A stretch of DNA of 64,000 nt from Candidatus Omnitrophota bacterium (GCA_043813915.1 JBDRKO010000026.1:66236-130235); one strand, 5' to 3'. Numbered from the stretch's first letter, positions 1-64,000 are shown. The notes: generated by a model from the sequence alone, not told the origin. Translations and numbers: made by a program.

Positions 1-2
1 TG

Positions 3-1460
3 ATGATGTATAGAGATTTGAGAGGAATAAAAATATACGCGCCCGAAGAATTCTTTCCTTCCGAGAGAGCGGTAGCACAGTTGGAAAGGATCAGCCGCGA
101 TGAACGGGTAGAAAAACCTGTTATAGGCCTGGTGGATATACATGACAAAAAGGATAATGATTTTCCGACAGGCGTTGTCGTAGCGTCACGCAAATACATT
201 TTTCCTCAGCTTGTCGTTTCGGGTCCGAACTGCGGTATGCGGATGATGTCGCTTCCGCTTTCGGCGGGTGATATGAAAGATGGCGACGTGGACAGGCTTT
301 TCCGGGGGTTTTCACGGGATATTCATCTGAATTCTTTTTTCGGAAGCGCTCTTTCCGAGGAAGATATCATGGGTATCATGAGACGGGGCGCAGGCTGGAT
401 AAAATATAGATTTCCGGACGCCGAAGACGAGATAGGACATATCGAGTCCGGCGGGAACGCTTTCGGAAGCAACTTGCCGGATGACCGCTTGATACGCAGG
501 GCTATCCCGAAAAGTATAAGGGAACTTTCGAAATACAGGATGGGGATACTCGGCAAGGGGAACCATTTTCTTGAACTTCAGGAAGTGGAAGAAGTATTCG
601 ATCAGCAGAAAGCGGAGCATATGGGTCTCAGAAGAGGAGGATTATATCTTTTTATGCATTCGGGTTCAGGCGGACTCGGCGCTATGGCAGGCAATATTTA
701 TACTCCGAGAAGCATATCTTCCAGAGGAAAAAAAATGAGCGCGTATGTGGCCGCGGAATGGTTCAGGTCCATGTTCGATCCTGTGAGACGAAGATATATA
801 AAGAAAGTCGTTGATCATATAATTAACGGAAAAAAAGGATTATTCGGCCTTGAAGCGGGCTCCGAAGAGGCAGAACTTTATCTCACGGCTATAAGGGCTT
901 CAGCTAATTTTGCTTACGCGAACAGGGCGTTCATAAGCAGGAACATAAGAAGATCAGCCTCGGAAAGCCTGGGGATCGAGCCGAAGGAGATAAAGACACT
1001 TTACGATCTTTCCCATATGTCTATAGAGAAGGAGACGTACGGAGACGGCGCCGTATGGGTGCACCGTACAGGCGGGGTCAGAGCACTGCCGCCCGGTCTT
1101 TTGCCCGAGGGGAGCGTCTTCAAGGAAACGGGCACACCGGTCTTTCTGCCGGGTTCTATGGGAAGCGCTACATACATCGGTGTTGCGACAGAAAAAAATA
1201 AAGAGACATTCTATTCGGTCAGCCACGGTACGGGACGCCTGCCCGAAGATAAAATAAAGGCAAGAGCGGAGAACAGGGAAGAGCTTGTAAAATATCTGAA
1301 GGAAAGGTCGATCACTTTATATAAAGGAGAGCAAAAACGGATCGTTAAACAAGACCCGCGGTGTTTTAAGGACGTAGACAAAGCCGCGGGATATCTTGAG
1401 GACAGCCGATTTCTTAAAAAAGTCGCTAAAATGAGGCCTATAGCCGTATTGAAAGGATAG
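3..1460 (+). CDS. rtcB: RtcB-family RNA ligase (RNA-splicing ligase); N-terminus may be clipped by window edge
   Basis: SGPNCGMRMM resembles the RtcB metal-binding GVDIGCGM motif; C-terminal SHGTGR resembles RtcB HGAGR; length ~485 aa like archaeal-type RtcB. Confidence 0.6.
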   Translation: MMYRDLRGIKIYAPEEFFPSERAVAQLERISRDERVEKPVIGLVDIHDKKDNDFPTGVVVASRKYIFPQLVVSGPNCGMRMMSLPLSAGDMKDGDVDRLFRGFSRDIHLNSFFGSALSEEDIMGIMRRGAGWIKYRFPDAEDEIGHIESGGNAFGSNLPDDRLIRRAIPKSIRELSKYRMGILGKGNHFLELQEVEEVFDQQKAEHMGLRRGGLYLFMHSGSGGLGAMAGNIYTPRSISSRGKKMSAYVAAEWFRSMFDPVRRRYIKKVVDHIINGKKGLFGLEAGSEEAELYLTAIRASANFAYANRAFISRNIRRSASESLGIEPKEIKTLYDLSHMSIEKETYGDGAVWVHRTGGVRALPPGLLPEGSVFKETGTPVFLPGSMGSATYIGVATEKNKETFYSVSHGTGRLPEDKIKARAENREELVKYLKERSITLYKGEQKRIVKQDPRCFKDVDKAAGYLEDSRFLKKVAKMRPIAVLKG

Positions 1461-1466
1461 TGAAAT

Positions 1467-3065
1467 ATGAGCAAAAGATCTTTGTATATATGGGTGTTCG
1501 TGTTTTTCGCGTGCATATACTCGTTTTTCTCTATCGGCCATTATGGGGGAGACGGGTACGAGGATTACCTCACGGCCGAAAGCCTCGTTCTTGACGGAAA
1601 TACCGCGTTATATGACAGGCCCGATGATCCCGATGAATTGGAATACAAGACGGGGGCGGGCATAAAAGGCAAGGACGGCAGAATATATTCTTCAGGAAGG
1701 AAGTTGGGCGTTCCGATCCTTATCGCCCCTCTTTACGGAGCGGGTCATCTCGTGTCTTACGTTTTTAAACAGGCGCCCCATGATCATATAACGATGATGT
1801 TCGCTTCCTTCTATAATCCTCTGGTAACGGCCGCCGGTGTTCTTCTCGTTTTGATGATATCCATACATCTCGGGTTTAAACGCAGACTTCTTGTGGTTGT
1901 CGCGTTTTTATACGGCCTCACGACCATGACGATGGTCTATACAAGGACGGGGTTCGCGGATCCTACCCTGGTGGTATTCCTGCTTTTAACCGCGTATTTT
2001 CTGATAACCTATTCCAAAAATCCCAGGATGGTGTATCTGGCTTGGGCGTCCCTATCCATGGTCTATTGCGTGCTTACGAAGGTCAACGGGCTGATATTCC
2101 TCCCATGCTTTATCGTATATCTTATGTGGGTAAGCTGGGAAAAGGGTCAAACTGTTTCAGAGAGATTGAAACCCGTTCTATTTTTCGTTATCCTTACGTC
2201 TTTGCTGACAGCGTGCGCATTGAAATTGGAAAGTATGACCTTCGGCGGTATTTCCAGCTTGGACAGGGCGCGTGCGGCGGGAGGCGCGATACGTATTCTG
2301 GAGGCCGATCATTTTCTGAAAGGGGTTTATTATTATCTGTTCAGCCCCGGTAAGGGGTTTTTGATATACAACATTACGCTTATACCGGCTTTTTTCGCGG
2401 TAAAAAAGATTTTCAAATTACGGAATAAGGAGGCGATACTGTTCTTCCTTATTTTTATCGTCAATCTTGTTTTCTATGCCAAATCGTTCAGGCGCGGTTC
2501 GCTTTTTTCCTGGGGGCCGAGATATCTTCTTCCTTCGGTGCCTTTTATGTCGTTCCTTGTCGGATATTTTCTGGAAGACGCGAAAAGCGTTTTTAAAAAG
2601 ACCGTTATGTGGCTGCTTTCGCTGACAGGTTTTGCGATAATGCTGCCGTGCATGATGGTCAATCAGTCAAAGTTCTATTTTTTTGTAGTGGAAAAACTGA
2701 AACTGGACGAATACTTGATAAACTTTATCCCCGATCTTTCGCCGATAAAAGGAGCATGGTCGATGCTCATATCACGGCTTGCTTATGATCTTGGCGGTGC
2801 GGAACTGCCGTTCGTGTTCGATCCGGATTACAGGCTTGTCGGTGATCCCGTTACTTATCTTATGGAGGGCTATAACTATCTGGATCTGTGGTCCTTAAAG
2901 GTGATACAGCTCGCGCCTGCTTTCGGTCCCTATGTAAACGCTGTTCTGGGGATACTGATATTATCGGCATTCGTGGCTTTATATAAGATATACAGAAACA
3001 GGGATGCCGTATTTGCTTGCGAGGCGCCTAAAGAGGATCGATATGTTAAAAGAATTCGGCCCTGA
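1467..3065 (+). CDS. polytopic membrane glycosyltransferase, GT-C fold (ArnT / PMT / GT39-GT83-like)
   Basis: About 12 predicted TM helices, N-terminal loop with acidic motif (GGDGYEDY), large C-terminal soluble domain; start ATG follows the RtcB stop with an SD-like aaaggat. Confidence 0.5.
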   Translation: MSKRSLYIWVFVFFACIYSFFSIGHYGGDGYEDYLTAESLVLDGNTALYDRPDDPDELEYKTGAGIKGKDGRIYSSGRKLGVPILIAPLYGAGHLVSYVFKQAPHDHITMMFASFYNPLVTAAGVLLVLMISIHLGFKRRLLVVVAFLYGLTTMTMVYTRTGFADPTLVVFLLLTAYFLITYSKNPRMVYLAWASLSMVYCVLTKVNGLIFLPCFIVYLMWVSWEKGQTVSERLKPVLFFVILTSLLTACALKLESMTFGGISSLDRARAAGGAIRILEADHFLKGVYYYLFSPGKGFLIYNITLIPAFFAVKKIFKLRNKEAILFFLIFIVNLVFYAKSFRRGSLFSWGPRYLLPSVPFMSFLVGYFLEDAKSVFKKTVMWLLSLTGFAIMLPCMMVNQSKFYFFVVEKLKLDEYLINFIPDLSPIKGAWSMLISRLAYDLGGAELPFVFDPDYRLVGDPVTYLMEGYNYLDLWSLKVIQLAPAFGPYVNAVLGILILSAFVALYKIYRNRDAVFACEAPKEDRYVKRIRP

Positions 3066-4035
3066 TAATTTTAAAGTAAGAGAGAAAGTGGCGGACAGAC
3101 CGTCGATGGGAAGATACGCTTCTTCCTGCGCGTGGGGGTCCGACATTTTTCATCTCAGGATAGATGCCGATGAGTATACGGAAGCGTCTTTCAGAACATA
3201 TTATCCCGTATTTGAGAAGCACGCCAAAGCGTTAACGGTATTTTTTAACGCTTGTTCTTTCAGAAACTCTGAAAAAGAGGTACTGAAGTGCCGGGACTTG
3301 GGGATAGATATACAGTCGCATGCTTTCTATCATTATACGTATAATGACTATGCCAGCAACAGACATAATATACATCTGGCAAAAGAGTTCTTTGATTCAC
3401 TCGGGGTAGAGACAATAGGTTTTGCCGCGCCGACGGGAAAATGGAACGCGTCTCTTATGAAAGCGTTGGAGGACGAGGGATACAAATACTCATCGGATTT
3501 TTCTTATGATTACATGGCTTTCCCGAGTTATCCTTTGCTGTGCCGCAGGCCTTCACGTGTGATGGAGATACCTATCTTTCCTGTTGCCCCGGAACTTTTT
3601 TTTCAGGGTACGCCTTGCGAAGAGGAAATTGTTCTCGAATATTATAAGAACGCTATAGACGGACTTATAGCGGGAGGGTTACCGGTAATAATTTATGCGC
3701 ATACCAGCCCGGCAATACGTGAGGTGCCTTCATTGCTTGAGGAAATAGCGGACTACGCGGTCGGAAAGAAAGGTCTGAGACCGGTCTCTATGACCGGCCT
3801 TTTTCATATGACGGACGGGAAAGCTCCTGTCCGGGAAAATGTATCCCTGCCCGGAGAGACGGGAAAAATGCCCATGGAAAACTTTTCAGGCAGACGTGTC
3901 CGGCCTGGGATCTTCTCTGCCGTGAAAGACGCCCTGAAAGAAGCTATTGATTTTGAGAGGATAACGCCGGAAGAAGAACTTAAATGCGGGCATGTTAAAA
4001 AAGCGCTTAAACTGCTCGCCAGAAAAATGACTTGA
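3043..4035 (+). CDS. polysaccharide deacetylase-like (CE4 family) protein
   Basis: HLRIDADE...SHAFYHYTY...GFAAPTG pattern typical of NodB-type deacetylase Asp/His metal site; start chosen at ATG 3043 with agagga SD (ORF track start 3004 also possible). Confidence 0.45.
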   Translation: MLKEFGPDNFKVREKVADRPSMGRYASSCAWGSDIFHLRIDADEYTEASFRTYYPVFEKHAKALTVFFNACSFRNSEKEVLKCRDLGIDIQSHAFYHYTYNDYASNRHNIHLAKEFFDSLGVETIGFAAPTGKWNASLMKALEDEGYKYSSDFSYDYMAFPSYPLLCRRPSRVMEIPIFPVAPELFFQGTPCEEEIVLEYYKNAIDGLIAGGLPVIIYAHTSPAIREVPSLLEEIADYAVGKKGLRPVSMTGLFHMTDGKAPVRENVSLPGETGKMPMENFSGRRVRPGIFSAVKDALKEAIDFERITPEEELKCGHVKKALKLLARKMT

Positions 4036-4060
4036 CCCCGATCGAGGGTGAGGACGAACA

Positions 4061-5947
4061 ATGGAACATGATATAAACAAACAACTTATAGACATGGCCG
4101 GAAAAAAGAACGGATTGGCCGATGCGCGCTCATTTTTTCTGGACCAGGCCGAGAACGGGTATAACATGCTTCTGTGGAAATGTTATCTTGCGCGGGTCGC
4201 GAACCGCAAAGAAGGGATCAATAAGACCGAAAGGATAGCTATCCTGGGATCATCTAACGTAACGCCGCTTAAAGATAAACTTAAAGTAATGTTCCACGCT
4301 CATGGAGTAGATACGGAATTCTATATGGGGGAATATAATAACTGGTATCAGGAACTTCTGTTCGATGAAAGGTCCGGTCTGTATGGGTTAGGCCCGTCGA
4401 TCGTGGTGATGATATTGAGTTTTCAGGATATTTTTCAGGACTCATATGAGAGCTTACTGTCTTTTTCTCAAGTGAAAGTGAACAGGATCCTGAAAAGAAC
4501 GTTGGGCCATATTATAGACGCGGTTAATTATTTTTGCTCAAAATTCCCTGAAAGCGCCGTATATCTCTCTGTAATACCTCCGGTAGAAGACCCTTCCAGC
4601 TACGCATATTGGCCGGGTACTGTGCATAAAAGCCGCGGATATTTTCATAAATTTTGCGGGACAATTGCGGATTATTGGAAAGAAAACGATAATATTTTCA
4701 TGCTGAATACCGGAAACATTATTCAAGGATATAAAAAAGAACAGATAGCGGATAAAAGGTATTGGTATTTGGGGAGAATAAGATACACGGACCTGTTCTT
4801 CTCGGAACTATCAAGAGAGCTAGTTAAAGTGTACAATATGGCGCATTCCATTCCCAAAAAATGTCTTATTGTTGATCTGGATGGAACGCTTTGGGGCGGG
4901 ATCATAGGAGAAGACGGACGCAGTAATATTATCCTGGGGCAGGACGGTTTGGGGCAGGCATATCAGGATTTCCAGAGGGAGATACTTAAATTATACGAAA
5001 AGGGCATAATACTCGCGATATGCAGTAAAAATAATGAATCTGATGTGGATATATTATTACATATGGATAAAAGAATGTTGCTGAAGGATGAACATTTCAC
5101 ATCAAAACGGATAAACTGGAATGATAAGGCCTCCAACATAGAGGAAATAGCGAAAGAGATAAACATAGGGCTTGATTCCATAGTATTCCTCGACGATAAT
5201 CCTGTTGAGAGAGAATGGGTCAGGGAAAACCTTCCTGAAGTGACCGTTCCTGAGATGCCGGAAGATCCCTCTAGGTATGCGGAATTCCTGAAGAATTCAA
5301 AATGGTTTAATTCGTATAATACAACAAAGGAAGATCGTATAAGGAACATTACTTATAAAGCTGTTGCGAAAAGCAAAAAACTTAAAGAAAAGTCGAAAAA
5401 CATTAATAGTTTTATTAGAGATCTCAAACAACAGGTTATCATAGAAGATGTTAATACATCTACTATTTCAAGAGCCGTACAATTAAGCCAAAAGACCAAT
5501 CAGTTTAAGATGAATCATAAAAGATACGAATTGTCTGAAATGAAAAATATGATCAAGGATAAGGACTATAAGATATACACACTCAGTCTAAAGGATTGTT
5601 TTTGTGATTATGGCATAATCGGACTTATGATCATGAAGAACGATCATATTGATGATTTCATCTTAAGCTGCCGAGTTATAGGTAGAAAGATAGAAGATGT
5701 AATTATAGATTGGCTGAAGAAAAGGTTAAAGAAGGAGGGCTACAGTCACATATATGGTAGATATAGAACCAGTACTAAAAATTCTGTCTGCAAAGATGTA
5801 TATAAAGAGAATGGGTTTATATCAAAGGAAGAGGGTGTGCTGAATACCGGAGGTGCTAATACAATTAACAAATATAATTTGAAGGGTAAGGTTGGATTCT
5901 CATCTTTCAAGGATATTATTAAGGTGAAGTATGAAGGGAAAAGATGA
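4061..5947 (+). CDS. FkbH-like HAD-superfamily (subfamily IIIC) domain protein with C-terminal GNAT-like domain
   Basis: LIVDLDGTLWGG HAD motif I, followed by ICSKNNESD and FLDDNP motifs characteristic of FkbH/HAD-IIIC; stop TGA 5945-5947 abuts the ACP gene. Confidence 0.6.
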   Translation: MEHDINKQLIDMAGKKNGLADARSFFLDQAENGYNMLLWKCYLARVANRKEGINKTERIAILGSSNVTPLKDKLKVMFHAHGVDTEFYMGEYNNWYQELLFDERSGLYGLGPSIVVMILSFQDIFQDSYESLLSFSQVKVNRILKRTLGHIIDAVNYFCSKFPESAVYLSVIPPVEDPSSYAYWPGTVHKSRGYFHKFCGTIADYWKENDNIFMLNTGNIIQGYKKEQIADKRYWYLGRIRYTDLFFSELSRELVKVYNMAHSIPKKCLIVDLDGTLWGGIIGEDGRSNIILGQDGLGQAYQDFQREILKLYEKGIILAICSKNNESDVDILLHMDKRMLLKDEHFTSKRINWNDKASNIEEIAKEINIGLDSIVFLDDNPVEREWVRENLPEVTVPEMPEDPSRYAEFLKNSKWFNSYNTTKEDRIRNITYKAVAKSKKLKEKSKNINSFIRDLKQQVIIEDVNTSTISRAVQLSQKTNQFKMNHKRYELSEMKNMIKDKDYKIYTLSLKDCFCDYGIIGLMIMKNDHIDDFILSCRVIGRKIEDVIIDWLKKRLKKEGYSHIYGRYRTSTKNSVCKDVYKENGFISKEEGVLNTGGANTINKYNLKGKVGFSSFKDIIKVKYEGKR

Positions 5948-6173
5948 AATGAAAGAAAAACTTAAGTTCATAATAGCTAACTGCTGCAGTATAGACACTT
6001 CCGCGGTAGATGATAACGCTAAGGTGAATGAGACACCTAACTGGGATTCTTTCGGGCATCTTCAGATAATGTCATGCGTCGAACAGGAGTTCGGTGTCTC
6101 CTTTGATACCAGGACCATCTCGGCTCTGCTTTCATATAAGGATATACTGGGGTATCTGAAGGAGAACACTTAG
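5931..6173 (+). CDS. acyl carrier protein
   Basis: About 75-80 aa acidic protein with NWDSFGHLQIM, a DSL-like phosphopantetheine attachment motif; alternative start ATG 5949 right after the FkbH stop. Confidence 0.6.
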   Translation: MKGKDEMKEKLKFIIANCCSIDTSAVDDNAKVNETPNWDSFGHLQIMSCVEQEFGVSFDTRTISALLSYKDILGYLKENT

Positions 6174-6194
6174 ACCGGACCGGTATCATATATC

Positions 6195-7316
6195 ATGGAG
6201 AGAAATATAAACATACGAAACTATAGAGAGGAAGATACACCGGCCGTGGTGGGACTTCTTTCCGGATTTTATGACAACGTAAAGACGGAGGAGGACTGGA
6301 GGCGTCTTTACCTCGATAATCCGGCGGGAAGCGCGGTAATATCACTTGCTGAAGAGACGTCCGGGAAGAAACTGATAGGCCATTACTCGGTGATAAAGAT
6401 GGAGATGTCCGTTTTCGGCGAGAAACGGTTTTGCGGAAAAGGGGAAGGTGAGATATTCGATCTTCCGTTCTTAATAGGACTTTTGAAAAGAGGTGTAAAA
6501 ATAGAGCCTTCTTCGGAAAAGCTTATCAGGCACACTATGAACGCGGCGCTTGCCTGTGGGCTAGAGATGGTTTGTACCAATCCGAACGATCTGGCTCTCA
6601 AGTCTCATATCGCGGCGGGATATGACAGTTTGCGTCAGGAATTCAGCATATTTGTTTTGCCGCTAAAAAGCCGATATCTTTCTCATGTATTAACGAAAAA
6701 AAAGAACTTGGCCGGCACGGCATGTTTCATAAGTTCTTTAGTAGCACCACTTATACACTTTCTCTATTCCGTAAAAGTGTTATTCTTCGGGAGAACCGGG
6801 GTATGTCTTGACCCTATCGGGTCTTTCGACAGCCGTACGGATATCTTCGCGGAAGCATTAGGGAAGGATAAGCATGTTATCGCCATAGACCGAAGCGCGG
6901 GCCATCTTAATTGGCGTTTCGGAAAGGAAGAATATAAAAAATATGTTATACGGGACGGCGGTAAGGATATAGGATATGCCGTTTTGCATGTTTTCATCAA
7001 CCCTAACGGTTTTAAAGAGGCGTGCCTTGTGGATTATCTTTTTCTGCCGGAGGGGTGGGGAAAGTTTAAAGGTACTATTGTCAAAATAACGGAAGAAGCA
7101 AAGAAGTATGATAGCGATCTTCTGCGTGTTAACTATATGCATGACAGGAAAGAAACGTTCGGACTGGCAGGTGTATTAAAGGAACTTTTTTTTACGAAGA
7201 GGTCCGACAAAAGGAACATCACTGTCTTTCTGTCTTCACAGCTCGAAGATGAAAAAGAAAAAATATTGGATATAAAAAACTGGTTCTTTACGGATCTTTA
7301 TTTCGAGGGATATTAA
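6195..7316 (+). CDS. GNAT / FemAB-like acyltransferase family protein
   Basis: About 370 aa, size and position typical of FemAB/BioF2-like GNAT acyltransferases that accompany FkbH-ACP pairs in glycan loci; no sharp motif identified. Confidence 0.4.
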   Translation: MERNINIRNYREEDTPAVVGLLSGFYDNVKTEEDWRRLYLDNPAGSAVISLAEETSGKKLIGHYSVIKMEMSVFGEKRFCGKGEGEIFDLPFLIGLLKRGVKIEPSSEKLIRHTMNAALACGLEMVCTNPNDLALKSHIAAGYDSLRQEFSIFVLPLKSRYLSHVLTKKKNLAGTACFISSLVAPLIHFLYSVKVLFFGRTGVCLDPIGSFDSRTDIFAEALGKDKHVIAIDRSAGHLNWRFGKEEYKKYVIRDGGKDIGYAVLHVFINPNGFKEACLVDYLFLPEGWGKFKGTIVKITEEAKKYDSDLLRVNYMHDRKETFGLAGVLKELFFTKRSDKRNITVFLSSQLEDEKEKILDIKNWFFTDLYFEGY

Positions 7317-9110
7317 GTGCAGATAAAAAAAGTGAACATAATTATCCTGAATTATAACGGGAAGGACCTTCTGGCGAAATATCTTCCTTCTGTAATAGAA
7401 GCGGGTGATCTGTCCCGGCATGAATGCAAGGTGTCGGTTATCGATAATAAAAGTTCTGACGGTTCCGTAGAGTTCCTGCGTTCCGATTTTCCCGGGGTCG
7501 ATATTTTTGTCGCGAAAGAAAACAGGGTGCTCTGTTCATTTAACGAAGTCGTACGTTCCGTGACGGAAGAGATAGTTATATTCCTGAACAACGATATCGG
7601 ACTGGACCCCGGTTTTGTAGACCCGCTTATCAGCCATTTCGGTAATGATGGGATTCTTTTTGCGGCGCCGAAAGAATGTTCTCCCGACGGCGAATTCCGT
7701 GGCGGGGTCAATCGCGGTGTTTTTAAATTCGGGTTTTTCAGGAACCTTGTCAAAGAGGGGTCCGAAGATACCTGCCAATATTCCATGGCGGTCCATGGCG
7801 GTGCGTTCGACCGTAAAAAATTCAATGAACTCGGCGGGTATGACGATATGTATCTTCCGGGTTATGTTGAGGACCTTGACCTGTGTTACCGGGGCTGGAA
7901 ACGCGGTTGGTACGGGTTATATGAACCGCGGAGCGTTATGTTCCATGAAGGATGCGCAAGTTTTAACAAAACATACGGGCATGACAGGAAACTTACGATA
8001 GTGCACAGGAACACTTTTCTTTTCTTCTGGAAGAACGTCACCTCTTTCCGCCAGATATTTCTGCATGTTCTTTTTATTGTCCCGCGGTTGGTCCTGTCTC
8101 TGGTGACGGGACGTCTATCATTGGTGTTGGGGTTTTTTCAGGCTCTCAAACGTATCGGCCGGGCTTTAAAGGGGAGACGGGATGTGCGGGGGACATTTAC
8201 CTTAACTGATGAAGAAGTGCTGCGCCGGATAGAAAGCGGCTTTACGGGAATTGAAGAGGAGAAGATCACGCAGGAAGAAGTCCTGTCGGCCAACGTTGAA
8301 TATCATAACAAGATCGCGGCGCGTTACGAAAAGGACGCGTCGACGCGTCTTTTGTTCGAAGAGAGCCCGAATTCTGGACGGCGCATAGAGGGTGTGATGA
8401 AATATCTGGAAGAAGAAACTGCGGGCGAAAAATTCCTTGATATAGGATGCGGGACAGGTAATGTCCTGAGCCGGGCGGCTAAGCGTTTCAAAGAAGCCGT
8501 AGGAATAGACGCCTCGGCTGAAATGCTCAAGATATCCGAAGCAAAGGGCCTGAATGTCGTGCAGGGCGACGCTCTCGCTCTTCCTTGGCCTGCCGGTACG
8601 TTTGACGCCGTAAGCGCTTTTTCGGTTGTGCATCATTTTCTGCGTCCCGGGGATATTTTGAAAGAGGCATACAGGGTACTTAAGGACGGCGGATACCTTT
8701 ATACCGATTGGGATCCTAACGCAAAGGCCGCTTCGCTTTTCGACGCCGGCAGCCAATCAAAACTTTTTACCTTTATTCACGGATTTTATATGTCCGTGAA
8801 GAGAAAAGTCCGCAGTTTGCCTGAAAACGTCAGAAGCGAGTCGGATGAGCTCGAACAGCTCGCGAATATAGCAGAGTACCATCATAAAAAAGGGCTGGAT
8901 GCGGGAAAGATCTCCTCAGAACTCGAGCACATAGGATTTAAAGACGTAAAAGTGTATTTCCATAACAATACGGACGATCTTTTCCGCCCGGAACGCCTGA
9001 ACCCGTGGGAGATGACCAAAATAACCGCAAGAAGAGCCCTGAACTATGATCTAGGCGTTCCGCGCCCCGAAAATATCTGCTCTCAATTCGCTATCTTAGC
9101 CAGAAAATGA
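7317..9110 (+). CDS. bifunctional glycosyltransferase family 2 (N-term) / class I SAM-dependent methyltransferase (C-term)
   Basis: GTG start immediately after GNAT stop; N-term ILNYNGKDLL...VIDNKSSDGS (GT2) with DxD-like region; C-term LDIGCGTGNV (SAM motif I) and DAVSAFSVVHH (motif II/III). Confidence 0.6.
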   Translation: MQIKKVNIIILNYNGKDLLAKYLPSVIEAGDLSRHECKVSVIDNKSSDGSVEFLRSDFPGVDIFVAKENRVLCSFNEVVRSVTEEIVIFLNNDIGLDPGFVDPLISHFGNDGILFAAPKECSPDGEFRGGVNRGVFKFGFFRNLVKEGSEDTCQYSMAVHGGAFDRKKFNELGGYDDMYLPGYVEDLDLCYRGWKRGWYGLYEPRSVMFHEGCASFNKTYGHDRKLTIVHRNTFLFFWKNVTSFRQIFLHVLFIVPRLVLSLVTGRLSLVLGFFQALKRIGRALKGRRDVRGTFTLTDEEVLRRIESGFTGIEEEKITQEEVLSANVEYHNKIAARYEKDASTRLLFEESPNSGRRIEGVMKYLEEETAGEKFLDIGCGTGNVLSRAAKRFKEAVGIDASAEMLKISEAKGLNVVQGDALALPWPAGTFDAVSAFSVVHHFLRPGDILKEAYRVLKDGGYLYTDWDPNAKAASLFDAGSQSKLFTFIHGFYMSVKRKVRSLPENVRSESDELEQLANIAEYHHKKGLDAGKISSELEHIGFKDVKVYFHNNTDDLFRPERLNPWEMTKITARRALNYDLGVPRPENICSQFAILARK

Positions 9111-9148
9111 AAGATCGTTTTTACGGACGTGACGGCTACCGGGATCGG

Positions 9149-10378
9149 TCATGCCATGACCGATCCGCCGCAGACAAGCATCTGGCTTCCCACAACGTAA
9201 TCCGTGTAAGATGAAGCCATCAGAAGCACGACGTTCGCCGTGTCGATCGGTTCCGCGTTCCTTTTAAGGGGAACATCCATAGCCATCTTCTTTTTGAACC
9301 ATTCGGGTATATGCGCTCCGAGATCGGTGTCCGTGAAACCGGGGGAGACGACATTGAAGAAGATGTTCTTAGAGGCGTATTCCACGGCAAGCGAACGTGT
9401 AAGGCCCAGAAGAGCGGTTTTAGCGGTCACATATTTCGTGAAGCCGGCCGGCGGGGCGCTGTTGGTATACACTGTGGTGATATTGACGACTTTACCGTAG
9501 CCGTTCTTTTCCATTACGGGAAGGACAGCTTTCGTGCAGTTGAAAGCGCCTTTTACCGCTACATCAATATCTTTTTGAATATCTTCCCATTCGAGTTTTT
9601 CAAATTCAACGGGTATAGCATCACTCATAGCGTTATTTACGAGGATGTCGATCTTACCGAACTCCTTCAACGCTTTTGATATCATTTTGCTGACTTCGTC
9701 TTTATCTGACACATCGGCTTTAAGGGCGACGGCCCTTTTTTTTGAAGATACAATATCTTTCACGACACGATCGGCATCTTTTTTGCCGAGCCTGTAATTG
9801 ACTATCACGTCCGCTCCGTGATGCGCGAAAAGTTTTGCTGTGGCCTCTCCGATCCCGCGGCTTGCGCCGGTTACAAGAACGACCTTACCCTTAAAATCCA
9901 GATTCACGGCTTTTTTTTTAAGTTCCTTCATTGTTACACCTCTTTTTGCGGGTGGATTCACCAGGACACCTACGGTTCCGGTGATAACGGTCTCGTTTTT
10001 CTGGTTGGTTATGGCGATAACTATATCAATTTTACCCGAAATGTCATTTTTTGATCTTACGTTACCGGTTATCATGAGGATATCACCGGCCTTGACGGGT
10101 TTAAGATATTTAGCGGAATGATCAAGGATAAGGGCGTTCTCCCCGGGAAGGTACATACCGACAAGTGTAGATACGTAAGAATAGGCTAAAAGACCGTGCG
10201 CTACACGGCTCCGGAAACGCGTTTTCCTGGCGAATTCTTCGTTTACATGAATAGGGCTGTGGTCACCGGTCAATTCCGCGAAATGTGATATGGTCTTTTC
10301 GGTGATCCCGGCCTTGAAAGAGGCCTTTTGCCCTACGGTGATCTCGCCTATAGTATACTTTTTAGCGGCTTTATTCAT
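9149..10378 (-). CDS. MaoC-like (R)-hydratase/dehydratase hot-dog domain fused to short-chain dehydrogenase/reductase (FabG-like)
   Basis: N-terminal HSPIHVNEEFARKTRF...VAHG hot-dog motif; C-terminal VTGASRGIG Rossmann motif, NNA, and YxxxK (YVTAK) SDR catalytic motif; the only minus-strand gene in the window. Confidence 0.65.
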   Translation of the reverse strand: MNKAAKKYTIGEITVGQKASFKAGITEKTISHFAELTGDHSPIHVNEEFARKTRFRSRVAHGLLAYSYVSTLVGMYLPGENALILDHSAKYLKPVKAGDILMITGNVRSKNDISGKIDIVIAITNQKNETVITGTVGVLVNPPAKRGVTMKELKKKAVNLDFKGKVVLVTGASRGIGEATAKLFAHHGADVIVNYRLGKKDADRVVKDIVSSKKRAVALKADVSDKDEVSKMISKALKEFGKIDILVNNAMSDAIPVEFEKLEWEDIQKDIDVAVKGAFNCTKAVLPVMEKNGYGKVVNITTVYTNSAPPAGFTKYVTAKTALLGLTRSLAVEYASKNIFFNVVSPGFTDTDLGAHIPEWFKKKMAMDVPLKRNAEPIDTANVVLLMASSYTDYVVGSQMLVCGGSVMA

Positions 10379-10579
10379 ATGGACTTATGGTACGCTATCC
10401 CGCATACATTGTCAAGCGCTGCAAGGTTTTACCCGGTATGTTTACATCCGATCCGGAGGGGATATCACGGGATACAGGATCGGACAAGGTTCTACGCTAA
10501 AAGAGCAGTATTTACTTGCCCTATAAGGTATTTATATTATAATATCAGTCTGACACACACTTTACAAAAGGAGTTGGAT

Positions 10580-11548
10580 ATGGCTGGATTCTATAATAAT
10601 AAAAGGGTGCTTGTTACAGGCGCTGACGGTTTTATGGGGTCGCATCTTACCGAAAAACTGCTTGCCGAAGGGGCAAAAGTGTCGGTTTTTGTCCGGGGAA
10701 GCTCGACGATAGGCACCACCCAGTACGCGCTTAGGAATATTAAGCATATAGAGAAAAATCTGGAGGGGATAATTACCGGCAATATAGCCGCGCAGGACGC
10801 CAAGGACCTGGTGATAAAGAACAGACCCAGCATAATATTTCACCTTGCCGCGGACGCATATGTCCCCAATTCTTTCGATCATCCCATGGAGGTCATGGAG
10901 ACGAACCTGATAGGTACGCTGAATATGCTCCATGCGGTAAAAGAGAGCAAGGGAATAAAAAGGATAGTTTGTACGTCTTCCAGTGAGATATACGGCATGA
11001 CCATCGGCGGGTCCATAAATGAGGACCATTTGCTTTATCCCTCATCTCCCTATGCCGCGAGTAAGGTAGCGGCGGATAAGTATTGCTACTCATACTGGAA
11101 TACGTATCATCTGCCGGTAGCTATCATCAGGCCGTTCAATACTTACGGCCCTCGGCATACCTATGACGTAATACCGAAATTTATAGACATGGCGCTTAAG
11201 AACAAAACTCTTACCGTACATGGTACAGGCCGGCAGTCGAGGGATTTCACGTATGTAGACGACATGATAGACGCTTTCATGTTAATGGGCAGGCATGAGG
11301 ACGCTATAGGCAAAGCGGTCAACTTCGGTACCGGTGAGGCTATAACCGTAAATTACATAGCGAAGAAAGTGAAAGAGCTCTCCGGATCAAAGTCTAAGAT
11401 AGTGCATACGAAAGACCGGAAGGCGCAGGTGCCGAAGCTTTTATGCGATTATTCGCTGGCTAAGAAATTATTCGGATGGAAACCGAAGATATTTATTGAT
11501 GAGGGTCTCAGGAGGAACATAGAATGGGAGAAAGAGAACCGGGTGTAA
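10580..11548 (+). CDS. NAD-dependent sugar-nucleotide epimerase/dehydratase (extended SDR)
   Basis: VTGADGFMGSHL Rossmann motif, YAASK catalytic YxxxK; ATG 10580 preceded by aaaggag SD; ORF-track upstream extension to 10328 rejected. Confidence 0.7.
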   Translation: MAGFYNNKRVLVTGADGFMGSHLTEKLLAEGAKVSVFVRGSSTIGTTQYALRNIKHIEKNLEGIITGNIAAQDAKDLVIKNRPSIIFHLAADAYVPNSFDHPMEVMETNLIGTLNMLHAVKESKGIKRIVCTSSSEIYGMTIGGSINEDHLLYPSSPYAASKVAADKYCYSYWNTYHLPVAIIRPFNTYGPRHTYDVIPKFIDMALKNKTLTVHGTGRQSRDFTYVDDMIDAFMLMGRHEDAIGKAVNFGTGEAITVNYIAKKVKELSGSKSKIVHTKDRKAQVPKLLCDYSLAKKLFGWKPKIFIDEGLRRNIEWEKENRV

Positions 11549-12006
11549 AGATACACCCCACAGCCATAATCTCTGATAAGGCCAAGATAGGCAAAGGGAC
11601 GGTTATATGGGCTTACGCCCAGGTGATGGACGGCGCGGAAATAGGCGAGGGGTGCGTTCTGGGAAACGGCGTTTATGTGGATAGGAATGTAAAAATAGGT
11701 AGTAACGTTAAAATACATAACAAGGCTTCTGTTTATAACGGTACGGTTATTAAGGATAATGTTTTTGTAGGACCGCATGCATGTTTTACCAATGATAAAC
11801 ATCCGAGATGCGATAAAACGAGAGATATGAATGAAGTATCGTGGTATGTAGGCGAAGGCGCTTCAATAGGGGCAAACGTAACGGTTCTTCCGGATGTAAA
11901 TATCGGACCTGGTGCTGTAGTGGGCGCGGGGTCGGTAGTGACTAAAGATGTACCGGAAGGCGCGGTCTGTTATGGGAATCCGGCGCGGGTGGTTGAGGGG
12001 GGATAG
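11524..12006 (+). CDS. hexapeptide-repeat (left-handed beta-helix) sugar N-/O-acetyltransferase
   Basis: Multiple [LIV]-G-x-x-x-x hexapeptide repeats (IGKGTVIWAYAQV, IGEGCVLGNGVYV, IGSNVKIHN...); overlaps the upstream epimerase by 25 nt. Confidence 0.6.
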   Translation: MGEREPGVKIHPTAIISDKAKIGKGTVIWAYAQVMDGAEIGEGCVLGNGVYVDRNVKIGSNVKIHNKASVYNGTVIKDNVFVGPHACFTNDKHPRCDKTRDMNEVSWYVGEGASIGANVTVLPDVNIGPGAVVGAGSVVTKDVPEGAVCYGNPARVVEGG

Positions 12007-12236
12007 AGAGTGTCAAAGTGTCAGAGTATCAGAGTGTCAGGTTGGACCGATGCGGGAAGAAGGGACAGAGGGAAGAAAGACGAAGGAAGAAGGACGAAGG
12101 AAGAAAGACGCGGGCGGACGTGTAATGTTTTATGTGTGATGTGTAAGGACGAGATTGCTTCCCCCCGTCGCTTTGCTCCGCAAAGCGGAGCAGCGGGGGT
12201 CGCAATGACGGGTGGGAGGAAAGGTTGAAAGGGCGA

Positions 12237-13499
12237 ATGATTCATAAAACAGAGAATGTATTAAGCGAGGAAATAATCCTGGCAAAAAACTGGATATTGA
12301 ATTCGGGGATACAGAATACAGACGGCAAAAATCAAGGGGGGTTCAATTCGTGGTTTGATGTAGGATCCGGGGGGTATCCGTATGTTTATTCCGAGATAAC
12401 GGGATACGGGATAACAACGCTTTTGTATTTGAAACTATTTTTTGACGGTCAATTTTTAGATCGAGCGAGGTATGCGGCGGATTGGCTCATAAAAAATGCC
12501 GTCAGTGAAAACGGCGGGGTGAGAACAAGGGACTATCAGCAGGATATGTATGAGTCGGAGGCGTATTCTTTTGAAAGCGGTAACATATATACTTTTGACA
12601 GCGGAATGGTCCTATACGGAATGATCAGTCTATACAGGGACTGCAAGGATAATAAATATCTCGAAATATCAAAAAAAATAGCTTCATTTTTGATGAACCA
12701 TATGCGGAAGGAAGATGGGTTTTTCTACGCGTCATACGATCCCGCTACTAAAGAAAAAGCGGATTCTCCGTGGAAATGGTCTACGCAGAGCGGTAGTTAC
12801 CACGCGAAATTAGCTTTGGGATTTACCGATCTATATGAGGTAACCGGGGAAGAGGTCTATAAGGACGCCGCGCTATCTCTTTGCGGCAAAGCAATGGACT
12901 TGCAGGATCCTTCCGGAAGATTTATAACATCCCGCGCTGATAACAGTACTCATATGCATCCTCATGCGTATTCAGCCGAAGGGCTTTTGTACACCGGTAT
13001 ACATTTTGAAGAGGACGATCTTATTGATTCCGCCGAGAGAGCGGTTAAATGGTCTTTAGATAGCCAAAATCCGGACGGAGGGATACCCAAAAAACATAAC
13101 GGGCAGGACTTTATAAATTTGTACAGGGCCGATATACTTGCTCAGATACTCAGGTTAGGGGCTCTTTTAAAAAGTTTGGGAAGATTGGATGAAACATATT
13201 CATCTAAATTGGAGAAATTACGCAATAGCTTGCTTTCTTTTCAGTATAAAGAAAATGATCGGCAAAAAGGCGGATTCTATTATGGGTTCACCTTGGACGG
13301 AAAGAAGAAAGAACATATCAATTCATGGTGCAGTATGTTCGCTTTACAAGCTCTTATCATGTACGAGGAAAGCCTAGGGAGAGACTTAAGGAAAAGTGTC
13401 AGAGTGTCCCCGTACCAGTCTCTTCGTTCCGGTACAGGACAGGCGGCGTGTCAGAGTGTCAAGAAAGATAACACTAACATAATGGAGTATTTTGTATAA
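12237..13499 (+). CDS. hypothetical protein, repeated Gly-rich/aromatic segments suggestive of an (alpha/alpha)6-toroid sugar-modifying fold
   Basis: Periodic motifs ENGGVRTRDY / EDGFFYASYDP / PSGRFITSRAD / PDGGIPKKHNG; last ~25 codons are encoded by a GTGTCAGAG repeat module so the true C-terminus is uncertain. Confidence 0.3.
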   Translation: MIHKTENVLSEEIILAKNWILNSGIQNTDGKNQGGFNSWFDVGSGGYPYVYSEITGYGITTLLYLKLFFDGQFLDRARYAADWLIKNAVSENGGVRTRDYQQDMYESEAYSFESGNIYTFDSGMVLYGMISLYRDCKDNKYLEISKKIASFLMNHMRKEDGFFYASYDPATKEKADSPWKWSTQSGSYHAKLALGFTDLYEVTGEEVYKDAALSLCGKAMDLQDPSGRFITSRADNSTHMHPHAYSAEGLLYTGIHFEEDDLIDSAERAVKWSLDSQNPDGGIPKKHNGQDFINLYRADILAQILRLGALLKSLGRLDETYSSKLEKLRNSLLSFQYKENDRQKGGFYYGFTLDGKKKEHINSWCSMFALQALIMYEESLGRDLRKSVRVSPYQSLRSGTGQAACQSVKKDNTNIMEYFV

Positions 13500-14621
13500 A
13501 TGAAGAGAAAAATAGCTTTTATTTTTGGAACAAGACCCGAAATAATAAAAATGAGCCCCATAATCCGGCAATGTATCAAAAATAAAATTCCTTTTTTTAT
13601 GGTGCATACCGGACAACATTATTCGCACAGTATGTCTGATCTTTTTCTTGAAGAGCTTAAATTACCGGAACCGGATTATAACCTCAAGATCAGATCGAAA
13701 GCTCCGCATCGGCAGGGGGAACATACCGGGAAAATGATGGTGAAGCTCGATGAAATATTACTTAAGGAAATGCCTTCGGTAGTATTGGTTCAGGGCGATA
13801 CGAATTCGGCTTTAGCGGGAGCATTAACTGCTTCTAAAATATCGACTACCAAAGCATTCACCGGGTTTGAGATAAAGGTGGGACATGTAGAAGCCGGGCT
13901 TAGGAGTTATGATAGGACTATGCCCGAAGAAATAAATAGGGTCATTATTGATCATTTATCCGATTATCTTTTTGTTCCCTCAGTTGATGCTAAAAAGATA
14001 GTTCTTTCGGAAGGGATAAAGAAAGAAAAAATATGGGTAACCGGTAACACTATAGTAGATGCTGCATATCATGCGAGAGACTTAAATGCAAACACGAGGG
14101 ACAAGAGGCGATGGACGAAGGGCGAAGGATATATTTTGTTGACACTTCATCGTCAGGAGAACGTTGATGATAAAATTAGACTTAAGAAGATCCTGCAGGG
14201 GGTAGAACAAGTTTCAAAAAAACACAAATTGACCGTAATATTTCCTATTCATCCCAGAACAATGAATAAAATAGAAATATTTAAGATCGCTATGCCAAGA
14301 TCTGTGGATATAGTTAAACCTAAAGGGTTTTTAGATTTTATCCGGTTGGAATCAAGAGCGGATCTTATTTTGACAGATTCCGGCGGGTTACAGGAAGAAG
14401 CATGCGCTCTTAGGATCCCTTGTGTGACGCTTAGGAATTCCACGGAAAGACCCGAAACTGTGGATGCAGGGGCAAATATGGTAGCGGGAATAGAACCGGA
14501 GAATATAGTACGGTGCGCTGATAGGATGCTTTCCGCGAAAAAGAACTGGGGAAATCCTTTTGGCAGCGGGAAAGCGGCTATTAAGATACTGGATATATTG
14601 AAAAAGGATAATAACATATGA
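13500..14621 (+). CDS. wecB: UDP-N-acetylglucosamine 2-epimerase (non-hydrolysing)
   Basis: IAFIFGTRPEIIKMSPII N-terminus, HTGQHYS, HVEAGLRS motifs typical of WecB/MnaA. Confidence 0.8.
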   Translation: MKRKIAFIFGTRPEIIKMSPIIRQCIKNKIPFFMVHTGQHYSHSMSDLFLEELKLPEPDYNLKIRSKAPHRQGEHTGKMMVKLDEILLKEMPSVVLVQGDTNSALAGALTASKISTTKAFTGFEIKVGHVEAGLRSYDRTMPEEINRVIIDHLSDYLFVPSVDAKKIVLSEGIKKEKIWVTGNTIVDAAYHARDLNANTRDKRRWTKGEGYILLTLHRQENVDDKIRLKKILQGVEQVSKKHKLTVIFPIHPRTMNKIEIFKIAMPRSVDIVKPKGFLDFIRLESRADLILTDSGGLQEEACALRIPCVTLRNSTERPETVDAGANMVAGIEPENIVRCADRMLSAKKNWGNPFGSGKAAIKILDILKKDNNI

Positions 14622-15658
14622 GAGTGGCTTTTTTTGTTTACCCTTCGGCTTTTCAGAATAAAGGCGGAGGAGAGATACTTCTGGAAAAAACCGAAGAATA
14701 TCTGATAAAAAAAGGTATCGAGGTAAAACGTTTCGATATGTGGTCCGATAAGATCGAGAACTATGATATTCTTCATGTTTTCGGATCGGTTAAAGAATGT
14801 TTGGGTCTGATGCTGGTGGCAAGATCAAGAGGAGTAAAGGTAGTGCTTGAATCCATATTCTGGTCGGATATCAGGCGCGCATTCTTTGAATACGGCTCAC
14901 TTTCGGAAAAAGCGGCCAAAGTGATGCGTCATACTATGAAACTTTTATGTCCAGCTTTTCCGTCGTCGCGAAGAAAAATGTTCCTGGCCGCGGATATGAT
15001 ATTCCCGAATTCCGACAACGAAGCCCGGCAGATATCCAGGTTATTCGGTATAAAAAAAGATAAAATGTTCGTTGTCCCTAACGGGGTGGATGCTATCTTC
15101 GCCGCCGGAAATGCGGCCGATTTTACGCATAAATACGGATTAAAGGATTTTGTTCTTTATACGGGAAGAATAGAGCCCCGCAAGAATCAGCTCAATCTTA
15201 TCCGGGCCATGAAAGGTGTCGACCGTGATCTGGTCCTGATCGGTGATCGGGTTTCCGCATACGGGGATTATTATGACAGGTGCAGAAAAGAAGCCGGCGA
15301 AAGAACACATTTTATTCCCAGGATGGATCATGATTCGGACCTCTTTAGGGCCGCATACGCGGCGTGTGAAGTTTTTGTATTGCCGGGCTGGTTCGAGACT
15401 CCGGGCCTTGCGGCTGTGGAAGCCGCTCTTGCCGGAGCCAAACTTGTAGTGACGGACGGAGGGAGTACAAAAGAATATTTCAAGGATAAAGCTTTGTATA
15501 TAGATCCCGGCAGCCCCGCGGATATAAATAAGAAGATACAGAGCGCTCTTCGGGAAAAAAGGAGCGATGCTTTGAAAAACATGATAACAGGATCTTTAAC
15601 CTGGGAAAAAGTAGCTGAACGCATGATAGAAGGATATAGAAAGGTATTGGAACGATGA
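14618..15658 (+). CDS. glycosyltransferase family 1 (GT4)
   Basis: YTGRIEPRKN and ETPGLAAVEAALAGAKLVVTD (EX7E-like) motifs; 4-nt overlap with wecB stop. Confidence 0.7.
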   Translation: MRVAFFVYPSAFQNKGGGEILLEKTEEYLIKKGIEVKRFDMWSDKIENYDILHVFGSVKECLGLMLVARSRGVKVVLESIFWSDIRRAFFEYGSLSEKAAKVMRHTMKLLCPAFPSSRRKMFLAADMIFPNSDNEARQISRLFGIKKDKMFVVPNGVDAIFAAGNAADFTHKYGLKDFVLYTGRIEPRKNQLNLIRAMKGVDRDLVLIGDRVSAYGDYYDRCRKEAGERTHFIPRMDHDSDLFRAAYAACEVFVLPGWFETPGLAAVEAALAGAKLVVTDGGSTKEYFKDKALYIDPGSPADINKKIQSALREKRSDALKNMITGSLTWEKVAERMIEGYRKVLER

Positions 15659-16347
15659 AGTTATCTATACTTTTGCCGGTCTATAATGAGGTAAATACCC
15701 TGCTTGCACTGCTGAACAAAGTCGGCGGCGTGAATATGGAAAAAGAGATAATACTCGTAGATGATCGTTCGACGGACGGGACCAGAGAACTCCTGAAAGA
15801 GAAAATAGACGGTAAGATCGCCGGGATAAAAGTCTTTTATCACGAGAAAAATAAAGGTAAAGGAAGCGCGGTCCGAACGGCGCTGGAACACGCTGATGGG
15901 GATTATTGTATAATCCAGGATGCGGATCTTGAATACGATCCCGAAGATTATATATCGCTCATCGCCCGCGCAATGGACGGCAAAGAAGATGTTGTATACG
16001 GATCGAGGTTCCTCAGGACTTGGAAAACCACTTCATTTACCCATTATATGGTCAACGGATCGTTGACCTTTCTCACTAACCTGCTTTTTGGAAGCGGTCT
16101 GACCGACATGGAGACCTGTTATAAACTTGTGCGGACGGATGTCATGAAAAGTCTGGATCTCAAAGCCGACAGGTTCGAGTTGGAGCCGGAGATCACGGCT
16201 AAACTCCTGAAAAAAGGCCACAAGATACCCGAGATACCCGTATCATACAAGGGCAGGTCCTACCATGAAGGCAAAAAAATAGGGTGGAAGGACGGAATAG
16301 AAGCCGTGATAACTTTATTCCGTCTAAAGTTTTCACGTAACAAATGA
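15655..16347 (+). CDS. polyprenyl-phosphate sugar synthase, GT2 (GtrB/ArnC/Dpm1-like)
   Basis: LSILLPVYNE, VDDRSTDGT, IIQDADLEYDPED (DxD) motifs; about 230 aa soluble GT2 immediately upstream of a GT-C membrane transferase. Confidence 0.7.
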   Translation: MKLSILLPVYNEVNTLLALLNKVGGVNMEKEIILVDDRSTDGTRELLKEKIDGKIAGIKVFYHEKNKGKGSAVRTALEHADGDYCIIQDADLEYDPEDYISLIARAMDGKEDVVYGSRFLRTWKTTSFTHYMVNGSLTFLTNLLFGSGLTDMETCYKLVRTDVMKSLDLKADRFELEPEITAKLLKKGHKIPEIPVSYKGRSYHEGKKIGWKDGIEAVITLFRLKFSRNK

Positions 16348-17699
16348 AAAATGACATCATTTTGATAACGGCAATAGCCGCTGTGGTGCTGCTGTCCGGT
16401 TTGGGGTCCGGCAGCCTGAGCTCCTGGGACGAGGCTTTTTATGCGCAAGTATCCAGAGAAATGGAGATGTCGAATAACTGGATAGACCTTACCTGGGGAG
16501 ATGCTCCGTGGAGCGATAAGCCTCCGCTTTACATGTGGGGAACCGTACTTTTTTATAAAATATTCGGTGTGAATGAATTCTCGGCGCGTTTATTTTCCGC
16601 ACTTGCGGGCATATTTACGGCTCTCGTGACATATCTCTTGGCGAGAAAGCTGTTTTCCAGAAGAGAAGGCATACTTTCGGCTATTATGCTCTTAAGTACT
16701 TATCATTTTTTCTGGTTCGCGAGATCGGGAACTTTGGATGTTACCTTCACCCTGTTCGTACTGCTCTCGGTATACTTTTTTATGTCGTCCGATACGGACC
16801 GTCGCAATATCATATACTCCGCTTTGTTCTTCGGCCTGGCTTTTCTTACCAAAGGGATAGGCGCTTTTATCATACCGTTAATAATGATCCCCTATATCGC
16901 GATAACGCGCCGGTGGGATATGATATCCGATCGTTATACTTTAATGGGAGCCGTTCTGTTCGTTGCGACGGTGGGGATATGGTATTCAGCGGCGTTCATG
17001 CATTACGGCGCGTCGTTCTTTGAGGGCAACATCATAAAACATCTTATAACACGCACTACCGGGACAGTGGACGGGCATTACGGGAATTGGCTCGCATATG
17101 TGAACACGGTGTTGTATAAGGGGAAGCCATGGGGAGCCGTGGGCCTTATGGCTCTTCCGTTCTTTATATATGGGAGCATACGGGAACACAAGGCATCCGG
17201 GTGGATCCTCATATCCTGGATATTCATGACTTTGCTGGTCTTCAGCTCTATACGCACAAAACTGCATTGGTACATCATGCCCGTATACCCGGCCGTTATA
17301 ATAGTGGCCGGATGGGGTGTGTCACGGCTGTTGAAGAAACGCGCGTTGTTCACGGTCGCTGCATGTGCCGCGGCCATGATCCTGTATTTTGGATCGAAAA
17401 AAGGTCTTTTTGCCCTTGATTTCAACCCGGAAATAAAGGCTTTTTCCGTTGCGACCGCCGATAATATAGCGGACGGCGAAAAGATGTATCTTTACGGTGT
17501 CGGAGACCCAGGCGTCAGATTCTATTTAGGAGGGCACGGTAAAAATTTAAATTCGGAAAAAGAACTGGAACAAGCGCTGAGCGAAAACAGCGGTATTGTT
17601 ATTGTGGGGGAAACTTCCATGTTCGAAGAAAAAGGCCTGCGCGGAGAGATACTAGCTATGGGTCCGGGCAGGATAAGAGCTGTCCGGATGGAAAGGTGA
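16344..17699 (+). CDS. ArnT/PMT-like GT-C membrane glycosyltransferase (uses polyprenyl-P-sugar donor)
   Basis: Many TM helices, first periplasmic loop DEAFYAQVSREM...DKPPLYMW resembling the ArnT/PMT DE...KPPL motif; translationally coupled to upstream GT2. Confidence 0.6.
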   Translation: MKNDIILITAIAAVVLLSGLGSGSLSSWDEAFYAQVSREMEMSNNWIDLTWGDAPWSDKPPLYMWGTVLFYKIFGVNEFSARLFSALAGIFTALVTYLLARKLFSRREGILSAIMLLSTYHFFWFARSGTLDVTFTLFVLLSVYFFMSSDTDRRNIIYSALFFGLAFLTKGIGAFIIPLIMIPYIAITRRWDMISDRYTLMGAVLFVATVGIWYSAAFMHYGASFFEGNIIKHLITRTTGTVDGHYGNWLAYVNTVLYKGKPWGAVGLMALPFFIYGSIREHKASGWILISWIFMTLLVFSSIRTKLHWYIMPVYPAVIIVAGWGVSRLLKKRALFTVAACAAAMILYFGSKKGLFALDFNPEIKAFSVATADNIADGEKMYLYGVGDPGVRFYLGGHGKNLNSEKELEQALSENSGIVIVGETSMFEEKGLRGEILAMGPGRIRAVRMER

Positions 17700-18811
17700 A
17701 AATGTATATCTACGAAAAAAAAATCCTGATGGTCATGTTCTTCTTGATAGACGCGGTCGGATATTTATTTGCCCTACCGCTGCGTATCTTCCGGAAAGAA
17801 GCGGTACTTGTTCCTAAAAAGATACTTATCATACGGCTGGATCACATTGGAGATGTTGTCGAGGCGACAGTTGTTTTGAAGCCGTTACGCAAAAAACTCC
17901 CGGATGCCGAGATAGTTTTTATGGCACATTCCCGGTCAAAAGACATCCTGGAAAAGAACCCGCATATAGATAAGGTTATTTCTTTTGACGCGCCATGGTT
18001 TGACCGAAAGTCCCATAAGGCAGTTAGGGATTTAAAAGCGCTGGCACAGATGATAAATACGATACGGACCGGAAGTTTTAATGCGGCTGTAGATCTCAGG
18101 GGTGATGTGCGCCATATTACGGCTATGTTCTTCGCTGGGGTAAAGAGCAGAATAAGTTACGGTATAACCGGAGGAGGATTTCTCCTTACGCATATTATTC
18201 CGTATAGAAAAAAGTCCCATGAGACAGAAAAGAACATAATGCTTTTAGGACCGTTCGGGATAACTGCGGGTTCCTTTGGAACGGAACTCTATTATTCCGA
18301 AAAAGACGCGGAAAAAGCGGAATCCTTAAAGAAAGACGCGGGCATTTCAGACAAGTACGCTGTGATGCATGCTTTTCCGGGCCATTCTTCAAAAAAATGG
18401 AATGCTGATAAATTCCGGGCGGTCACGCGGTATCTGCGAAGTGAGAAGGGCCTGCAGGTCGTTATCGTGGGGACGGCAAGCGAAGAGGCGTATATAAAAG
18501 GCCTGAAGGGGCCGGAAGAGGATGATGGGGTCATTGATATCTCGGGTAAGACCGGTCTTGGAATGCTTGGGCATATCTTAAAAAAGGCCTCTATTTTTGT
18601 CGGGCTAGATTCAGGCCCTTCACATATCGCCGCCGCGGAAGGTGTTCCCGGCGTGGTGCTGTTCAGCGGAGTGAATGACCCCGGTCAATGGGCTCCGCGT
18701 TCGGAAAAGATCAAGATCATTTATCCCGGGGAAGGTAAGGATCTATCAGGTGTATCTACGGAAGAGGTGTGCGGAGCAATAGACGAAGTGCTTGATAAGA
18801 GTCAGAAGTAG
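17696..18811 (+). CDS. glycosyltransferase family 9 (heptosyltransferase-like)
   Basis: KILIIRLDHIGDVV N-terminal motif of ADP-heptose:LPS heptosyltransferases, C-terminal GLDSGPSHIAAA; likely true start ATG 17702. Confidence 0.6.
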   Translation: MKMYIYEKKILMVMFFLIDAVGYLFALPLRIFRKEAVLVPKKILIIRLDHIGDVVEATVVLKPLRKKLPDAEIVFMAHSRSKDILEKNPHIDKVISFDAPWFDRKSHKAVRDLKALAQMINTIRTGSFNAAVDLRGDVRHITAMFFAGVKSRISYGITGGGFLLTHIIPYRKKSHETEKNIMLLGPFGITAGSFGTELYYSEKDAEKAESLKKDAGISDKYAVMHAFPGHSSKKWNADKFRAVTRYLRSEKGLQVVIVGTASEEAYIKGLKGPEEDDGVIDISGKTGLGMLGHILKKASIFVGLDSGPSHIAAAEGVPGVVLFSGVNDPGQWAPRSEKIKIIYPGEGKDLSGVSTEEVCGAIDEVLDKSQK

Positions 18812-19237
18812 GGGAGACGAAAGACGAGGGAAGAAGGACGAGAGACGAGGGAAGAGGGACGACTGTTAAGTATCAAGGAGAATAGTTTAAAAGTTAAAGT
18901 TCTGTGGACACCTTTCCCGGGGTAGTGTAAACCCGACCCTCAAGATGTCCCCAGAATATATTTTTACTGGTTACAGGTAACAGACAAAGGGCGTAAAGCC
19001 TGCCTGTCCTGCCTGCGGCAGGTAAACCGGCAGGCAGGGAGTCACCGCGCTTCGCGCTAGAGTCATCATTCGCTACGCTCATTAGGGTCAGAGAGTCAGA
19101 GGGGAAGAAAGACGAAGGAAGAGAGACGCGGGAAGAGTCGCGGAGAGGAGCACGGTTAACTTGCATTTATATTGAATCTATGATAAACTATACTTTATCA
19201 TAGATTTGTTAAATTGTTGAAAAATGGAGTGTGTTTT

Positions 19238-20464
19238 ATGTCTAAACTTTACAAGAGAAGAATAATCGATGAAATACAAGATTATCTTTTTACGGATGAT
19301 ATTATTGTTTTGCATGGGGCAAGACAGGTGGGGAAAACGAGTATTCTTTACTGGCTTAGGGATCTTTTATCCAGGGAAGAAAAGATAGTTTATTATGTCG
19401 ATCTCGAGGATTCTCGTTTTGTTAGGATATTAGACCAGGGGATCGACAGTTTTGTTGACCATTTAAAAGAGGAGGGGATCTATAGCGAAAAGGAAAGCGC
19501 GCATTCTGAAAAAGTTTATGTTTTTATAGATGAGATCCAGTATTTAAATGACCCTTCTTCTTTTCTAAAATTAACAGCGGATCACCATAAATTTTTGAAA
19601 TTGATAGTTACGGGTTCATCAAGCTTTGATATCCAGAGTAAATTTAAGGATTCCCTTGTTGGAAGAACAGTCGATTTTGAGATATTTAATTTATCATTTA
19701 GTGAGTTCCTTGAGTTCAAAGAGTATGTTTTTAATGAAAAGAATGTTTTTTCGGATAAAAAGGTAGAAGAATTACGGGGTTTGTTCTTAGAATATGTTCT
19801 TTATGGGGGGTATCCCAAGATCGTGTTATCTCCTGAAGTTCATAGAAAGGAAAAATATTTGCAGCAGATCATAGATACGTATGTCAGAAAAGATATTCGG
19901 GACCTTGCCGATGTCAAAGATATCGATAAATTTAACAAATTAGTAGAGATCCTAGCCGCGCAAAGCGGGAATTTATTGAATATAACAGAGCTATCAAATA
20001 CTTGCGGAATAGCAAAGCAGACGGTTGAGAGATATTTGTTTATTTTGGAGAACACTTATATTTTAAAGCAAGTAAGACCCTATCATAAAAATATACGCTC
20101 AGAATTATTCAAAGTCCCTAAAATTTTCTTTTATGATAGCGGGTTAATGCAAATGCTATGGCTTAAAAAGTTACAGAAGGAAGTTCTTGGAAGCGTGTTT
20201 GAGACGGCAGTTTTTTCTGAGTTAGTTAAGAAATATCACAAAAACAGTGTTTTGTATTGGAGAACCGCTGATAAAAAAGAGATAGATTTCATTTTGCGGG
20301 ATAAAAACGGGATCTTGCCTATAGAGGTTAAGTTGAATTTTCAGCAATTTAATTCGTCATCTATCAGGTACTTTAATAAAAAGTACGACAATACAAAATA
20401 TAAAGTGGTTGGTCTAAAAGGAGACTGCGAAGAGGGATCTTATGTTTATCCATGGCAGCTTTAA
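19238..20464 (+). CDS. AAA+ ATPase, DUF4143-type (archaeal ATPase family)
   Basis: Walker A GARQVGKTS, Walker B VFIDEIQ; about 400 aa with C-terminal DUF4143-like region; flanked on both sides by repeat mosaics. Confidence 0.6.
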   Translation: MSKLYKRRIIDEIQDYLFTDDIIVLHGARQVGKTSILYWLRDLLSREEKIVYYVDLEDSRFVRILDQGIDSFVDHLKEEGIYSEKESAHSEKVYVFIDEIQYLNDPSSFLKLTADHHKFLKLIVTGSSSFDIQSKFKDSLVGRTVDFEIFNLSFSEFLEFKEYVFNEKNVFSDKKVEELRGLFLEYVLYGGYPKIVLSPEVHRKEKYLQQIIDTYVRKDIRDLADVKDIDKFNKLVEILAAQSGNLLNITELSNTCGIAKQTVERYLFILENTYILKQVRPYHKNIRSELFKVPKIFFYDSGLMQMLWLKKLQKEVLGSVFETAVFSELVKKYHKNSVLYWRTADKKEIDFILRDKNGILPIEVKLNFQQFNSSSIRYFNKKYDNTKYKVVGLKGDCEEGSYVYPWQL

Positions 20465-20496
20465 TCGGAGAGAACAGTTTAAAAGGTTAACCCATG

Positions 20497-20670
20497 CGCC
20501 CCGGCGAAGCCCCGTGCTTCAGGGCGGGGAAAATATCCGGGGCTCAGGATCAATTGGGAACCCTTCGGCTTCGCTCCCCTCGACAAGCTCCCCTCGGCCT
20601 TGCTCGGGACAGGCGGGGCAGGCAGGGCAGGCCCCGGTCTTTAGACCAGGGTATCGGTGAATTCAGAGCA
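20497..20670. repeat. about 170-bp repeat family J copy 1 (CCCCGGCGAAGCC...GATCAATTGGGAACCCTTCGGCTTCGCTCCCCTCGACAAGCTC...GTCTTTAGACC.GGGTATCGGT.AATT)
   Basis: Second copy at 34783-34945. Confidence 0.7.
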
Positions 20671-20924
20671 CAGGGCATGGCGCATAGTATTAAGAGAGAC
20701 GAAGGAAGAGCTGTTCCCTTGTCATCCCGACCGAACGAAGAGAGCGGAGGGATCTGGTTAAAAGAACATCGGAATCGGGAGATTCCGATGCACCTCGAAC
20801 ATTACGTTCTCGGCGCCTCGATTCGCCTTTGGCTCACTCGGGATGACAGGGTAGGGACATTTTACGAATCACCCCAGCAGATTTCTTCGAAATCTAAGCG
20901 CTGGGGCAGGCGAATTACGAAATC

Positions 20925-22436
20925 ATGACACATAACACATTACACATGACACATAACACAATTTTGCTAACGTTGCTTTTGCTGGCGGGAATACTGCTCT
21001 TCACCAATCTTGGCAATCAGTATCTTTGGCAGGATGAGGCGGAAACAGCGTGTTTGGCGAAAAATACTTTGAAGTACGGCTTTCCAAGGGCATTTGACGG
21101 TGAAAACACCGTAAACCCAAGGATAGGGGAACACTCTCATGTAGGGTTCGGTAAAGATTTCGCATGGCTTTATCATCCTTGGATGCAATTCTACATTACC
21201 GCCGGTTCTTTTTTTCTTTTCGGAATAAGCACATTTACGGCGCGTCTTCCTTTTGCTCTCATCGGACTGTTTAATTTGATACTGCTTTATTTCTTGGCGC
21301 TTAGAATAACAAAAATAAGATTTGTCGCTGTTTGTTCGGTGCTTTTAACCGCGCTTTCCGTCCCGTATCTTCTTATGATGCGGCAATGCAGATATTATGC
21401 TCCGTCGGTGTTCTTTGTGCTTGCCGCTCTTTTTTTCTATTCCCGGTTCAGAGAGAGCAGATCCAACGGGGATCTGGCGTTAACTGCAACGGCTCTGATA
21501 GCTCTGGGATATACGGTGCACGGCATTTTCGTGCCGGTCTATGCGGCTATCGGCATTCATTATATGTTTTTCTCTTTCGACAAAAAGACCTTTCCTCGGG
21601 TGGCGGCGGCGGGAATGTTCACGCTGGCGGCCGTTTTCTGGTGGTTCCTGTTATCCCAAAGTTCGGGGCATATCGCGGTTATTGCTCCGGATAAGATATT
21701 CGGCAATCTTGAGTTTCAGATACGGATGATAAATAAGTATATATTCCCGGTGATGTTTTTCGGGGCAATTTACTGTATCAGAGCCGTCTGGAAGAGGAAG
21801 ATCGGAATTGATCTTATGTCCGAAGAAAAACAGGCTATCAGTTTGATAGGTCTGGTTGTTTTAGTAAGTATTATAACGTTCTGTTTTGTAGAACAAAGGC
21901 ATCTGAGATATTTTGTGTATTTTATACCGTTATTGGCCATGGTACAAGGGCTGATATTGTTGCGTTTAGCCAGGCGGAGCAAGGTGCTTTTGGCGGGATT
22001 CCTAGCGGTCTCTGTTATCACCGGTACTTTTAATATGGGGTACCCGAACTTTCTTTTACCAAAATATATTTACGAGATAACCCATGATTATGACGGACCG
22101 ATAGAAGGCATAGTCAAGTTCCTTGAAAAGAACGCGTCTAAAGGAGATACGGTAAAGATCATATACGGGGATCTGCCGTTGATATTTTATACAGGTCTTA
22201 AAATAGATAATTCCTGGGTCTATGACGATGAGCATATGCCTAGGTGGATAGTCTTTAGACGCGGATGGCATGAGCAGTTAACTAACGATTATTACACGAA
22301 AGTAACTAAAAAATACAAAGAATATGTCCTGGCGTATCCGGATATTTTGTACGAGAACCGGCCGGGCGACCTCGGTTACCACAAATTCGCGACGGACAAG
22401 GAAGCGCCGGGGGTAATAGTGTTCGGGAGGAAATAG
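20925..22436 (+). CDS. ArnT/PMT-like GT-C membrane glycosyltransferase (third paralogue)
   Basis: Polytopic; first loop YLWQDEAETACLAKNT has the DE motif; annotated 5' end runs through an ACACATAACACA repeat module so the true start is probably further downstream. Confidence 0.45.
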   Translation: MTHNTLHMTHNTILLTLLLLAGILLFTNLGNQYLWQDEAETACLAKNTLKYGFPRAFDGENTVNPRIGEHSHVGFGKDFAWLYHPWMQFYITAGSFFLFGISTFTARLPFALIGLFNLILLYFLALRITKIRFVAVCSVLLTALSVPYLLMMRQCRYYAPSVFFVLAALFFYSRFRESRSNGDLALTATALIALGYTVHGIFVPVYAAIGIHYMFFSFDKKTFPRVAAAGMFTLAAVFWWFLLSQSSGHIAVIAPDKIFGNLEFQIRMINKYIFPVMFFGAIYCIRAVWKRKIGIDLMSEEKQAISLIGLVVLVSIITFCFVEQRHLRYFVYFIPLLAMVQGLILLRLARRSKVLLAGFLAVSVITGTFNMGYPNFLLPKYIYEITHDYDGPIEGIVKFLEKNASKGDTVKIIYGDLPLIFYTGLKIDNSWVYDDEHMPRWIVFRRGWHEQLTNDYYTKVTKKYKEYVLAYPDILYENRPGDLGYHKFATDKEAPGVIVFGRK

Positions 22437-22570
22437 AAATAATTGTGTAAGGTGTTATGTGTAATGTGGGGAGGAATTAGTTAAAGGTTAACAAGGGCAT
22501 AGAGCACAGGGCAGAAATGGAGATAGAGGATAGAAACTAGAAACTATATTGGACCATAGACTATTGGATA

Positions 22571-22650
22571 AAGTTACCAGAAACCGGTTACCAGTTACCA
22601 GGGGAAAAGACGTAGATTACTGGTTACAGGTAACAGGCAACTGGTTATTG
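22571..22650. repeat. hairpin-forming intergenic repeat family A (GTTACCAGAAACCGGTTACCAGTTACCAG ... CTGGTTACAGGTAACAGGCAACTGGTTA), MITE-like
   Basis: Four copies: 22571-22650, 26755-26786 (left arm only), 26998-27068, 42588-42655; internal inverted symmetry. Confidence 0.7.
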
Positions 22651-22667
22651 TTAGTAAGGTACAAATC

Positions 22668-22960
22668 ACCCCCTGCAGATTTTTTTGAAATCTAAGCGCG
22701 GGAGCAGGCAAGGCGCCGAGGACGAAATGTTCGAGGTGGGCAAAACGTCCCCGTTTTGACGGAGGTTCCGTTTGCGAGGGAAGCAGTCTAAAAGTCGAAG
22801 GTGGAAGTTCTGAGGACACTCTTCCCGTGGGAGTATAAGCCCTGGCCGAAGAATGTCCCCAGAATATATTTTTATTTCTGTTCACGCTATACGACATTCG
22901 CTATACTCTACACGATATACAAATTAACTGCCATGCGCTGTGCTCTATGCTAATTGTCAC
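22668..22960. repeat. about 300-bp composite repeat, copy 1 (contains AGATTTCTTCGAAATCT palindrome, GACGAAATGTCCGAGGTGGGCAAAACGTCCCCGTTTTGACGGA, GAATGTCCCCAGAATATATTTTTATTTCTGTTCACGCTATACGACATTCGCTATACTCTA)
   Basis: Near-identical to 44761-45105; shorter fragments at 18894-18960, 52340-52360, 52478-52515. Confidence 0.75.
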
Positions 22961-22993
22961 TGTTCACTGCAGACGAATAACACAAGAGGAAAA

Positions 22994-24073
22994 ATGAAGA
23001 TCGGATTTGATGCCAGAATGATAACCCACCCGGGCATAGGATCTTATATCAAAGGCTTGGTGCCTGAACTTATCCGTCAAGCGCCGCAAGATAAGTTCGT
23101 TATTTTCGGGGATCCCGAAAAGTTAGCATATATCCCGGAAAAGAGGAACGTAGAATTCATCAAATGGGAGCCTCCCATCTACTCGCTAAGAGAACAATTC
23201 TCTCCTTATGACGGCATGGGATTGGATATTGTGCATATCCCGCATTTTAACGTTCCTGTCTTTTGCCGCACTAAGATGGTAGTTACGGTGCATGATATTA
23301 TCTATTTACTGATGCCGCGTCCTATTTCTTCTCCGATAGCAAAGTTTTACGCAAAATTCATGATAGGACATGTCCTGAGAAGAGCGGGCAAGGTGATATC
23401 TGTTTCAAAGAGCACGAAAAATGATCTTTTATCGGTTTTCGGGAAAAAGTATTCCGAAAAAATAGATGTTGTTCACGAAGCGGCGATCGGCGCTTTTAGA
23501 AAGATCACCGATACGGATACGGTGAATATAGTGAAAGGCAAATACGGTCTTTCTGACAAGGTCGTGCTCTATGTAGGCAGTATTAAACCGCATAAGAACA
23601 TTGATACGCTAATAAAAGTATTTAAGGAACTAAAAAAGAAGGGTGCAGCTCATCAGCTTGTCATAACGGGCAGGTGGGACAAGAAAGAAGATCATTTACG
23701 GAAGTTTATTGACGGCAAGGACATAAAATATATCGGAGAGATCTCTACCGGGGATCTGGTCCTTCTATATAATCATGCCGAGGTGCTTCTCCACCTTTCT
23801 GAATATGAGGGATTCGGCCTTACCATCCTGGAGGCTATGCAGTGCGGAACCCCGGTAGTCTCATCGAACACTTCATCTCTTCCTGAAATAGCGGGTGACG
23901 CGGCGCTTTGTGTTGACCCTCTTGATATTGGACAAATATCGGATACCGTGTATAATGTGATAAACGATATTAATATTAAAAAAGGGCTGATAGAACGCGG
24001 ATTGGAACGGGCCGCTGAGTTTTCATGGCAGGAAACTGCCCGAAGGACCCTCAAAGTATATCACGAAGCGTGA
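22994..24073 (+). CDS. glycosyltransferase family 1 (GT4)
   Basis: EGFGLTILEAMQCGTPVVSS EX7E motif; ATG 22994 with aagagga SD; upstream ORF-track extension lies in the repeat. Confidence 0.7.
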   Translation: MKIGFDARMITHPGIGSYIKGLVPELIRQAPQDKFVIFGDPEKLAYIPEKRNVEFIKWEPPIYSLREQFSPYDGMGLDIVHIPHFNVPVFCRTKMVVTVHDIIYLLMPRPISSPIAKFYAKFMIGHVLRRAGKVISVSKSTKNDLLSVFGKKYSEKIDVVHEAAIGAFRKITDTDTVNIVKGKYGLSDKVVLYVGSIKPHKNIDTLIKVFKELKKKGAAHQLVITGRWDKKEDHLRKFIDGKDIKYIGEISTGDLVLLYNHAEVLLHLSEYEGFGLTILEAMQCGTPVVSSNTSSLPEIAGDAALCVDPLDIGQISDTVYNVINDINIKKGLIERGLERAAEFSWQETARRTLKVYHEA

Positions 24074-24107
24074 TTTTATGCTATAACTCTTTTATCCAGG
24101 ATGTGTT

Positions 24108-25247
24108 ATGAAAGACATCAAGGTCGCTATTACGCACGATTGGATCACAGGCATGAGAGGCGGCGAGAAATGCCTGGAGGTTTTTTGTGAACTCTTCCCG
24201 GAAGCTACTGTTTTTACTCTTCTTCACAAAAAGGGCAGTGTGTCTCCGATCATAGAGAAAATGGATATCCGGACATCCTTTATAGATAGATTCCCGAATA
24301 TATATAGTAATTACAGGTGGTTTCTGCCTTTATTCCCTAAAGCCATAGAGAAATTCGATCTTACGGGATATGATCTTGTTATTAGTTCCAGCCATTGCGT
24401 AGCCAAGGGAGTAGGGGCCAGTCCCGGCGCATTGCATATATGCTATTGCTATACACCTATGAGATATGCCTGGAAGTTTTTTGATGAATATTTTTCTAAA
24501 GGAAGATTCCTCGAAAAGGCGGCAATATCCGAGATCATAAAAGCTCTCAAAGGATGGGATATTACTTCAAATAAAAGAATTGATTATTTTATAGCGATAT
24601 CGGATAATATCAGGAATCGAATTAAGGAAATCTATAATAGGGACGCAGATGTCATATACCCGCCGGTAAATACAAGTTCCGATGAAATGAGTGTTGAGGA
24701 CAACGGAGAATATCTTATTGTTTCGGCCCTTGTCCCCTATAAACGGATCGATCTTGCTGTAAACGCCTTTAATGAAACAGGAAGAATCCTTAATATTGTA
24801 GGTACCGGCAATGATCTTAATTATTTAAAGAAGATCTCAGGCGAAAATATCAGGTTTTTTGGATGGATAACCGAGGACGAGCTTAAAGGGTTTTATAAGA
24901 GATGTAAAGCCCTGATCTTTCCGGGGGAAGAAGATTTCGGTATCGTCCCGGTCGAGGCTCAAGGATATGGAAAACCAGTGATAGCTTATGGTAAGGGCGG
25001 CGTTCTCGAAACGGTCATACCGTTTGGTGAAGGCCCCATCCCTAGAGTACATCCTACGGGTATATTTTTTCATAAACAAACCCCGGACGCTCTAAATGGA
25101 GCAATAGATATATTCGAAAGGAACCAAGATGAATTCAACCCTCAAATAATCAAAGAAAATACTGCCAGATTTAATAGGGAACGATTTAAGAACGAGATCA
25201 GGGAATATATCAGAGATAAGTGGGAGAAGCATGAAAATACGCGGTAA
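24108..25247 (+). CDS. glycosyltransferase family 1 (GT4)
   Basis: EDFGIVPVEAQGYGKPVIA EX7E motif. Confidence 0.7.
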   Translation: MKDIKVAITHDWITGMRGGEKCLEVFCELFPEATVFTLLHKKGSVSPIIEKMDIRTSFIDRFPNIYSNYRWFLPLFPKAIEKFDLTGYDLVISSSHCVAKGVGASPGALHICYCYTPMRYAWKFFDEYFSKGRFLEKAAISEIIKALKGWDITSNKRIDYFIAISDNIRNRIKEIYNRDADVIYPPVNTSSDEMSVEDNGEYLIVSALVPYKRIDLAVNAFNETGRILNIVGTGNDLNYLKKISGENIRFFGWITEDELKGFYKRCKALIFPGEEDFGIVPVEAQGYGKPVIAYGKGGVLETVIPFGEGPIPRVHPTGIFFHKQTPDALNGAIDIFERNQDEFNPQIIKENTARFNRERFKNEIREYIRDKWEKHENTR

Positions 25248-26694
25248 TATTATATCCGAAGTCGTATCGCTTATGAGGGACATTATAAAGGGCAGTATAA
25301 AGGGCCTTTTAAAGGGTATATGGTCCATCAAGTTCAGAGTTATATTGTTTTTAGGTGATATATGGTTTATAGGTCTCGGATTTTATTGCGCTTATTGGAT
25401 CAGGTTTAATTCAGGATTTTTCAGTATTCCTTTCGGAGTGCCGCACATCAACAATTATTCTAAAGCTTTGCCGATATTAACAGCCATAATGATATTTTTT
25501 ATGAACTCAAAGAGGCTTTATTCAACCGGTGCTAGATTATCGATAGTAGATGAATTTTTTACCATTGTAAAAACGACAACTATGGGAATTTTATTTTTCA
25601 TGATAGGAACATTTTTGTATAAAGAATATTCTTTTTCCAGGACCATGCTCTTTGTGGCATGGTTCGTGCTTATATTGTTCCTGATAGGGTGGAGATACCT
25701 TGTTAATAGGATACGTTTCTCTTTAAGAAAGAAAGATCGGAACCTTCTTATCGTAGGCGACAGTAAAATAGTGGGAAGATTGGTAGGGCATATAGCGGAA
25801 GATCCGCATTGGGATTACAATATCAAGGGTATATTGCGTATTGAAAAAATGTCCGAAGAGGCCGTAGAAGACATCCCGGTTCTGGGGAAGGTAGACAGAT
25901 TATGCAGCGTCATTGATGAGTGCGATATAGACGAGGTGATCTTAACCGATGTCGAAATACCGCGTTCGACGGTGTGGGATGTAATAATGGGCTGTGAAAA
26001 ACGAATGGTAAAGTTCCGGCTGGTAGCCGATCTTCTTGGGATGGTAACGAGCCAGGTAGATATGAGGACGATAGATGGGATCCCGCTTCTGGGTCTCAAA
26101 GAATCCCCCTTGGCCGAAGGATATAACCGGTTAATTAAACGGCTCGTGGACATTGTTCTTTCGGGTTTTGGCCTTCTTATCCTTTTCCCGGTATTTCTGA
26201 TAATAGGAATAACGGTAAAGATGAGTTCGCCCGGCGCTGTCTTCTATTTGCAGAAACGCATAGGTGAGGACGGACGCAAGTTCGCTATGCTGAAGTTCAG
26301 GACCATGATAGAAAAGGCCGAAAAAGGCAAGGGCCCGGTGTGGACGATAGAAAACGACCCCAGAAGAACAAAAATAGGGGGGTTTTTGAGGAAGAGCAAT
26401 CTTGATGAACTGCCTCAGCTTATTAATGTGCTGAAAGGTGAAATGAGCCTTGTCGGGCCCAGGCCTGAACGGCCTCATTTTGTCGATAAATTCAAAGACG
26501 ATATCCCCAGATATATGGCCCGCCACAAAATACGTTCGGGAATGACCGGATGGGCTCAGGTAAACGGGTTGAGAGGGAACACTTCCATCGAGGAGCGGAC
26601 TAAATACGATCTGCATTATATCGAGAACTGGTCCTTGGGTTTTGATATAAAGATACTGTTCATGTCGATATTCGCGCTTAAGAATGCGTATTAA
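25231..26694 (+). CDS. undecaprenyl-phosphate sugar phosphotransferase (WbaP/PglB-type bacterial sugar transferase), initiating enzyme
   Basis: N-terminal TM helices; C-terminal RIGEDGRKFAMLKFRTM and DELPQLINVLKGEMSLVGPRPERP motifs diagnostic of polyprenyl glycosylphosphotransferases. Confidence 0.8.
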   Translation: MKIRGNIISEVVSLMRDIIKGSIKGLLKGIWSIKFRVILFLGDIWFIGLGFYCAYWIRFNSGFFSIPFGVPHINNYSKALPILTAIMIFFMNSKRLYSTGARLSIVDEFFTIVKTTTMGILFFMIGTFLYKEYSFSRTMLFVAWFVLILFLIGWRYLVNRIRFSLRKKDRNLLIVGDSKIVGRLVGHIAEDPHWDYNIKGILRIEKMSEEAVEDIPVLGKVDRLCSVIDECDIDEVILTDVEIPRSTVWDVIMGCEKRMVKFRLVADLLGMVTSQVDMRTIDGIPLLGLKESPLAEGYNRLIKRLVDIVLSGFGLLILFPVFLIIGITVKMSSPGAVFYLQKRIGEDGRKFAMLKFRTMIEKAEKGKGPVWTIENDPRRTKIGGFLRKSNLDELPQLINVLKGEMSLVGPRPERPHFVDKFKDDIPRYMARHKIRSGMTGWAQVNGLRGNTSIEERTKYDLHYIENWSLGFDIKILFMSIFALKNAY

Positions 26695-27151
26695 GTAGAG
26701 CAGAAGTCAGAAGACAGAGGTTAGAAGTCAGAGTGTAGGGGCACGGCATTATATAGAGTTACCAGAAACCGGTTACCAGTTACCAGAAGAAAGACGAGGG
26801 ACGAGATTGCCGCGTCGCTTCGCTCCTCGCAATGACGGATGGGGGGGTTCCGCTTTCGCTAAGGCTAAGGTGGATAGGCGCAATGACGGGTGGAGATAGA
26901 AGGACGAGATAAAACAAGTATTAAGTGTTAAGTTGTAAGTGTTATGTGGAATGTATGGCGATAATGGCATAGAGCATAGAGCGTAGAGCGTTAAATAAAG
27001 TTACCAGAAACCGGTTACCAGTTACCAGGGAAAAGCCTTAGATCACTGGTAACAGGCAACTGGTTACTTTGAAGAAGTCACTGTTCAAGGCCATGCGCCA
27101 TGCTCTATGCCCTATGCGGTTATTTTTATGTTAGCTACACAAGGAGTTCCG

Positions 27152-27721
27152 ATGGGACGAAAATACGTTTTTATCGACAGGGACGGGGTTATTAATAAGG
27201 ATCCCGCGGGATGGACAGAGTACGGATATGTTACCACGCCGGAAGATTTCCGTGTCATAGAAGGTGTTCCTGAGGCTATAAAGATATTTACGGATGCGGG
27301 ATACGGATGCGTTATAATATCCAATCAGCAGGGTGTCGGAAAAGGATATTTTTCCCAAGAAGAGCTCCGCAAGGTAACCGAGAAGATGAATAGTATAATT
27401 GAAGATGCCGGCGGGAAAATAGAAAAAGCATACTATTGTACGCATACAAGGGAAGAGAAATGCCCCTGCCGGAAACCTAGGACAGGCCTTTTTCTGAAGG
27501 CTCGCCAAGACCTAGGCATAGAAGATCTCGATGGGAAATTCTATATAGGCGACACGGAACGCGATATCCTTGCGGGCAAGAACGCGGGGCTAAAGACCGT
27601 ATTGGTGCTTAGCGGTAAAGATACGAAAAGAGACGCGGAAGATTGGAAAGAAAAACCGGATTATATATCAAAAGATCTCAGGGAAGCGGCTGAGTTGATC
27701 GTGAAAGGAGCATATGTCTAA
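27152..27721 (+). CDS. gmhB: D,D-heptose 1,7-bisphosphate phosphatase-like HAD phosphatase (histidinol-phosphatase subfamily)
   Basis: FIDRDGVIN motif I, ISNQ motif II, Zn-binding CxH...CxC pattern (CTHTREEKCPCRKP) typical of GmhB; aaggag SD 5 nt upstream. Confidence 0.6.
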   Translation: MGRKYVFIDRDGVINKDPAGWTEYGYVTTPEDFRVIEGVPEAIKIFTDAGYGCVIISNQQGVGKGYFSQEELRKVTEKMNSIIEDAGGKIEKAYYCTHTREEKCPCRKPRTGLFLKARQDLGIEDLDGKFYIGDTERDILAGKNAGLKTVLVLSGKDTKRDAEDWKEKPDYISKDLREAAELIVKGAYV

Positions 27722-28835
27722 GAAAAAAATAGTAGTTGTCTACTCGACCGCCGGCATGGGGCATAAAAAGGCCGCTATTGCCATAGCCGATGTTCTGAAA
27801 GAAAGACAGGATACGGAAGTGGAACTTATGGATATTCTGGACTATTCCAGCGGGCTTTACCATTTCCTGTATCTGGACGCGTATTGTTTCGCCATGTCGA
27901 GAGGAAAGGCGTTATGGGGATTCCTGTATTGGCTTACGAACATACCGCTCATAGATAGACTTACCCGCGGGATAAGAGGTTTCACCGATCATATGAACCT
28001 TTCGGCTTTCGGCCGGGAATTGATTAAAAGAAAGCCCGACGCGGTGATAGTTACGCATTTTCTGGTCCCCAGTATTGCCGGTATACTCAGGAAAAAGGGG
28101 CTAAATGGCAGGATATTTACTTTGATGACGGATTATGGGCCTCATAGTTTCTGGCTTTCGGACGCGGTAGACAGATTTTTTGTGGGTTCATCTTTCGCCG
28201 CCGCGGAACTTGTCAAAAGAGGTGTGGCCCGGGAAAAGATCGAGACTACCGGGATCTCTACTTCAGAGGTCTTTCATCAGACTTTCGATATAAGAGTACT
28301 GAGAGAAAAATACGGTATTGATCGCGGTAAGAAGACGATATTCCTTATGAGCGGAGGGTTCGGTGTCGGGCCGATATCAAAGATGCTTCTTGCTCTGAAC
28401 GCGTGCCGGACAAAGTTCCAGGTCATTGTTGTCTGCGGACATAACAAGGCGGCTTTCGAGAACGTGGTATCCATTAAAGAAAAACTGAAGTATGACATCA
28501 TACCGTTCGGGTTCACCGATAAGGTCGCGGAACTTATGGCGGTATCGGATCTTATGGTGACCAAAGCCGGAGGGATCAGTGTTACGGAAGCGCTGAATAC
28601 AAGGCTTCCTATGATACTTTTCGGTTCTATACCCGGTCAGGAAAAATGGAATGAACGGTTCCTTTTGGATAATAACGCCGCTAAAGCGGCGGGAAGCGTA
28701 AAAGATATAGCGCGTATAGCGGACGAGATCTTCGAGTCTCCGGGAACCTATGATACACTGAAAAAAGGGATAGACGGTATACGCAAACCTTATGCCGCTG
28801 AAAATATAGTGAAGAGCGTGATGGGGGGGATATAG
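27714..28835 (+). CDS. GT28 family glycosyltransferase (MGDG synthase / UgtP / MurG-like)
   Basis: N-terminal YSTAGMGHKKAAIAI (G-rich loop) and C-terminal MVTKAGGISVTEAL motifs typical of monoglycosyl-diacylglycerol synthases. Confidence 0.6.
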   Translation: MSKKKIVVVYSTAGMGHKKAAIAIADVLKERQDTEVELMDILDYSSGLYHFLYLDAYCFAMSRGKALWGFLYWLTNIPLIDRLTRGIRGFTDHMNLSAFGRELIKRKPDAVIVTHFLVPSIAGILRKKGLNGRIFTLMTDYGPHSFWLSDAVDRFFVGSSFAAAELVKRGVAREKIETTGISTSEVFHQTFDIRVLREKYGIDRGKKTIFLMSGGFGVGPISKMLLALNACRTKFQVIVVCGHNKAAFENVVSIKEKLKYDIIPFGFTDKVAELMAVSDLMVTKAGGISVTEALNTRLPMILFGSIPGQEKWNERFLLDNNAAKAAGSVKDIARIADEIFESPGTYDTLKKGIDGIRKPYAAENIVKSVMGGI

Positions 28836-28905
28836 AGAGGATAGAAGTCAGAGAGACGAGAGACGTGGGACGTGGGAAGAAGGACGAGGAATAGGTTCTA
28901 GCGTG

Positions 28906-29135
28906 AAAAAACAGCCGACCCTTTACATGAAGCAAAAAGAAGCTCCGCAGATGCAATGCAAAGGTCCTTTGGATTCAAGCGTTTTAAGTAGGGAAGCAAG
29001 CGACTTTACGGCACAGATATACGGTAGGGCAGTACTGCTGAATTTAATAGGTAAAAGAGACCAAAACGCTTGACTATGTGATGATAAAAGAACCGGACGA
29101 ACGCGAACCAAACTAAGGCTCGAAGAAGCGCTTAA
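28906..29135. repeat. about 220-bp repeat family K copy 1 (GAAGCAAAAAGAAGCTCCGCAGATGCAATGCAAAGGTCCTTTG...ACGGTAGGGCAGTACTGCTGAATTTAA.AGGTAAAAGAGACCAAAACGCTTGACT) followed by GAACGCGAACCAAAC sub-repeats
   Basis: Second copy at 34362-34575, with additional degenerate GAACG(C/A)GAACCAAAC units to 34700. Confidence 0.7.
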
Positions 29136-29298
29136 CTATGTGATGACAAAGCATCCGTAATGACCGCGAACCAAACGAAGGTATATTATGCGTGATATGA
29201 TAAACAGTATGAAACAGATCATAGAAATGGAAAAACTAGCCGGGGTGGGGGAGATAGTGACAGAGGGTCTAGGGTCGAAAGACGAGGGACGAGTGACG

Positions 29299-29868
29299 AT
29301 GGACGAGATGAGTTTAGTGGAAATAGAGAAAAAGATAAAAAAATGCCGGAAATGCGAGCTTGCGAAGACGCGTACCAATACTGTTCCCGGAGAAGGCGAT
29401 CCCAATGCCCGTCTTATGTTCATAGGCGAAGCCCCCGGGGCGGATGAAGACGCCCAAGGCCGGCCTTTTATAGGCCGCGCCGGACAGCTTCTAACAAAGA
29501 TAATAGAGTCGATAGGGCTTAAAAGAGAGGACGTCTTTATAGCCAATATCCTTAAGTGCCGTCCTCCGGGTAACCGGAACCCTCTGCCGACGGAAATGGC
29601 GGCGTGTGCTTCTTATTTGAAAGCCCAGATAGAGGCTGTAAGACCGGAAGTCATATGCGCTTTAGGGAAATTCGCCGCTCAGACCCTTCTTAACACGGAA
29701 ACGCCTATTAGTAAGCTCAGAGGAGAATTTTACGAGTATCAGGGAGTGAAATTTATGCCGACGTATCATCCCGCGTATCTATTGAGGAATCAGAGCGGGA
29801 AGAAGGACGTTTGGGACGATATGAAAAAGATCGCGAAAGAGCTAGGGATAAAGGTCCCGAAGAAATAA
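29299..29868 (+). CDS. uracil-DNA glycosylase, family 4
   Basis: CRKCELAKTR (Fe-S Cys), GEGDPNARLMFIGEAPG, RPFIGRAGQLL motifs; the 37-codon upstream extension (from 29188) lies in repeat sequence. Confidence 0.75.
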   Translation: MDEMSLVEIEKKIKKCRKCELAKTRTNTVPGEGDPNARLMFIGEAPGADEDAQGRPFIGRAGQLLTKIIESIGLKREDVFIANILKCRPPGNRNPLPTEMAACASYLKAQIEAVRPEVICALGKFAAQTLLNTETPISKLRGEFYEYQGVKFMPTYHPAYLLRNQSGKKDVWDDMKKIAKELGIKVPKK

Positions 29869-30300
29869 ACAACCCGAGGCAGCCTGTTCCGGGCCCCTCC
29901 GTTACATGGATAAGTGATGAGTCCGAGGTATCCCATTCCATGCTCAGACAGTCCTCGGCCTTCGGCCTGCGGAACTGCGCGTGGAATGGAATGCCTCGGA
30001 CTCTTTTAAACAGGTTCTAGCGATCTTTGATTAATATTGAGTGTGGCGGGTTTTGGGCCCGTCGAGAACCCAAAACCCGCATTGGAAGATTGTTTCCGTC
30101 ATTGCGACCCCCGCTGTTCCGCTTTGCGGGGCAAAGCGACGGGGGGAAGCAATCACTTGGTGTCATCCCGACCGAACGAAGTGAGTGGAGGGATCTGGAT
30201 AATAACAAATGACAAAGCACAAATGACAATTGAATGACAAAATCCAAATGAAAAAAGAAACGCAAGACCCAAAACCCGCATGCGCATATGAGGCTACAAG

Positions 30301-31032
30301 ATGCTAAAAGAAGTTTTGATAATATTCTTTTTATGTTTTTCATTTTCTATAGAGACCTTTTCTTTAGAGAATAGAGAAATTGAAAAGGCTATGGTAAGAA
30401 TAATTACAAATAATTCTTTAGATGGAAAACATTCTTGTAACGGATTTGCTGTTCAATTTAAGGAGAAAATTTATATTGTAACGGTTAACCATGTTTTGTA
30501 TGACGAGAAACCAGAAATTATGGCAGACATCCTTATCATTGAGGATAAAAATGGTAAGAGAGTTTTTTTTGGGAAGAACGATTTTAAAAAATATTTAACA
30601 CAAAACGCTGGAATACCAGGAGAAAGAGTTGATATTGCTGTAGTTAATTTGCCAAGTATGCATGATCTAGACATTACTCCTATCCTGTTTGATTTTGTTG
30701 CTAATAATGCAATGTTGAGAGACCTTGAAGAGAAATTCAATGCTAATCTTAATAAAAAGGTTATTAGTCGTGTATATTTTTATGACCGCAATTCAGAAGA
30801 AGTGGAAATAGGTAAATCTCTGTTTGTAAATGAACCCGTTTCATCGGGGCAAAGAATGGTAGGGATAAAAGTTTTGGAGGATAAAATAAGGGAAGGAGAT
30901 TGTGGATCCCCGATTGTTTTTTCTTCTAGTGTAATTGGTATTGTTACGACAGAGTCTAAGGGTATTCAGAAAAACAGTATGGGAATTCTCGAAACAATCC
31001 AAAAGGCAGAGAGCAAGCCTTTAAAAACTTAA
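30301..31032 (+). CDS. secreted chymotrypsin-fold (trypsin-like) peptidase with Cys in the nucleophile position
   Basis: Signal peptide; NGFAV...TVNHVL (His), DIAVVNL (Asp), GDCGSPIV in place of GDSGGP; gene visibly AT-rich versus neighbours. Confidence 0.5.
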   Translation: MLKEVLIIFFLCFSFSIETFSLENREIEKAMVRIITNNSLDGKHSCNGFAVQFKEKIYIVTVNHVLYDEKPEIMADILIIEDKNGKRVFFGKNDFKKYLTQNAGIPGERVDIAVVNLPSMHDLDITPILFDFVANNAMLRDLEEKFNANLNKKVISRVYFYDRNSEEVEIGKSLFVNEPVSSGQRMVGIKVLEDKIREGDCGSPIVFSSSVIGIVTTESKGIQKNSMGILETIQKAESKPLKT

Positions 31033-31139
31033 TTTTCAGCAAAGGGGACACCTTCCTCGCTACGCTCGGGAGATGTCCCCATATGTCGAGTTGTAGGACG
31101 GTTTTCAATGCGACAAACTCTACAAACACAACAAACTCT

Positions 31140-33143
31140 ATGAACCCAACAAACCCCAAATACGTCGAAGTCATCACATCGCTGCCTATCGACCGGACCT
31201 TTCAGTATAGGGTCACGGGCGAAGAAAAGTATCCTCCCGCTATAGGTAAACGCGTGCAGATATCTTTCGGGCCCGCCAAACGTATCGGGTATATAGTGAA
31301 AATGGAAACAGAGCCACAGGTAGCCGACCCTAAACCTCTCCTGGATATTATAGACGAGGAACCTATATTCTCCGAAGAGATGATAACCCTGGCCGGATGG
31401 ATAAAAGACAATTATTTCTGTTCATGGGGTGAAGCTCTTGAAGCGATGATTCCGGGACCGCTTAAGCACGGTAAAGTGGAAATGACCACACGCGTGCATG
31501 AAGAAAGGGACGCGGTACTCGCAACATTCCCTCATGATCCTAACCTGGAACAACAGGATGTGATCGATGCCATAGACCGGTGCATAGACGGACGCAAACA
31601 TGAGGTTTTTCTTCTGCACGGTATAACCGGGAGCGGAAAGACCGAGATATATCTCCGGGCAATGGAAAGCGTTCTCGCGAAAGGAAAGACAGGGGTTATT
31701 CTGGTGCCGGAGATATCTCTTACGCCTCAAACGGTCGAGAGGTTCATTTCAAGGTTCGGGGATAAAGTGGCCGTGTTTCATTCAAAGATGCTTCAGAGTG
31801 TAAAATTTTCAGAATGGAAACGTATAAAGTCGGGAGAAGCGCGTATAGTAGTTGGCCCGCGTTCGGCCGTATTCAGCCCGCTGGAGAACCCGGGATTATT
31901 CGTTATAGACGAGGAACATGAACCGAGTTACAAACAGGACGATGTGCCCAGATACCACGCGCGTGAGGTTGCCATAGAAAGAGCCAGGATAAACGGTGCT
32001 CCGGTCATCCTGGGGACTGCCACACCTTCGCTTGAATCATATTTCAAAGCCGTCAATGGGGAATATACTTTGGTGGAGCTGACACAGCGCATAAGCGAAA
32101 AAGAGCTTCCCAGGGTAAAACTGGTCGATATGAGGATGGAATTCGATACCAGAGTGGGCAGGACCGTGATCTCAAGGATAATGGCAGAGGCATTACGTAC
32201 CGACATTTTCAAAAAACAGCAAGCGCTCATATTCCTTAACCGGCGGGGATTTTCGACTTTTGTCAGCTGTAGGAAATGCGGACATATTATAAAATGCACA
32301 AAGTGCGATTCACCGCTGGTATTTCACCGCGCGAAAAAACAGCTTATCTGTCATTACTGTAACAGAAGAGAAGATCCGCTTAAGATATGTCCGCTCTGTA
32401 ACAAGGATTATCTCATATACCACGGAACGGGAACACAAAAGGTCGAAGATGAACTCGCGAAGATATTGCCGGGCGCGCGCATAGAACGCATGGATTCCGA
32501 TACGATGGCTAAAAGAGGGTCGCATGAAAAGGTGTTAAAGGCGTTCAAGGAACATAAGACGGATATTATAGTAGGGACACAGATGATAGCCAAAGGACTG
32601 GATTTCCCGAAGGTCACGCTTGTCGGAGTGGTGGCGGCGGACGCCAATCTTAATCTTCCGGATTTCAGGGCCAGCGAGAGGACTTTCAATCTTATAACAC
32701 AGGTCGCCGGACGCGCGGGAAGAGGAGACTTGGGCGGCGAAGTTATAGTTCAGACATATACACCCGAGCATTACGCGTTAAAATTCTCCATAAAACACGA
32801 TTATCCCGGGTTTTATTCAAAAGAGATAGAATACCGGCGTGAACTTCTTTTTCCGCCTTTTACGAACATTGTCAAAGTGACATTGAGAGGGAGAAAAGAG
32901 GAAAATGTGATCAAGAGTATAGAGAGATTAGCGGAGATGCTGAAAAAGAAGCTGACTAAACCCGACATGATAGGTCCGGCCCCGTCTCCTATGACGAAAC
33001 TCAGGGGTTATTACAGATGGAATATCCTCTTGAAAGCCAAGGGGAGAGAAGGTATAGTAAAAGAGCTTAAGGCCGCGCTTAAAGGTTTTAGAAAAGGGCC
33101 GGGAGTGATCATGGCGGTGGATGTGGATCCGATGAGTTTGTAA
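31140..33143 (+). CDS. priA: primosomal protein N' (replication restart helicase PriA)
   Basis: N-term VEVITSLPIDRTFQYRV, Walker A GITGSGKTE, DEEH box, Cys4 zinc ribbon CRKCGH...CTKCDS...CHYC...CPLC. Confidence 0.85.
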   Translation: MNPTNPKYVEVITSLPIDRTFQYRVTGEEKYPPAIGKRVQISFGPAKRIGYIVKMETEPQVADPKPLLDIIDEEPIFSEEMITLAGWIKDNYFCSWGEALEAMIPGPLKHGKVEMTTRVHEERDAVLATFPHDPNLEQQDVIDAIDRCIDGRKHEVFLLHGITGSGKTEIYLRAMESVLAKGKTGVILVPEISLTPQTVERFISRFGDKVAVFHSKMLQSVKFSEWKRIKSGEARIVVGPRSAVFSPLENPGLFVIDEEHEPSYKQDDVPRYHAREVAIERARINGAPVILGTATPSLESYFKAVNGEYTLVELTQRISEKELPRVKLVDMRMEFDTRVGRTVISRIMAEALRTDIFKKQQALIFLNRRGFSTFVSCRKCGHIIKCTKCDSPLVFHRAKKQLICHYCNRREDPLKICPLCNKDYLIYHGTGTQKVEDELAKILPGARIERMDSDTMAKRGSHEKVLKAFKEHKTDIIVGTQMIAKGLDFPKVTLVGVVAADANLNLPDFRASERTFNLITQVAGRAGRGDLGGEVIVQTYTPEHYALKFSIKHDYPGFYSKEIEYRRELLFPPFTNIVKVTLRGRKEENVIKSIERLAEMLKKKLTKPDMIGPAPSPMTKLRGYYRWNILLKAKGREGIVKELKAALKGFRKGPGVIMAVDVDPMSL

Positions 33144-33184
33144 GTAGTAAATAGTGAGTCGGGAAGGGTAGAATAGGAAATAAA

Positions 33185-33335
33185 GAGGAAACCGCTCTGT
33201 AGCGCTATGTCCAGTGCTCAGACAGTCCTCGGAATATGTCGGAGGCTGGTCGATTCCGGGAGAAATCGACACTTCCTCGGACATTGCGTCCTCGGTCGTG
33301 CAACTGCGCTCTGGACATAGTGCTACAGAGCGTGC
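33185..33335. repeat. about 150-nt nested inverted-repeat structure upstream of fmt (outer arms CCGCTCTGTAGCGCTATGTCCAG / CTGGACATAGTGCTACAGAGCG)
   Basis: Outer 22-bp arms at 33192-33214 and 33310-33331 with several inner hairpins; shares TGCTCAGACAGTCCTCGG module with 29935-29960. Confidence 0.6.
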
Positions 33336-33419
33336 GAGTATATGCGCGTAACAAACATAAAAAGAGCGATGGCTTATGCCGGGACCATCGAGATCCCGGC
33401 ATAAGCAACTGGAATAATA

Positions 33420-34351
33420 TGAAAATAATATTTTTTGGAACAGGAGATTTCGGGCTATCTACCCTTAAACGGCTCATAAAGAGCGGACATGACATTGCCG
33501 CGGTGGTAACGCAGCCTGATAAGAAGAAAGGACGGGGGATGGGGGTCCATCCTACGCCTGTTAAGGCATTGATAGAGGATACCATGCCGGGAACGGATGT
33601 GTTACAGCCGGGAAAACTTACCGGAGAGTTTATTGAGGATATAAAGCGTCCGGAAGCCGATGTTTTTGTGGTAGTGGATTACGGTAAGATCCTGCCGGTA
33701 TCCGTGCTGGAACTGCCTAAACGTTACTGTATAAACCTGCATCCGTCGCTTTTGCCTAAGTACAGAGGTTCGTCGCCCGTGAATCAAGCTATTCTTAACG
33801 GTGACGCGGTAACGGGCAATACGGTCATAAAGATTAACGAACGGATGGATGCCGGAGAGATACTGCTTCAGGAAGAATTCATTATTGGTAAGGATGAGGA
33901 CGCGCTGAGTTTGTCCGAAAGATTATCCGCTCACGGCGCGGAACTTATCATCAAGACGCTGGATATGATAGCCGCGGGAAAGGAAACTCTTACCGCGCAG
34001 GATGAGAGTGAGGCCACCTACGCGGCCAAACTCAAAAAAGAGGACGGTGAGATCGATTGGACCCGAACAGCCGAGGAAATAGACAGAAAGATCAGAGGTC
34101 TTAAACCCTGGCCCGGAGCGTTTACTTATATAAACGGAAAGATGTTAAAGATCCTTGAAGCAGAGATAGCACCTGCACAAAAAGACATAATGCTTGCAGG
34201 TACTGTTTTCCTTGATAAGGAGAGATTACTTGTATCTGCCTCGGACAAGGCGATATATGTAAAAATACTTCAGCTTGAGGGGAGAAAAGCAATGTCTGCT
34301 GAAGAATTTATGAGAGGGTGGCCCATAAAGAAAGGTATGATTTTGGGGTAG
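33420..34351 (+). CDS. fmt: methionyl-tRNA formyltransferase
   Basis: MKIIFFGTGDFG N-terminus, HPSLLPKYRG, C-terminal Fmt domain; upstream ORF-track extension is repeat/structured DNA. Confidence 0.85.
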
Positions 34352-34361
34352 ATCCAAAAGA

Positions 34362-34700
34362 GAAAAAACAACTGAACCTTAACCTGAAGCAAAAAGAAGC
34401 TCCCCAGATGCAATGCAAAGGTCCTTTGCCTTCAAGCGTTTTAAATAGAAGGACCAGCAACTTTACGGCACAAATATACGGTAGGGCAGTACTACTGAAT
34501 TTAACAGGTAAAAGAGACCAAAACGCTTGACTGTGTGCTGACAAAAGAACCGGACGAACGCGACCAAACTAAAACGAGACAAAACGTTTGATATCACTTT
34601 AACGAAACAACTATATGAGCGCGAGCCATATGAACGAGAACCAAACTTAGACAAGTTACTAAACACGGAGCCGGAACAATCGCGAACCAGACGTGAGGTT
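34362..34700. repeat. repeat family K copy 2 plus degenerate GAACGNGAACCAAAC sub-repeats
   Basis: Aligns with 28906-29180. Confidence 0.7.
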
Positions 34701-34782
34701 CGGATAAAAATTGCAAAACGACCCTTCAGATGTTCTTGCCCATCACATCTTCAGGGTTAATTTTTACCCATTCGCCCCGGCG

Positions 34783-34945
34783 AAGCCTAGTGCTTCAGCG
34801 CGGGGGAAATAGCCGAGGCTCTCCTCGCGGTGCTCGGGACACTGCAGGATCAATTGGGAACCCTTCGGCTTCGCTCCCCTCGACAAGCTCGGGGCAGGCA
34901 GGGCAAGCAAGCCCCAGTCTTTAGACCGGGGTATCGGTAAATTGA
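34783..34945. repeat. about 170-bp repeat family J copy 2
   Basis: Aligns with 20497-20670. Confidence 0.7.
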
Positions 34946-34969
34946 CTGCGTAAAAATTAAGGAGAAAAT

Positions 34970-36352
34970 ATGAGAAAGATACTGGGGTATTATCTAGCGA
35001 TCATGTTGTTTTTTTCGGTTTTCGCGCATATTTCCGCCGCGGATGATATGACCGAACTTAAAGAACAGATAAAAATGATGCAGGGGCGTATTGAGGAACA
35101 ATCGAAACAGATAGTAGAAATGAGATCCAAGCTCGAGAAACTCGAAAAGGGGACAGTTGCCGATAAACAGACACCCGCGGGTGTAGAGCAAAGAGTATCC
35201 GACTTAGAACAGAAAGTTTCGGGACCGGGGACCCTTAAAAGCTATTGGAAAGAAGGCCTGAAGTTCTCTGATGATAAGGGTAATTTCAGTCTGGCTGTGG
35301 GAGGAAGGCTGATGGCGGATACCGGCTGGATGCAGGAAGAGTCCGCGATGATCGGCGCGGCAGGCAAGGCATCGGACCAGGCGGAGTTCAGAAGAGCGCG
35401 TCTTTTTGCCTCAGGAACCGTATACGATAACGTTATTTTTGTGACGGAATATGATTTTGCGGGCGGGGACGCGGATTTCAAGGATGTGTATATAGGGGTA
35501 AAGGATATCCCTTACGCAGGAACGGTGAAAGCCGGACATATCAAACAGCCGTTCTGCCTGGATGAACTTACCAGCAGCAAGTATATTACTTTTATGGAAA
35601 CTTCTCTGGTGACCGCGCTGATACCCGGATATGATGTAGGGTTAGGAGCGAATTCAACATTGTTCGACGACAGAATGACATGGGCGCTGAGCTTATACCG
35701 TGACGCTGACGGATACGGCACAGTATCTTCGAACGAATACAATATGGCCGCGCGTATCACCGGACTTCCCTGGTACGAAGATGACGGAGAGAAGCTGCTT
35801 CATCTTGGTCTGGCTTATAGTTTTCAAGATCCCGAAGAAAGTAAACAGTATCATGCTAAACCCGAGAACAATATGGCGCCTTATTTCGCGGATACGGGTT
35901 CTTTTGACGTCCATCATGTGAACCTTCTGGGATGCGAAGCGTCCGCGGTTCTCGGACCGTTATCTATGCAGGGAGAATTAGTCCAATCTTTCGTGGAGGA
36001 AGAAGGCGGGGAAGATACATATTTTTACGGGGCAAGCGCTCAAGTGAGTTATTTTCTTACGGGCGAATACAGGCCTTACAGCAGATCGGCCGGAGTGTTT
36101 TCCCGGGTCAAGCCGAAAGAAAATTTTTCTATAAAGGATAAGACCTGGGGTGCTTGGGAGCTTGCCGCAAGATATTCCCATCTCGATCTTAAGGATAACG
36201 GCATTGACGGAGGAATATTATCCGATTCGACATTGGGCCTCAATTGGTATCTGAACCCTACTACCCGTATAATGGCGAATTATATCCATTCGCATCTTAA
36301 CGGTGTAGGTAACGCGGATGCCTTTCTTACCAGGATCCAAATAGACTTCTAA
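34970..36352 (+). CDS. outer-membrane porin, phosphate-selective porin O/P-like with N-terminal coiled coil
   Basis: Signal peptide, coiled-coil (ELKEQIKMMQGRIEEQSKQIVEMRSKLEKLEK), beta-strand-rich body ending in aromatic C-terminus (...IQIDF). Confidence 0.5.
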   Translation: MRKILGYYLAIMLFFSVFAHISAADDMTELKEQIKMMQGRIEEQSKQIVEMRSKLEKLEKGTVADKQTPAGVEQRVSDLEQKVSGPGTLKSYWKEGLKFSDDKGNFSLAVGGRLMADTGWMQEESAMIGAAGKASDQAEFRRARLFASGTVYDNVIFVTEYDFAGGDADFKDVYIGVKDIPYAGTVKAGHIKQPFCLDELTSSKYITFMETSLVTALIPGYDVGLGANSTLFDDRMTWALSLYRDADGYGTVSSNEYNMAARITGLPWYEDDGEKLLHLGLAYSFQDPEESKQYHAKPENNMAPYFADTGSFDVHHVNLLGCEASAVLGPLSMQGELVQSFVEEEGGEDTYFYGASAQVSYFLTGEYRPYSRSAGVFSRVKPKENFSIKDKTWGAWELAARYSHLDLKDNGIDGGILSDSTLGLNWYLNPTTRIMANYIHSHLNGVGNADAFLTRIQIDF

Positions 36353-36359
36353 AAAATTA

Positions 36360-36415
36360 GGGACGTTTCCCTATTAATAAGGCAACAGAAAGCAAGTTAA
36401 CAGGGAAACGTCCCC
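36360..36415 (+). terminator. long stem-loop after porin gene (13-bp GC-containing stem gggacgtttccct / agggaaacgtccc)
   Basis: Perfect 13-bp inverted repeat immediately after porin stop codon; no strong T-run, so intrinsic-terminator function uncertain. Confidence 0.4.
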
Positions 36416-36461
36416 AATTTCCGTTCTTACTTTAGGATATACAGTTTATTTAAAAAACATG

Positions 36462-36490
36462 TTGAACGATAAGGTTCTTAAGTATATAAT
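36462..36490 (+). promoter_or_regulatory. sigma70-type promoter upstream of gap (TTGAAC-17-TATAAT)
   Basis: TTGAAC at 36462-36467, 17-nt spacer, TATAAT at 36485-36490, about 190 nt upstream of the gap start. Confidence 0.5.
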
Positions 36491-36660
36491 ACACACTTCA
36501 TAAATTCAGTTCGTAGCCGGTAGTCCGGGGTCCGTAGTCCGGAAAGAGCTCAACACTAGGCAATGGAACAGTAAGATTTAGTCCATAACTGAGAGTTTGT
36601 ATTTTAGATACAAAAACACTTATTTTAAAGTGCAGACTACGGATCAGTTAAGGACCGTGA

Positions 36661-37680
<1,020 letters not shown>

Positions 37681-37762
37681 TTGGAATGCAATAGCGATCT
37701 TTAAGGAGAAGGCTTTTTAAAAAAGCCTTCTCCTTAAAGGATAATTACGTAACGGAGCTGAT

Positions 37763-38944
37763 ATGAAAAAAACCCTAAGGGATATACAGATAAGCGGGAA
37801 AAGAGTTCTTATGCGGGCGGATTTTAACGTGCCGTTGAACGAAGAGCGTGTTATTACCGATGACTCGAGAATAACCGCGGCTATGCCTTCCATAAAATAT
37901 ATACTGGATAACAGCGGAAAGCTTATTCTGATGAGTCATTTGGGGCGTCCTAAGGGGGAAGTTGACGACGCTTTGCGGTTGGACCCCGTAGCAAAACGTT
38001 TATCGGAACTTTTGGGAAAAAATGTCAAGAAGATGCCGGATTGTATCGGCAGCGATGTGGAAACGGCCGTAAAGGATATGCGGGACGGCGACGTGATACT
38101 TCTTGAAAACCTGAGGTTTCATAAAGAAGAGAAAAAGAACGATCCTGACTTTTCTAAAAAGCTCGCGTCTCTGGGAGAAGTGTTCGTCGAGGACGCGTTC
38201 GGGACTTGTCATAGAGCGCACGCTTCTACTGTAGGAGTTACAGCGTCTCTGCCCGGAGTTGCCGGATTTCTGGTAGAAAAAGAGATAGAATATTTCGAGA
38301 AGGTGACCAAGTCACCCGAAAAACCGTTCTGTTTAATACTCGGCGGCGCCAAAGTATCGGACAAAATACCCCTTATAGAGAACATGCTCGGGAAAATAGA
38401 TTTCCTGCTCATCGGAGGGGCTATGGCCTATACTTTTCTGAAATCGCGTCTTAAGGGGGTGGGTGCGTCAAGGGTAGAGGATGGTATGGCCGATACGGTT
38501 GAGAAGATATTCGCACTGGCAAAAGAAAAAGGTGTCAGTATTTTTCTCCCGCAGGATCATATAGTCGCGAAAGAGATCAGCCCGAAAAGCAGGCGCAAGG
38601 TGGTAAACGAACATATACCTGACGGATGGATAGGACTTGATATCGGACCAAAGACGGTCAGAACTTACTGTAATGTGATAAAGGAATCAAAGACCATCGT
38701 GTGGAACGGACCTGTCGGTCTTTTCGAGATGAAACCTTTTATGGGAGGCACTAAAAAAATCGCACAGATGATGTCTAAAGCCGATGCCACCACGGTAATA
38801 GGCGGAGGAGATACGGCGGCGGCCGTTAATCAGCTCGGGCTCGGCGGGAAGATGTCGCATATGTCGACCGGCGGAGGGGCGTCGCTGGAATATCTTGAAG
38901 GAAAAGAGTTGCCCGGGATAACGGCATTAGAAGATAAAGACTAA
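37763..38944 (+). CDS. pgk: phosphoglycerate kinase
   Basis: RADFNVPL, MSHLGRPKG, GGGASLE motifs. Confidence 0.9.
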   Translation: MKKTLRDIQISGKRVLMRADFNVPLNEERVITDDSRITAAMPSIKYILDNSGKLILMSHLGRPKGEVDDALRLDPVAKRLSELLGKNVKKMPDCIGSDVETAVKDMRDGDVILLENLRFHKEEKKNDPDFSKKLASLGEVFVEDAFGTCHRAHASTVGVTASLPGVAGFLVEKEIEYFEKVTKSPEKPFCLILGGAKVSDKIPLIENMLGKIDFLLIGGAMAYTFLKSRLKGVGASRVEDGMADTVEKIFALAKEKGVSIFLPQDHIVAKEISPKSRRKVVNEHIPDGWIGLDIGPKTVRTYCNVIKESKTIVWNGPVGLFEMKPFMGGTKKIAQMMSKADATTVIGGGDTAAAVNQLGLGGKMSHMSTGGGASLEYLEGKELPGITALEDKD

Positions 38945-39143
38945 AGTGTCAGAGTGTCAAAGTGTCAGAGTGTCAGAAAAAAAAGAAGGAAGAGAGACGA
39001 GAAACGAGGAATGTCTTCCCAGTGTCATCCCGAGCGAGCAGAGTGAGTCGAGGGATCTGGATCGCTGGATCGGAAATCTTGACTCTTTGGATTTTTTAAA
39101 TACGTGACCATATTACCATTTAAAAACTAGGAACGGAGAAAAA

Positions 39144-39926
39144 ATGAGAAGACCTATGATCGCGGGAAACTGGAAGATGTATAAGGATATAAGCGAGGCA
39201 ATAGACTTGGCCAACGGTATAAAAAGAGCCGTTTTTGACGTGAGCGGTGTAGATATCGTGATATGTCCGCCGTTCACGAATTTAAGCGAAGTTGGGGAGA
39301 TCTTGACCGAAACGAATATCGGGCTCGGAGCCCAGAACTGTTATTGGGAAAAAGAAGGGGCGTATACCGGGGAAGTGTCGGTATCGATGCTCAAAAGCAT
39401 AGGATGCGGATACGTGATCATCGGGCATTCCGAGAGACGCGGTTATTTCGGCGAGACGGACAAGACCGTTAACGCTAAAGTAAGGAGCGCCATGGAAGGC
39501 GGATTGGTGCCTATCATGTGCGTGGGAGAGACTTTGGAAGAGAGAGAGAACGGCAAAACGCTGGAAGTTGTCAGAAGACAGGTCATAGGAGGACTTGAAG
39601 GGTTGAGAGAGGAAGATCTGGACGGTCTGGTGGTAGCTTATGAACCGGTATGGGCGATAGGAACGGGGAAGACCGCTACGCCCGGGCAGGCCCAGGAAGT
39701 CCATTTGGCGATCAGAACTCTTCTGAAGGAAATTTTTTCAGAGACTTTTTCGTCTTCCCGTCGTATACTCTATGGTGGAAGTGTAAATCCGGGCAACGTT
39801 GAACAGCTTATGTCCGAAGAAGATATCGACGGAGGTCTTATCGGCGGCGCCAGTTTAAAAGCCGATAGTTTTTCGGATATGATCAAAAAAACATCAGAAC
39901 TTTATCAGTGTTCAAAAAAAGGATAA
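39144..39926 (+). CDS. tpiA: triosephosphate isomerase
   Basis: IAGNWKM, IGHSERR, AYEPVWAIGTG motifs. Confidence 0.9.
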   Translation: MRRPMIAGNWKMYKDISEAIDLANGIKRAVFDVSGVDIVICPPFTNLSEVGEILTETNIGLGAQNCYWEKEGAYTGEVSVSMLKSIGCGYVIIGHSERRGYFGETDKTVNAKVRSAMEGGLVPIMCVGETLEERENGKTLEVVRRQVIGGLEGLREEDLDGLVVAYEPVWAIGTGKTATPGQAQEVHLAIRTLLKEIFSETFSSSRRILYGGSVNPGNVEQLMSEEDIDGGLIGGASLKADSFSDMIKKTSELYQCSKKG

Positions 39927-39932
39927 AAAGAT

Positions 39933-40376
39933 ATGTTCATTTCACTTATTATCGTGCATCTCATAGTATGTCTGATCTTGATAGCGACTATACTCCTTCA
40001 GGCCGGTAAGGGCGGAGGGCTTACGGAAGCTTTCGGCGGAGGGGAGACAGCCCAATCGGTGTTCGGGACTCAGACGCCTAAGATACTGAAAAAAGCGACC
40101 ACGGTAAGCGCGATAGTTTTCCTGCTGACATCTTTAACCTTGGGCATGGTTACCGCTAGAAGAAACAAGTCTCTTTTTGACAAGATACGCCTTCCCGAAA
40201 TACCGGTAACGCAGACAGTAACGACCACGACCGCACCCGATGGCACGACAACAACCACTGTTGTGCCTAATGAAACGGGCCCGGCCGCAGTCGAGGGTAA
40301 TGAAAAAGAACTCGAGAAACCGGCTGCTCCGGTGGAACAAAGCTCTGAAGAGAAGGAAGGACCAATAAGCCAATAA
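39933..40376 (+). CDS. secG: preprotein translocase subunit SecG with extended Thr-rich/acidic C-terminal tail
   Basis: LLQAGKGGGL...FGG signature between two TM helices; conserved position after tpiA; about 50 extra C-terminal residues (TTTTAPDGTTTTT...). Confidence 0.7.
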   Translation: MFISLIIVHLIVCLILIATILLQAGKGGGLTEAFGGGETAQSVFGTQTPKILKKATTVSAIVFLLTSLTLGMVTARRNKSLFDKIRLPEIPVTQTVTTTTAPDGTTTTTVVPNETGPAAVEGNEKELEKPAAPVEQSSEEKEGPISQ

Positions 40377-40392
40377 TCAAACGGACTTATTT

Positions 40393-42045
40393 GTGCTGAA
40401 AATAAAAACAAAAACAGTGTTCAAGAGAAGGTCACTACCGATAAGAATGGCAGTGACCTTTTTTTTGTTAATGTCCGCACTTTTAGGGCAATCTGTCCTG
40501 TCGGCTGATAACGCGCGCGGCATAAGCAGCCGGGATGCTTGTGTGTTCTCGGGCATATCCGACGCGCGTATACTTATTCCTATCTTTGCGGACGATTCCA
40601 CTTCCAGTTCTGTATGCAGGATGATATATAACGGCCTTACAAAGGTCGATAAGGACCTGAAGGTCGTGGGTGACCTGGCAGAGAGCTGGGACATCTCCGG
40701 TGACGGTCTTTCTATCACTTTTCACCTCAGGAAAAATATAAAGTGGCACGACGGCACGCCTTTTACTTCCGGAGATGTAGAATTCACTTACGAACGGATA
40801 CTGGACCCGTCTTCCGCATGTCCCTACGTATCCAGCTATTCGGACATCATAGACATAGAAACGGTAGATGACCATACTATAAGGTTCTTATACAGGCAGC
40901 CTTATGCTCCGGCGCTGCTGAAATTCGGGATGGGGATAATCCCGGAACATCTTTTTAAGAACGAGACAGATATAAAAAGGTCGGAATATGCCAGGAAACC
41001 CGTAGGGACCGGACCTTACAGATTTTCAAGCTGGAAAAGCGCGGAATATATAGCGCTTGAAGCGAATGAGGATTATTTCGAGCATGTGCCCTTCATAAAA
41101 CGTTATGTTTATCGGATAGTGCCGGATCAAAGTGTCCAGTTCCTAGAACTATTGAGCGGCAATATCGATTCAATGGACCTCAACCCTTACCAGTACATAT
41201 ACCGCAGTGAGACTCCTGAATTTCTTGAAAGGATAGAGAAATATAAATACCTCGCGCATTCCTATACCTATATAGGGTACAATCAGAAGGACCCGTTATT
41301 CAGCGACAGGAGAGTAAGACAGGCATTGAGCTACGCTTTGGACAAAAAAGAGATCATACGAACGGTACTTCTGGGCTTGGGAGAAATATGTACCGGTCCA
41401 TTTTTGCCGGGAACACCTTATTATGAGAACGACGCCGAGTCTTACGATCACGATCTTGTCAAGGCATCCATACTTCTGCGTGAAGCCGGGTGGTATGATG
41501 TGGATGATGACGGTATACTGGAAAAGGACGGACAGGAGTTCCGGTTAAAGATAGTGACCAACCAAGGAAATCAGGTAAGAGAAGATACGGCGACCATAGT
41601 TCAGAGCCAATGGGCCAAACTGGGTATAAAGGCGGAGGTCCAGGTGATAGCCTGGTCAGCGTTCCTTGATCAGTTCATAGATAAAAAGAATTTTCAGGCC
41701 GTGATACTGGGATGGACCATCCCAGTTGACCCCGACATATATGCCGTATGGCATACGTCCTCGTCCGTTAGCGGCGGATTGAACTTTATTTCCTATTCAA
41801 ATAAAGATGTCGACCTTTTGATCGAGGAAGGACGCAGGGAAATGGATCCCGAAAAGCGGGCCGGGATATACCGTGAGATACACCGCCGGATGGCGGAGGA
41901 CGCGCCGTATACATTTCTGTTCTCGCCTTATGCTACCCCCTGTGTGCAGAAAAGGTTCAAAGGTATAGAACCGGCTCTGGCGGGTATAGGGTATGATCTC
42001 ATAGACTGGTATGTGCCGGAAGATGAAGTGAAATATAAGTTCTAG
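40393..42045 (+). CDS. ABC transporter substrate-binding protein, family 5 (peptide/nickel, OppA/DppA-like)
   Basis: Family-5 SBP length and conserved segments; probable true start ATG 40447 giving a signal peptide MAVTFFLLMSALLGQSVLSA. Confidence 0.75.
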   Translation: MLKIKTKTVFKRRSLPIRMAVTFFLLMSALLGQSVLSADNARGISSRDACVFSGISDARILIPIFADDSTSSSVCRMIYNGLTKVDKDLKVVGDLAESWDISGDGLSITFHLRKNIKWHDGTPFTSGDVEFTYERILDPSSACPYVSSYSDIIDIETVDDHTIRFLYRQPYAPALLKFGMGIIPEHLFKNETDIKRSEYARKPVGTGPYRFSSWKSAEYIALEANEDYFEHVPFIKRYVYRIVPDQSVQFLELLSGNIDSMDLNPYQYIYRSETPEFLERIEKYKYLAHSYTYIGYNQKDPLFSDRRVRQALSYALDKKEIIRTVLLGLGEICTGPFLPGTPYYENDAESYDHDLVKASILLREAGWYDVDDDGILEKDGQEFRLKIVTNQGNQVREDTATIVQSQWAKLGIKAEVQVIAWSAFLDQFIDKKNFQAVILGWTIPVDPDIYAVWHTSSSVSGGLNFISYSNKDVDLLIEEGRREMDPEKRAGIYREIHRRMAEDAPYTFLFSPYATPCVQKRFKGIEPALAGIGYDLIDWYVPEDEVKYKF

Positions 42046-42698
42046 GGGAGAAAGAAATAGAAGTCAGAAATCAGAAGACAGAGGTCAGAAGACAGAGGCC
42101 AGAGGGAAGATAGACGAAGGACGAAAGAAGAAGGACGAGGGAAGAGCTGCTCTCTTGTCATTCCGACCGATTTCTGTGAAGCTTTAGCGAAGCAGAAGAG
42201 CGGAGGAATCTGGTTAAACACAAGAAAGATCCCTCAACTCGTTGCACTCGTTCGGGATGACAGAGCGGGGGCAGGCAAAGGAGATATTGGGTAGAAGATC
42301 CTGAAGGAGAGTCAAAGAGTCATCGCGCTTCGCGCTAGAGTCAGAGAGTCAGGTTGGACCGAGGTGGAAATAGAGTTATGTGTGATGTTATGATGAGGAA
42401 GTGGTTCTTGTTGCTCGTCATTGCGAACTCCGAGCTATGCGAGGGGTGAAGCAATCCCGGATCTTATAGAGATTGCTTCGTCGCCTGCGGCTTCTCGCAA
42501 TGACGGAGTGAGTGCGAATCACGACTTATGCTGTGCCCTTTGCTCTGTGCTCTATGCTGTTAAAGGTTCGTTAAGCAAAGTTACCAGAAACCGGTTACCA
42601 GTTACCAGAAGAACGACGTGATTTGCTGGTTACATGTAACAGGCAACTGGTTACTATTTGTTAGGCACAAATTACCGCTCGCAAAAAAACGATACATT

Positions 42699-43682
42699 AT
42701 GAAAAGCTATATTATCAAACGATTATTTACGATCATCCCCATGATGATAGGGATCTCTTTCATCATGTTCGTTGTTATGCATCTGGCTCCGGGAGACCCG
42801 TCCAGCATGCGGTACGGCATGAACCCTGAAGTCTCAGGCAGTGCCAGAGCTGAATTCAGCAAAATGTACGGGCTGGATAAACCCGTTACGGTGCAGTATA
42901 TGCTTTGGGTAAAAAGGATACTGGCTTTGGATTTCGGGAGGTCGCTCACGGATGATCAGCCTGTTATGAAGAAAATAGCGGAACGTCTTCCGGCCACGCT
43001 GCTGCTTCAGTTCTCATCTATGGTGCTTATTTTCGGTATTGCCGTTCCGTTGGGGATATTCAGCGCGGTCAACAGGAATTCATTTTTTGATAAGGGAACT
43101 ACGATCCTTGTTTTTATAGGATACGCGACGCCGTCTTTCTGGCTGGCGCTTCTTATGATATTACTTTTCGGCGTAAAGCTTCAGTGGCTGCCGATATCGG
43201 GTATGAACCCATGGTATACCGAATATATGAGCGATTTTGATAAAGCTAAGGATCTTATCCGGCACATGATACTTCCTGTCACGGCCACGGCCTTCGGCTC
43301 CTTAGCGGCCTTATCCAGGTATTCAAGGTCCAGCATGATAGAGGTCATGGAAGAGAAGTATATTCTTACGGCAAGGGCAAAAGGTCTTACCCGCGGAAGG
43401 ACAATATTCGTGCATGCTTTGAAGAACGCGTTACTGCCCATGGTGACGATAATGGGATTATCCTTACCGGCCCTTATCTCGGGAAGTTTTATTTTTGAGA
43501 CTATTTTTTCATGGCCCGGGATGGGGCGTTTGGGATATGAGGCCGTGATGAACTATGATTATCCGGTCGTCATGGGAGTGGGTATAATCGCTACACTACT
43601 GACGCTTATAGGTATTTTTGTTTCGGATATACTCTATGCGGTAGTTGATCCGAGGATCAGACTGGATATAAAAAGGGGCTAG
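42699..43682 (+). CDS. ABC peptide transporter permease (DppB/OppB-like)
   Basis: 6 TM, EAA-like loop ...ARAKGLTRGRTIFVHALKNA; ORF-track 5' extension runs through repeat family A. Confidence 0.8.
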   Translation: MKSYIIKRLFTIIPMMIGISFIMFVVMHLAPGDPSSMRYGMNPEVSGSARAEFSKMYGLDKPVTVQYMLWVKRILALDFGRSLTDDQPVMKKIAERLPATLLLQFSSMVLIFGIAVPLGIFSAVNRNSFFDKGTTILVFIGYATPSFWLALLMILLFGVKLQWLPISGMNPWYTEYMSDFDKAKDLIRHMILPVTATAFGSLAALSRYSRSSMIEVMEEKYILTARAKGLTRGRTIFVHALKNALLPMVTIMGLSLPALISGSFIFETIFSWPGMGRLGYEAVMNYDYPVVMGVGIIATLLTLIGIFVSDILYAVVDPRIRLDIKRG

Positions 43683-43762
43683 GATCTGGAAGTCAGAAGG
43701 TAGGAGAGCTCTTAATAACTGTTCACTTTTCACGACTCACGAATTACGAATTACGACCAGTC

Positions 43763-44575
43763 ATGAATAAACGCATAATATTCGGTATTACGATCATTTT
43801 AGGGATGCTTATAATAGCGGTGTTCGCCCCGCTAGTCGCATCTCAGGACCCGCTCGGGATAGACCACGATGCCAGACTTGAGGCTCCTTCTATGCTGCAT
43901 CTTTTCGGAACGGATAGTCTGGGCAGGGATGTGTTCAGCCGCATGGTCTATGGATCAAGAATATCACTGAGCGTAGGTTTTATTGCTGTCCTTATATCTA
44001 TTGTTATAGGCGTTTCCTTAGGAGGGGTCAGCGGATATTATGGAGGATGGATCGACAGTCTCATCATGCGTTTAGTCGAAGTGATGTATTGTTTTCCTAC
44101 ATTCTTCCTGATAATGATGATCATAACCTTTCTTGGACCCAGCATAGTTAATGTAATGGTCGTTATAGGCCTTACAAGCTGGCCGGGGTTATGCCGGCTC
44201 GTAAGAGCTGAATTCCTTACTCTAAGGGAAAGGGATTTTGTTCATTCCGCCAAGGTTCAGGGAGTATCGGATGCCAGAGTGATCTTCCGGCATATACTGC
44301 CAAATGCGATGGCGCCCGTATATGTGAGCGCTACATTGAGCGTAGGGGGCGCTATACTTGTAGAAAGCGCCTTAAGTTTTTTGGGTCTCGGAGTCCAGAT
44401 ACCCGATCCCAGTTGGGGGAACATTTTGACAACAGGAAAGAACTATATTGATTATGCCTGGTGGTTAACGGTCTTTCCGGGCGTTGCGATACTACTGACG
44501 GTGTTAAGTTTTAACCTGATAGGAGAGGGCTTGAGGGAAAGACTGGACCCGAAGCTTAGGGAGAAGAGGGGATAG
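43763..44575 (+). CDS. ABC peptide transporter permease (DppC/OppC-like)
   Basis: TM topology and EAA-like loop SAKVQGVSDARVIFRHILPNA. Confidence 0.8.
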   Translation: MNKRIIFGITIILGMLIIAVFAPLVASQDPLGIDHDARLEAPSMLHLFGTDSLGRDVFSRMVYGSRISLSVGFIAVLISIVIGVSLGGVSGYYGGWIDSLIMRLVEVMYCFPTFFLIMMIITFLGPSIVNVMVVIGLTSWPGLCRLVRAEFLTLRERDFVHSAKVQGVSDARVIFRHILPNAMAPVYVSATLSVGGAILVESALSFLGLGVQIPDPSWGNILTTGKNYIDYAWWLTVFPGVAILLTVLSFNLIGEGLRERLDPKLREKRG

Positions 44576-44760
44576 AGGTCAGAGGATAAAAGAAGTATCA
44601 GAGTGTCAAAGTGTCAGAGTGTCAGAGATGAGCTAAGGAAAAAAGACGATGGACGAGAAAGAGTTTTAAGTGTTATGTGGGATGGAAATAGTTAAAGGTT
44701 AACAAGGGCATAGAGCACAGGGCACAGCGCATAGCATTAAGAAAGACGAAGGAAGAAGGA

Positions 44761-45105
44761 CCCCGGCAGATTTCTTCGAAATCGAAGCGCGGGGGCAGAC
44801 GAAGCGCCGAGGCACCGAGGCACCGAGGACGAAATGTCCGAGGAAGTACTGAGGCCTCCCGGCCGAAGTGACGAAATGTCCGAGGTGGGCAAAACGTCCC
44901 CGTTTTGACGGAAGTCCCGTTTGCGAGGGAAGCAGCCTAAAAGGCGAAGGTGGAAGTTCTGAGGACACTCTTTCCATGGGAGTATAAGCCCTAGTCGAAG
45001 AATGTCCCCAGAATATATTTTTATTTCTGTTCACGCTATACGACATTCGCTATACTCTATACAATATACGAATTAACTGCCATGCCCTGTGCTCTGTGCG
45101 CTATG
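44761..45105. repeat. about 340-bp composite repeat, copy 2 (with internal CGAGGCACCGAGGCACCGAGGAC tandem expansion)
   Basis: Aligns module-for-module with 22668-22960. Confidence 0.75.
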
Positions 45106-45127
45106 CTCTTGAAATGGGTCACTAAAT

Positions 45128-45922
45128 ATGGACAAATTACTTGAAATTAAAGATCTTACCGTGAAAATAGGGGAAAGATACGTTACCGAAAACGTCAATG
45201 TCCCGTTATATGCAGGAAGTATCACGGCTTTGGTAGGAGAATCGGGAAGCGGAAAGACCATTACTGCTCTTTCTGTCCTGAAAATTTTACCCGAAACCGC
45301 GTCTATAGAGAGAGGCGAGATATTGTTTTCGGGAAAGGATCTCTTAAAGACATCCGAAGCGGAGATGAGGGGAATACGGGGAAAACGTATAGCTATGGTA
45401 TTTCAGGAACCTTTTGCCTACTTGAACCCGGTAATGCGCATAGGTGAGCAGATAGGAGAAGTGATAAGGACACATGAGGGCCGATCGAAAAAAGATACCC
45501 TTTCCTATACGGAATACCTTTTAAAGACCGTAAAACTTTCTTCCGATACCGCGTTAAGCTATCCTCATGAGATGTCCGGTGGGATGTGTCAGAGGGCAAT
45601 GATCGCGATGGCTTTGGCATGCGACCCGGAGGTCCTGATCCTGGATGAACCCACCACGGCTCTGGATGTCTCCGTGCAGAAAGACATTCTGGACCTTATC
45701 GTGAAGATACAAAGGGAAAAACTTTTAGGTATTCTTTTTATTACGCACGATCTTTCGGTCGTGAGTATGATAGCTGATAGCGTTCATATTATGAAAGAAG
45801 GCCGTATATTGGAATTCGGGTCAAAGGAAAAGGTTCTAAATGATCCCGGCCATGCCTATACCAGACATCTGATAGCGTGTATTCCCAGGCTGGGAGACAA
45901 AAGGGAGCGGCTAGCGGCATAA
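45128..45922 (+). CDS. ABC transporter ATP-binding protein (OppD/DppD-like)
   Basis: Walker A GESGSGKT, signature MSGGMCQR, Walker B ILDEPTTALD. Confidence 0.85.
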   Translation: MDKLLEIKDLTVKIGERYVTENVNVPLYAGSITALVGESGSGKTITALSVLKILPETASIERGEILFSGKDLLKTSEAEMRGIRGKRIAMVFQEPFAYLNPVMRIGEQIGEVIRTHEGRSKKDTLSYTEYLLKTVKLSSDTALSYPHEMSGGMCQRAMIAMALACDPEVLILDEPTTALDVSVQKDILDLIVKIQREKLLGILFITHDLSVVSMIADSVHIMKEGRILEFGSKEKVLNDPGHAYTRHLIACIPRLGDKRERLAA

Positions 45923-45966
45923 GAAATAATTTAATGCGGGACGGATATGCAGGGAGAGAGTGAGTA

Positions 45967-46695
45967 ATGGTAGAAGTTATCGATGTTAAAAAGTATTTTT
46001 ATAAGAAAGGCTTCTTATTTAGCCGTAAAGGTGCTGTTGCTAAGGCTGTCGATGGTGTGAGCTTTTTTATAAAAAAAGGGGAAACATTCGGATTAGTGGG
46101 AGAGTCCGGATGCGGAAAGAGCACAATAGCGAAAATGTTGGCGGGTATTTTAAGACCGGATCACGGAACTGTGCGTATAGAAGGAGGGGTAGATATGGTT
46201 TTTCAGGATCCGTTCGGATCTCTGAACCCCCGCATGACCATACGCGAGATCGTGGGGGAATCTTTGTACGTAAGGGACGAGGATAGAAAGGAGGTGTCTC
46301 TCAAGGTGAGGGAGACTCTCAATACGGTCAGGCTTGATCCTTCCAGAAGCATGATGAAATATCCTCATCAATTTTCCGGAGGAGAAAGGCAAAGGATAGC
46401 GATAGCAAGGGCTTTGATAAGACGTCCAGAGTTCATAGTGCTGGATGAGCCTGTTTCCAGCTTGGATGTTTCGATCCAAGCCGAAATATTGGATTTGCTT
46501 AAGGATCTGCAATCAAAATTCTCTCTTACGTATCTCTTTATTTCACATGACCTTAGGGTTGTTGAATTCATGTCGGATATTGTAGGAGTAATGAAAGACG
46601 GAGTTTTGGTGGAAACCGCGCCTGCTGAGGATATATACAGCCGACCCGAGCATGAATATACAAAGCATCTGCTAAGCTCAATTCCGGTCATTTAA
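45967..46695 (+). CDS. ABC transporter ATP-binding protein (OppF/DppF-like)
   Basis: Walker A GESGCGKST, signature FSGGERQR, Walker B VLDEPVSSLD. Confidence 0.85.
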   Translation: MVEVIDVKKYFYKKGFLFSRKGAVAKAVDGVSFFIKKGETFGLVGESGCGKSTIAKMLAGILRPDHGTVRIEGGVDMVFQDPFGSLNPRMTIREIVGESLYVRDEDRKEVSLKVRETLNTVRLDPSRSMMKYPHQFSGGERQRIAIARALIRRPEFIVLDEPVSSLDVSIQAEILDLLKDLQSKFSLTYLFISHDLRVVEFMSDIVGVMKDGVLVETAPAEDIYSRPEHEYTKHLLSSIPVI

Positions 46696-46930
46696 ATTGT
46701 GGGAAATGACAGTCAAAATACCTATCACCGGTTTCTAACCTGACAGATCTAACCAGGTTAGCTGCTAACCTGGTTAGAAAACTTAAAAAACTTACCCAAA
46801 AATGATATTGAATATTTAGTAGAAATTTGGTAAACTGGCGGTTCAAATCAGTTCATAGTTGGTAGTTCATAGTTCGTAGCCGGAAGCTAGTAGCTTTGTT
46901 TTTTTGTGACTATAAACTTAATAAAGAAAA

Positions 46931-47044
46931 AACCCGCTTACGCCGAACTATTTAGGTTTCATCTGGCTTCAGCGGGTTAATTCGCACGTATAACTTATAC
47001 CCCTTACAGTTGTATAAGTTATGTGCTCATTAAGGAGAATGTAA
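46931..47044 (+). promoter_or_regulatory. related structured leader upstream of leuC (diverged third copy)
   Basis: cccgct...agcggg hairpin then ttaattcgcacgtataacttatac...tgtataagttatgtgctcattaaggagaatgtaaATG; same architecture and same RBS context. Confidence 0.45.
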
Positions 47045-48325
47045 ATGGGTTATACGATAACGGAAAAGATAATACTTTCTCATGTTCCCGGTCTAAAAAA
47101 GATAGCTCCCGGGGATTTTGTTAAAGCTAAAATAGATATCTGTCTGGGGAACGATATTACAAGCCCTATAGCTATAAAAGAGTTCCGGGATCTGGGCCTG
47201 AAAAAGGTTTTTAATCAGAAACGTATAATACTGGTCCCGGATCACTTTTTGCCTGCCAAAGATATGAAAAGCGCTAACCAGGCTAAATTGCTCAAGGATT
47301 TCGCCAAAGAATTCGGTATAGAGCATTATTTCGAGCTTGGGGAAATGGGAGTAGAACATGCGCTTCTTCCCGAAAGGGGTCTCATTATGCCGGGAGACCT
47401 GATGATAGGGGCGGATTCTCATACCTGTACTCATGGCGCGCTGGGAGCTTTCGCGACCGGCATGGGAAGTACGGATCTGGCCTATGCGATGGCGTTCGGC
47501 GAATGCTGGCTTAAGGTTCCCGAGACCATAAAGATCGAGTTTACAGGCAAGCCCAGAAAATGGGTCGGCGGAAAAGACCTGATATTGCATGTTATAGCGG
47601 ATCTCGGTGTCTCCGGCGCTTTGTACAAAGCCCTGGAATTTACCGGCGATACTATGGAAGCGCTTTCTATGGACGACAGAATGAGCATGTGTAATATGGC
47701 CATAGAAGCCGGCGCGAAGAACGGAATAATAGCGCCGGATAAGATCACCGAAAAATACGTGAAGGAAGCGATAAAAAAATATAAACCGTCGCGAAAGACA
47801 TATAAGCTTGTAAAGAGCGATAAAGACGCTGAATACTCGGATATAAGAAAATACAATGTGTCTAAAATGGAACCGATGGTAGCCGCTCCCCATTTGCCTT
47901 CTAACGGCAAACCTGTCAGCGAATTTAAGAACGTGAAAGTCGACCAAGTGGTCATAGGTTCGTGTACCAACGGCAGAATAAGCGATCTCAAACTGGCGGC
48001 AACGGTGCTTAAGAATAAAAAAGTAAGTCCTGATACGCGTCTTATTGTTATTCCTGCCACACAGGCCGTGTATGCGGAGGCCGTCAAAGAAGGGTATGCC
48101 GAGGTTTTCATACGCGCCGGGGGCACTTTTTGCACTCCCAGCTGCGGACCTTGTCTGGGCGGGCATATGGGGATACTGCACGAGGGGGAAGTCGCTATAG
48201 CTACTACGAACCGCAATTTTGTCGGTAGAATGGGTCATCCTAAAAGTTTTGTATATCTTTCGAACCCGGCGGTGGCTGCCGCAAGCGCCGTAAAGGGGAC
48301 AATATCTCATCCATCCGACTTTTAG
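47045..48325 (+). CDS. leuC: 3-isopropylmalate/homoaconitate dehydratase large subunit, short archaeal type (about 420 aa)
   Basis: Aconitase-family Fe-S ligands (GSCTNGR, PSCGPCLG), short LeuC/HacA-type length. Confidence 0.8.
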   Translation: MGYTITEKIILSHVPGLKKIAPGDFVKAKIDICLGNDITSPIAIKEFRDLGLKKVFNQKRIILVPDHFLPAKDMKSANQAKLLKDFAKEFGIEHYFELGEMGVEHALLPERGLIMPGDLMIGADSHTCTHGALGAFATGMGSTDLAYAMAFGECWLKVPETIKIEFTGKPRKWVGGKDLILHVIADLGVSGALYKALEFTGDTMEALSMDDRMSMCNMAIEAGAKNGIIAPDKITEKYVKEAIKKYKPSRKTYKLVKSDKDAEYSDIRKYNVSKMEPMVAAPHLPSNGKPVSEFKNVKVDQVVIGSCTNGRISDLKLAATVLKNKKVSPDTRLIVIPATQAVYAEAVKEGYAEVFIRAGGTFCTPSCGPCLGGHMGILHEGEVAIATTNRNFVGRMGHPKSFVYLSNPAVAAASAVKGTISHPSDF

Positions 48326-48373
48326 GCTTTTAAGGTCATAGGGAAAAAGATCATCAAATTAAAGGGAAAAAAT

Positions 48374-48859
48374 ATGAAATTAAAAGGAAAAGTATATAAG
48401 TTCGGGGACGACATTAATACCGACGAAATAATACCGGCGCGCTATCTGAATACATCGGACCCGGATGAACTGGCAAAGCATTGTATGGAGGATGCCGATC
48501 CCGCCTTCCCCGGTAAGGTGCAGAAAGGGGATATCATAGTCGGAGGCGAGAATTTCGGATGCGGATCCAGCCGGGAACATGCGCCTATATCCATAAAGGC
48601 GGCGGGAGTATCGTGTGTTATAGCCAAAAGTTTCGCCAGGATATTTTACCGTAATGCCATAAATATAGGGCTTCCGATATTTACCAGTAAAGAAGCTGTG
48701 CAGAAGATAAAGCAGGGAGACCGCGTCGAAGTAGATGTCGATAAAGGGGAAATATCAAAGGCCGATCAGAAAACGATCTTCAAAGCCGAAGTGTTCCCGG
48801 CATTCATAAAAGATATGATAAAGAAGGGCGGACTCATGAAGACCGCCAAAAAAAAGTGA
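48374..48859 (+). CDS. leuD: 3-isopropylmalate/homoaconitate dehydratase small subunit
   Basis: About 160 aa, GENFGCGSSREHAP swivel-domain motif. Confidence 0.8.
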   Translation: MKLKGKVYKFGDDINTDEIIPARYLNTSDPDELAKHCMEDADPAFPGKVQKGDIIVGGENFGCGSSREHAPISIKAAGVSCVIAKSFARIFYRNAINIGLPIFTSKEAVQKIKQGDRVEVDVDKGEISKADQKTIFKAEVFPAFIKDMIKKGGLMKTAKKK

Positions 48860-48979
48860 AAATACCGAAAGAATAAAAAGATCCGTATATTGAAAGTAGG
48901 AGAGGGGGATCACGATATCTTTTGGTCTTCGGTCTTCATGCGGCGTTGTTCTATTTGTGATCAATAAGAAGGGGGATAC

Positions 48980-50035
48980 ATGTACAGGATAGCTGTTCTG
49001 CCGGGAGACGGTACCGGACCCGAAGTGGTGAACGAGGGATTGAAAGTTCTTCATGCGGCCACTGAGAAATGCGGCATAAAATACGAGAAGATACCTTATG
49101 ATCTCGGCGGAGAAAGATATATGCGGACCGGGGAGATATTGCCGGATAGCGTGCTCGAAGAACTGAGAACAGTGGATTCGATATTTCTCGGAGCTGTAGG
49201 CCATCCTGATGTGAAACCGGGTATCTTGGAAAAAGGATTGCTCCTGAAGTTGAGGTTTTCGCTAGAGCAGTATATAAACCTGCGTCCGGTGAAACTATAT
49301 CCGGGGGTATGGACACCTATAAAAGATAAAGGTCCCGAGGACATAGATTTTGTCTTTGTCCGAGAGAACAACGAAGGATTGTATGTCGGGGAGGGCGAAT
49401 TCATAAAAAAGAACACTCCCGAAGAGGTAGCGGTGCAGATATCGAGAAATACGCGAAAAGGGATCGATAAATGCCTGAAGTACGCGTTCGAGTATACAAG
49501 AAAGAGAAATAAGAGAAAACAATTGACCTTAGTGGGTAAGACGAATGTGCTTACTTACGCGTTCGATCTTTGGGAAAGGGCATTCAATGAAATGGGAGAG
49601 AAGGAGTATCCGGATATAAAACGAGACTATGCTCATGTTGATGCTACGTGTATGTGGATGATCAAAAATCCCGAATGGTTCGATGTGCTTGTTACCGACA
49701 ATATGTTCGGGGACATAGTCACGGATCTTGGAGCGATGATACAGGGGGGTATGGGAATAGCCGCGGGCGGGAACATTAACCCTAACGGCGTGTCGATGTT
49801 CGAACCTATCGGTGGATCGGCCCCTAAATATACGGGACAGAATGTCATTAATCCTCTAGCGGCGATATGCGCGGGGGGCATGATGATGGAAGTTCTGGGA
49901 GAGGCCAAGGCGGCGCAGATGATCGAAAAAGCGGTAATGAGCGTTACCACAAAACTGAAAAGCCTTTCTGCCGGGAAAATGGGGTATTCCACCTCGGAAG
50001 TAGGGGATCTGGTGGTGAAAGAGATCTTGAAATAA
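48980..50035 (+). CDS. leuB: 3-isopropylmalate dehydrogenase (or related homoisocitrate/isocitrate-type beta-decarboxylating dehydrogenase)
   Basis: IAVLPGDGTGPEV N-terminus, NMFGDIVTD (NLFGDILSD-like) motif. Confidence 0.75.
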   Translation: MYRIAVLPGDGTGPEVVNEGLKVLHAATEKCGIKYEKIPYDLGGERYMRTGEILPDSVLEELRTVDSIFLGAVGHPDVKPGILEKGLLLKLRFSLEQYINLRPVKLYPGVWTPIKDKGPEDIDFVFVRENNEGLYVGEGEFIKKNTPEEVAVQISRNTRKGIDKCLKYAFEYTRKRNKRKQLTLVGKTNVLTYAFDLWERAFNEMGEKEYPDIKRDYAHVDATCMWMIKNPEWFDVLVTDNMFGDIVTDLGAMIQGGMGIAAGGNINPNGVSMFEPIGGSAPKYTGQNVINPLAAICAGGMMMEVLGEAKAAQMIEKAVMSVTTKLKSLSAGKMGYSTSEVGDLVVKEILK

Positions 50036-50039
50036 ACCA

Positions 50040-50075
50040 AAGAGTAGGGGCACGGCATGCCGTGCCCCTACATTA
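50040..50075. repeat. palindromic element GTAGGGGCACGGCATGCCGTGCCCCTAC (family H), terminator-like, after leuB
   Basis: Perfect 14-bp inverted repeat; further copies at 55358-55395 (after argC), 52055-52085 (after truA, 1 mismatch), half-site 26738-26755. Confidence 0.7.
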
Positions 50076-50135
50076 TGATGCTATGCGCCATGTGCTATTT
50101 TAAATGAAGGTTAGCTTAAAACAATAGGTGAAAAT

Positions 50136-51182
50136 ATGCTGAAGAATAAAGAAAAATATAATGTGGCCGTAATGGGAGCGACCGGAGCTGTCGGTGCGCA
50201 ATTCCTTGAGATACTTGCGGAAAGAGATTTTCCGATAGGTGAGTTGCGTCTTTTGGCCAGTAAAAGATCGGAGGGGAAAAAGCTTTCTTTTAAAGGTAAG
50301 GACATCGCGGTCCGGGTGTTAGGGCTGGGGTCTTTTGAGGGGATAGATATCGTCCTGGCTTCTGCCGGAGCGTCCAGAAGTAAAGAATTCCTTCCGTATG
50401 CCGTAAAAGCCGGAGCGGTCTGTGTGGATAATTCCAGCGCTTTTCGTATGGACGAGGATGTGCCGCTTGTAGTTCCGGAAGTGAACCCTCATGCCGCGAA
50501 AGGACATAAGGGTATAATAGCTAATCCTAACTGTTCCACGATACAGATGGTGCTTCCTCTCAAGGCGATAGAAAAGAAGGCCGGTCTGAAAAGAATAGTG
50601 GTAACTACCTTTCAGTCGGTATCGGGAGCAGGGCAAAGCAATATCCTGGAAATGGAATCCCAGGTCGTCGCGCTGAGCAAAAAAGAAGCTCATCATAAAA
50701 TAGGAAGGCATATTGTCGAAGATAAAATGATATCGGAGTTTGCTCATCAGATAGCGTATAATGTGATACCTCATATAGATGTTTTCGAAGAGGACCTTTA
50801 CACAAAAGAGGAAACAAAAATGATCAAGGAGACCCGCAAGATAATGGAACTGCCCGGACTTGCGGTGACCGCGACCTGCGTGAGAGTGCCGGTGTATTAC
50901 GCGCATTCTGAAAGCGTCAATGTGGAGACCGAAAGAAAGATCACCGCGAAAGAGGCCGTAAAGCTTATGAAAGGATTCCCGGGAATAACCGTAGTGGACG
51001 ATCCGTTCAATAACAAGTATCCCATGCCTATAGACGTGGAAGGGAAAGACGACGTTTTTGTGGGCAGAATAAGAGAAGACGGTTCCATAGAGAACGGGTT
51101 GAACCTCTGGGTAGTCGCCGATAATCTGAGGAAAGGCGCCGCGCTCAATGCCGTACAGATCGCGGAACTTCTTATTTCGTAA
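50136..51182 (+). CDS. asd: aspartate-semialdehyde dehydrogenase
   Basis: VAVMGATGAVG N-terminus, active-site NPNCSTI (Cys). Confidence 0.85.
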   Translation: MLKNKEKYNVAVMGATGAVGAQFLEILAERDFPIGELRLLASKRSEGKKLSFKGKDIAVRVLGLGSFEGIDIVLASAGASRSKEFLPYAVKAGAVCVDNSSAFRMDEDVPLVVPEVNPHAAKGHKGIIANPNCSTIQMVLPLKAIEKKAGLKRIVVTTFQSVSGAGQSNILEMESQVVALSKKEAHHKIGRHIVEDKMISEFAHQIAYNVIPHIDVFEEDLYTKEETKMIKETRKIMELPGLAVTATCVRVPVYYAHSESVNVETERKITAKEAVKLMKGFPGITVVDDPFNNKYPMPIDVEGKDDVFVGRIREDGSIENGLNLWVVADNLRKGAALNAVQIAELLIS

Positions 51183-51278
51183 ATAGGGGCAGACCTATGT
51201 GTCTGCCCTTTGTTCATAAACATCAATAAAAGCAGGGCGGACACACAGGTCCGCCCCTACATTTTTACTCTCATTCCA

Positions 51279-52013
51279 ATGCGGAATATCAAACTTACCA
51301 TAGCCTACGACGGCACCGATTACAAAGGCTGGCAAAAACAAAAGAACGGTCCTTCCGTACAGCAGGAAATAGAAAAAGCGCTAAAAGCGCTTTTTAAAAA
51401 AACATTCAAGGTGCAGGGCGCGAGCCGAACCGATTCCGGTGTCCATGCCAAAGGGCAGGCAGCGCATTTCGTTATAAACCAGGACATCCCGGTCCGTAAT
51501 ATCCCTCATGCGCTCAACCGAATGCTGCCGCAAGACATTGTTGTTGTCGCCGCGGAAGAAGAAAGCGGTGAGTTCCATTCCAGGTTCGACGCGAGATCGA
51601 AGATATACAGGTACCACATACTTAATTCCGATGTTCCGGACCCTTTCCAAGAGAAATATTCATGGCGTATACCTTATAGATTGAACATCAGCCTGATGCA
51701 GAAAGAAGCCAAGGGTTTTGAAGGACGGCATGATTTCAGGTCTTTCCAAGCGTCGGACAAGAAAGAAAGAACATCGGTGAGAAACATATTTTATGTAGAA
51801 ATAAGAAAAAAGGGTCCATCTGTTATCATAGAGATAGAAGGGGACGGTTTTCTTTACAATATGGTGCGCAATATCGTCGGTACGCTGGTGGATGTAGGAA
51901 GAGGATATTTGCCCGCCGGCAGTATTAAAAAGATACTGGCGAAAAAAGACAGGACTTCCGCGGGGCCTACCGCTCCTGCCAAAGGATTATTTTTGATGGA
52001 AGTGAAGTACTGA
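51279..52013 (+). CDS. truA: tRNA pseudouridine(38-40) synthase
   Basis: IAYDGTDYKGWQKQ N-terminal motif, catalytic RTDSGVHA; start placed after two hairpins following asd. Confidence 0.8.
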   Translation: MRNIKLTIAYDGTDYKGWQKQKNGPSVQQEIEKALKALFKKTFKVQGASRTDSGVHAKGQAAHFVINQDIPVRNIPHALNRMLPQDIVVVAAEEESGEFHSRFDARSKIYRYHILNSDVPDPFQEKYSWRIPYRLNISLMQKEAKGFEGRHDFRSFQASDKKERTSVRNIFYVEIRKKGPSVIIEIEGDGFLYNMVRNIVGTLVDVGRGYLPAGSIKKILAKKDRTSAGPTAPAKGLFLMEVKY

Positions 52014-52578
52014 GACCTAGGAGCAGAAGACAGAAGTCAGACGTCAGAGTGTAGGGGCACGGCATGACGTGCCCTATATGGTTTACGAATCACCCCCGCA
52101 GATTTCTTCGAAATCTAAGCGCGGGGGCAGGCGAAGGACGAGAAAAAAGTGTTAAGTGTTAAGTTTTAAGTGTTATGTGCGGTGTATAATGGCAAAGCGC
52201 ATAGGGTTAAGAAGTCAGAAGGAAGAAGCGTACCGGACTATAGACTATTGACCATAGACTATAGACCAAGAGCTTATAAGTCAATCGTCAATGGTCTGTT
52301 CGGGCTGTTCCCGAGTCACGAAGCACTAATTACTGGTCGAAGAATGTCCCCAGAATAAGGCGCATAGCATTAAGAAAGACGAAGGAAGAAGGACGCGGGA
52401 CGAAGGACGAGATTGCCGCGTCGCTTCGCTCCTCGCAATGACGGAGTAGTCACGAATCACGAATTACTGGACGAAGAATGTCCCCAGAATATATTTTTAT
52501 TTCTGTTCACGTTAAAGAAAGTCCAAGCCTAGAATGATCTCCCGTTAAAGATATCAGCAACTACAGTTATTAATGCAA

Positions 52579-52607
52579 AGACCGGAACTATTTTCGGTCT
52601 TTTTTTT
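52579..52607 (+). terminator. rho-independent terminator (agaccggaa...ttcggtct followed by T8)
   Basis: Short GC stem followed by tttttttt run, just upstream of the AbrB-like gene promoter. Confidence 0.5.
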
Positions 52608-52616
52608 GTTTTTTAA

Positions 52617-52660
52617 TTGACAAGTATTAATACTTGTTATATACTTGTTGCATACTTGTT
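52617..52660 (+). promoter_or_regulatory. promoter (TTGACA-17-TATACT) with three direct ATACTTGTT repeats phased at 11 bp overlapping the -10 region
   Basis: TTGACA 52617-52622, TATACT 52640-52645; ATACTTGTT at 52630, 52641, 52652 (one helical turn apart), immediately upstream of the AbrB-like gene. Confidence 0.5.
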
Positions 52661-52690
52661 ATATCCGATGAACGAATAAGGAGAGAAAGC

Positions 52691-52870
52691 GTGAGAGGGA
52701 AGTTCCGGTTAAAATTCTTAGCAACTGTTTCCAATCGGGGGCAGATCTTCATACCCAAGGTTCTTCAGGGATATTTCGGGATAAGAAAGAGGGACAAAGT
52801 TACTTTTGTCCTGCAGAATGACGGTAATGTTGTTTTCAGGAAAACGACCGAAGGAGAGAAAAATGGGTAA
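52691..52870 (+). CDS. AbrB/MazE/SpoVT-type swapped-hairpin DNA-binding protein (antitoxin-like)
   Basis: GTG start with aaggagag SD; RGQIFIPKVLQGYFGIRKRDKVTF matches the looped-hinge-helix AbrB/SpoVT consensus. Confidence 0.5.
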   Translation: MRGKFRLKFLATVSNRGQIFIPKVLQGYFGIRKRDKVTFVLQNDGNVVFRKTTEGEKNG

Positions 52871-53039
52871 AAAGCAGTACAAGCACAGCGTGACCATTAA
52901 CGACAAACGGAGAGACAGGAAACGGAACAATGATCGTATGAGCAAAGAGTCCTGCGACCAGTCACTGCAGGTAGTTTTTAATACCCTATATAAGGATCAG
53001 GTAAGAGCTCTTTATAGAGCAATATCAAAAGGGAATTGA
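52863..53039 (+). CDS. small basic protein (58 aa) of unknown function, 8-nt overlap with upstream AbrB-like gene
   Basis: ATGGGTAA overlap with the AbrB-like stop (translational coupling); Lys/Arg-rich N-terminal half; no recognisable family. Confidence 0.3.
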   Translation: MGKKQYKHSVTINDKRRDRKRNNDRMSKESCDQSLQVVFNTLYKDQVRALYRAISKGN

Positions 53040-53154
53040 TAGCCTTCGATCCGGACCGGTCTAGACCATATCGCCGGGGGATAAAACGCGTAGCCGGCTG
53101 TTCCCGCGCGGTTTGCGTTGATCCGCATAAGAGCCAAGCCGCTTCTGATAGTTC

Positions 53155-53183
53155 TTGACAAACCTACCTAAATATGCTAATTT
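53155..53183 (+). promoter_or_regulatory. candidate promoter of rplM-rpsI (TTGACA-17-TAATTT)
   Basis: TTGACA at 53155-53160, 17-nt spacer, TAATTT at 53178-53183, about 75 nt upstream of rplM. Confidence 0.4.
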
Positions 53184-53258
53184 TACACTTCAGTTTTTAT
53201 ATCACCCTGAACAAGGGTGTTGATACGTGTCGAAAAAAGGGATGAGAAGAGGAAGAGC

Positions 53259-53690
53259 ATGAATAAGACCATAATGGCAAAGTCTTCGGAAACGGATCGC
53301 AGTTGGTATATTATCGACGTGGAAGGAAAGATATTGGGCCGGGCGGCTACTAAAATAGCTAAACTGCTTAGCGGAAAAACACGTCCGGATTATACGCCGA
53401 ATGTCGATACGGGGGCCGGAGTGATCGTTCTGAACTGCGGAGAGGTAAAGGTTACGGGCGCGAAAACGGAACAAAAAATGTATAAAAGTTTTTCGGGTTA
53501 TCCCGGCGGGCAGAAGGAAATAGTTTACAGTAAGATGAAAGAAAAGAACCCGAGACATATAATGAGGCATGCTGTAAAGGGGATGCTTCCCAAGAATAAA
53601 CTGGGGGCTTTGATGATAAAGAGGCTTAAACTGTATGTGGGTAAGGAACATCCTCATACAGCACAAAAGCCCGTTGAAATAAAATTGTAA
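53259..53690 (+). CDS. rplM: 50S ribosomal protein L13
   Basis: [17 protein letters not shown]...YTPNVDTG matches L13 N-terminus; gaggaag SD. Confidence 0.9.
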
Positions 53691-53709
53691 AAAGGACAAA
53701 GGCATAAAA

Positions 53710-54105
53710 ATGGGAAAAATAGTTGAATATGTGACAGTAGGAAGAAGGAAAGAATCCGTTGCAAGGGTAAGGTTGCGGCCGGGAACGGGTAAATTCAAAC
53801 TTAACAAAAGGGAATTCGAGGATTATTTTCCAAGGGAAACCCATAGGATCATGGTTATGAAACCCATTGATATATCAGGGGTGGTCGGAAAATTCGATGT
53901 CATAGCTACGCTTTCCGGAGGCGGGTCGACCGGACAGGCGGGGGCGTTGAGGCATGGGATCACCAGGGCTCTTGTTAAAGTTGATGAAAGTCTGAAAATG
54001 GCTTTAAAGAAAGCCGGTCTGTTGACCAGAGATCCCAGAGCAAAGGAAAGAAAAAAGTACGGTCAGAAGCGTGCGCGTAAAAAATTCCAGTTCTCAAAAC
54101 GTTAA
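53710..54105 (+). CDS. rpsI: 30S ribosomal protein S9
   Basis: [10 protein letters not shown]..., C-terminal basic tail ...RKKFQFSKR typical of S9. Confidence 0.9.
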
Positions 54106-54127
54106 ATATATACACCATGTTACAAGG

Positions 54128-54158
54128 AAGGCCACGCTGATGCGTGGCCTTTTTTTTT
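54128..54158 (+). terminator. rho-independent terminator after rpsI
   Basis: ggccacgctgatgcgtggcc hairpin followed by T9 run. Confidence 0.7.
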
Positions 54159-54233
54159 GCCCTGCTTCGCTCATGATACTTTCGTTCATGAGCTTCGCAG
54201 AGGCTTTAGCAGGGTAAAGAAGGGTCTTTTCGA

Positions 54234-54262
54234 TTGACATGATAGTGGGTTTAATTTATACT
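54234..54262 (+). promoter_or_regulatory. candidate promoter of the arg operon (TTGACA-17-TATACT)
   Basis: TTGACA 54234-54239, 17-nt spacer, TATACT 54257-54262, about 80 nt upstream of argC; preceded by a nested hairpin (ccctgc...ctcatga...tcatgag...gcaggg) at about 54163-54215. Confidence 0.45.
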
Positions 54263-54344
54263 TAGCTTTCATAATAATATTATACACGGCTTACGAAAAT
54301 TAAATAAACGCTAAAAGTCCTATTAGATACGCATAGGGGGATAT

Positions 54345-55358
54345 ATGGTTAAAGCAGGGATAATCGGTGTGACCAGTTATACAGGGGAGGAGCTGATAAA
54401 AGTGCTTTTAAGGCATCCCGAAGCGGAAATAACCGCGCTTTCGGCACGGATAGAAGAAGAGACCGCCATAACGAAACTATATCCGCAGTTCAGCGGATTG
54501 ACGGAATTGTCATACAAGACGATGGACGTTGACGAGATCTCGGGGAAATGCGACGTAATATTCCTCGCGCTTCCTCATACGGTTTCCATGGGTGTTGCTC
54601 CGGAATTCCTGAAAAAGGGAAAAAGGGTAATAGATCTAAGCTCGGATTATAGGTTGCCCGGCGATGTGTATGAAAAGTGGTATGGGACGGAACAGACCGA
54701 TACGGATAATCTGGGTAAGGGCGTTTACGGCCTTCCGGAGATCAACAGGGACAGTATAAAAAAAGCGCTCCTGATCGCTAATCCCGGGTGTTATCCGACA
54801 AGTGTCATATTGGCCCTTTTACCCGTTATAAAAAATGCGGCCGGTAAAAAAGCCAAGATCATAGCGGATTCGAAGAGCGGAGTTACCGGGGCCGGCCGGA
54901 AAGCACTTTTATCTCTTACTTTTGGCGAGGTTGACGGAAATTTTAAATGTTATAAACCGAACGCGCATCAGCATATGCCTGAGATAGACCACATCTTGTC
55001 GGCGGTCGCGGAAAATAAGGTCGAAATAAATTTTGTTCCGCATCTCCTGCCCATAAGGAGGGGTATACTTTCGACGGTATACGTGCCTAGCGACGGACTG
55101 GGCTCTGAAAAGGATATATTCGATATATATTCGCGATATTTCAAAGACGAACCGTTCGTAAGGATAAAACCACTTGGGGAGATGCCGGAGATAAAAGACG
55201 TGGCGGGGACGAACTTTTGCGATATCGGTATACGGGAAGCCAGGGGGACATTGATAATAGTTTCCGCGATAGATAATCTGTTAAAGGGCGCAAGCGGACA
55301 GGCGGTACAAAATATGAATATCATGTACGGTATTGATGAACGCGCGGGATTGAAATAA
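54345..55358 (+). CDS. argC: N-acetyl-gamma-glutamyl-phosphate reductase
   Basis: VKAGIIGVTSYTGEEL N-terminus, active-site ANPGCYPTS. Confidence 0.85.
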   Translation: MVKAGIIGVTSYTGEELIKVLLRHPEAEITALSARIEEETAITKLYPQFSGLTELSYKTMDVDEISGKCDVIFLALPHTVSMGVAPEFLKKGKRVIDLSSDYRLPGDVYEKWYGTEQTDTDNLGKGVYGLPEINRDSIKKALLIANPGCYPTSVILALLPVIKNAAGKKAKIIADSKSGVTGAGRKALLSLTFGEVDGNFKCYKPNAHQHMPEIDHILSAVAENKVEINFVPHLLPIRRGILSTVYVPSDGLGSEKDIFDIYSRYFKDEPFVRIKPLGEMPEIKDVAGTNFCDIGIREARGTLIIVSAIDNLLKGASGQAVQNMNIMYGIDERAGLK

Positions 55359-55413
55359 AAGAGTAGGGGCACGGCATGCCGTGCCCCTACATCAACATAC
55401 GCAGAGGAAATAT

Positions 55414-56604
55414 ATGGAAAATTTTAAACTTCCGGAAGGTTTCTTGGCTAACGGGATACATTGCGGGTCCAAGAAAAAGAGGAAGGACCTTGCTCTGATA
55501 TTCTCGGAAAGACCGTGCGCTATAACGGCCATTTTTACCAGGAATATCGTTAAAGCGGCGCCTGTACTATTGGCCCAAAGGCAGCTGAAGAGGGCCGGTC
55601 ATATACGCGGGGTGCTGATCAATTCGGGCAACGCGAACTGCATGACCGGGAAACGCGGGATAGAGGATGCCGAGAAAATGGCGTACGGAATGGCGGAGGT
55701 GCTGGGTGTAGGAAAAAATGAGATACTTGTTTCTTCCACAGGCATAATCGGAGAGTTCATAGATCTTAGGCCAATTAAAAAAGGGATGAAGGAGATAGCT
55801 AGAGGCCTATCGGCGGATGGAATACTGGATGCCGCGGACGGGATCATGACAACGGACAGGTTCCGGAAAATATCGCAGCGTACTTTTATGGCGGGAGGCA
55901 AAAAAATACACATGGCAGGTATAGCCAAGGGCGCAGGAATGATCAAGCCCAATATGGCTACTATGTTATGCTACATAATGACGGACGCGGATATTTCGCA
56001 GAAAGCTATGAAGGCGGCTCTTGCCGAAAGCGCGGACAGGTCTTTTAACGCTGTTTCGGTGGACGGGGATATGAGCACTAATGATACGGTCATGCTTTTG
56101 GCGAACGGGGCTTCGGGCAACAGGACCATAAAATACAAGGGTAAGGATTTTGATGTTTTTAAAAAGAACCTGTGTATGTTATCGGACGATCTGGCGAAAA
56201 TGATAGTTTTGGACGGCGAAGGAGCTCAAAAATTCATAGAGGTCCATGTAAAGAGGACAAGGACCAAGAAAGAAGCTAAAAAAGCGGCGGAAGCTATAGC
56301 AAGTTCTTTGCTGGTGAAATGTGCTGTGCTGGGAGGGGATCCGAATTGGGGAAGGATAGCTTCATCGGCGGGCGCAAGCGGGGTGAAATTCGACCCGGAA
56401 AAGATAGAAATAAGTCTTGACGGAGTGACGTTCTTCAAGAACGGAAAGACCCTTAAAGAGGTGGACCGAAAAAACTCGGCGGTCTTTAAAGGCAAAGATG
56501 TCAAGATAGAGGTCGTTCTTAATACGGGAAAAGAGGAAGCTAAATTCTTTTCCTGCGACATATCGAAGAAATATATAACGCTTAACTCGTATTACACGAC
56601 GTAG
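55414..56604 (+). CDS. argJ: bifunctional ornithine acetyltransferase / N-acetylglutamate synthase
   Basis: Autoproteolytic ATML site (MATMLCYIMTD); start ATG 55414 with agaggaa SD downstream of palindromic terminator. Confidence 0.85.
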   Translation: MENFKLPEGFLANGIHCGSKKKRKDLALIFSERPCAITAIFTRNIVKAAPVLLAQRQLKRAGHIRGVLINSGNANCMTGKRGIEDAEKMAYGMAEVLGVGKNEILVSSTGIIGEFIDLRPIKKGMKEIARGLSADGILDAADGIMTTDRFRKISQRTFMAGGKKIHMAGIAKGAGMIKPNMATMLCYIMTDADISQKAMKAALAESADRSFNAVSVDGDMSTNDTVMLLANGASGNRTIKYKGKDFDVFKKNLCMLSDDLAKMIVLDGEGAQKFIEVHVKRTRTKKEAKKAAEAIASSLLVKCAVLGGDPNWGRIASSAGASGVKFDPEKIEISLDGVTFFKNGKTLKEVDRKNSAVFKGKDVKIEVVLNTGKEEAKFFSCDISKKYITLNSYYTT

Positions 56605-56702
56605 TGCTGTGTGCTGTGTGATGTGTGATGTGTAATGTGTAATGCGCGAAATGAAAGGAACATAAAACTTAACACATGACACATAAAACAAGCAGGTAAT
56701 TC

Positions 56703-57557
56703 ATGGAAGAAGCGATAAAAAAAAGCAAAGTGCTGATAGAAGCCCTACCGTATATAAAGAAATTTTACGGCAAAGTAGTTGTCGTGAAATACGGGGGAAG
56801 TTCTTTGCATGACAAAAAAGCGCGTGATATGGTGCTGCAGGATATGGTGTTCATGAGGTATGCCGGAATGAAGCCTGTTCTTGTACATGGCGGAGGGCCT
56901 AACATAAGCGAGAAACTAAGGGAATCCAATATAGAGACCAAATTCATCGACGGATTGAGGGTCACTTGCGAAAGGTCTATGGGCGTAGTAGATTCCGTTC
57001 TGATGGATGTGAACAGGTCCTTAGTGGAAGAGATAATAAGTTTCGGGGGAGAAGCTTTCGGATTAAGCGGTAAGGAGAACAACATGATACGGGCCGAGAA
57101 AAAAGAAGGTCCAGATCTGGGTTTTGTCGGCAGCGTAGCGGCGATAGATACTACGATATTAAAACGTCTTCTTGACACGAACATAATCCCGGTCATATGT
57201 CCCGTCGGGAAAGGGGAGGACAACAAACTTTACAATATAAACGCCGATGAAGCCGCGTCTAACTTGGCGATAGCCCTTGAAGCCGAAAAATTCGTTGTTC
57301 TTACCAATGTCCGCGGGGTAATGCGGGAGAAAAATAATCCCGAGTCCTTGTTCCATTCGTTGACAATGGAAACAGCCATGCATTTGATAGAGACAGGGGT
57401 CATTGACGGGGGTATGGTGCCTAAAGTGCGGTCCTGTCTGCATGCGTTGAAGGGAGGCGCGCGTAAGGCGCATATAGTCGAGGCGAATCTTTCCCATGCG
57501 CTGCTTTTGGAAATGTTCACCGATAAAGGGATAGGCACGGAAATAGTGCATGAATAA
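56703..57557 (+). CDS. argB: acetylglutamate kinase
   Basis: VVKYGGSS, VHGGGP motifs of the amino-acid kinase family. Confidence 0.85.
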   Translation: MEEAIKKSKVLIEALPYIKKFYGKVVVVKYGGSSLHDKKARDMVLQDMVFMRYAGMKPVLVHGGGPNISEKLRESNIETKFIDGLRVTCERSMGVVDSVLMDVNRSLVEEIISFGGEAFGLSGKENNMIRAEKKEGPDLGFVGSVAAIDTTILKRLLDTNIIPVICPVGKGEDNKLYNINADEAASNLAIALEAEKFVVLTNVRGVMREKNNPESLFHSLTMETAMHLIETGVIDGGMVPKVRSCLHALKGGARKAHIVEANLSHALLLEMFTDKGIGTEIVHE

Positions 57558-57672
57558 AACAGTTTAAAAAGTTAAAAGGTTTAAAGGTTTAAAAGTTAAA
57601 TATCTGGAGCGGATATTGCAGCGCAAAGAGCACAGCGCATAGAGCACAGGGAAGATAGTTCGAACGAACGGG

Positions 57673-58866
57673 ATGATGAATATGGATACGAACGGAATAA
57701 AGAAACTATATGATGAATACGTGCTTTCTACCTACGTAAGGCAGGACCTTTGCCTGGTAAAGGGGAAAGGTGTATGGGTGGAAGATATTGAGGGGAAGAA
57801 ATATCTGGATCTTTTTCCGGGGTGGGCCGTGAGCGGGACAGGGCATTGTCATCCGAAGGTCGTCGAACGGATAGAGAACCAGCTAAAAAAAATAATGCAT
57901 GTATCGAATAATTTTTACAGCGAAAATCAGCCGCAGCTTGCTAAGAAAATAATAGAACATTCTTTTTCGGGAAAAGTGTTCTTTTCCAATTCGGGGGCCG
58001 AAGCGAACGAGGGAGCTATAAAATTCGCTCGGAAATACGGAAGTTCTTCTTCCAGGTATGAGATCATAACAATGGAAAAGTCTTTTCATGGACGCACTCT
58101 CGCTACTTTGACCGCTACAGGGCAGGATAAGGTCAAAAAGGGATTTGCGCCTCTGCCGGAAGGATTTAAACACGTTCCTTTTAACGATATAAAAGCGTTT
58201 TCCTCGGCGATAACGGAAAAGACAATAGCGGTAATGATAGAGCCTATACAGGGAGAAGGCGGGATCAATGTTCCCGGCAAAGCCTATATGAAAGAACTTG
58301 AACGTATATGCAGGAAAAAAGACATACTGCTCATATGTGATGAAGTCCAGACCGGGATGGGTCGGACGGGGAAAATGTTCGCGTTCAGCCATTTTGGGAT
58401 CGAACCGGACGCCATTACTCTTGCAAAGGCTCTTGGCGGCGGAATGCCTATCGGGGCATTGGTTGTAAATAAAAAACATGACGGAGTGCTTACTCCCGGA
58501 TCACATGCCACGACATTCGGGGGAAGTCCCATAGCCTGCGCGGCCGCTTTGGGGGTTTTTGACGCGATAGAGCAGGAAAAGCTTCTGGAGAATGCCGATA
58601 AAATGGGAAAATATCTTATGGAAGCGATAAAGAATATGGCTGACCCGAAAGGGCGGATAAAAGAGATCAGGGGCATAGGTCTTATGATAGGAGTGGAGCT
58701 TAATACGGAAGAAGGGACGGCGATAGCTGAAGCATGCATGAAAGAAGGGCTTCTTCTGAACTGCACACAGGGGAATGTGCTTAGGATAATGCCGCCTATA
58801 AACATTAAAAAAGAGGAAGCGGATATGGCTATCGGAAAGCTTTCTAAAGTTATGGAGCACATATGA
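57673..58866 (+). CDS. argD: acetylornithine aminotransferase (class III PLP aminotransferase)
   Basis: FSNSGAEANEGAIK, DEVQTGMGRTGKMFA, PLP-lysine ITLAKALGGG. Confidence 0.8.
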   Translation: MMNMDTNGIKKLYDEYVLSTYVRQDLCLVKGKGVWVEDIEGKKYLDLFPGWAVSGTGHCHPKVVERIENQLKKIMHVSNNFYSENQPQLAKKIIEHSFSGKVFFSNSGAEANEGAIKFARKYGSSSSRYEIITMEKSFHGRTLATLTATGQDKVKKGFAPLPEGFKHVPFNDIKAFSSAITEKTIAVMIEPIQGEGGINVPGKAYMKELERICRKKDILLICDEVQTGMGRTGKMFAFSHFGIEPDAITLAKALGGGMPIGALVVNKKHDGVLTPGSHATTFGGSPIACAAALGVFDAIEQEKLLENADKMGKYLMEAIKNMADPKGRIKEIRGIGLMIGVELNTEEGTAIAEACMKEGLLLNCTQGNVLRIMPPINIKKEEADMAIGKLSKVMEHI

Positions 58867-59777
58867 AAAAGGATCTTATTACGATAGATGATATGAGCGA
58901 AAAAGAAATATGGGATATCCTGAAACTTGCGAAAAAACTGAAAAAGGCCCCGCTTTCAAGGAAAAGCGCGTTAAAGGATAAGACCCTGGCCCTTCTCTTT
59001 CAGAAACCATCCAACAGGACAAGGATATCTTTTGAAGTTGCGATGGTACATCTGGGAGGGTATGTACTTTACCTAAGCCCTCGGGAAATAAAGATGGGGA
59101 CAAGGGAGTCCGTAAAAGACGTGGCACGCGTGATCTCACGTTATGTCGATGGTATAGTCGCGAGGGTCTTCTCTCACGATGATGTGAACGCTCTGGCCGC
59201 GTATTCGGATGTTCCGGTGATAAACGGGTTGTCTGATCTGGGGCATCCGTGTCAGGCGCTCAGCGATATCTTTACGGTGCTGGAGAAGAAAAAAACGCTT
59301 AAGAACGTAAAGGTCGCGTATGTCGGGGACGGGAACAATGTCCTGAATTCTTTACTTATGGTCTGCGCCAAAACAGGGGTGAACATGGGTATTGGGACTC
59401 CCGAAGGATACGGGCCCAAAAAAGAGATACTGGACGCGGCGATGGAAGTAGCGGCAAAAAAAGGCGGAACGATAGAATTGTCCAACGATCCTCATAAAGC
59501 CGTTAGCGGAAGTGATATAGTATACACGGACGTTTGGACCAGTATGGGACAGGAGGAAGAACGTGAAGAAAGAATGCGTATTTTCCGTGAGTTCCAGGTG
59601 AACGAAAGCCTATTGAGGTCCGCTAGGGAAGATACTCTCATAATGCATTGTCTTCCCGCTCATAGGGGAGAAGAGATAACGGATATCATAGACGGTAAAA
59701 ATTCGATAGTTTATGATCAGGCAGAGAACAGGATGCATGTGCAGAAAGCGATACTTTTAAAACTGCTTAGTAAATAG
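58863..59777 (+). CDS. argF: ornithine carbamoyltransferase
   Basis: SNRTRISFE (STRTR carbamoyl-phosphate motif), HCLP motif; 4-nt overlap with argD. Confidence 0.85.
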   Translation: MKKDLITIDDMSEKEIWDILKLAKKLKKAPLSRKSALKDKTLALLFQKPSNRTRISFEVAMVHLGGYVLYLSPREIKMGTRESVKDVARVISRYVDGIVARVFSHDDVNALAAYSDVPVINGLSDLGHPCQALSDIFTVLEKKKTLKNVKVAYVGDGNNVLNSLLMVCAKTGVNMGIGTPEGYGPKKEILDAAMEVAAKKGGTIELSNDPHKAVSGSDIVYTDVWTSMGQEEEREERMRIFREFQVNESLLRSAREDTLIMHCLPAHRGEEITDIIDGKNSIVYDQAENRMHVQKAILLKLLSK

Positions 59778-59873
59778 ATAGAGGCTAGATGGTGAACGGG
59801 TAATCGCATAGGGCACAGAGCATAGGGCATAGGGAAGATAGGGTCAGAACGACAAAGCACAAATGACAAATGA

Positions 59874-59970
59874 CCCCGCCCTTTTAAAGGGAAAAGGGCG
59901 GGGTTAATTCGGCCGTATAACTTATGTTCGTTATCACTCCATAAGTTATGGCCTCATTAAGGAGAATGTA
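59874..59970 (+). promoter_or_regulatory. conserved structured leader (GC hairpin + ATAACTTATG/CATAAGTTAT hairpin + RBS) upstream of argG
   Basis: 56 nt identical to the argH leader (61262-61317); related copy upstream of leuC (46931-47044). Confidence 0.5.
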
Positions 59971-61140
59971 ATGAAAAAGAAGATCGTACTTGCGTATTCC
60001 GGAGGTCTGGATACCTCGGTGGCCATAAAATGGCTTATGGAGAGGGAGTATGAAGTAATATGCTTTATGGGAGACGTAGGGCAAGGCGCCGATACGGAAA
60101 AAGCGCGCAAGCGGGCTTTGAAAATAGGGGCATCTAAGTGTAAAGTTGCCGACCTTAAAGAGAAATTCCTGAAAGAATACGCGTTCCAGGCGTTGAAGAC
60201 AGGGGCTAAATATCAGGGAAAGTATAATCTCGCGACGGCATTATCCCGTCCGATCATTGCCGAAGCTATGTCGGACTTCGCAAAGAAAGAGAAAGCGTCC
60301 GCTGTGGCTCACGGATGTACGGGTAAAGGGAACGATCAGGTGCGGTTCGAAGCGACATTCCAGATGAAAATACCTAATGTCAAAGTGATCGCGCCTGTAA
60401 GGGAGTGGGAACTTAAAACACGCGAAGATGAGATAGATTACGCGAAAGAACACGGTATACCGATAGAGCAGACAAAAAAGAAACTTTATAGCGTTGATCT
60501 GAACCTTTGGGGTATAAGTGTGGAAGGCGGAAAACTGGAAGATCCGTGGATCGAACCCCCGCCGGATACGTTCATAACGGTGGTTCCGCCCGAGAAGGCT
60601 CCTAATAAGGCTGTATATCTCACAATATCGTTCAAGAAGGGTATACCCATAGGAATAAACGGCAGGGAGTACCCCGCGATCGAGCTGGTGAAAAAGCTCA
60701 ACAAGATCGGAGGTATACACGGAATAGGCAGAGTGGACATGGTAGAAGACAGGCTTGTCGGAATAAAGTCCCGAGAGGTGTACGAAGCTCCGGGATCGGA
60801 AATACTTTATAGCGCTCATTCCGCGCTGGAGGAACTGGTATTGGACCGGGCAACGCTTAAATATAAAAGCGCGATAGCCGCAAGGTACGCTGATCTTGTA
60901 TATAACGGTCTGTGGTTCACTCCGCTGAAAAAGGCTATAGATGCTTTTGTAGATAAGACGCAAGAGAACGTTGTCGGTGAAGTCAGGGTAAAACTTTACA
61001 AAGGCAAAGTGACCGTTTGCGGACGGAAAAGTCCGAGATCGAGGTATAAAGAAAAACTTGCAACGTACGGCGAAGGAGACATCTTCGACCAATCATTGGC
61101 GAAGGGTTTTATCGATCTCTGGGTGATGCCGTATAGATAG
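59971..61140 (+). CDS. argG: argininosuccinate synthase
   Basis: AYSGGLDTS PP-loop, GCTGKGNDQVRFE motif. Confidence 0.9.
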   Translation: MKKKIVLAYSGGLDTSVAIKWLMEREYEVICFMGDVGQGADTEKARKRALKIGASKCKVADLKEKFLKEYAFQALKTGAKYQGKYNLATALSRPIIAEAMSDFAKKEKASAVAHGCTGKGNDQVRFEATFQMKIPNVKVIAPVREWELKTREDEIDYAKEHGIPIEQTKKKLYSVDLNLWGISVEGGKLEDPWIEPPPDTFITVVPPEKAPNKAVYLTISFKKGIPIGINGREYPAIELVKKLNKIGGIHGIGRVDMVEDRLVGIKSREVYEAPGSEILYSAHSALEELVLDRATLKYKSAIAARYADLVYNGLWFTPLKKAIDAFVDKTQENVVGEVRVKLYKGKVTVCGRKSPRSRYKEKLATYGEGDIFDQSLAKGFIDLWVMPYR

Positions 61141-61227
61141 TATCTAGTATTTAGTGAATAGTGAATGGTCTTAAAAAGAAGATGTAGAAAAGACTATATT
61201 TTGTGGTTAATAGACTGTTTAAAAGGA

Positions 61228-61319
61228 TCCCGCCCTTTTACAAAAGGGCGGGATTAATTCGGCCGTATAACTTATGTTCGTTATCACTCCATAAGTTATG
61301 GCCTCATTAAGGAGTTGTC
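61228..61319 (+). promoter_or_regulatory. conserved structured leader upstream of argH (second copy)
   Basis: cccgcccttttacaaaagggcggg hairpin then ttaattcggccgtataacttatgttcgttatcactccataagttatggcctcattaaggag identical to argG copy. Confidence 0.5.
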
Positions 61320-62693
61320 ATGAATAAACTATGGGGGGGACGGTTCTCTGGAAAAGAGATCGATCCGGAAGTTATGAAGTTCACTTCCAGCTTGGATGTA
61401 GATAAAGTCCTGGCCAAGTATGATTGTCATAGCAGCAAAGTCCATGTGGATATGCTTTCAAAAAAAGGGTTTATTTCCGGAGAAGAAAAAAAGATATTAA
61501 CGGAAGCCTTGGATGAACTTGCCGCCAAGATAGAGGACGAGTCTGTGCCCTTGGAGGGGTATGAGGATATACATTCGTTCGTACAGGACTATGTTGCCCG
61601 GAAGTCTCCCGACGCCGCGAAAAAAATGCATACCGGAAGGTCGAGGAACGAACAGGTCGTCAATGACGTTCGTTTATATGTTAAGGACTCCATAAGGAAC
61701 ATAAAGGGGTTCATAAAAGAGTTCCAAAAGGAAATGGTGGGGCTTGCGGAAAGGTCCGACGGAGCGATATTGCCCGGATATACACACCTGAACCGCGCTC
61801 AGCCTGTTCTTTTTGCGCACCTCATAATGGCTTACGTAGAGATGATGGAAAGGGATATCGAAAGGCTTGATAGCGCGCTCTGCCGTACTGATATTTCCGT
61901 GATGGGATCCGGCGCGCTTGCGGGATCCGCGCTTGATATCGACCGCAAATTTGTCGCCGAAAGGTCCGGGTTCGCGGGGACATCGCCGAACAGCATAGAC
62001 GCCGTCAGCGACAGGGATTTTATCGCGGAATTCATCGGAGCTTTATGCCTGACGGGACTGCACCTTTCAAGGATATGTGAAGATCTGATATTGTACGGGA
62101 CCCCTGAATTCGGGTTTCTGCAGATAGGGGAAAAGTATTGTACAGGAAGCTCGCTCATGCCGCAGAAAAAGAATCCTGATGTGCTTGAACTTGTCAGGGG
62201 AAGGTCTTCTCAGCTTATCGGAGCGTTCACTTCCATATTCGTTCTGCTTAAAGGGCTTCCTCATTCATATAACCGAGATATGCAGGAAGATAAAAAACCT
62301 TTATTCGAATCGGTCGATAATATTTCCGGCAGCCTCCGCATAATGAAAGGCGTGATGTCCGACGTGGTATTGAACAGGGAAAACATGTTAAAAGCGCTTG
62401 AAAACGAGTTCATCTACGCGACGGATATAGCTGAATATCTTGTGCGTAAAGGGGAATCTTTCGGCAATGCCCATAACATAGTCGGAGGAATAGTCAAACA
62501 GTGTTCGGCGTCCGGGAAAAATATCTCGGATCTTTCTTTGGCGGAACTTAAAGAACATTCGGACGATCTGGAAGAAGATGTGTATGGTCTGCTTGACCCG
62601 GAGACTTCGGTTAAGAACAAAGTTACCGCGGGGAGCACGAATCCGGGATATGTCGGCAAAGAGATAGCCCGCTGGCAGAAGAAACTTAAGTGA
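61320..62693 (+). CDS. argH: argininosuccinate lyase
   Basis: LWGGRFSG N-terminus, fumarate-lyase signature GSSLMPQKKNPD. Confidence 0.9.
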   Translation: MNKLWGGRFSGKEIDPEVMKFTSSLDVDKVLAKYDCHSSKVHVDMLSKKGFISGEEKKILTEALDELAAKIEDESVPLEGYEDIHSFVQDYVARKSPDAAKKMHTGRSRNEQVVNDVRLYVKDSIRNIKGFIKEFQKEMVGLAERSDGAILPGYTHLNRAQPVLFAHLIMAYVEMMERDIERLDSALCRTDISVMGSGALAGSALDIDRKFVAERSGFAGTSPNSIDAVSDRDFIAEFIGALCLTGLHLSRICEDLILYGTPEFGFLQIGEKYCTGSSLMPQKKNPDVLELVRGRSSQLIGAFTSIFVLLKGLPHSYNRDMQEDKKPLFESVDNISGSLRIMKGVMSDVVLNRENMLKALENEFIYATDIAEYLVRKGESFGNAHNIVGGIVKQCSASGKNISDLSLAELKEHSDDLEEDVYGLLDPETSVKNKVTAGSTNPGYVGKEIARWQKKLK

Positions 62694-62729
62694 GCTGTTG
62701 AAAAGTTCATTGAGCAAAGGGAGAATGAC

Positions 62730-63980
62730 ATGCATGAGTTCAGCTACAATAACGGAACACTTTTTTGCGAAGATATTCCCGTGACAGAAATCGTCAAGGA
62801 ACATCAGACGCCGTTCTATCTGTACAGTTACAAGACCATAATAGCGCATTTTAATAAGATAAAGGAGGCGTTCAGGGAAGTCGATCCGCTTATATGTTTT
62901 TCTATGAAATCAAACTCTAATCTTAGCATATGCAAAGCGCTGGTGGACGAAGGGGCCGGACTGGATATAGTCTCGGGCGGAGAGCTTTTTAAAGCATTGA
63001 AGGTCGGATGTCCTCCGGAGCGTATAGTCTACGCCAGCGTCGGGAAGACGGAGAAAGAGGTCAGAGCAGCGGTCCGGAAAGGGATATTGTTCTTTAACGT
63101 AGAATCCCTGCCGGAACTTATTATGATAGATACGATAGCCGGTAAGCTTAAAAAAAAGATAAAGGTAGCGCTGCGTATAAATCCGGATGTAAAAGCGGAT
63201 ACTCATGATTATATAACCACCGGAACCAAAGAAAAAAAGTTCGGGATAGATTTTAAGACAGCGGAGGATATCTTCGATAACGCTAATAAATATCCGCACG
63301 TTATGCTTAAAGGTATACATGTGCATATCGGTTCACAGATAACCGATATAACGCCTTTTGTCACCTCCTTAAAAAAAGTGATGAAATTCATCGAGGAAGG
63401 GAATATAGCAATAGAGTGGCTTAATATAGGCGGTGGGTTCGGGATAGTCTATAATGAGGAAAAAACCACTACCGCGCAGGAATTTGCCAAGGCTATATTG
63501 CCTTTGGTGAGAGATAAGGGTCTGAAACTTATTTTAGAGCCAGGACGTTTTATAGTGGGGAACGCGGGTATTCTTGTGAGCAAGGTCATTTATGTGAAAA
63601 CAGGATCTACCGGGAAGAAATTCGCTATAATGGATGCCGGGATGAACGACCTCATAAGACCCAGTCTTTATGAGGCATATCATGAAATAAAACCGATCGT
63701 GCGGAGAGAGGCGGAAGAAATAGTATATGATGTTGTAGGACCCATATGCGAGAGCGGTGATTATCTGGCTCTTGACAGGAAGATGCCTGAACTCGTTCCG
63801 GGAGAATATGTAGCGGTAATGAGCACCGGGGCATACGGGTTTACGATGGCTTCCAACTATAATTCCCGTCCCAGACCGGCGGAACTTTTGGCGGTGAACG
63901 GGAGCGTAAAGGTCGTACGTAAAGCGGAGACGTACAGAGACCTTATCCGAGGGGAAAGGATATTAAAGGAATTTAAGTGA
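62730..63980 (+). CDS. lysA: diaminopimelate decarboxylase
   Basis: PLP-lysine region FSMKSNSNLSI, GGGFG motif, EPGRFIVGNAG. Confidence 0.85.
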   Translation: MHEFSYNNGTLFCEDIPVTEIVKEHQTPFYLYSYKTIIAHFNKIKEAFREVDPLICFSMKSNSNLSICKALVDEGAGLDIVSGGELFKALKVGCPPERIVYASVGKTEKEVRAAVRKGILFFNVESLPELIMIDTIAGKLKKKIKVALRINPDVKADTHDYITTGTKEKKFGIDFKTAEDIFDNANKYPHVMLKGIHVHIGSQITDITPFVTSLKKVMKFIEEGNIAIEWLNIGGGFGIVYNEEKTTTAQEFAKAILPLVRDKGLKLILEPGRFIVGNAGILVSKVIYVKTGSTGKKFAIMDAGMNDLIRPSLYEAYHEIKPIVRREAEEIVYDVVGPICESGDYLALDRKMPELVPGEYVAVMSTGAYGFTMASNYNSRPRPAELLAVNGSVKVVRKAETYRDLIRGERILKEFK

Positions 63981-64000
63981 TGAAAACGAAATACAATATC

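Follow-up and report, generated by a model that had tools for sequence, protein, structure and literature searches.

A REP/BIME-like hairpin module placed next to SD sequences in Candidatus Omnitrophota

Introduction

REP/BIME sequences of enterobacteria, including the REPINs that are mobilised by RAYT transposases, are short imperfect palindromes present in many copies in transcribed intergenic regions. Their hairpins adjoin a conserved short flank and carry a conserved bulge or mismatch, their stems vary between species and are homogenised within a genome, and they are assembled into inverted and tandem mosaics with linkers whose presence differs between relatives. Correia elements (CREE) of Neisseria and ERIC sequences of enterobacteria, both MITE-like, lie between the genes of operons, form long hairpins and vary in presence between strains; they are co-transcribed, can be processed, and alter the stability or translation of neighbouring cistrons. 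The attC sites of integrons form imperfect hairpins in which the outer box is paired and the central spacer is not, an inner box and extrahelical bases follow, and the top varies; they are homogeneous within a genome and variable between genomes, and are held in a fixed orientation between a stop codon and the next start. Lastly, the thrS operator, the ompA 5' stem-loop and the RNase III sites of T7 are hairpins that stand 5' of an exposed SD or at a processed 5' end, with a lower stem that is read by a protein or nuclease. The repeated element described here resembles REP/BIME in the features of palindromes and mosaics just listed, attC in all of the respects given, Correia and ERIC in its location, hairpin and variable presence, and the last group in the placement of its hairpin.

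Omnitrophota are uncultured, mostly ultra-small bacteria, of which 176 complete genomes are reported in bioRxiv 10.64898/2026.06.07.730766. No published accounts of gene-expression signals in Omnitrophota were found, nor was a published description of this element found in the literature on their genomes. The element came to attention in a stretch of 64,000 nt of a Candidatus Omnitrophota bacterium (GCA_043813915.1 JBDRKO010000026.1:66236-130235), the whole of which is here called the window, where an initial annotation made from the sequence had noticed a hairpin leader before argG and argH with a diverged copy before leuC, and had taken it for a functional RNA hairpin or a dimeric-regulator operator shared by arginine and leucine biosynthesis genes. 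The element represents either a new SD-targeting mobile DNA or a general translation or stability signal. Intergenic lengths are inflated by it, and it ought to be masked or modelled during annotation; it also offers a case study of repeats turning cis-regulatory, with recent insertions in an arg operon, an old conserved copy at leuC and a decayed remnant in a relative.

Copies in the window and their anatomy

Three copies of a two-hairpin unit adjoin the sequence GGAG in the window, 5' of argG, argH and leuC, just where the initial annotation had placed them, as inspection of the sequence confirmed. Pfam matches identify the downstream genes as argG, argH and leuC, in the clusters argD-argF-argG-argH-lysA and leuC-leuD-leuB-asd. 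The palindrome ATAACTTAT-N(8-30)-ATAAGTTAT occurs three times in the 64 kb against 0.00 expected, and the sequence CTCATTAAGGAG likewise has three occurrences, confined to the same leaders. The copies belong to one repeat family: with positions 59892-59964 as reference, 61242-61314 are 99% and 46965-47037 are 68% identical. A covariance model built from 13 sequences and run over the 64 kb with filters off returned exactly the argG, argH and leuC copies (84.4, 82.3 and 73.1 bits, respectively), the next best match scoring 15 bits.

Each copy consists of a GC-rich hairpin, H1, followed directly by a second element, E5 (TTAATTCG-hairpin-CTCATTAA). Read from its 5' end, E5 comprises TTAAT, TC, a G with 3 nt, a 2-nt bulge, a stem of 10-11 bp, the loop, the complementary arm, 3 nt with a C, TC and ATTAA, after which GGAG follows. 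In the argG copy, H1 (CCCCGCCC-loop-GGGCGGGG; 59874-59903, + strand) gives a 15-bp stem on folding, is homologous to the H1 of argH and belongs to the duplicated unit, and E5 occupies 59904-59960 (+ strand), with P1 at 59904-59908/59956-59960, the TC/TC internal loop at 59909-59910/59954-59955, P2 at 59911-59914/59950-59953, a GT bulge at 59915-59916, P3 at 59917-59926/59940-59949 and the loop at 59927-59939. The SD, GGAG at 59961-59964, is separated by 6 nt from the ATG at 59971 (59961-59973, + strand), and this SD and spacer are the same in a relative without the element (L122). In the argH copy, H1 (TCCCGCCC-loop-GGGCGGGA) lies at 61228-61253 and E5, identical in sequence to that of argG, at 61254-61310, followed by GGAG at 61311-61314, a 5-nt spacer and the ATG at 61320 (61311-61322; all + strand). 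The leuC copy has an H1 of the form CCCGCT...AGCGGG with an inner GCC/GGC helix (46933-46976, + strand) and an E5 at 46977-47033 (+ strand), with P1 at 46977-46981/47029-47033, TC/TC at 46982-46983/47027-47028, P2 at 46984-46987/47023-47026, the GT bulge at 46988-46989 and P3 at 46990-47000/47012-47022; its GGAG (47034-47037), 7-nt spacer and ATG at 47045 span 47034-47047 (+ strand).

Homology between the argG and argH units runs from the first C of H1 through GGAG, and the sequence on both sides of them is unrelated. The stretch they share had been given as 56 identical nucleotides, but it amounts to 61 nt (TTAATTCG...GGAG) together with an 11-nt part of H1 that has one mismatch, the H1 loops differing by an indel; likewise, GGAG and ATG stand 6, 5 and 7 nt apart at argG, argH and leuC rather than the 8-9 nt first reported. 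The hairpin itself is real and is longer than was described, an outer helix TTAAT/ATTAA, the TC/TC internal loop and the GT bulge having to be added. The compensatory changes that had been proposed between the arg and leuC copies are present, P2 being GGCC/GGCC in the former vs GCAC/GTGC in the latter, and the top of P3 a G-C pair in the arg copies vs A-U and C-G pairs at leuC.

Distribution across Omnitrophota

A scan of GTDB (one genome per species) with the flanks alone as the query, TTAATTCG-N(30-60)-CTCATTAAGGAG, recovered at least 120 stretches, nearly all from MAGs of Candidatus Omnitrophota and representing about 60 or more species; chance matches to this pattern were estimated at roughly 30 for the whole GTDB collection. 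In about 0.81 Mb of retrieved loci, the covariance model detected 195 copies, 72 of which fall outside the exact pattern. Conservation extends 5' of the flank, with a G at positions -4 and -3 before TTAATTCG in 90% and 88% of 120 family members. By extrapolation from the three copies in the 64-kb window, the number of copies per genome is probably on the order of a hundred. The sole match in IMG/VR consists of chance flanks inside an ORF, without the hairpin, and a phage origin was rejected.

In many genomes (L008 4520-4585, L010 4865-4935, L019 3748-3805 and others) H1 takes a longer, bipartite form, CCCGCC...[N5 AAATT CTCTTCGAT AATTT N5']...GGCGGG, with a conserved apical loop and covarying outer stems; this type of H1 does not occur in the window. 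Genuine copies with both the hairpin and H1 were also seen on contigs labelled as a Methanosarcinales archaeon (L076), Nitrospirota (L030) and, in several cases, 'uncultured Planctomycetia', labels that probably reflect mis-binning or submitter taxonomy.

Fold and covariation

The predicted fold of E5 begins with a 5-bp P1 helix, usually UUAAU/AUUAA, followed by an invariant UC/UC internal loop and the 4-bp P2, whose first pair is an invariant G-C and above which stand a 2-nt bulge on the 5' arm, a P3 helix of about 10 bp and a variable loop. Minimum free energy (MFE) folding alone returns this architecture for 109 of 118 distinct copies and leaves GGAG unpaired in 114 of the 118, with a mean folding energy of -20.4 kcal/mol vs -9.2 kcal/mol after the interior is shuffled. 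In an alignment of 150 sequences, 97.6% of cells are paired vs 33-50% when partners are slid, and 18 of the 19 pairs have changed on both sides; this alignment was itself fitted to the covariance model, but the MFE folds, which are independent of it, give the same picture. The TC/TC loop is kept in 146 and 142 of the 150 sequences, and the adjacent U-A and G-C pairs are invariant. P1 covaries in copies that lie outside the flank selection, as TCAAT/ATTGA, TAAAT/ATTTA and TAAGT/ACTTA. The modelled fold is strongly supported by these results. The initial annotation had suggested folding the leader, and this turned out well for E5, which folds by MFE with GGAG free, but less so for the full leader, in which H1 can extend into UUA and compete with P1 in the predicted fold when the flanks are included.

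The stems contain G-U or U-G pairs about as often as A-C or C-A mismatches (31 vs 30 overall, and 21 vs 21 in SD-adjacent copies). Wobble pairs that are no commoner than A-C mismatches are atypical of RNA-selected helices and fit palindromes that are maintained at the DNA level.

Several other readings of the flanks and of E5 were weighed, most of them in the light of the covariation of P1. A target-site duplication of TTAA was rejected, as the P1 variants are reverse complements and not direct repeats. An extended SD, in which UUAAGGAG pairs with the 16S tail, is unlikely to account for the flank, P1 shifting to ATTGA or ATTTA while GGAG stays. A promoter inside E5 was discarded on the grounds that the spacing from TTAATT to the 3' arm varies by 30 nt, that the stems of other subfamilies lack a -10-like hexamer, and that a promoter-like block is found upstream of the leuC copy. 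The element might also be read as a signal for processive antitermination like those of rrn and nut, in which the hairpin would stand for boxB and (G)CUCAUUAA for a boxA-like site for NusB/S10. The 3' flank does resemble the boxA core, GCUCUUUAA, and follows a hairpin, as in rrn leaders, and the element stands before highly expressed genes and after the terminator-like H1; the boxA-like segment, however, is paired in P1 and covaries with it (CTCATTGA, CTCATTTA, CTCACTTA), which a NusB/S10 site should not tolerate, and antitermination is accordingly very unlikely. None of the retrieved loci contains an rRNA.

Downstream genes and position

Among the matches listed, the start codon falls 5-9 nt after GGAG in 107 of 126 pattern matches. 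The downstream genes, again among the matches listed, include those for 19 ribosomal proteins (S19, S16 three times, L31 three times, L32 twice, S13 twice, S11, L20, L21, S15, S6, L28, L25 and S1), 17 of which were identified by direct scan and the second L32 and S13 copies through BLAST groups; ribosomal-protein genes make up about 15% of the downstream genes sampled. The other products listed include EF-Tu (tuf), ACP (acpP; two cases), RecA, PhoU (three), PstS (two), RibH (two), acyl-CoA dehydrogenase (three), LemA-like proteins (three) and one further ArgG, and two tRNA-Ser genes have as their first base the first G of GGAG. Matches to 951 different NCBIfam families were obtained, and the 126 downstream proteins form 29 same-family pairs vs about 4 expected if the element were scattered over about 2000 genes; its position is therefore non-random, and it appears to favour stand-alone or first-in-operon, highly expressed genes.

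An SD is not part of every copy. When a stem-only search was made, with neither flank nor SD in the query, 8 of about 21 elements were flush with an SD, and about two thirds of the copies recovered by queries without the SD do not abut one. A mirror-image subtype, TAAGTTCGGAC...GTCCTCACTTA, has no SD and lies antisense on the opposite side of H1, over stop codons; in at least 11 cases the upstream gene takes its stop codon from the sense-strand flank of this subtype, TAAGTGAG.

Within the window, the element precedes argG, argH and leuC only, among about 50 genes, and an arg/leu-specific leader (an attenuator, a riboswitch, a T-box-like RNA or a dimeric-repressor operator) was the first reading. 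The search across genomes that had been recommended, by pattern and covariance model with the downstream genes listed, instead revealed a phylum-wide family and turned the motif into a general intergenic repeat before unrelated genes, ribosomal-protein genes, tuf, recA, phoU and tRNA-Ser among them; the element is missing from four orthologous arg operons, and nothing of it is seen in 3 of the 5 other leuC leaders examined. The absence of a recognisable ARG box, T-box, Rfam leader or riboswitch, remarked on at the outset, holds: Rfam 15 has no match at gathering threshold in the whole window, permissive scans giving noise with a best E above 0.2, and the ARG box TNTGAATWWWWATTCANW (an 18-bp palindrome, up to 3 mismatches) has 16 matches vs 23.6 expected, none of them in the argG or argH leader. 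A leader peptide was rejected, as the sole mini-ORF in the loop of the arg copies, MFVITP, has neither Arg nor Leu codons and its frame is not conserved; the loop reads ATG...TAA because of the TTATG/CATAA ends of the stem. A dimeric-repressor operator on double-stranded DNA was likewise rejected, the loop that would separate its half-sites ranging from 3 to about 60 nt and therefore excluding a fixed geometry. An arg/leu-specific leader is thus scarcely credible, and the association seen in the window is a sampling accident. What remains of the original proposal is a structurally constrained hairpin that is no chance palindrome; arg/leu specificity and a dimeric operator fall away.

The position of the units is also relevant to whether the module acts by its structure alone, with no sequence-specific reader. 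On such an account, H1 would either terminate transcription weakly or in part or protect the 3' end of the upstream cistron, and E5 would be a 5' stabiliser and insulator of the ribosome-binding site following cleavage of the UUAAUU linker by, for example, an RNase E- or RNase III-type activity. The AU-rich linker between two stable hairpins, the size of E5 (about 21 bp-equivalents) and its single-stranded GGAG are in keeping with this, as are the units found between operon cistrons and between tRNA-Thr and tuf, and the genes that have E5 at their 5' end and the mirror subtype at their stop codon. Structure alone, however, leaves the invariant UC/UC loop, the pairs that flank it and the sequence of the leuC loop unexplained, and G-U is tolerated no more than A-C in the stems. 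H1 has a strong GC stem, but its tail is T-poor (GGTTAATTCGG), UUAAUUCG holding 4 U in 8 nt, and a simple terminator scan flagged no + strand H1 at any of the three copies in the window. A purely structural role is doubtful on balance.

Turnover at the DNA level

Ca. Aadella gelida has the nearest ArgG (84% identity) and LeuC (89%), and the gene order argC-J-B-D-F-G-H-lysA-dapF is common to four other Omnitrophota genomes, this nearest relative included. No copy of E5 was found in these four syntenic clusters (52.7 kb) with the covariance model run with filters off; their argF-argG spacers measure 160, 183, 18 and 82 nt and their argG-argH spacers 84, 23, 53 and 3 nt. The empty sites retain the ribosome-binding region (in Ca. 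Aadella gelida argG, GCTTAAGGAGAATATAATG vs CTCATTAAGGAGAATGTAATG in the window) and already read (T)TAAGGAG. Copies being absent from four syntenic operons in which the SD is retained, the arg copies are therefore lineage-specific insertions that end exactly at the SD, and the near-identity of the argG and argH units fits a recent duplication. A direct repeat was sought at the left edges of these two units and none was found.

Similar exchanges are seen elsewhere. LemA genes that are about 93% identical in DNA carry E5 copies of different subfamilies and H1 hairpins that cannot be aligned, and the S16 genes of different species have unrelated stems, whereas copies within one genome are alike (e.g., four in CAZUTJ01 and three in JBDRBY01). 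Three H1+E5 units stand in tandem in one locus (L054), and inverted composites are built around H1. Taken together, these comparisons show a module that has been gained, lost, duplicated and swapped at the DNA level, in the manner of REP/BIME or MITE-type repeats, and that has entered both the argF-argG and the argG-argH junction of an otherwise tight, conserved operon, as well as the space between the conserved leuC promoter block and its SD. An ENA contig with an identical argG (k141_1273319; L001, 2687 nt) ends inside the argH copy, and the repeat therefore breaks short-read assemblies.

Such behaviour is what would be expected of a purely selfish mobile DNA hairpin of the REP/RAYT, IS200/IS605-PATE or MITE kind, moving as single- or double-stranded DNA without a host function and preferring to land just 5' of a purine-rich SD (TTAA/GGAG) and at TAA or TGA stops. 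Presence and absence at syntenic sites with a ready-made (T)TAAGGAG, two near-identical copies in one window, homogenisation within genomes, swapped content at orthologous sites, composites and arrays resembling BIMEs or REPINs, and the missing wobble preference all speak for this account, and a conserved bulge with an internal loop is typical of DNA hairpins that are recognised by proteins. Against it, P1 is a covarying inverted repeat with no TTAA target-site duplication, the left edges of the argG and argH units lack a terminal duplication, the flanks are kept phylum-wide, and copies recur before the same gene families; a phmmer search of 961 ORFs in about 0.87 Mb of loci with an approximate query, which is a weak test, found no IS200-like TnpA. 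The conserved leuC copy also speaks against it, and a selfish element devoid of function is unlikely.

The leuC copy

Upstream of leuC, a promoter-like block (46808-46836, + strand) consists of TTGAAT, a 17-nt spacer ending in TGG, and TAAACT. The block is present in six genomes (the window, L143, L152, L153, L154 and L155) as TTGAWT, 17 nt ending in TGG, and TAAACT (TAGACT in L153), while the rest of the upstream spacer cannot be aligned across the six. We infer that this conserved block is the leuC promoter, which would place H1 and E5 inside the leuC 5' UTR. The initial annotation had raised the concern that transcription might start downstream of the motif; at leuC it probably does not, since the conserved block lies upstream of the copy.

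Between the window and L143, E5 with its SD (46976-47037) is identical at 61 of 62 positions, loop included, whereas identity falls to 69-70% in the two ABC-transporter genes upstream, to 41% in the spacer and to 76% in H1, the last with a compensatory change from U-A to C-G. A selfish hairpin would hardly keep this single-copy version 98% conserved, loop and all, over a divergence that erased the spacer. A stem search of metagenomes found the leuC loop type at leuC only, with no second copy, so that the conservation is accounted for by purifying selection on the sequence and not by gene conversion from elsewhere in the family. At least one copy is thus under strong sequence constraint. In Ca. 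Aadella gelida the leuC site holds a decayed remnant (TTAATTCGCAG...CTCAATAAGGAG, 11.5 bits), and three more distant genomes, of the five other leuC leaders examined, have no trace of E5. The leuC copy is thus old, conserved in two lineages and dispensable in a third; the decay at leuC and the lack of copies in the arg operon of Ca. Aadella gelida together mean that the element is dispensable there.

Comparison with described repeats

With 195 model matches in about 0.81 Mb, inverted pairs and the tandem units of L054, the family displays the mosaic of high-copy extragenic palindromes that is the hallmark of REP/BIME. Unlike REPs, it lacks the tetranucleotide GT[AG]G in its position profiles and has in its stead the invariant flank T-TC-G / C-TC-A; a RAYT (Y1 HUH transposase) was not found by the approximate IS200 TnpA query among the 961 ORFs in about 0.87 Mb of loci; its flanks are shared phylum-wide, and its unit includes the GC hairpin H1. 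Moreover, REPs lie mostly 3' of genes, whereas this family joins the SD directly at its 3' end and, in the mirror subtype, is fused to stop codons. Correia and ERIC sequences have terminal inverted repeats and a TA target duplication, and Correia an IHF site; in this family P1 is a covarying helix, a duplication was not seen and the place relative to the SD is fixed. The target-site duplication that marks the edges of a MITE is similarly missing, the TTAA...TTAA flanks being an inverted, covarying pair. The cores of attC sites, RYYYAAC/GTTRRRY, are not matched by the flanks TTAATTCG...CTCATTAA (on the other strand, TTAATGAG...CGAATTAA), and the flanked genes are housekeeping genes in conserved synteny, with no integrase context seen. 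The thrS operator, the ompA stem-loop and the T7 sites each serve a single gene, whereas E5 recurs 5' of many genes that have no relation to one another and is propagated by copying. The element works like REP/BIME, Correia and ERIC repeats and its shape recalls attC, yet it fails the defining sequence features of each, and it departs from all of them in its phylum-wide flanks, its SD-fused 3' end and its mirror subtype at stop codons.

Proposed role

The reading that we favour, with a probability of roughly one half, is that of a REP/BIME-like copy-and-paste leader module whose hairpin is read next to the SD for generic post-transcriptional control. The module would be transcribed as part of the mRNA, where the stable hairpin would end exactly at the SD and leave GGAG free. 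A conserved trans-acting factor, be it an RNA-binding protein or an endoribonuclease, would recognise the invariant foot of the hairpin, U-UC-G / C-UC-A. In this way the module would serve as generic punctuation that sets the stability or processing of the 5' end of the downstream cistron and its accessibility to ribosomes, with no response to either amino acid, arginine or leucine. Endonucleolytic processing would fit the AU-rich linker that joins H1 to E5 and an E5 of about 21 bp-equivalents; the upstream RNA would then end in H1, and a protective hairpin would stand at the start of the downstream cistron. Alternatively, access of the 30S subunit may be gated by a bound protein, as at translational operators.

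An extension of this reading is more speculative and is improbable as it stands, namely that E5 serves as the cis-element through which a post-transcriptional regulon operates phylum-wide, as a bacterial equivalent of the 5'TOP motif of eukaryotes. The U-UC-G / C-UC-A foot beside the SD would be read by a conserved RNA-binding protein or by the ribosome itself, and the translation or stability of on the order of a hundred mRNAs (an extrapolated figure), enriched for ribosomal-protein and other growth-related genes, would be coordinated in this way. New genes would be recruited to such a regulon by the copying of E5 to a position just 5' of their SD.

Other repeats and features of the window

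The window is rich in other repeats. Tandem arrays of 7-, 8- or 14-nt units (GGAAGAA, GACGAGG, AGTGTCAG, CAGAAGT, GTGATGT, GCATAGG) occupy most long intergenic regions, at 12007-12110, 18816-18862, 26701-26732, 29263-29307, 38943-38977, 42049-42138, 44594-44627, 52147-52410, 56604-56644 and 59806-59834; they recall the heptamer STRR repeats of cyanobacteria, and similar arrays occur in spacers of Ca. Aadella gelida (L152). A second repeat family, ending in GAATGTCCCCAGAATATATTTTTATTTCTGTTCACG, is found at 18890-18966, 22798-22889, 44947-45038 and 52314-52514. It lies inside repeats of 220-230 nt (22721-22950 vs 44870-45099, 94% identical; 28892-29111 vs 34349-34568, 86%) and also occurs on a metagenome contig from sample Ga0180007 (L150).

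Several palindromes are also present. A perfect 28-nt palindrome, GTAGGGGCACGGCATGCCGTGCCCCTAC, occurs twice, at 50044-50071 (after leuB) and at about 55363-55390 (after a gene ending at 55358), with half-copies at 26725 and 52041, and may be a terminator or another palindromic repeat family. The repeat GTTACCAGAAACCGGTTACCAGTTACCAG, followed by the inverted CTGGTAAC...GGTTAC, has four copies (22552-22607, 26737-26792, 26979-27034 and 42559-42614), all in long spacers just 5' of genes. Between the genes at 36679-37680 and 37763-38944, a perfect hairpin, TTTAAGGAGAAGGCTTTTTAAAAAAGCCTTCTCCTTAAAGG (37694-37744), pairs an SD-like AAGGAG with CTCCTT and may be a bidirectional terminator or an SD-sequestering structure. 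Throughout the window (1-64000), the + strand carries nearly all long ORFs, and every 2-kb bin has a positive GC skew (+0.04 to +0.26); the genes are co-oriented to an extreme degree, and the whole stretch belongs to one replichore.
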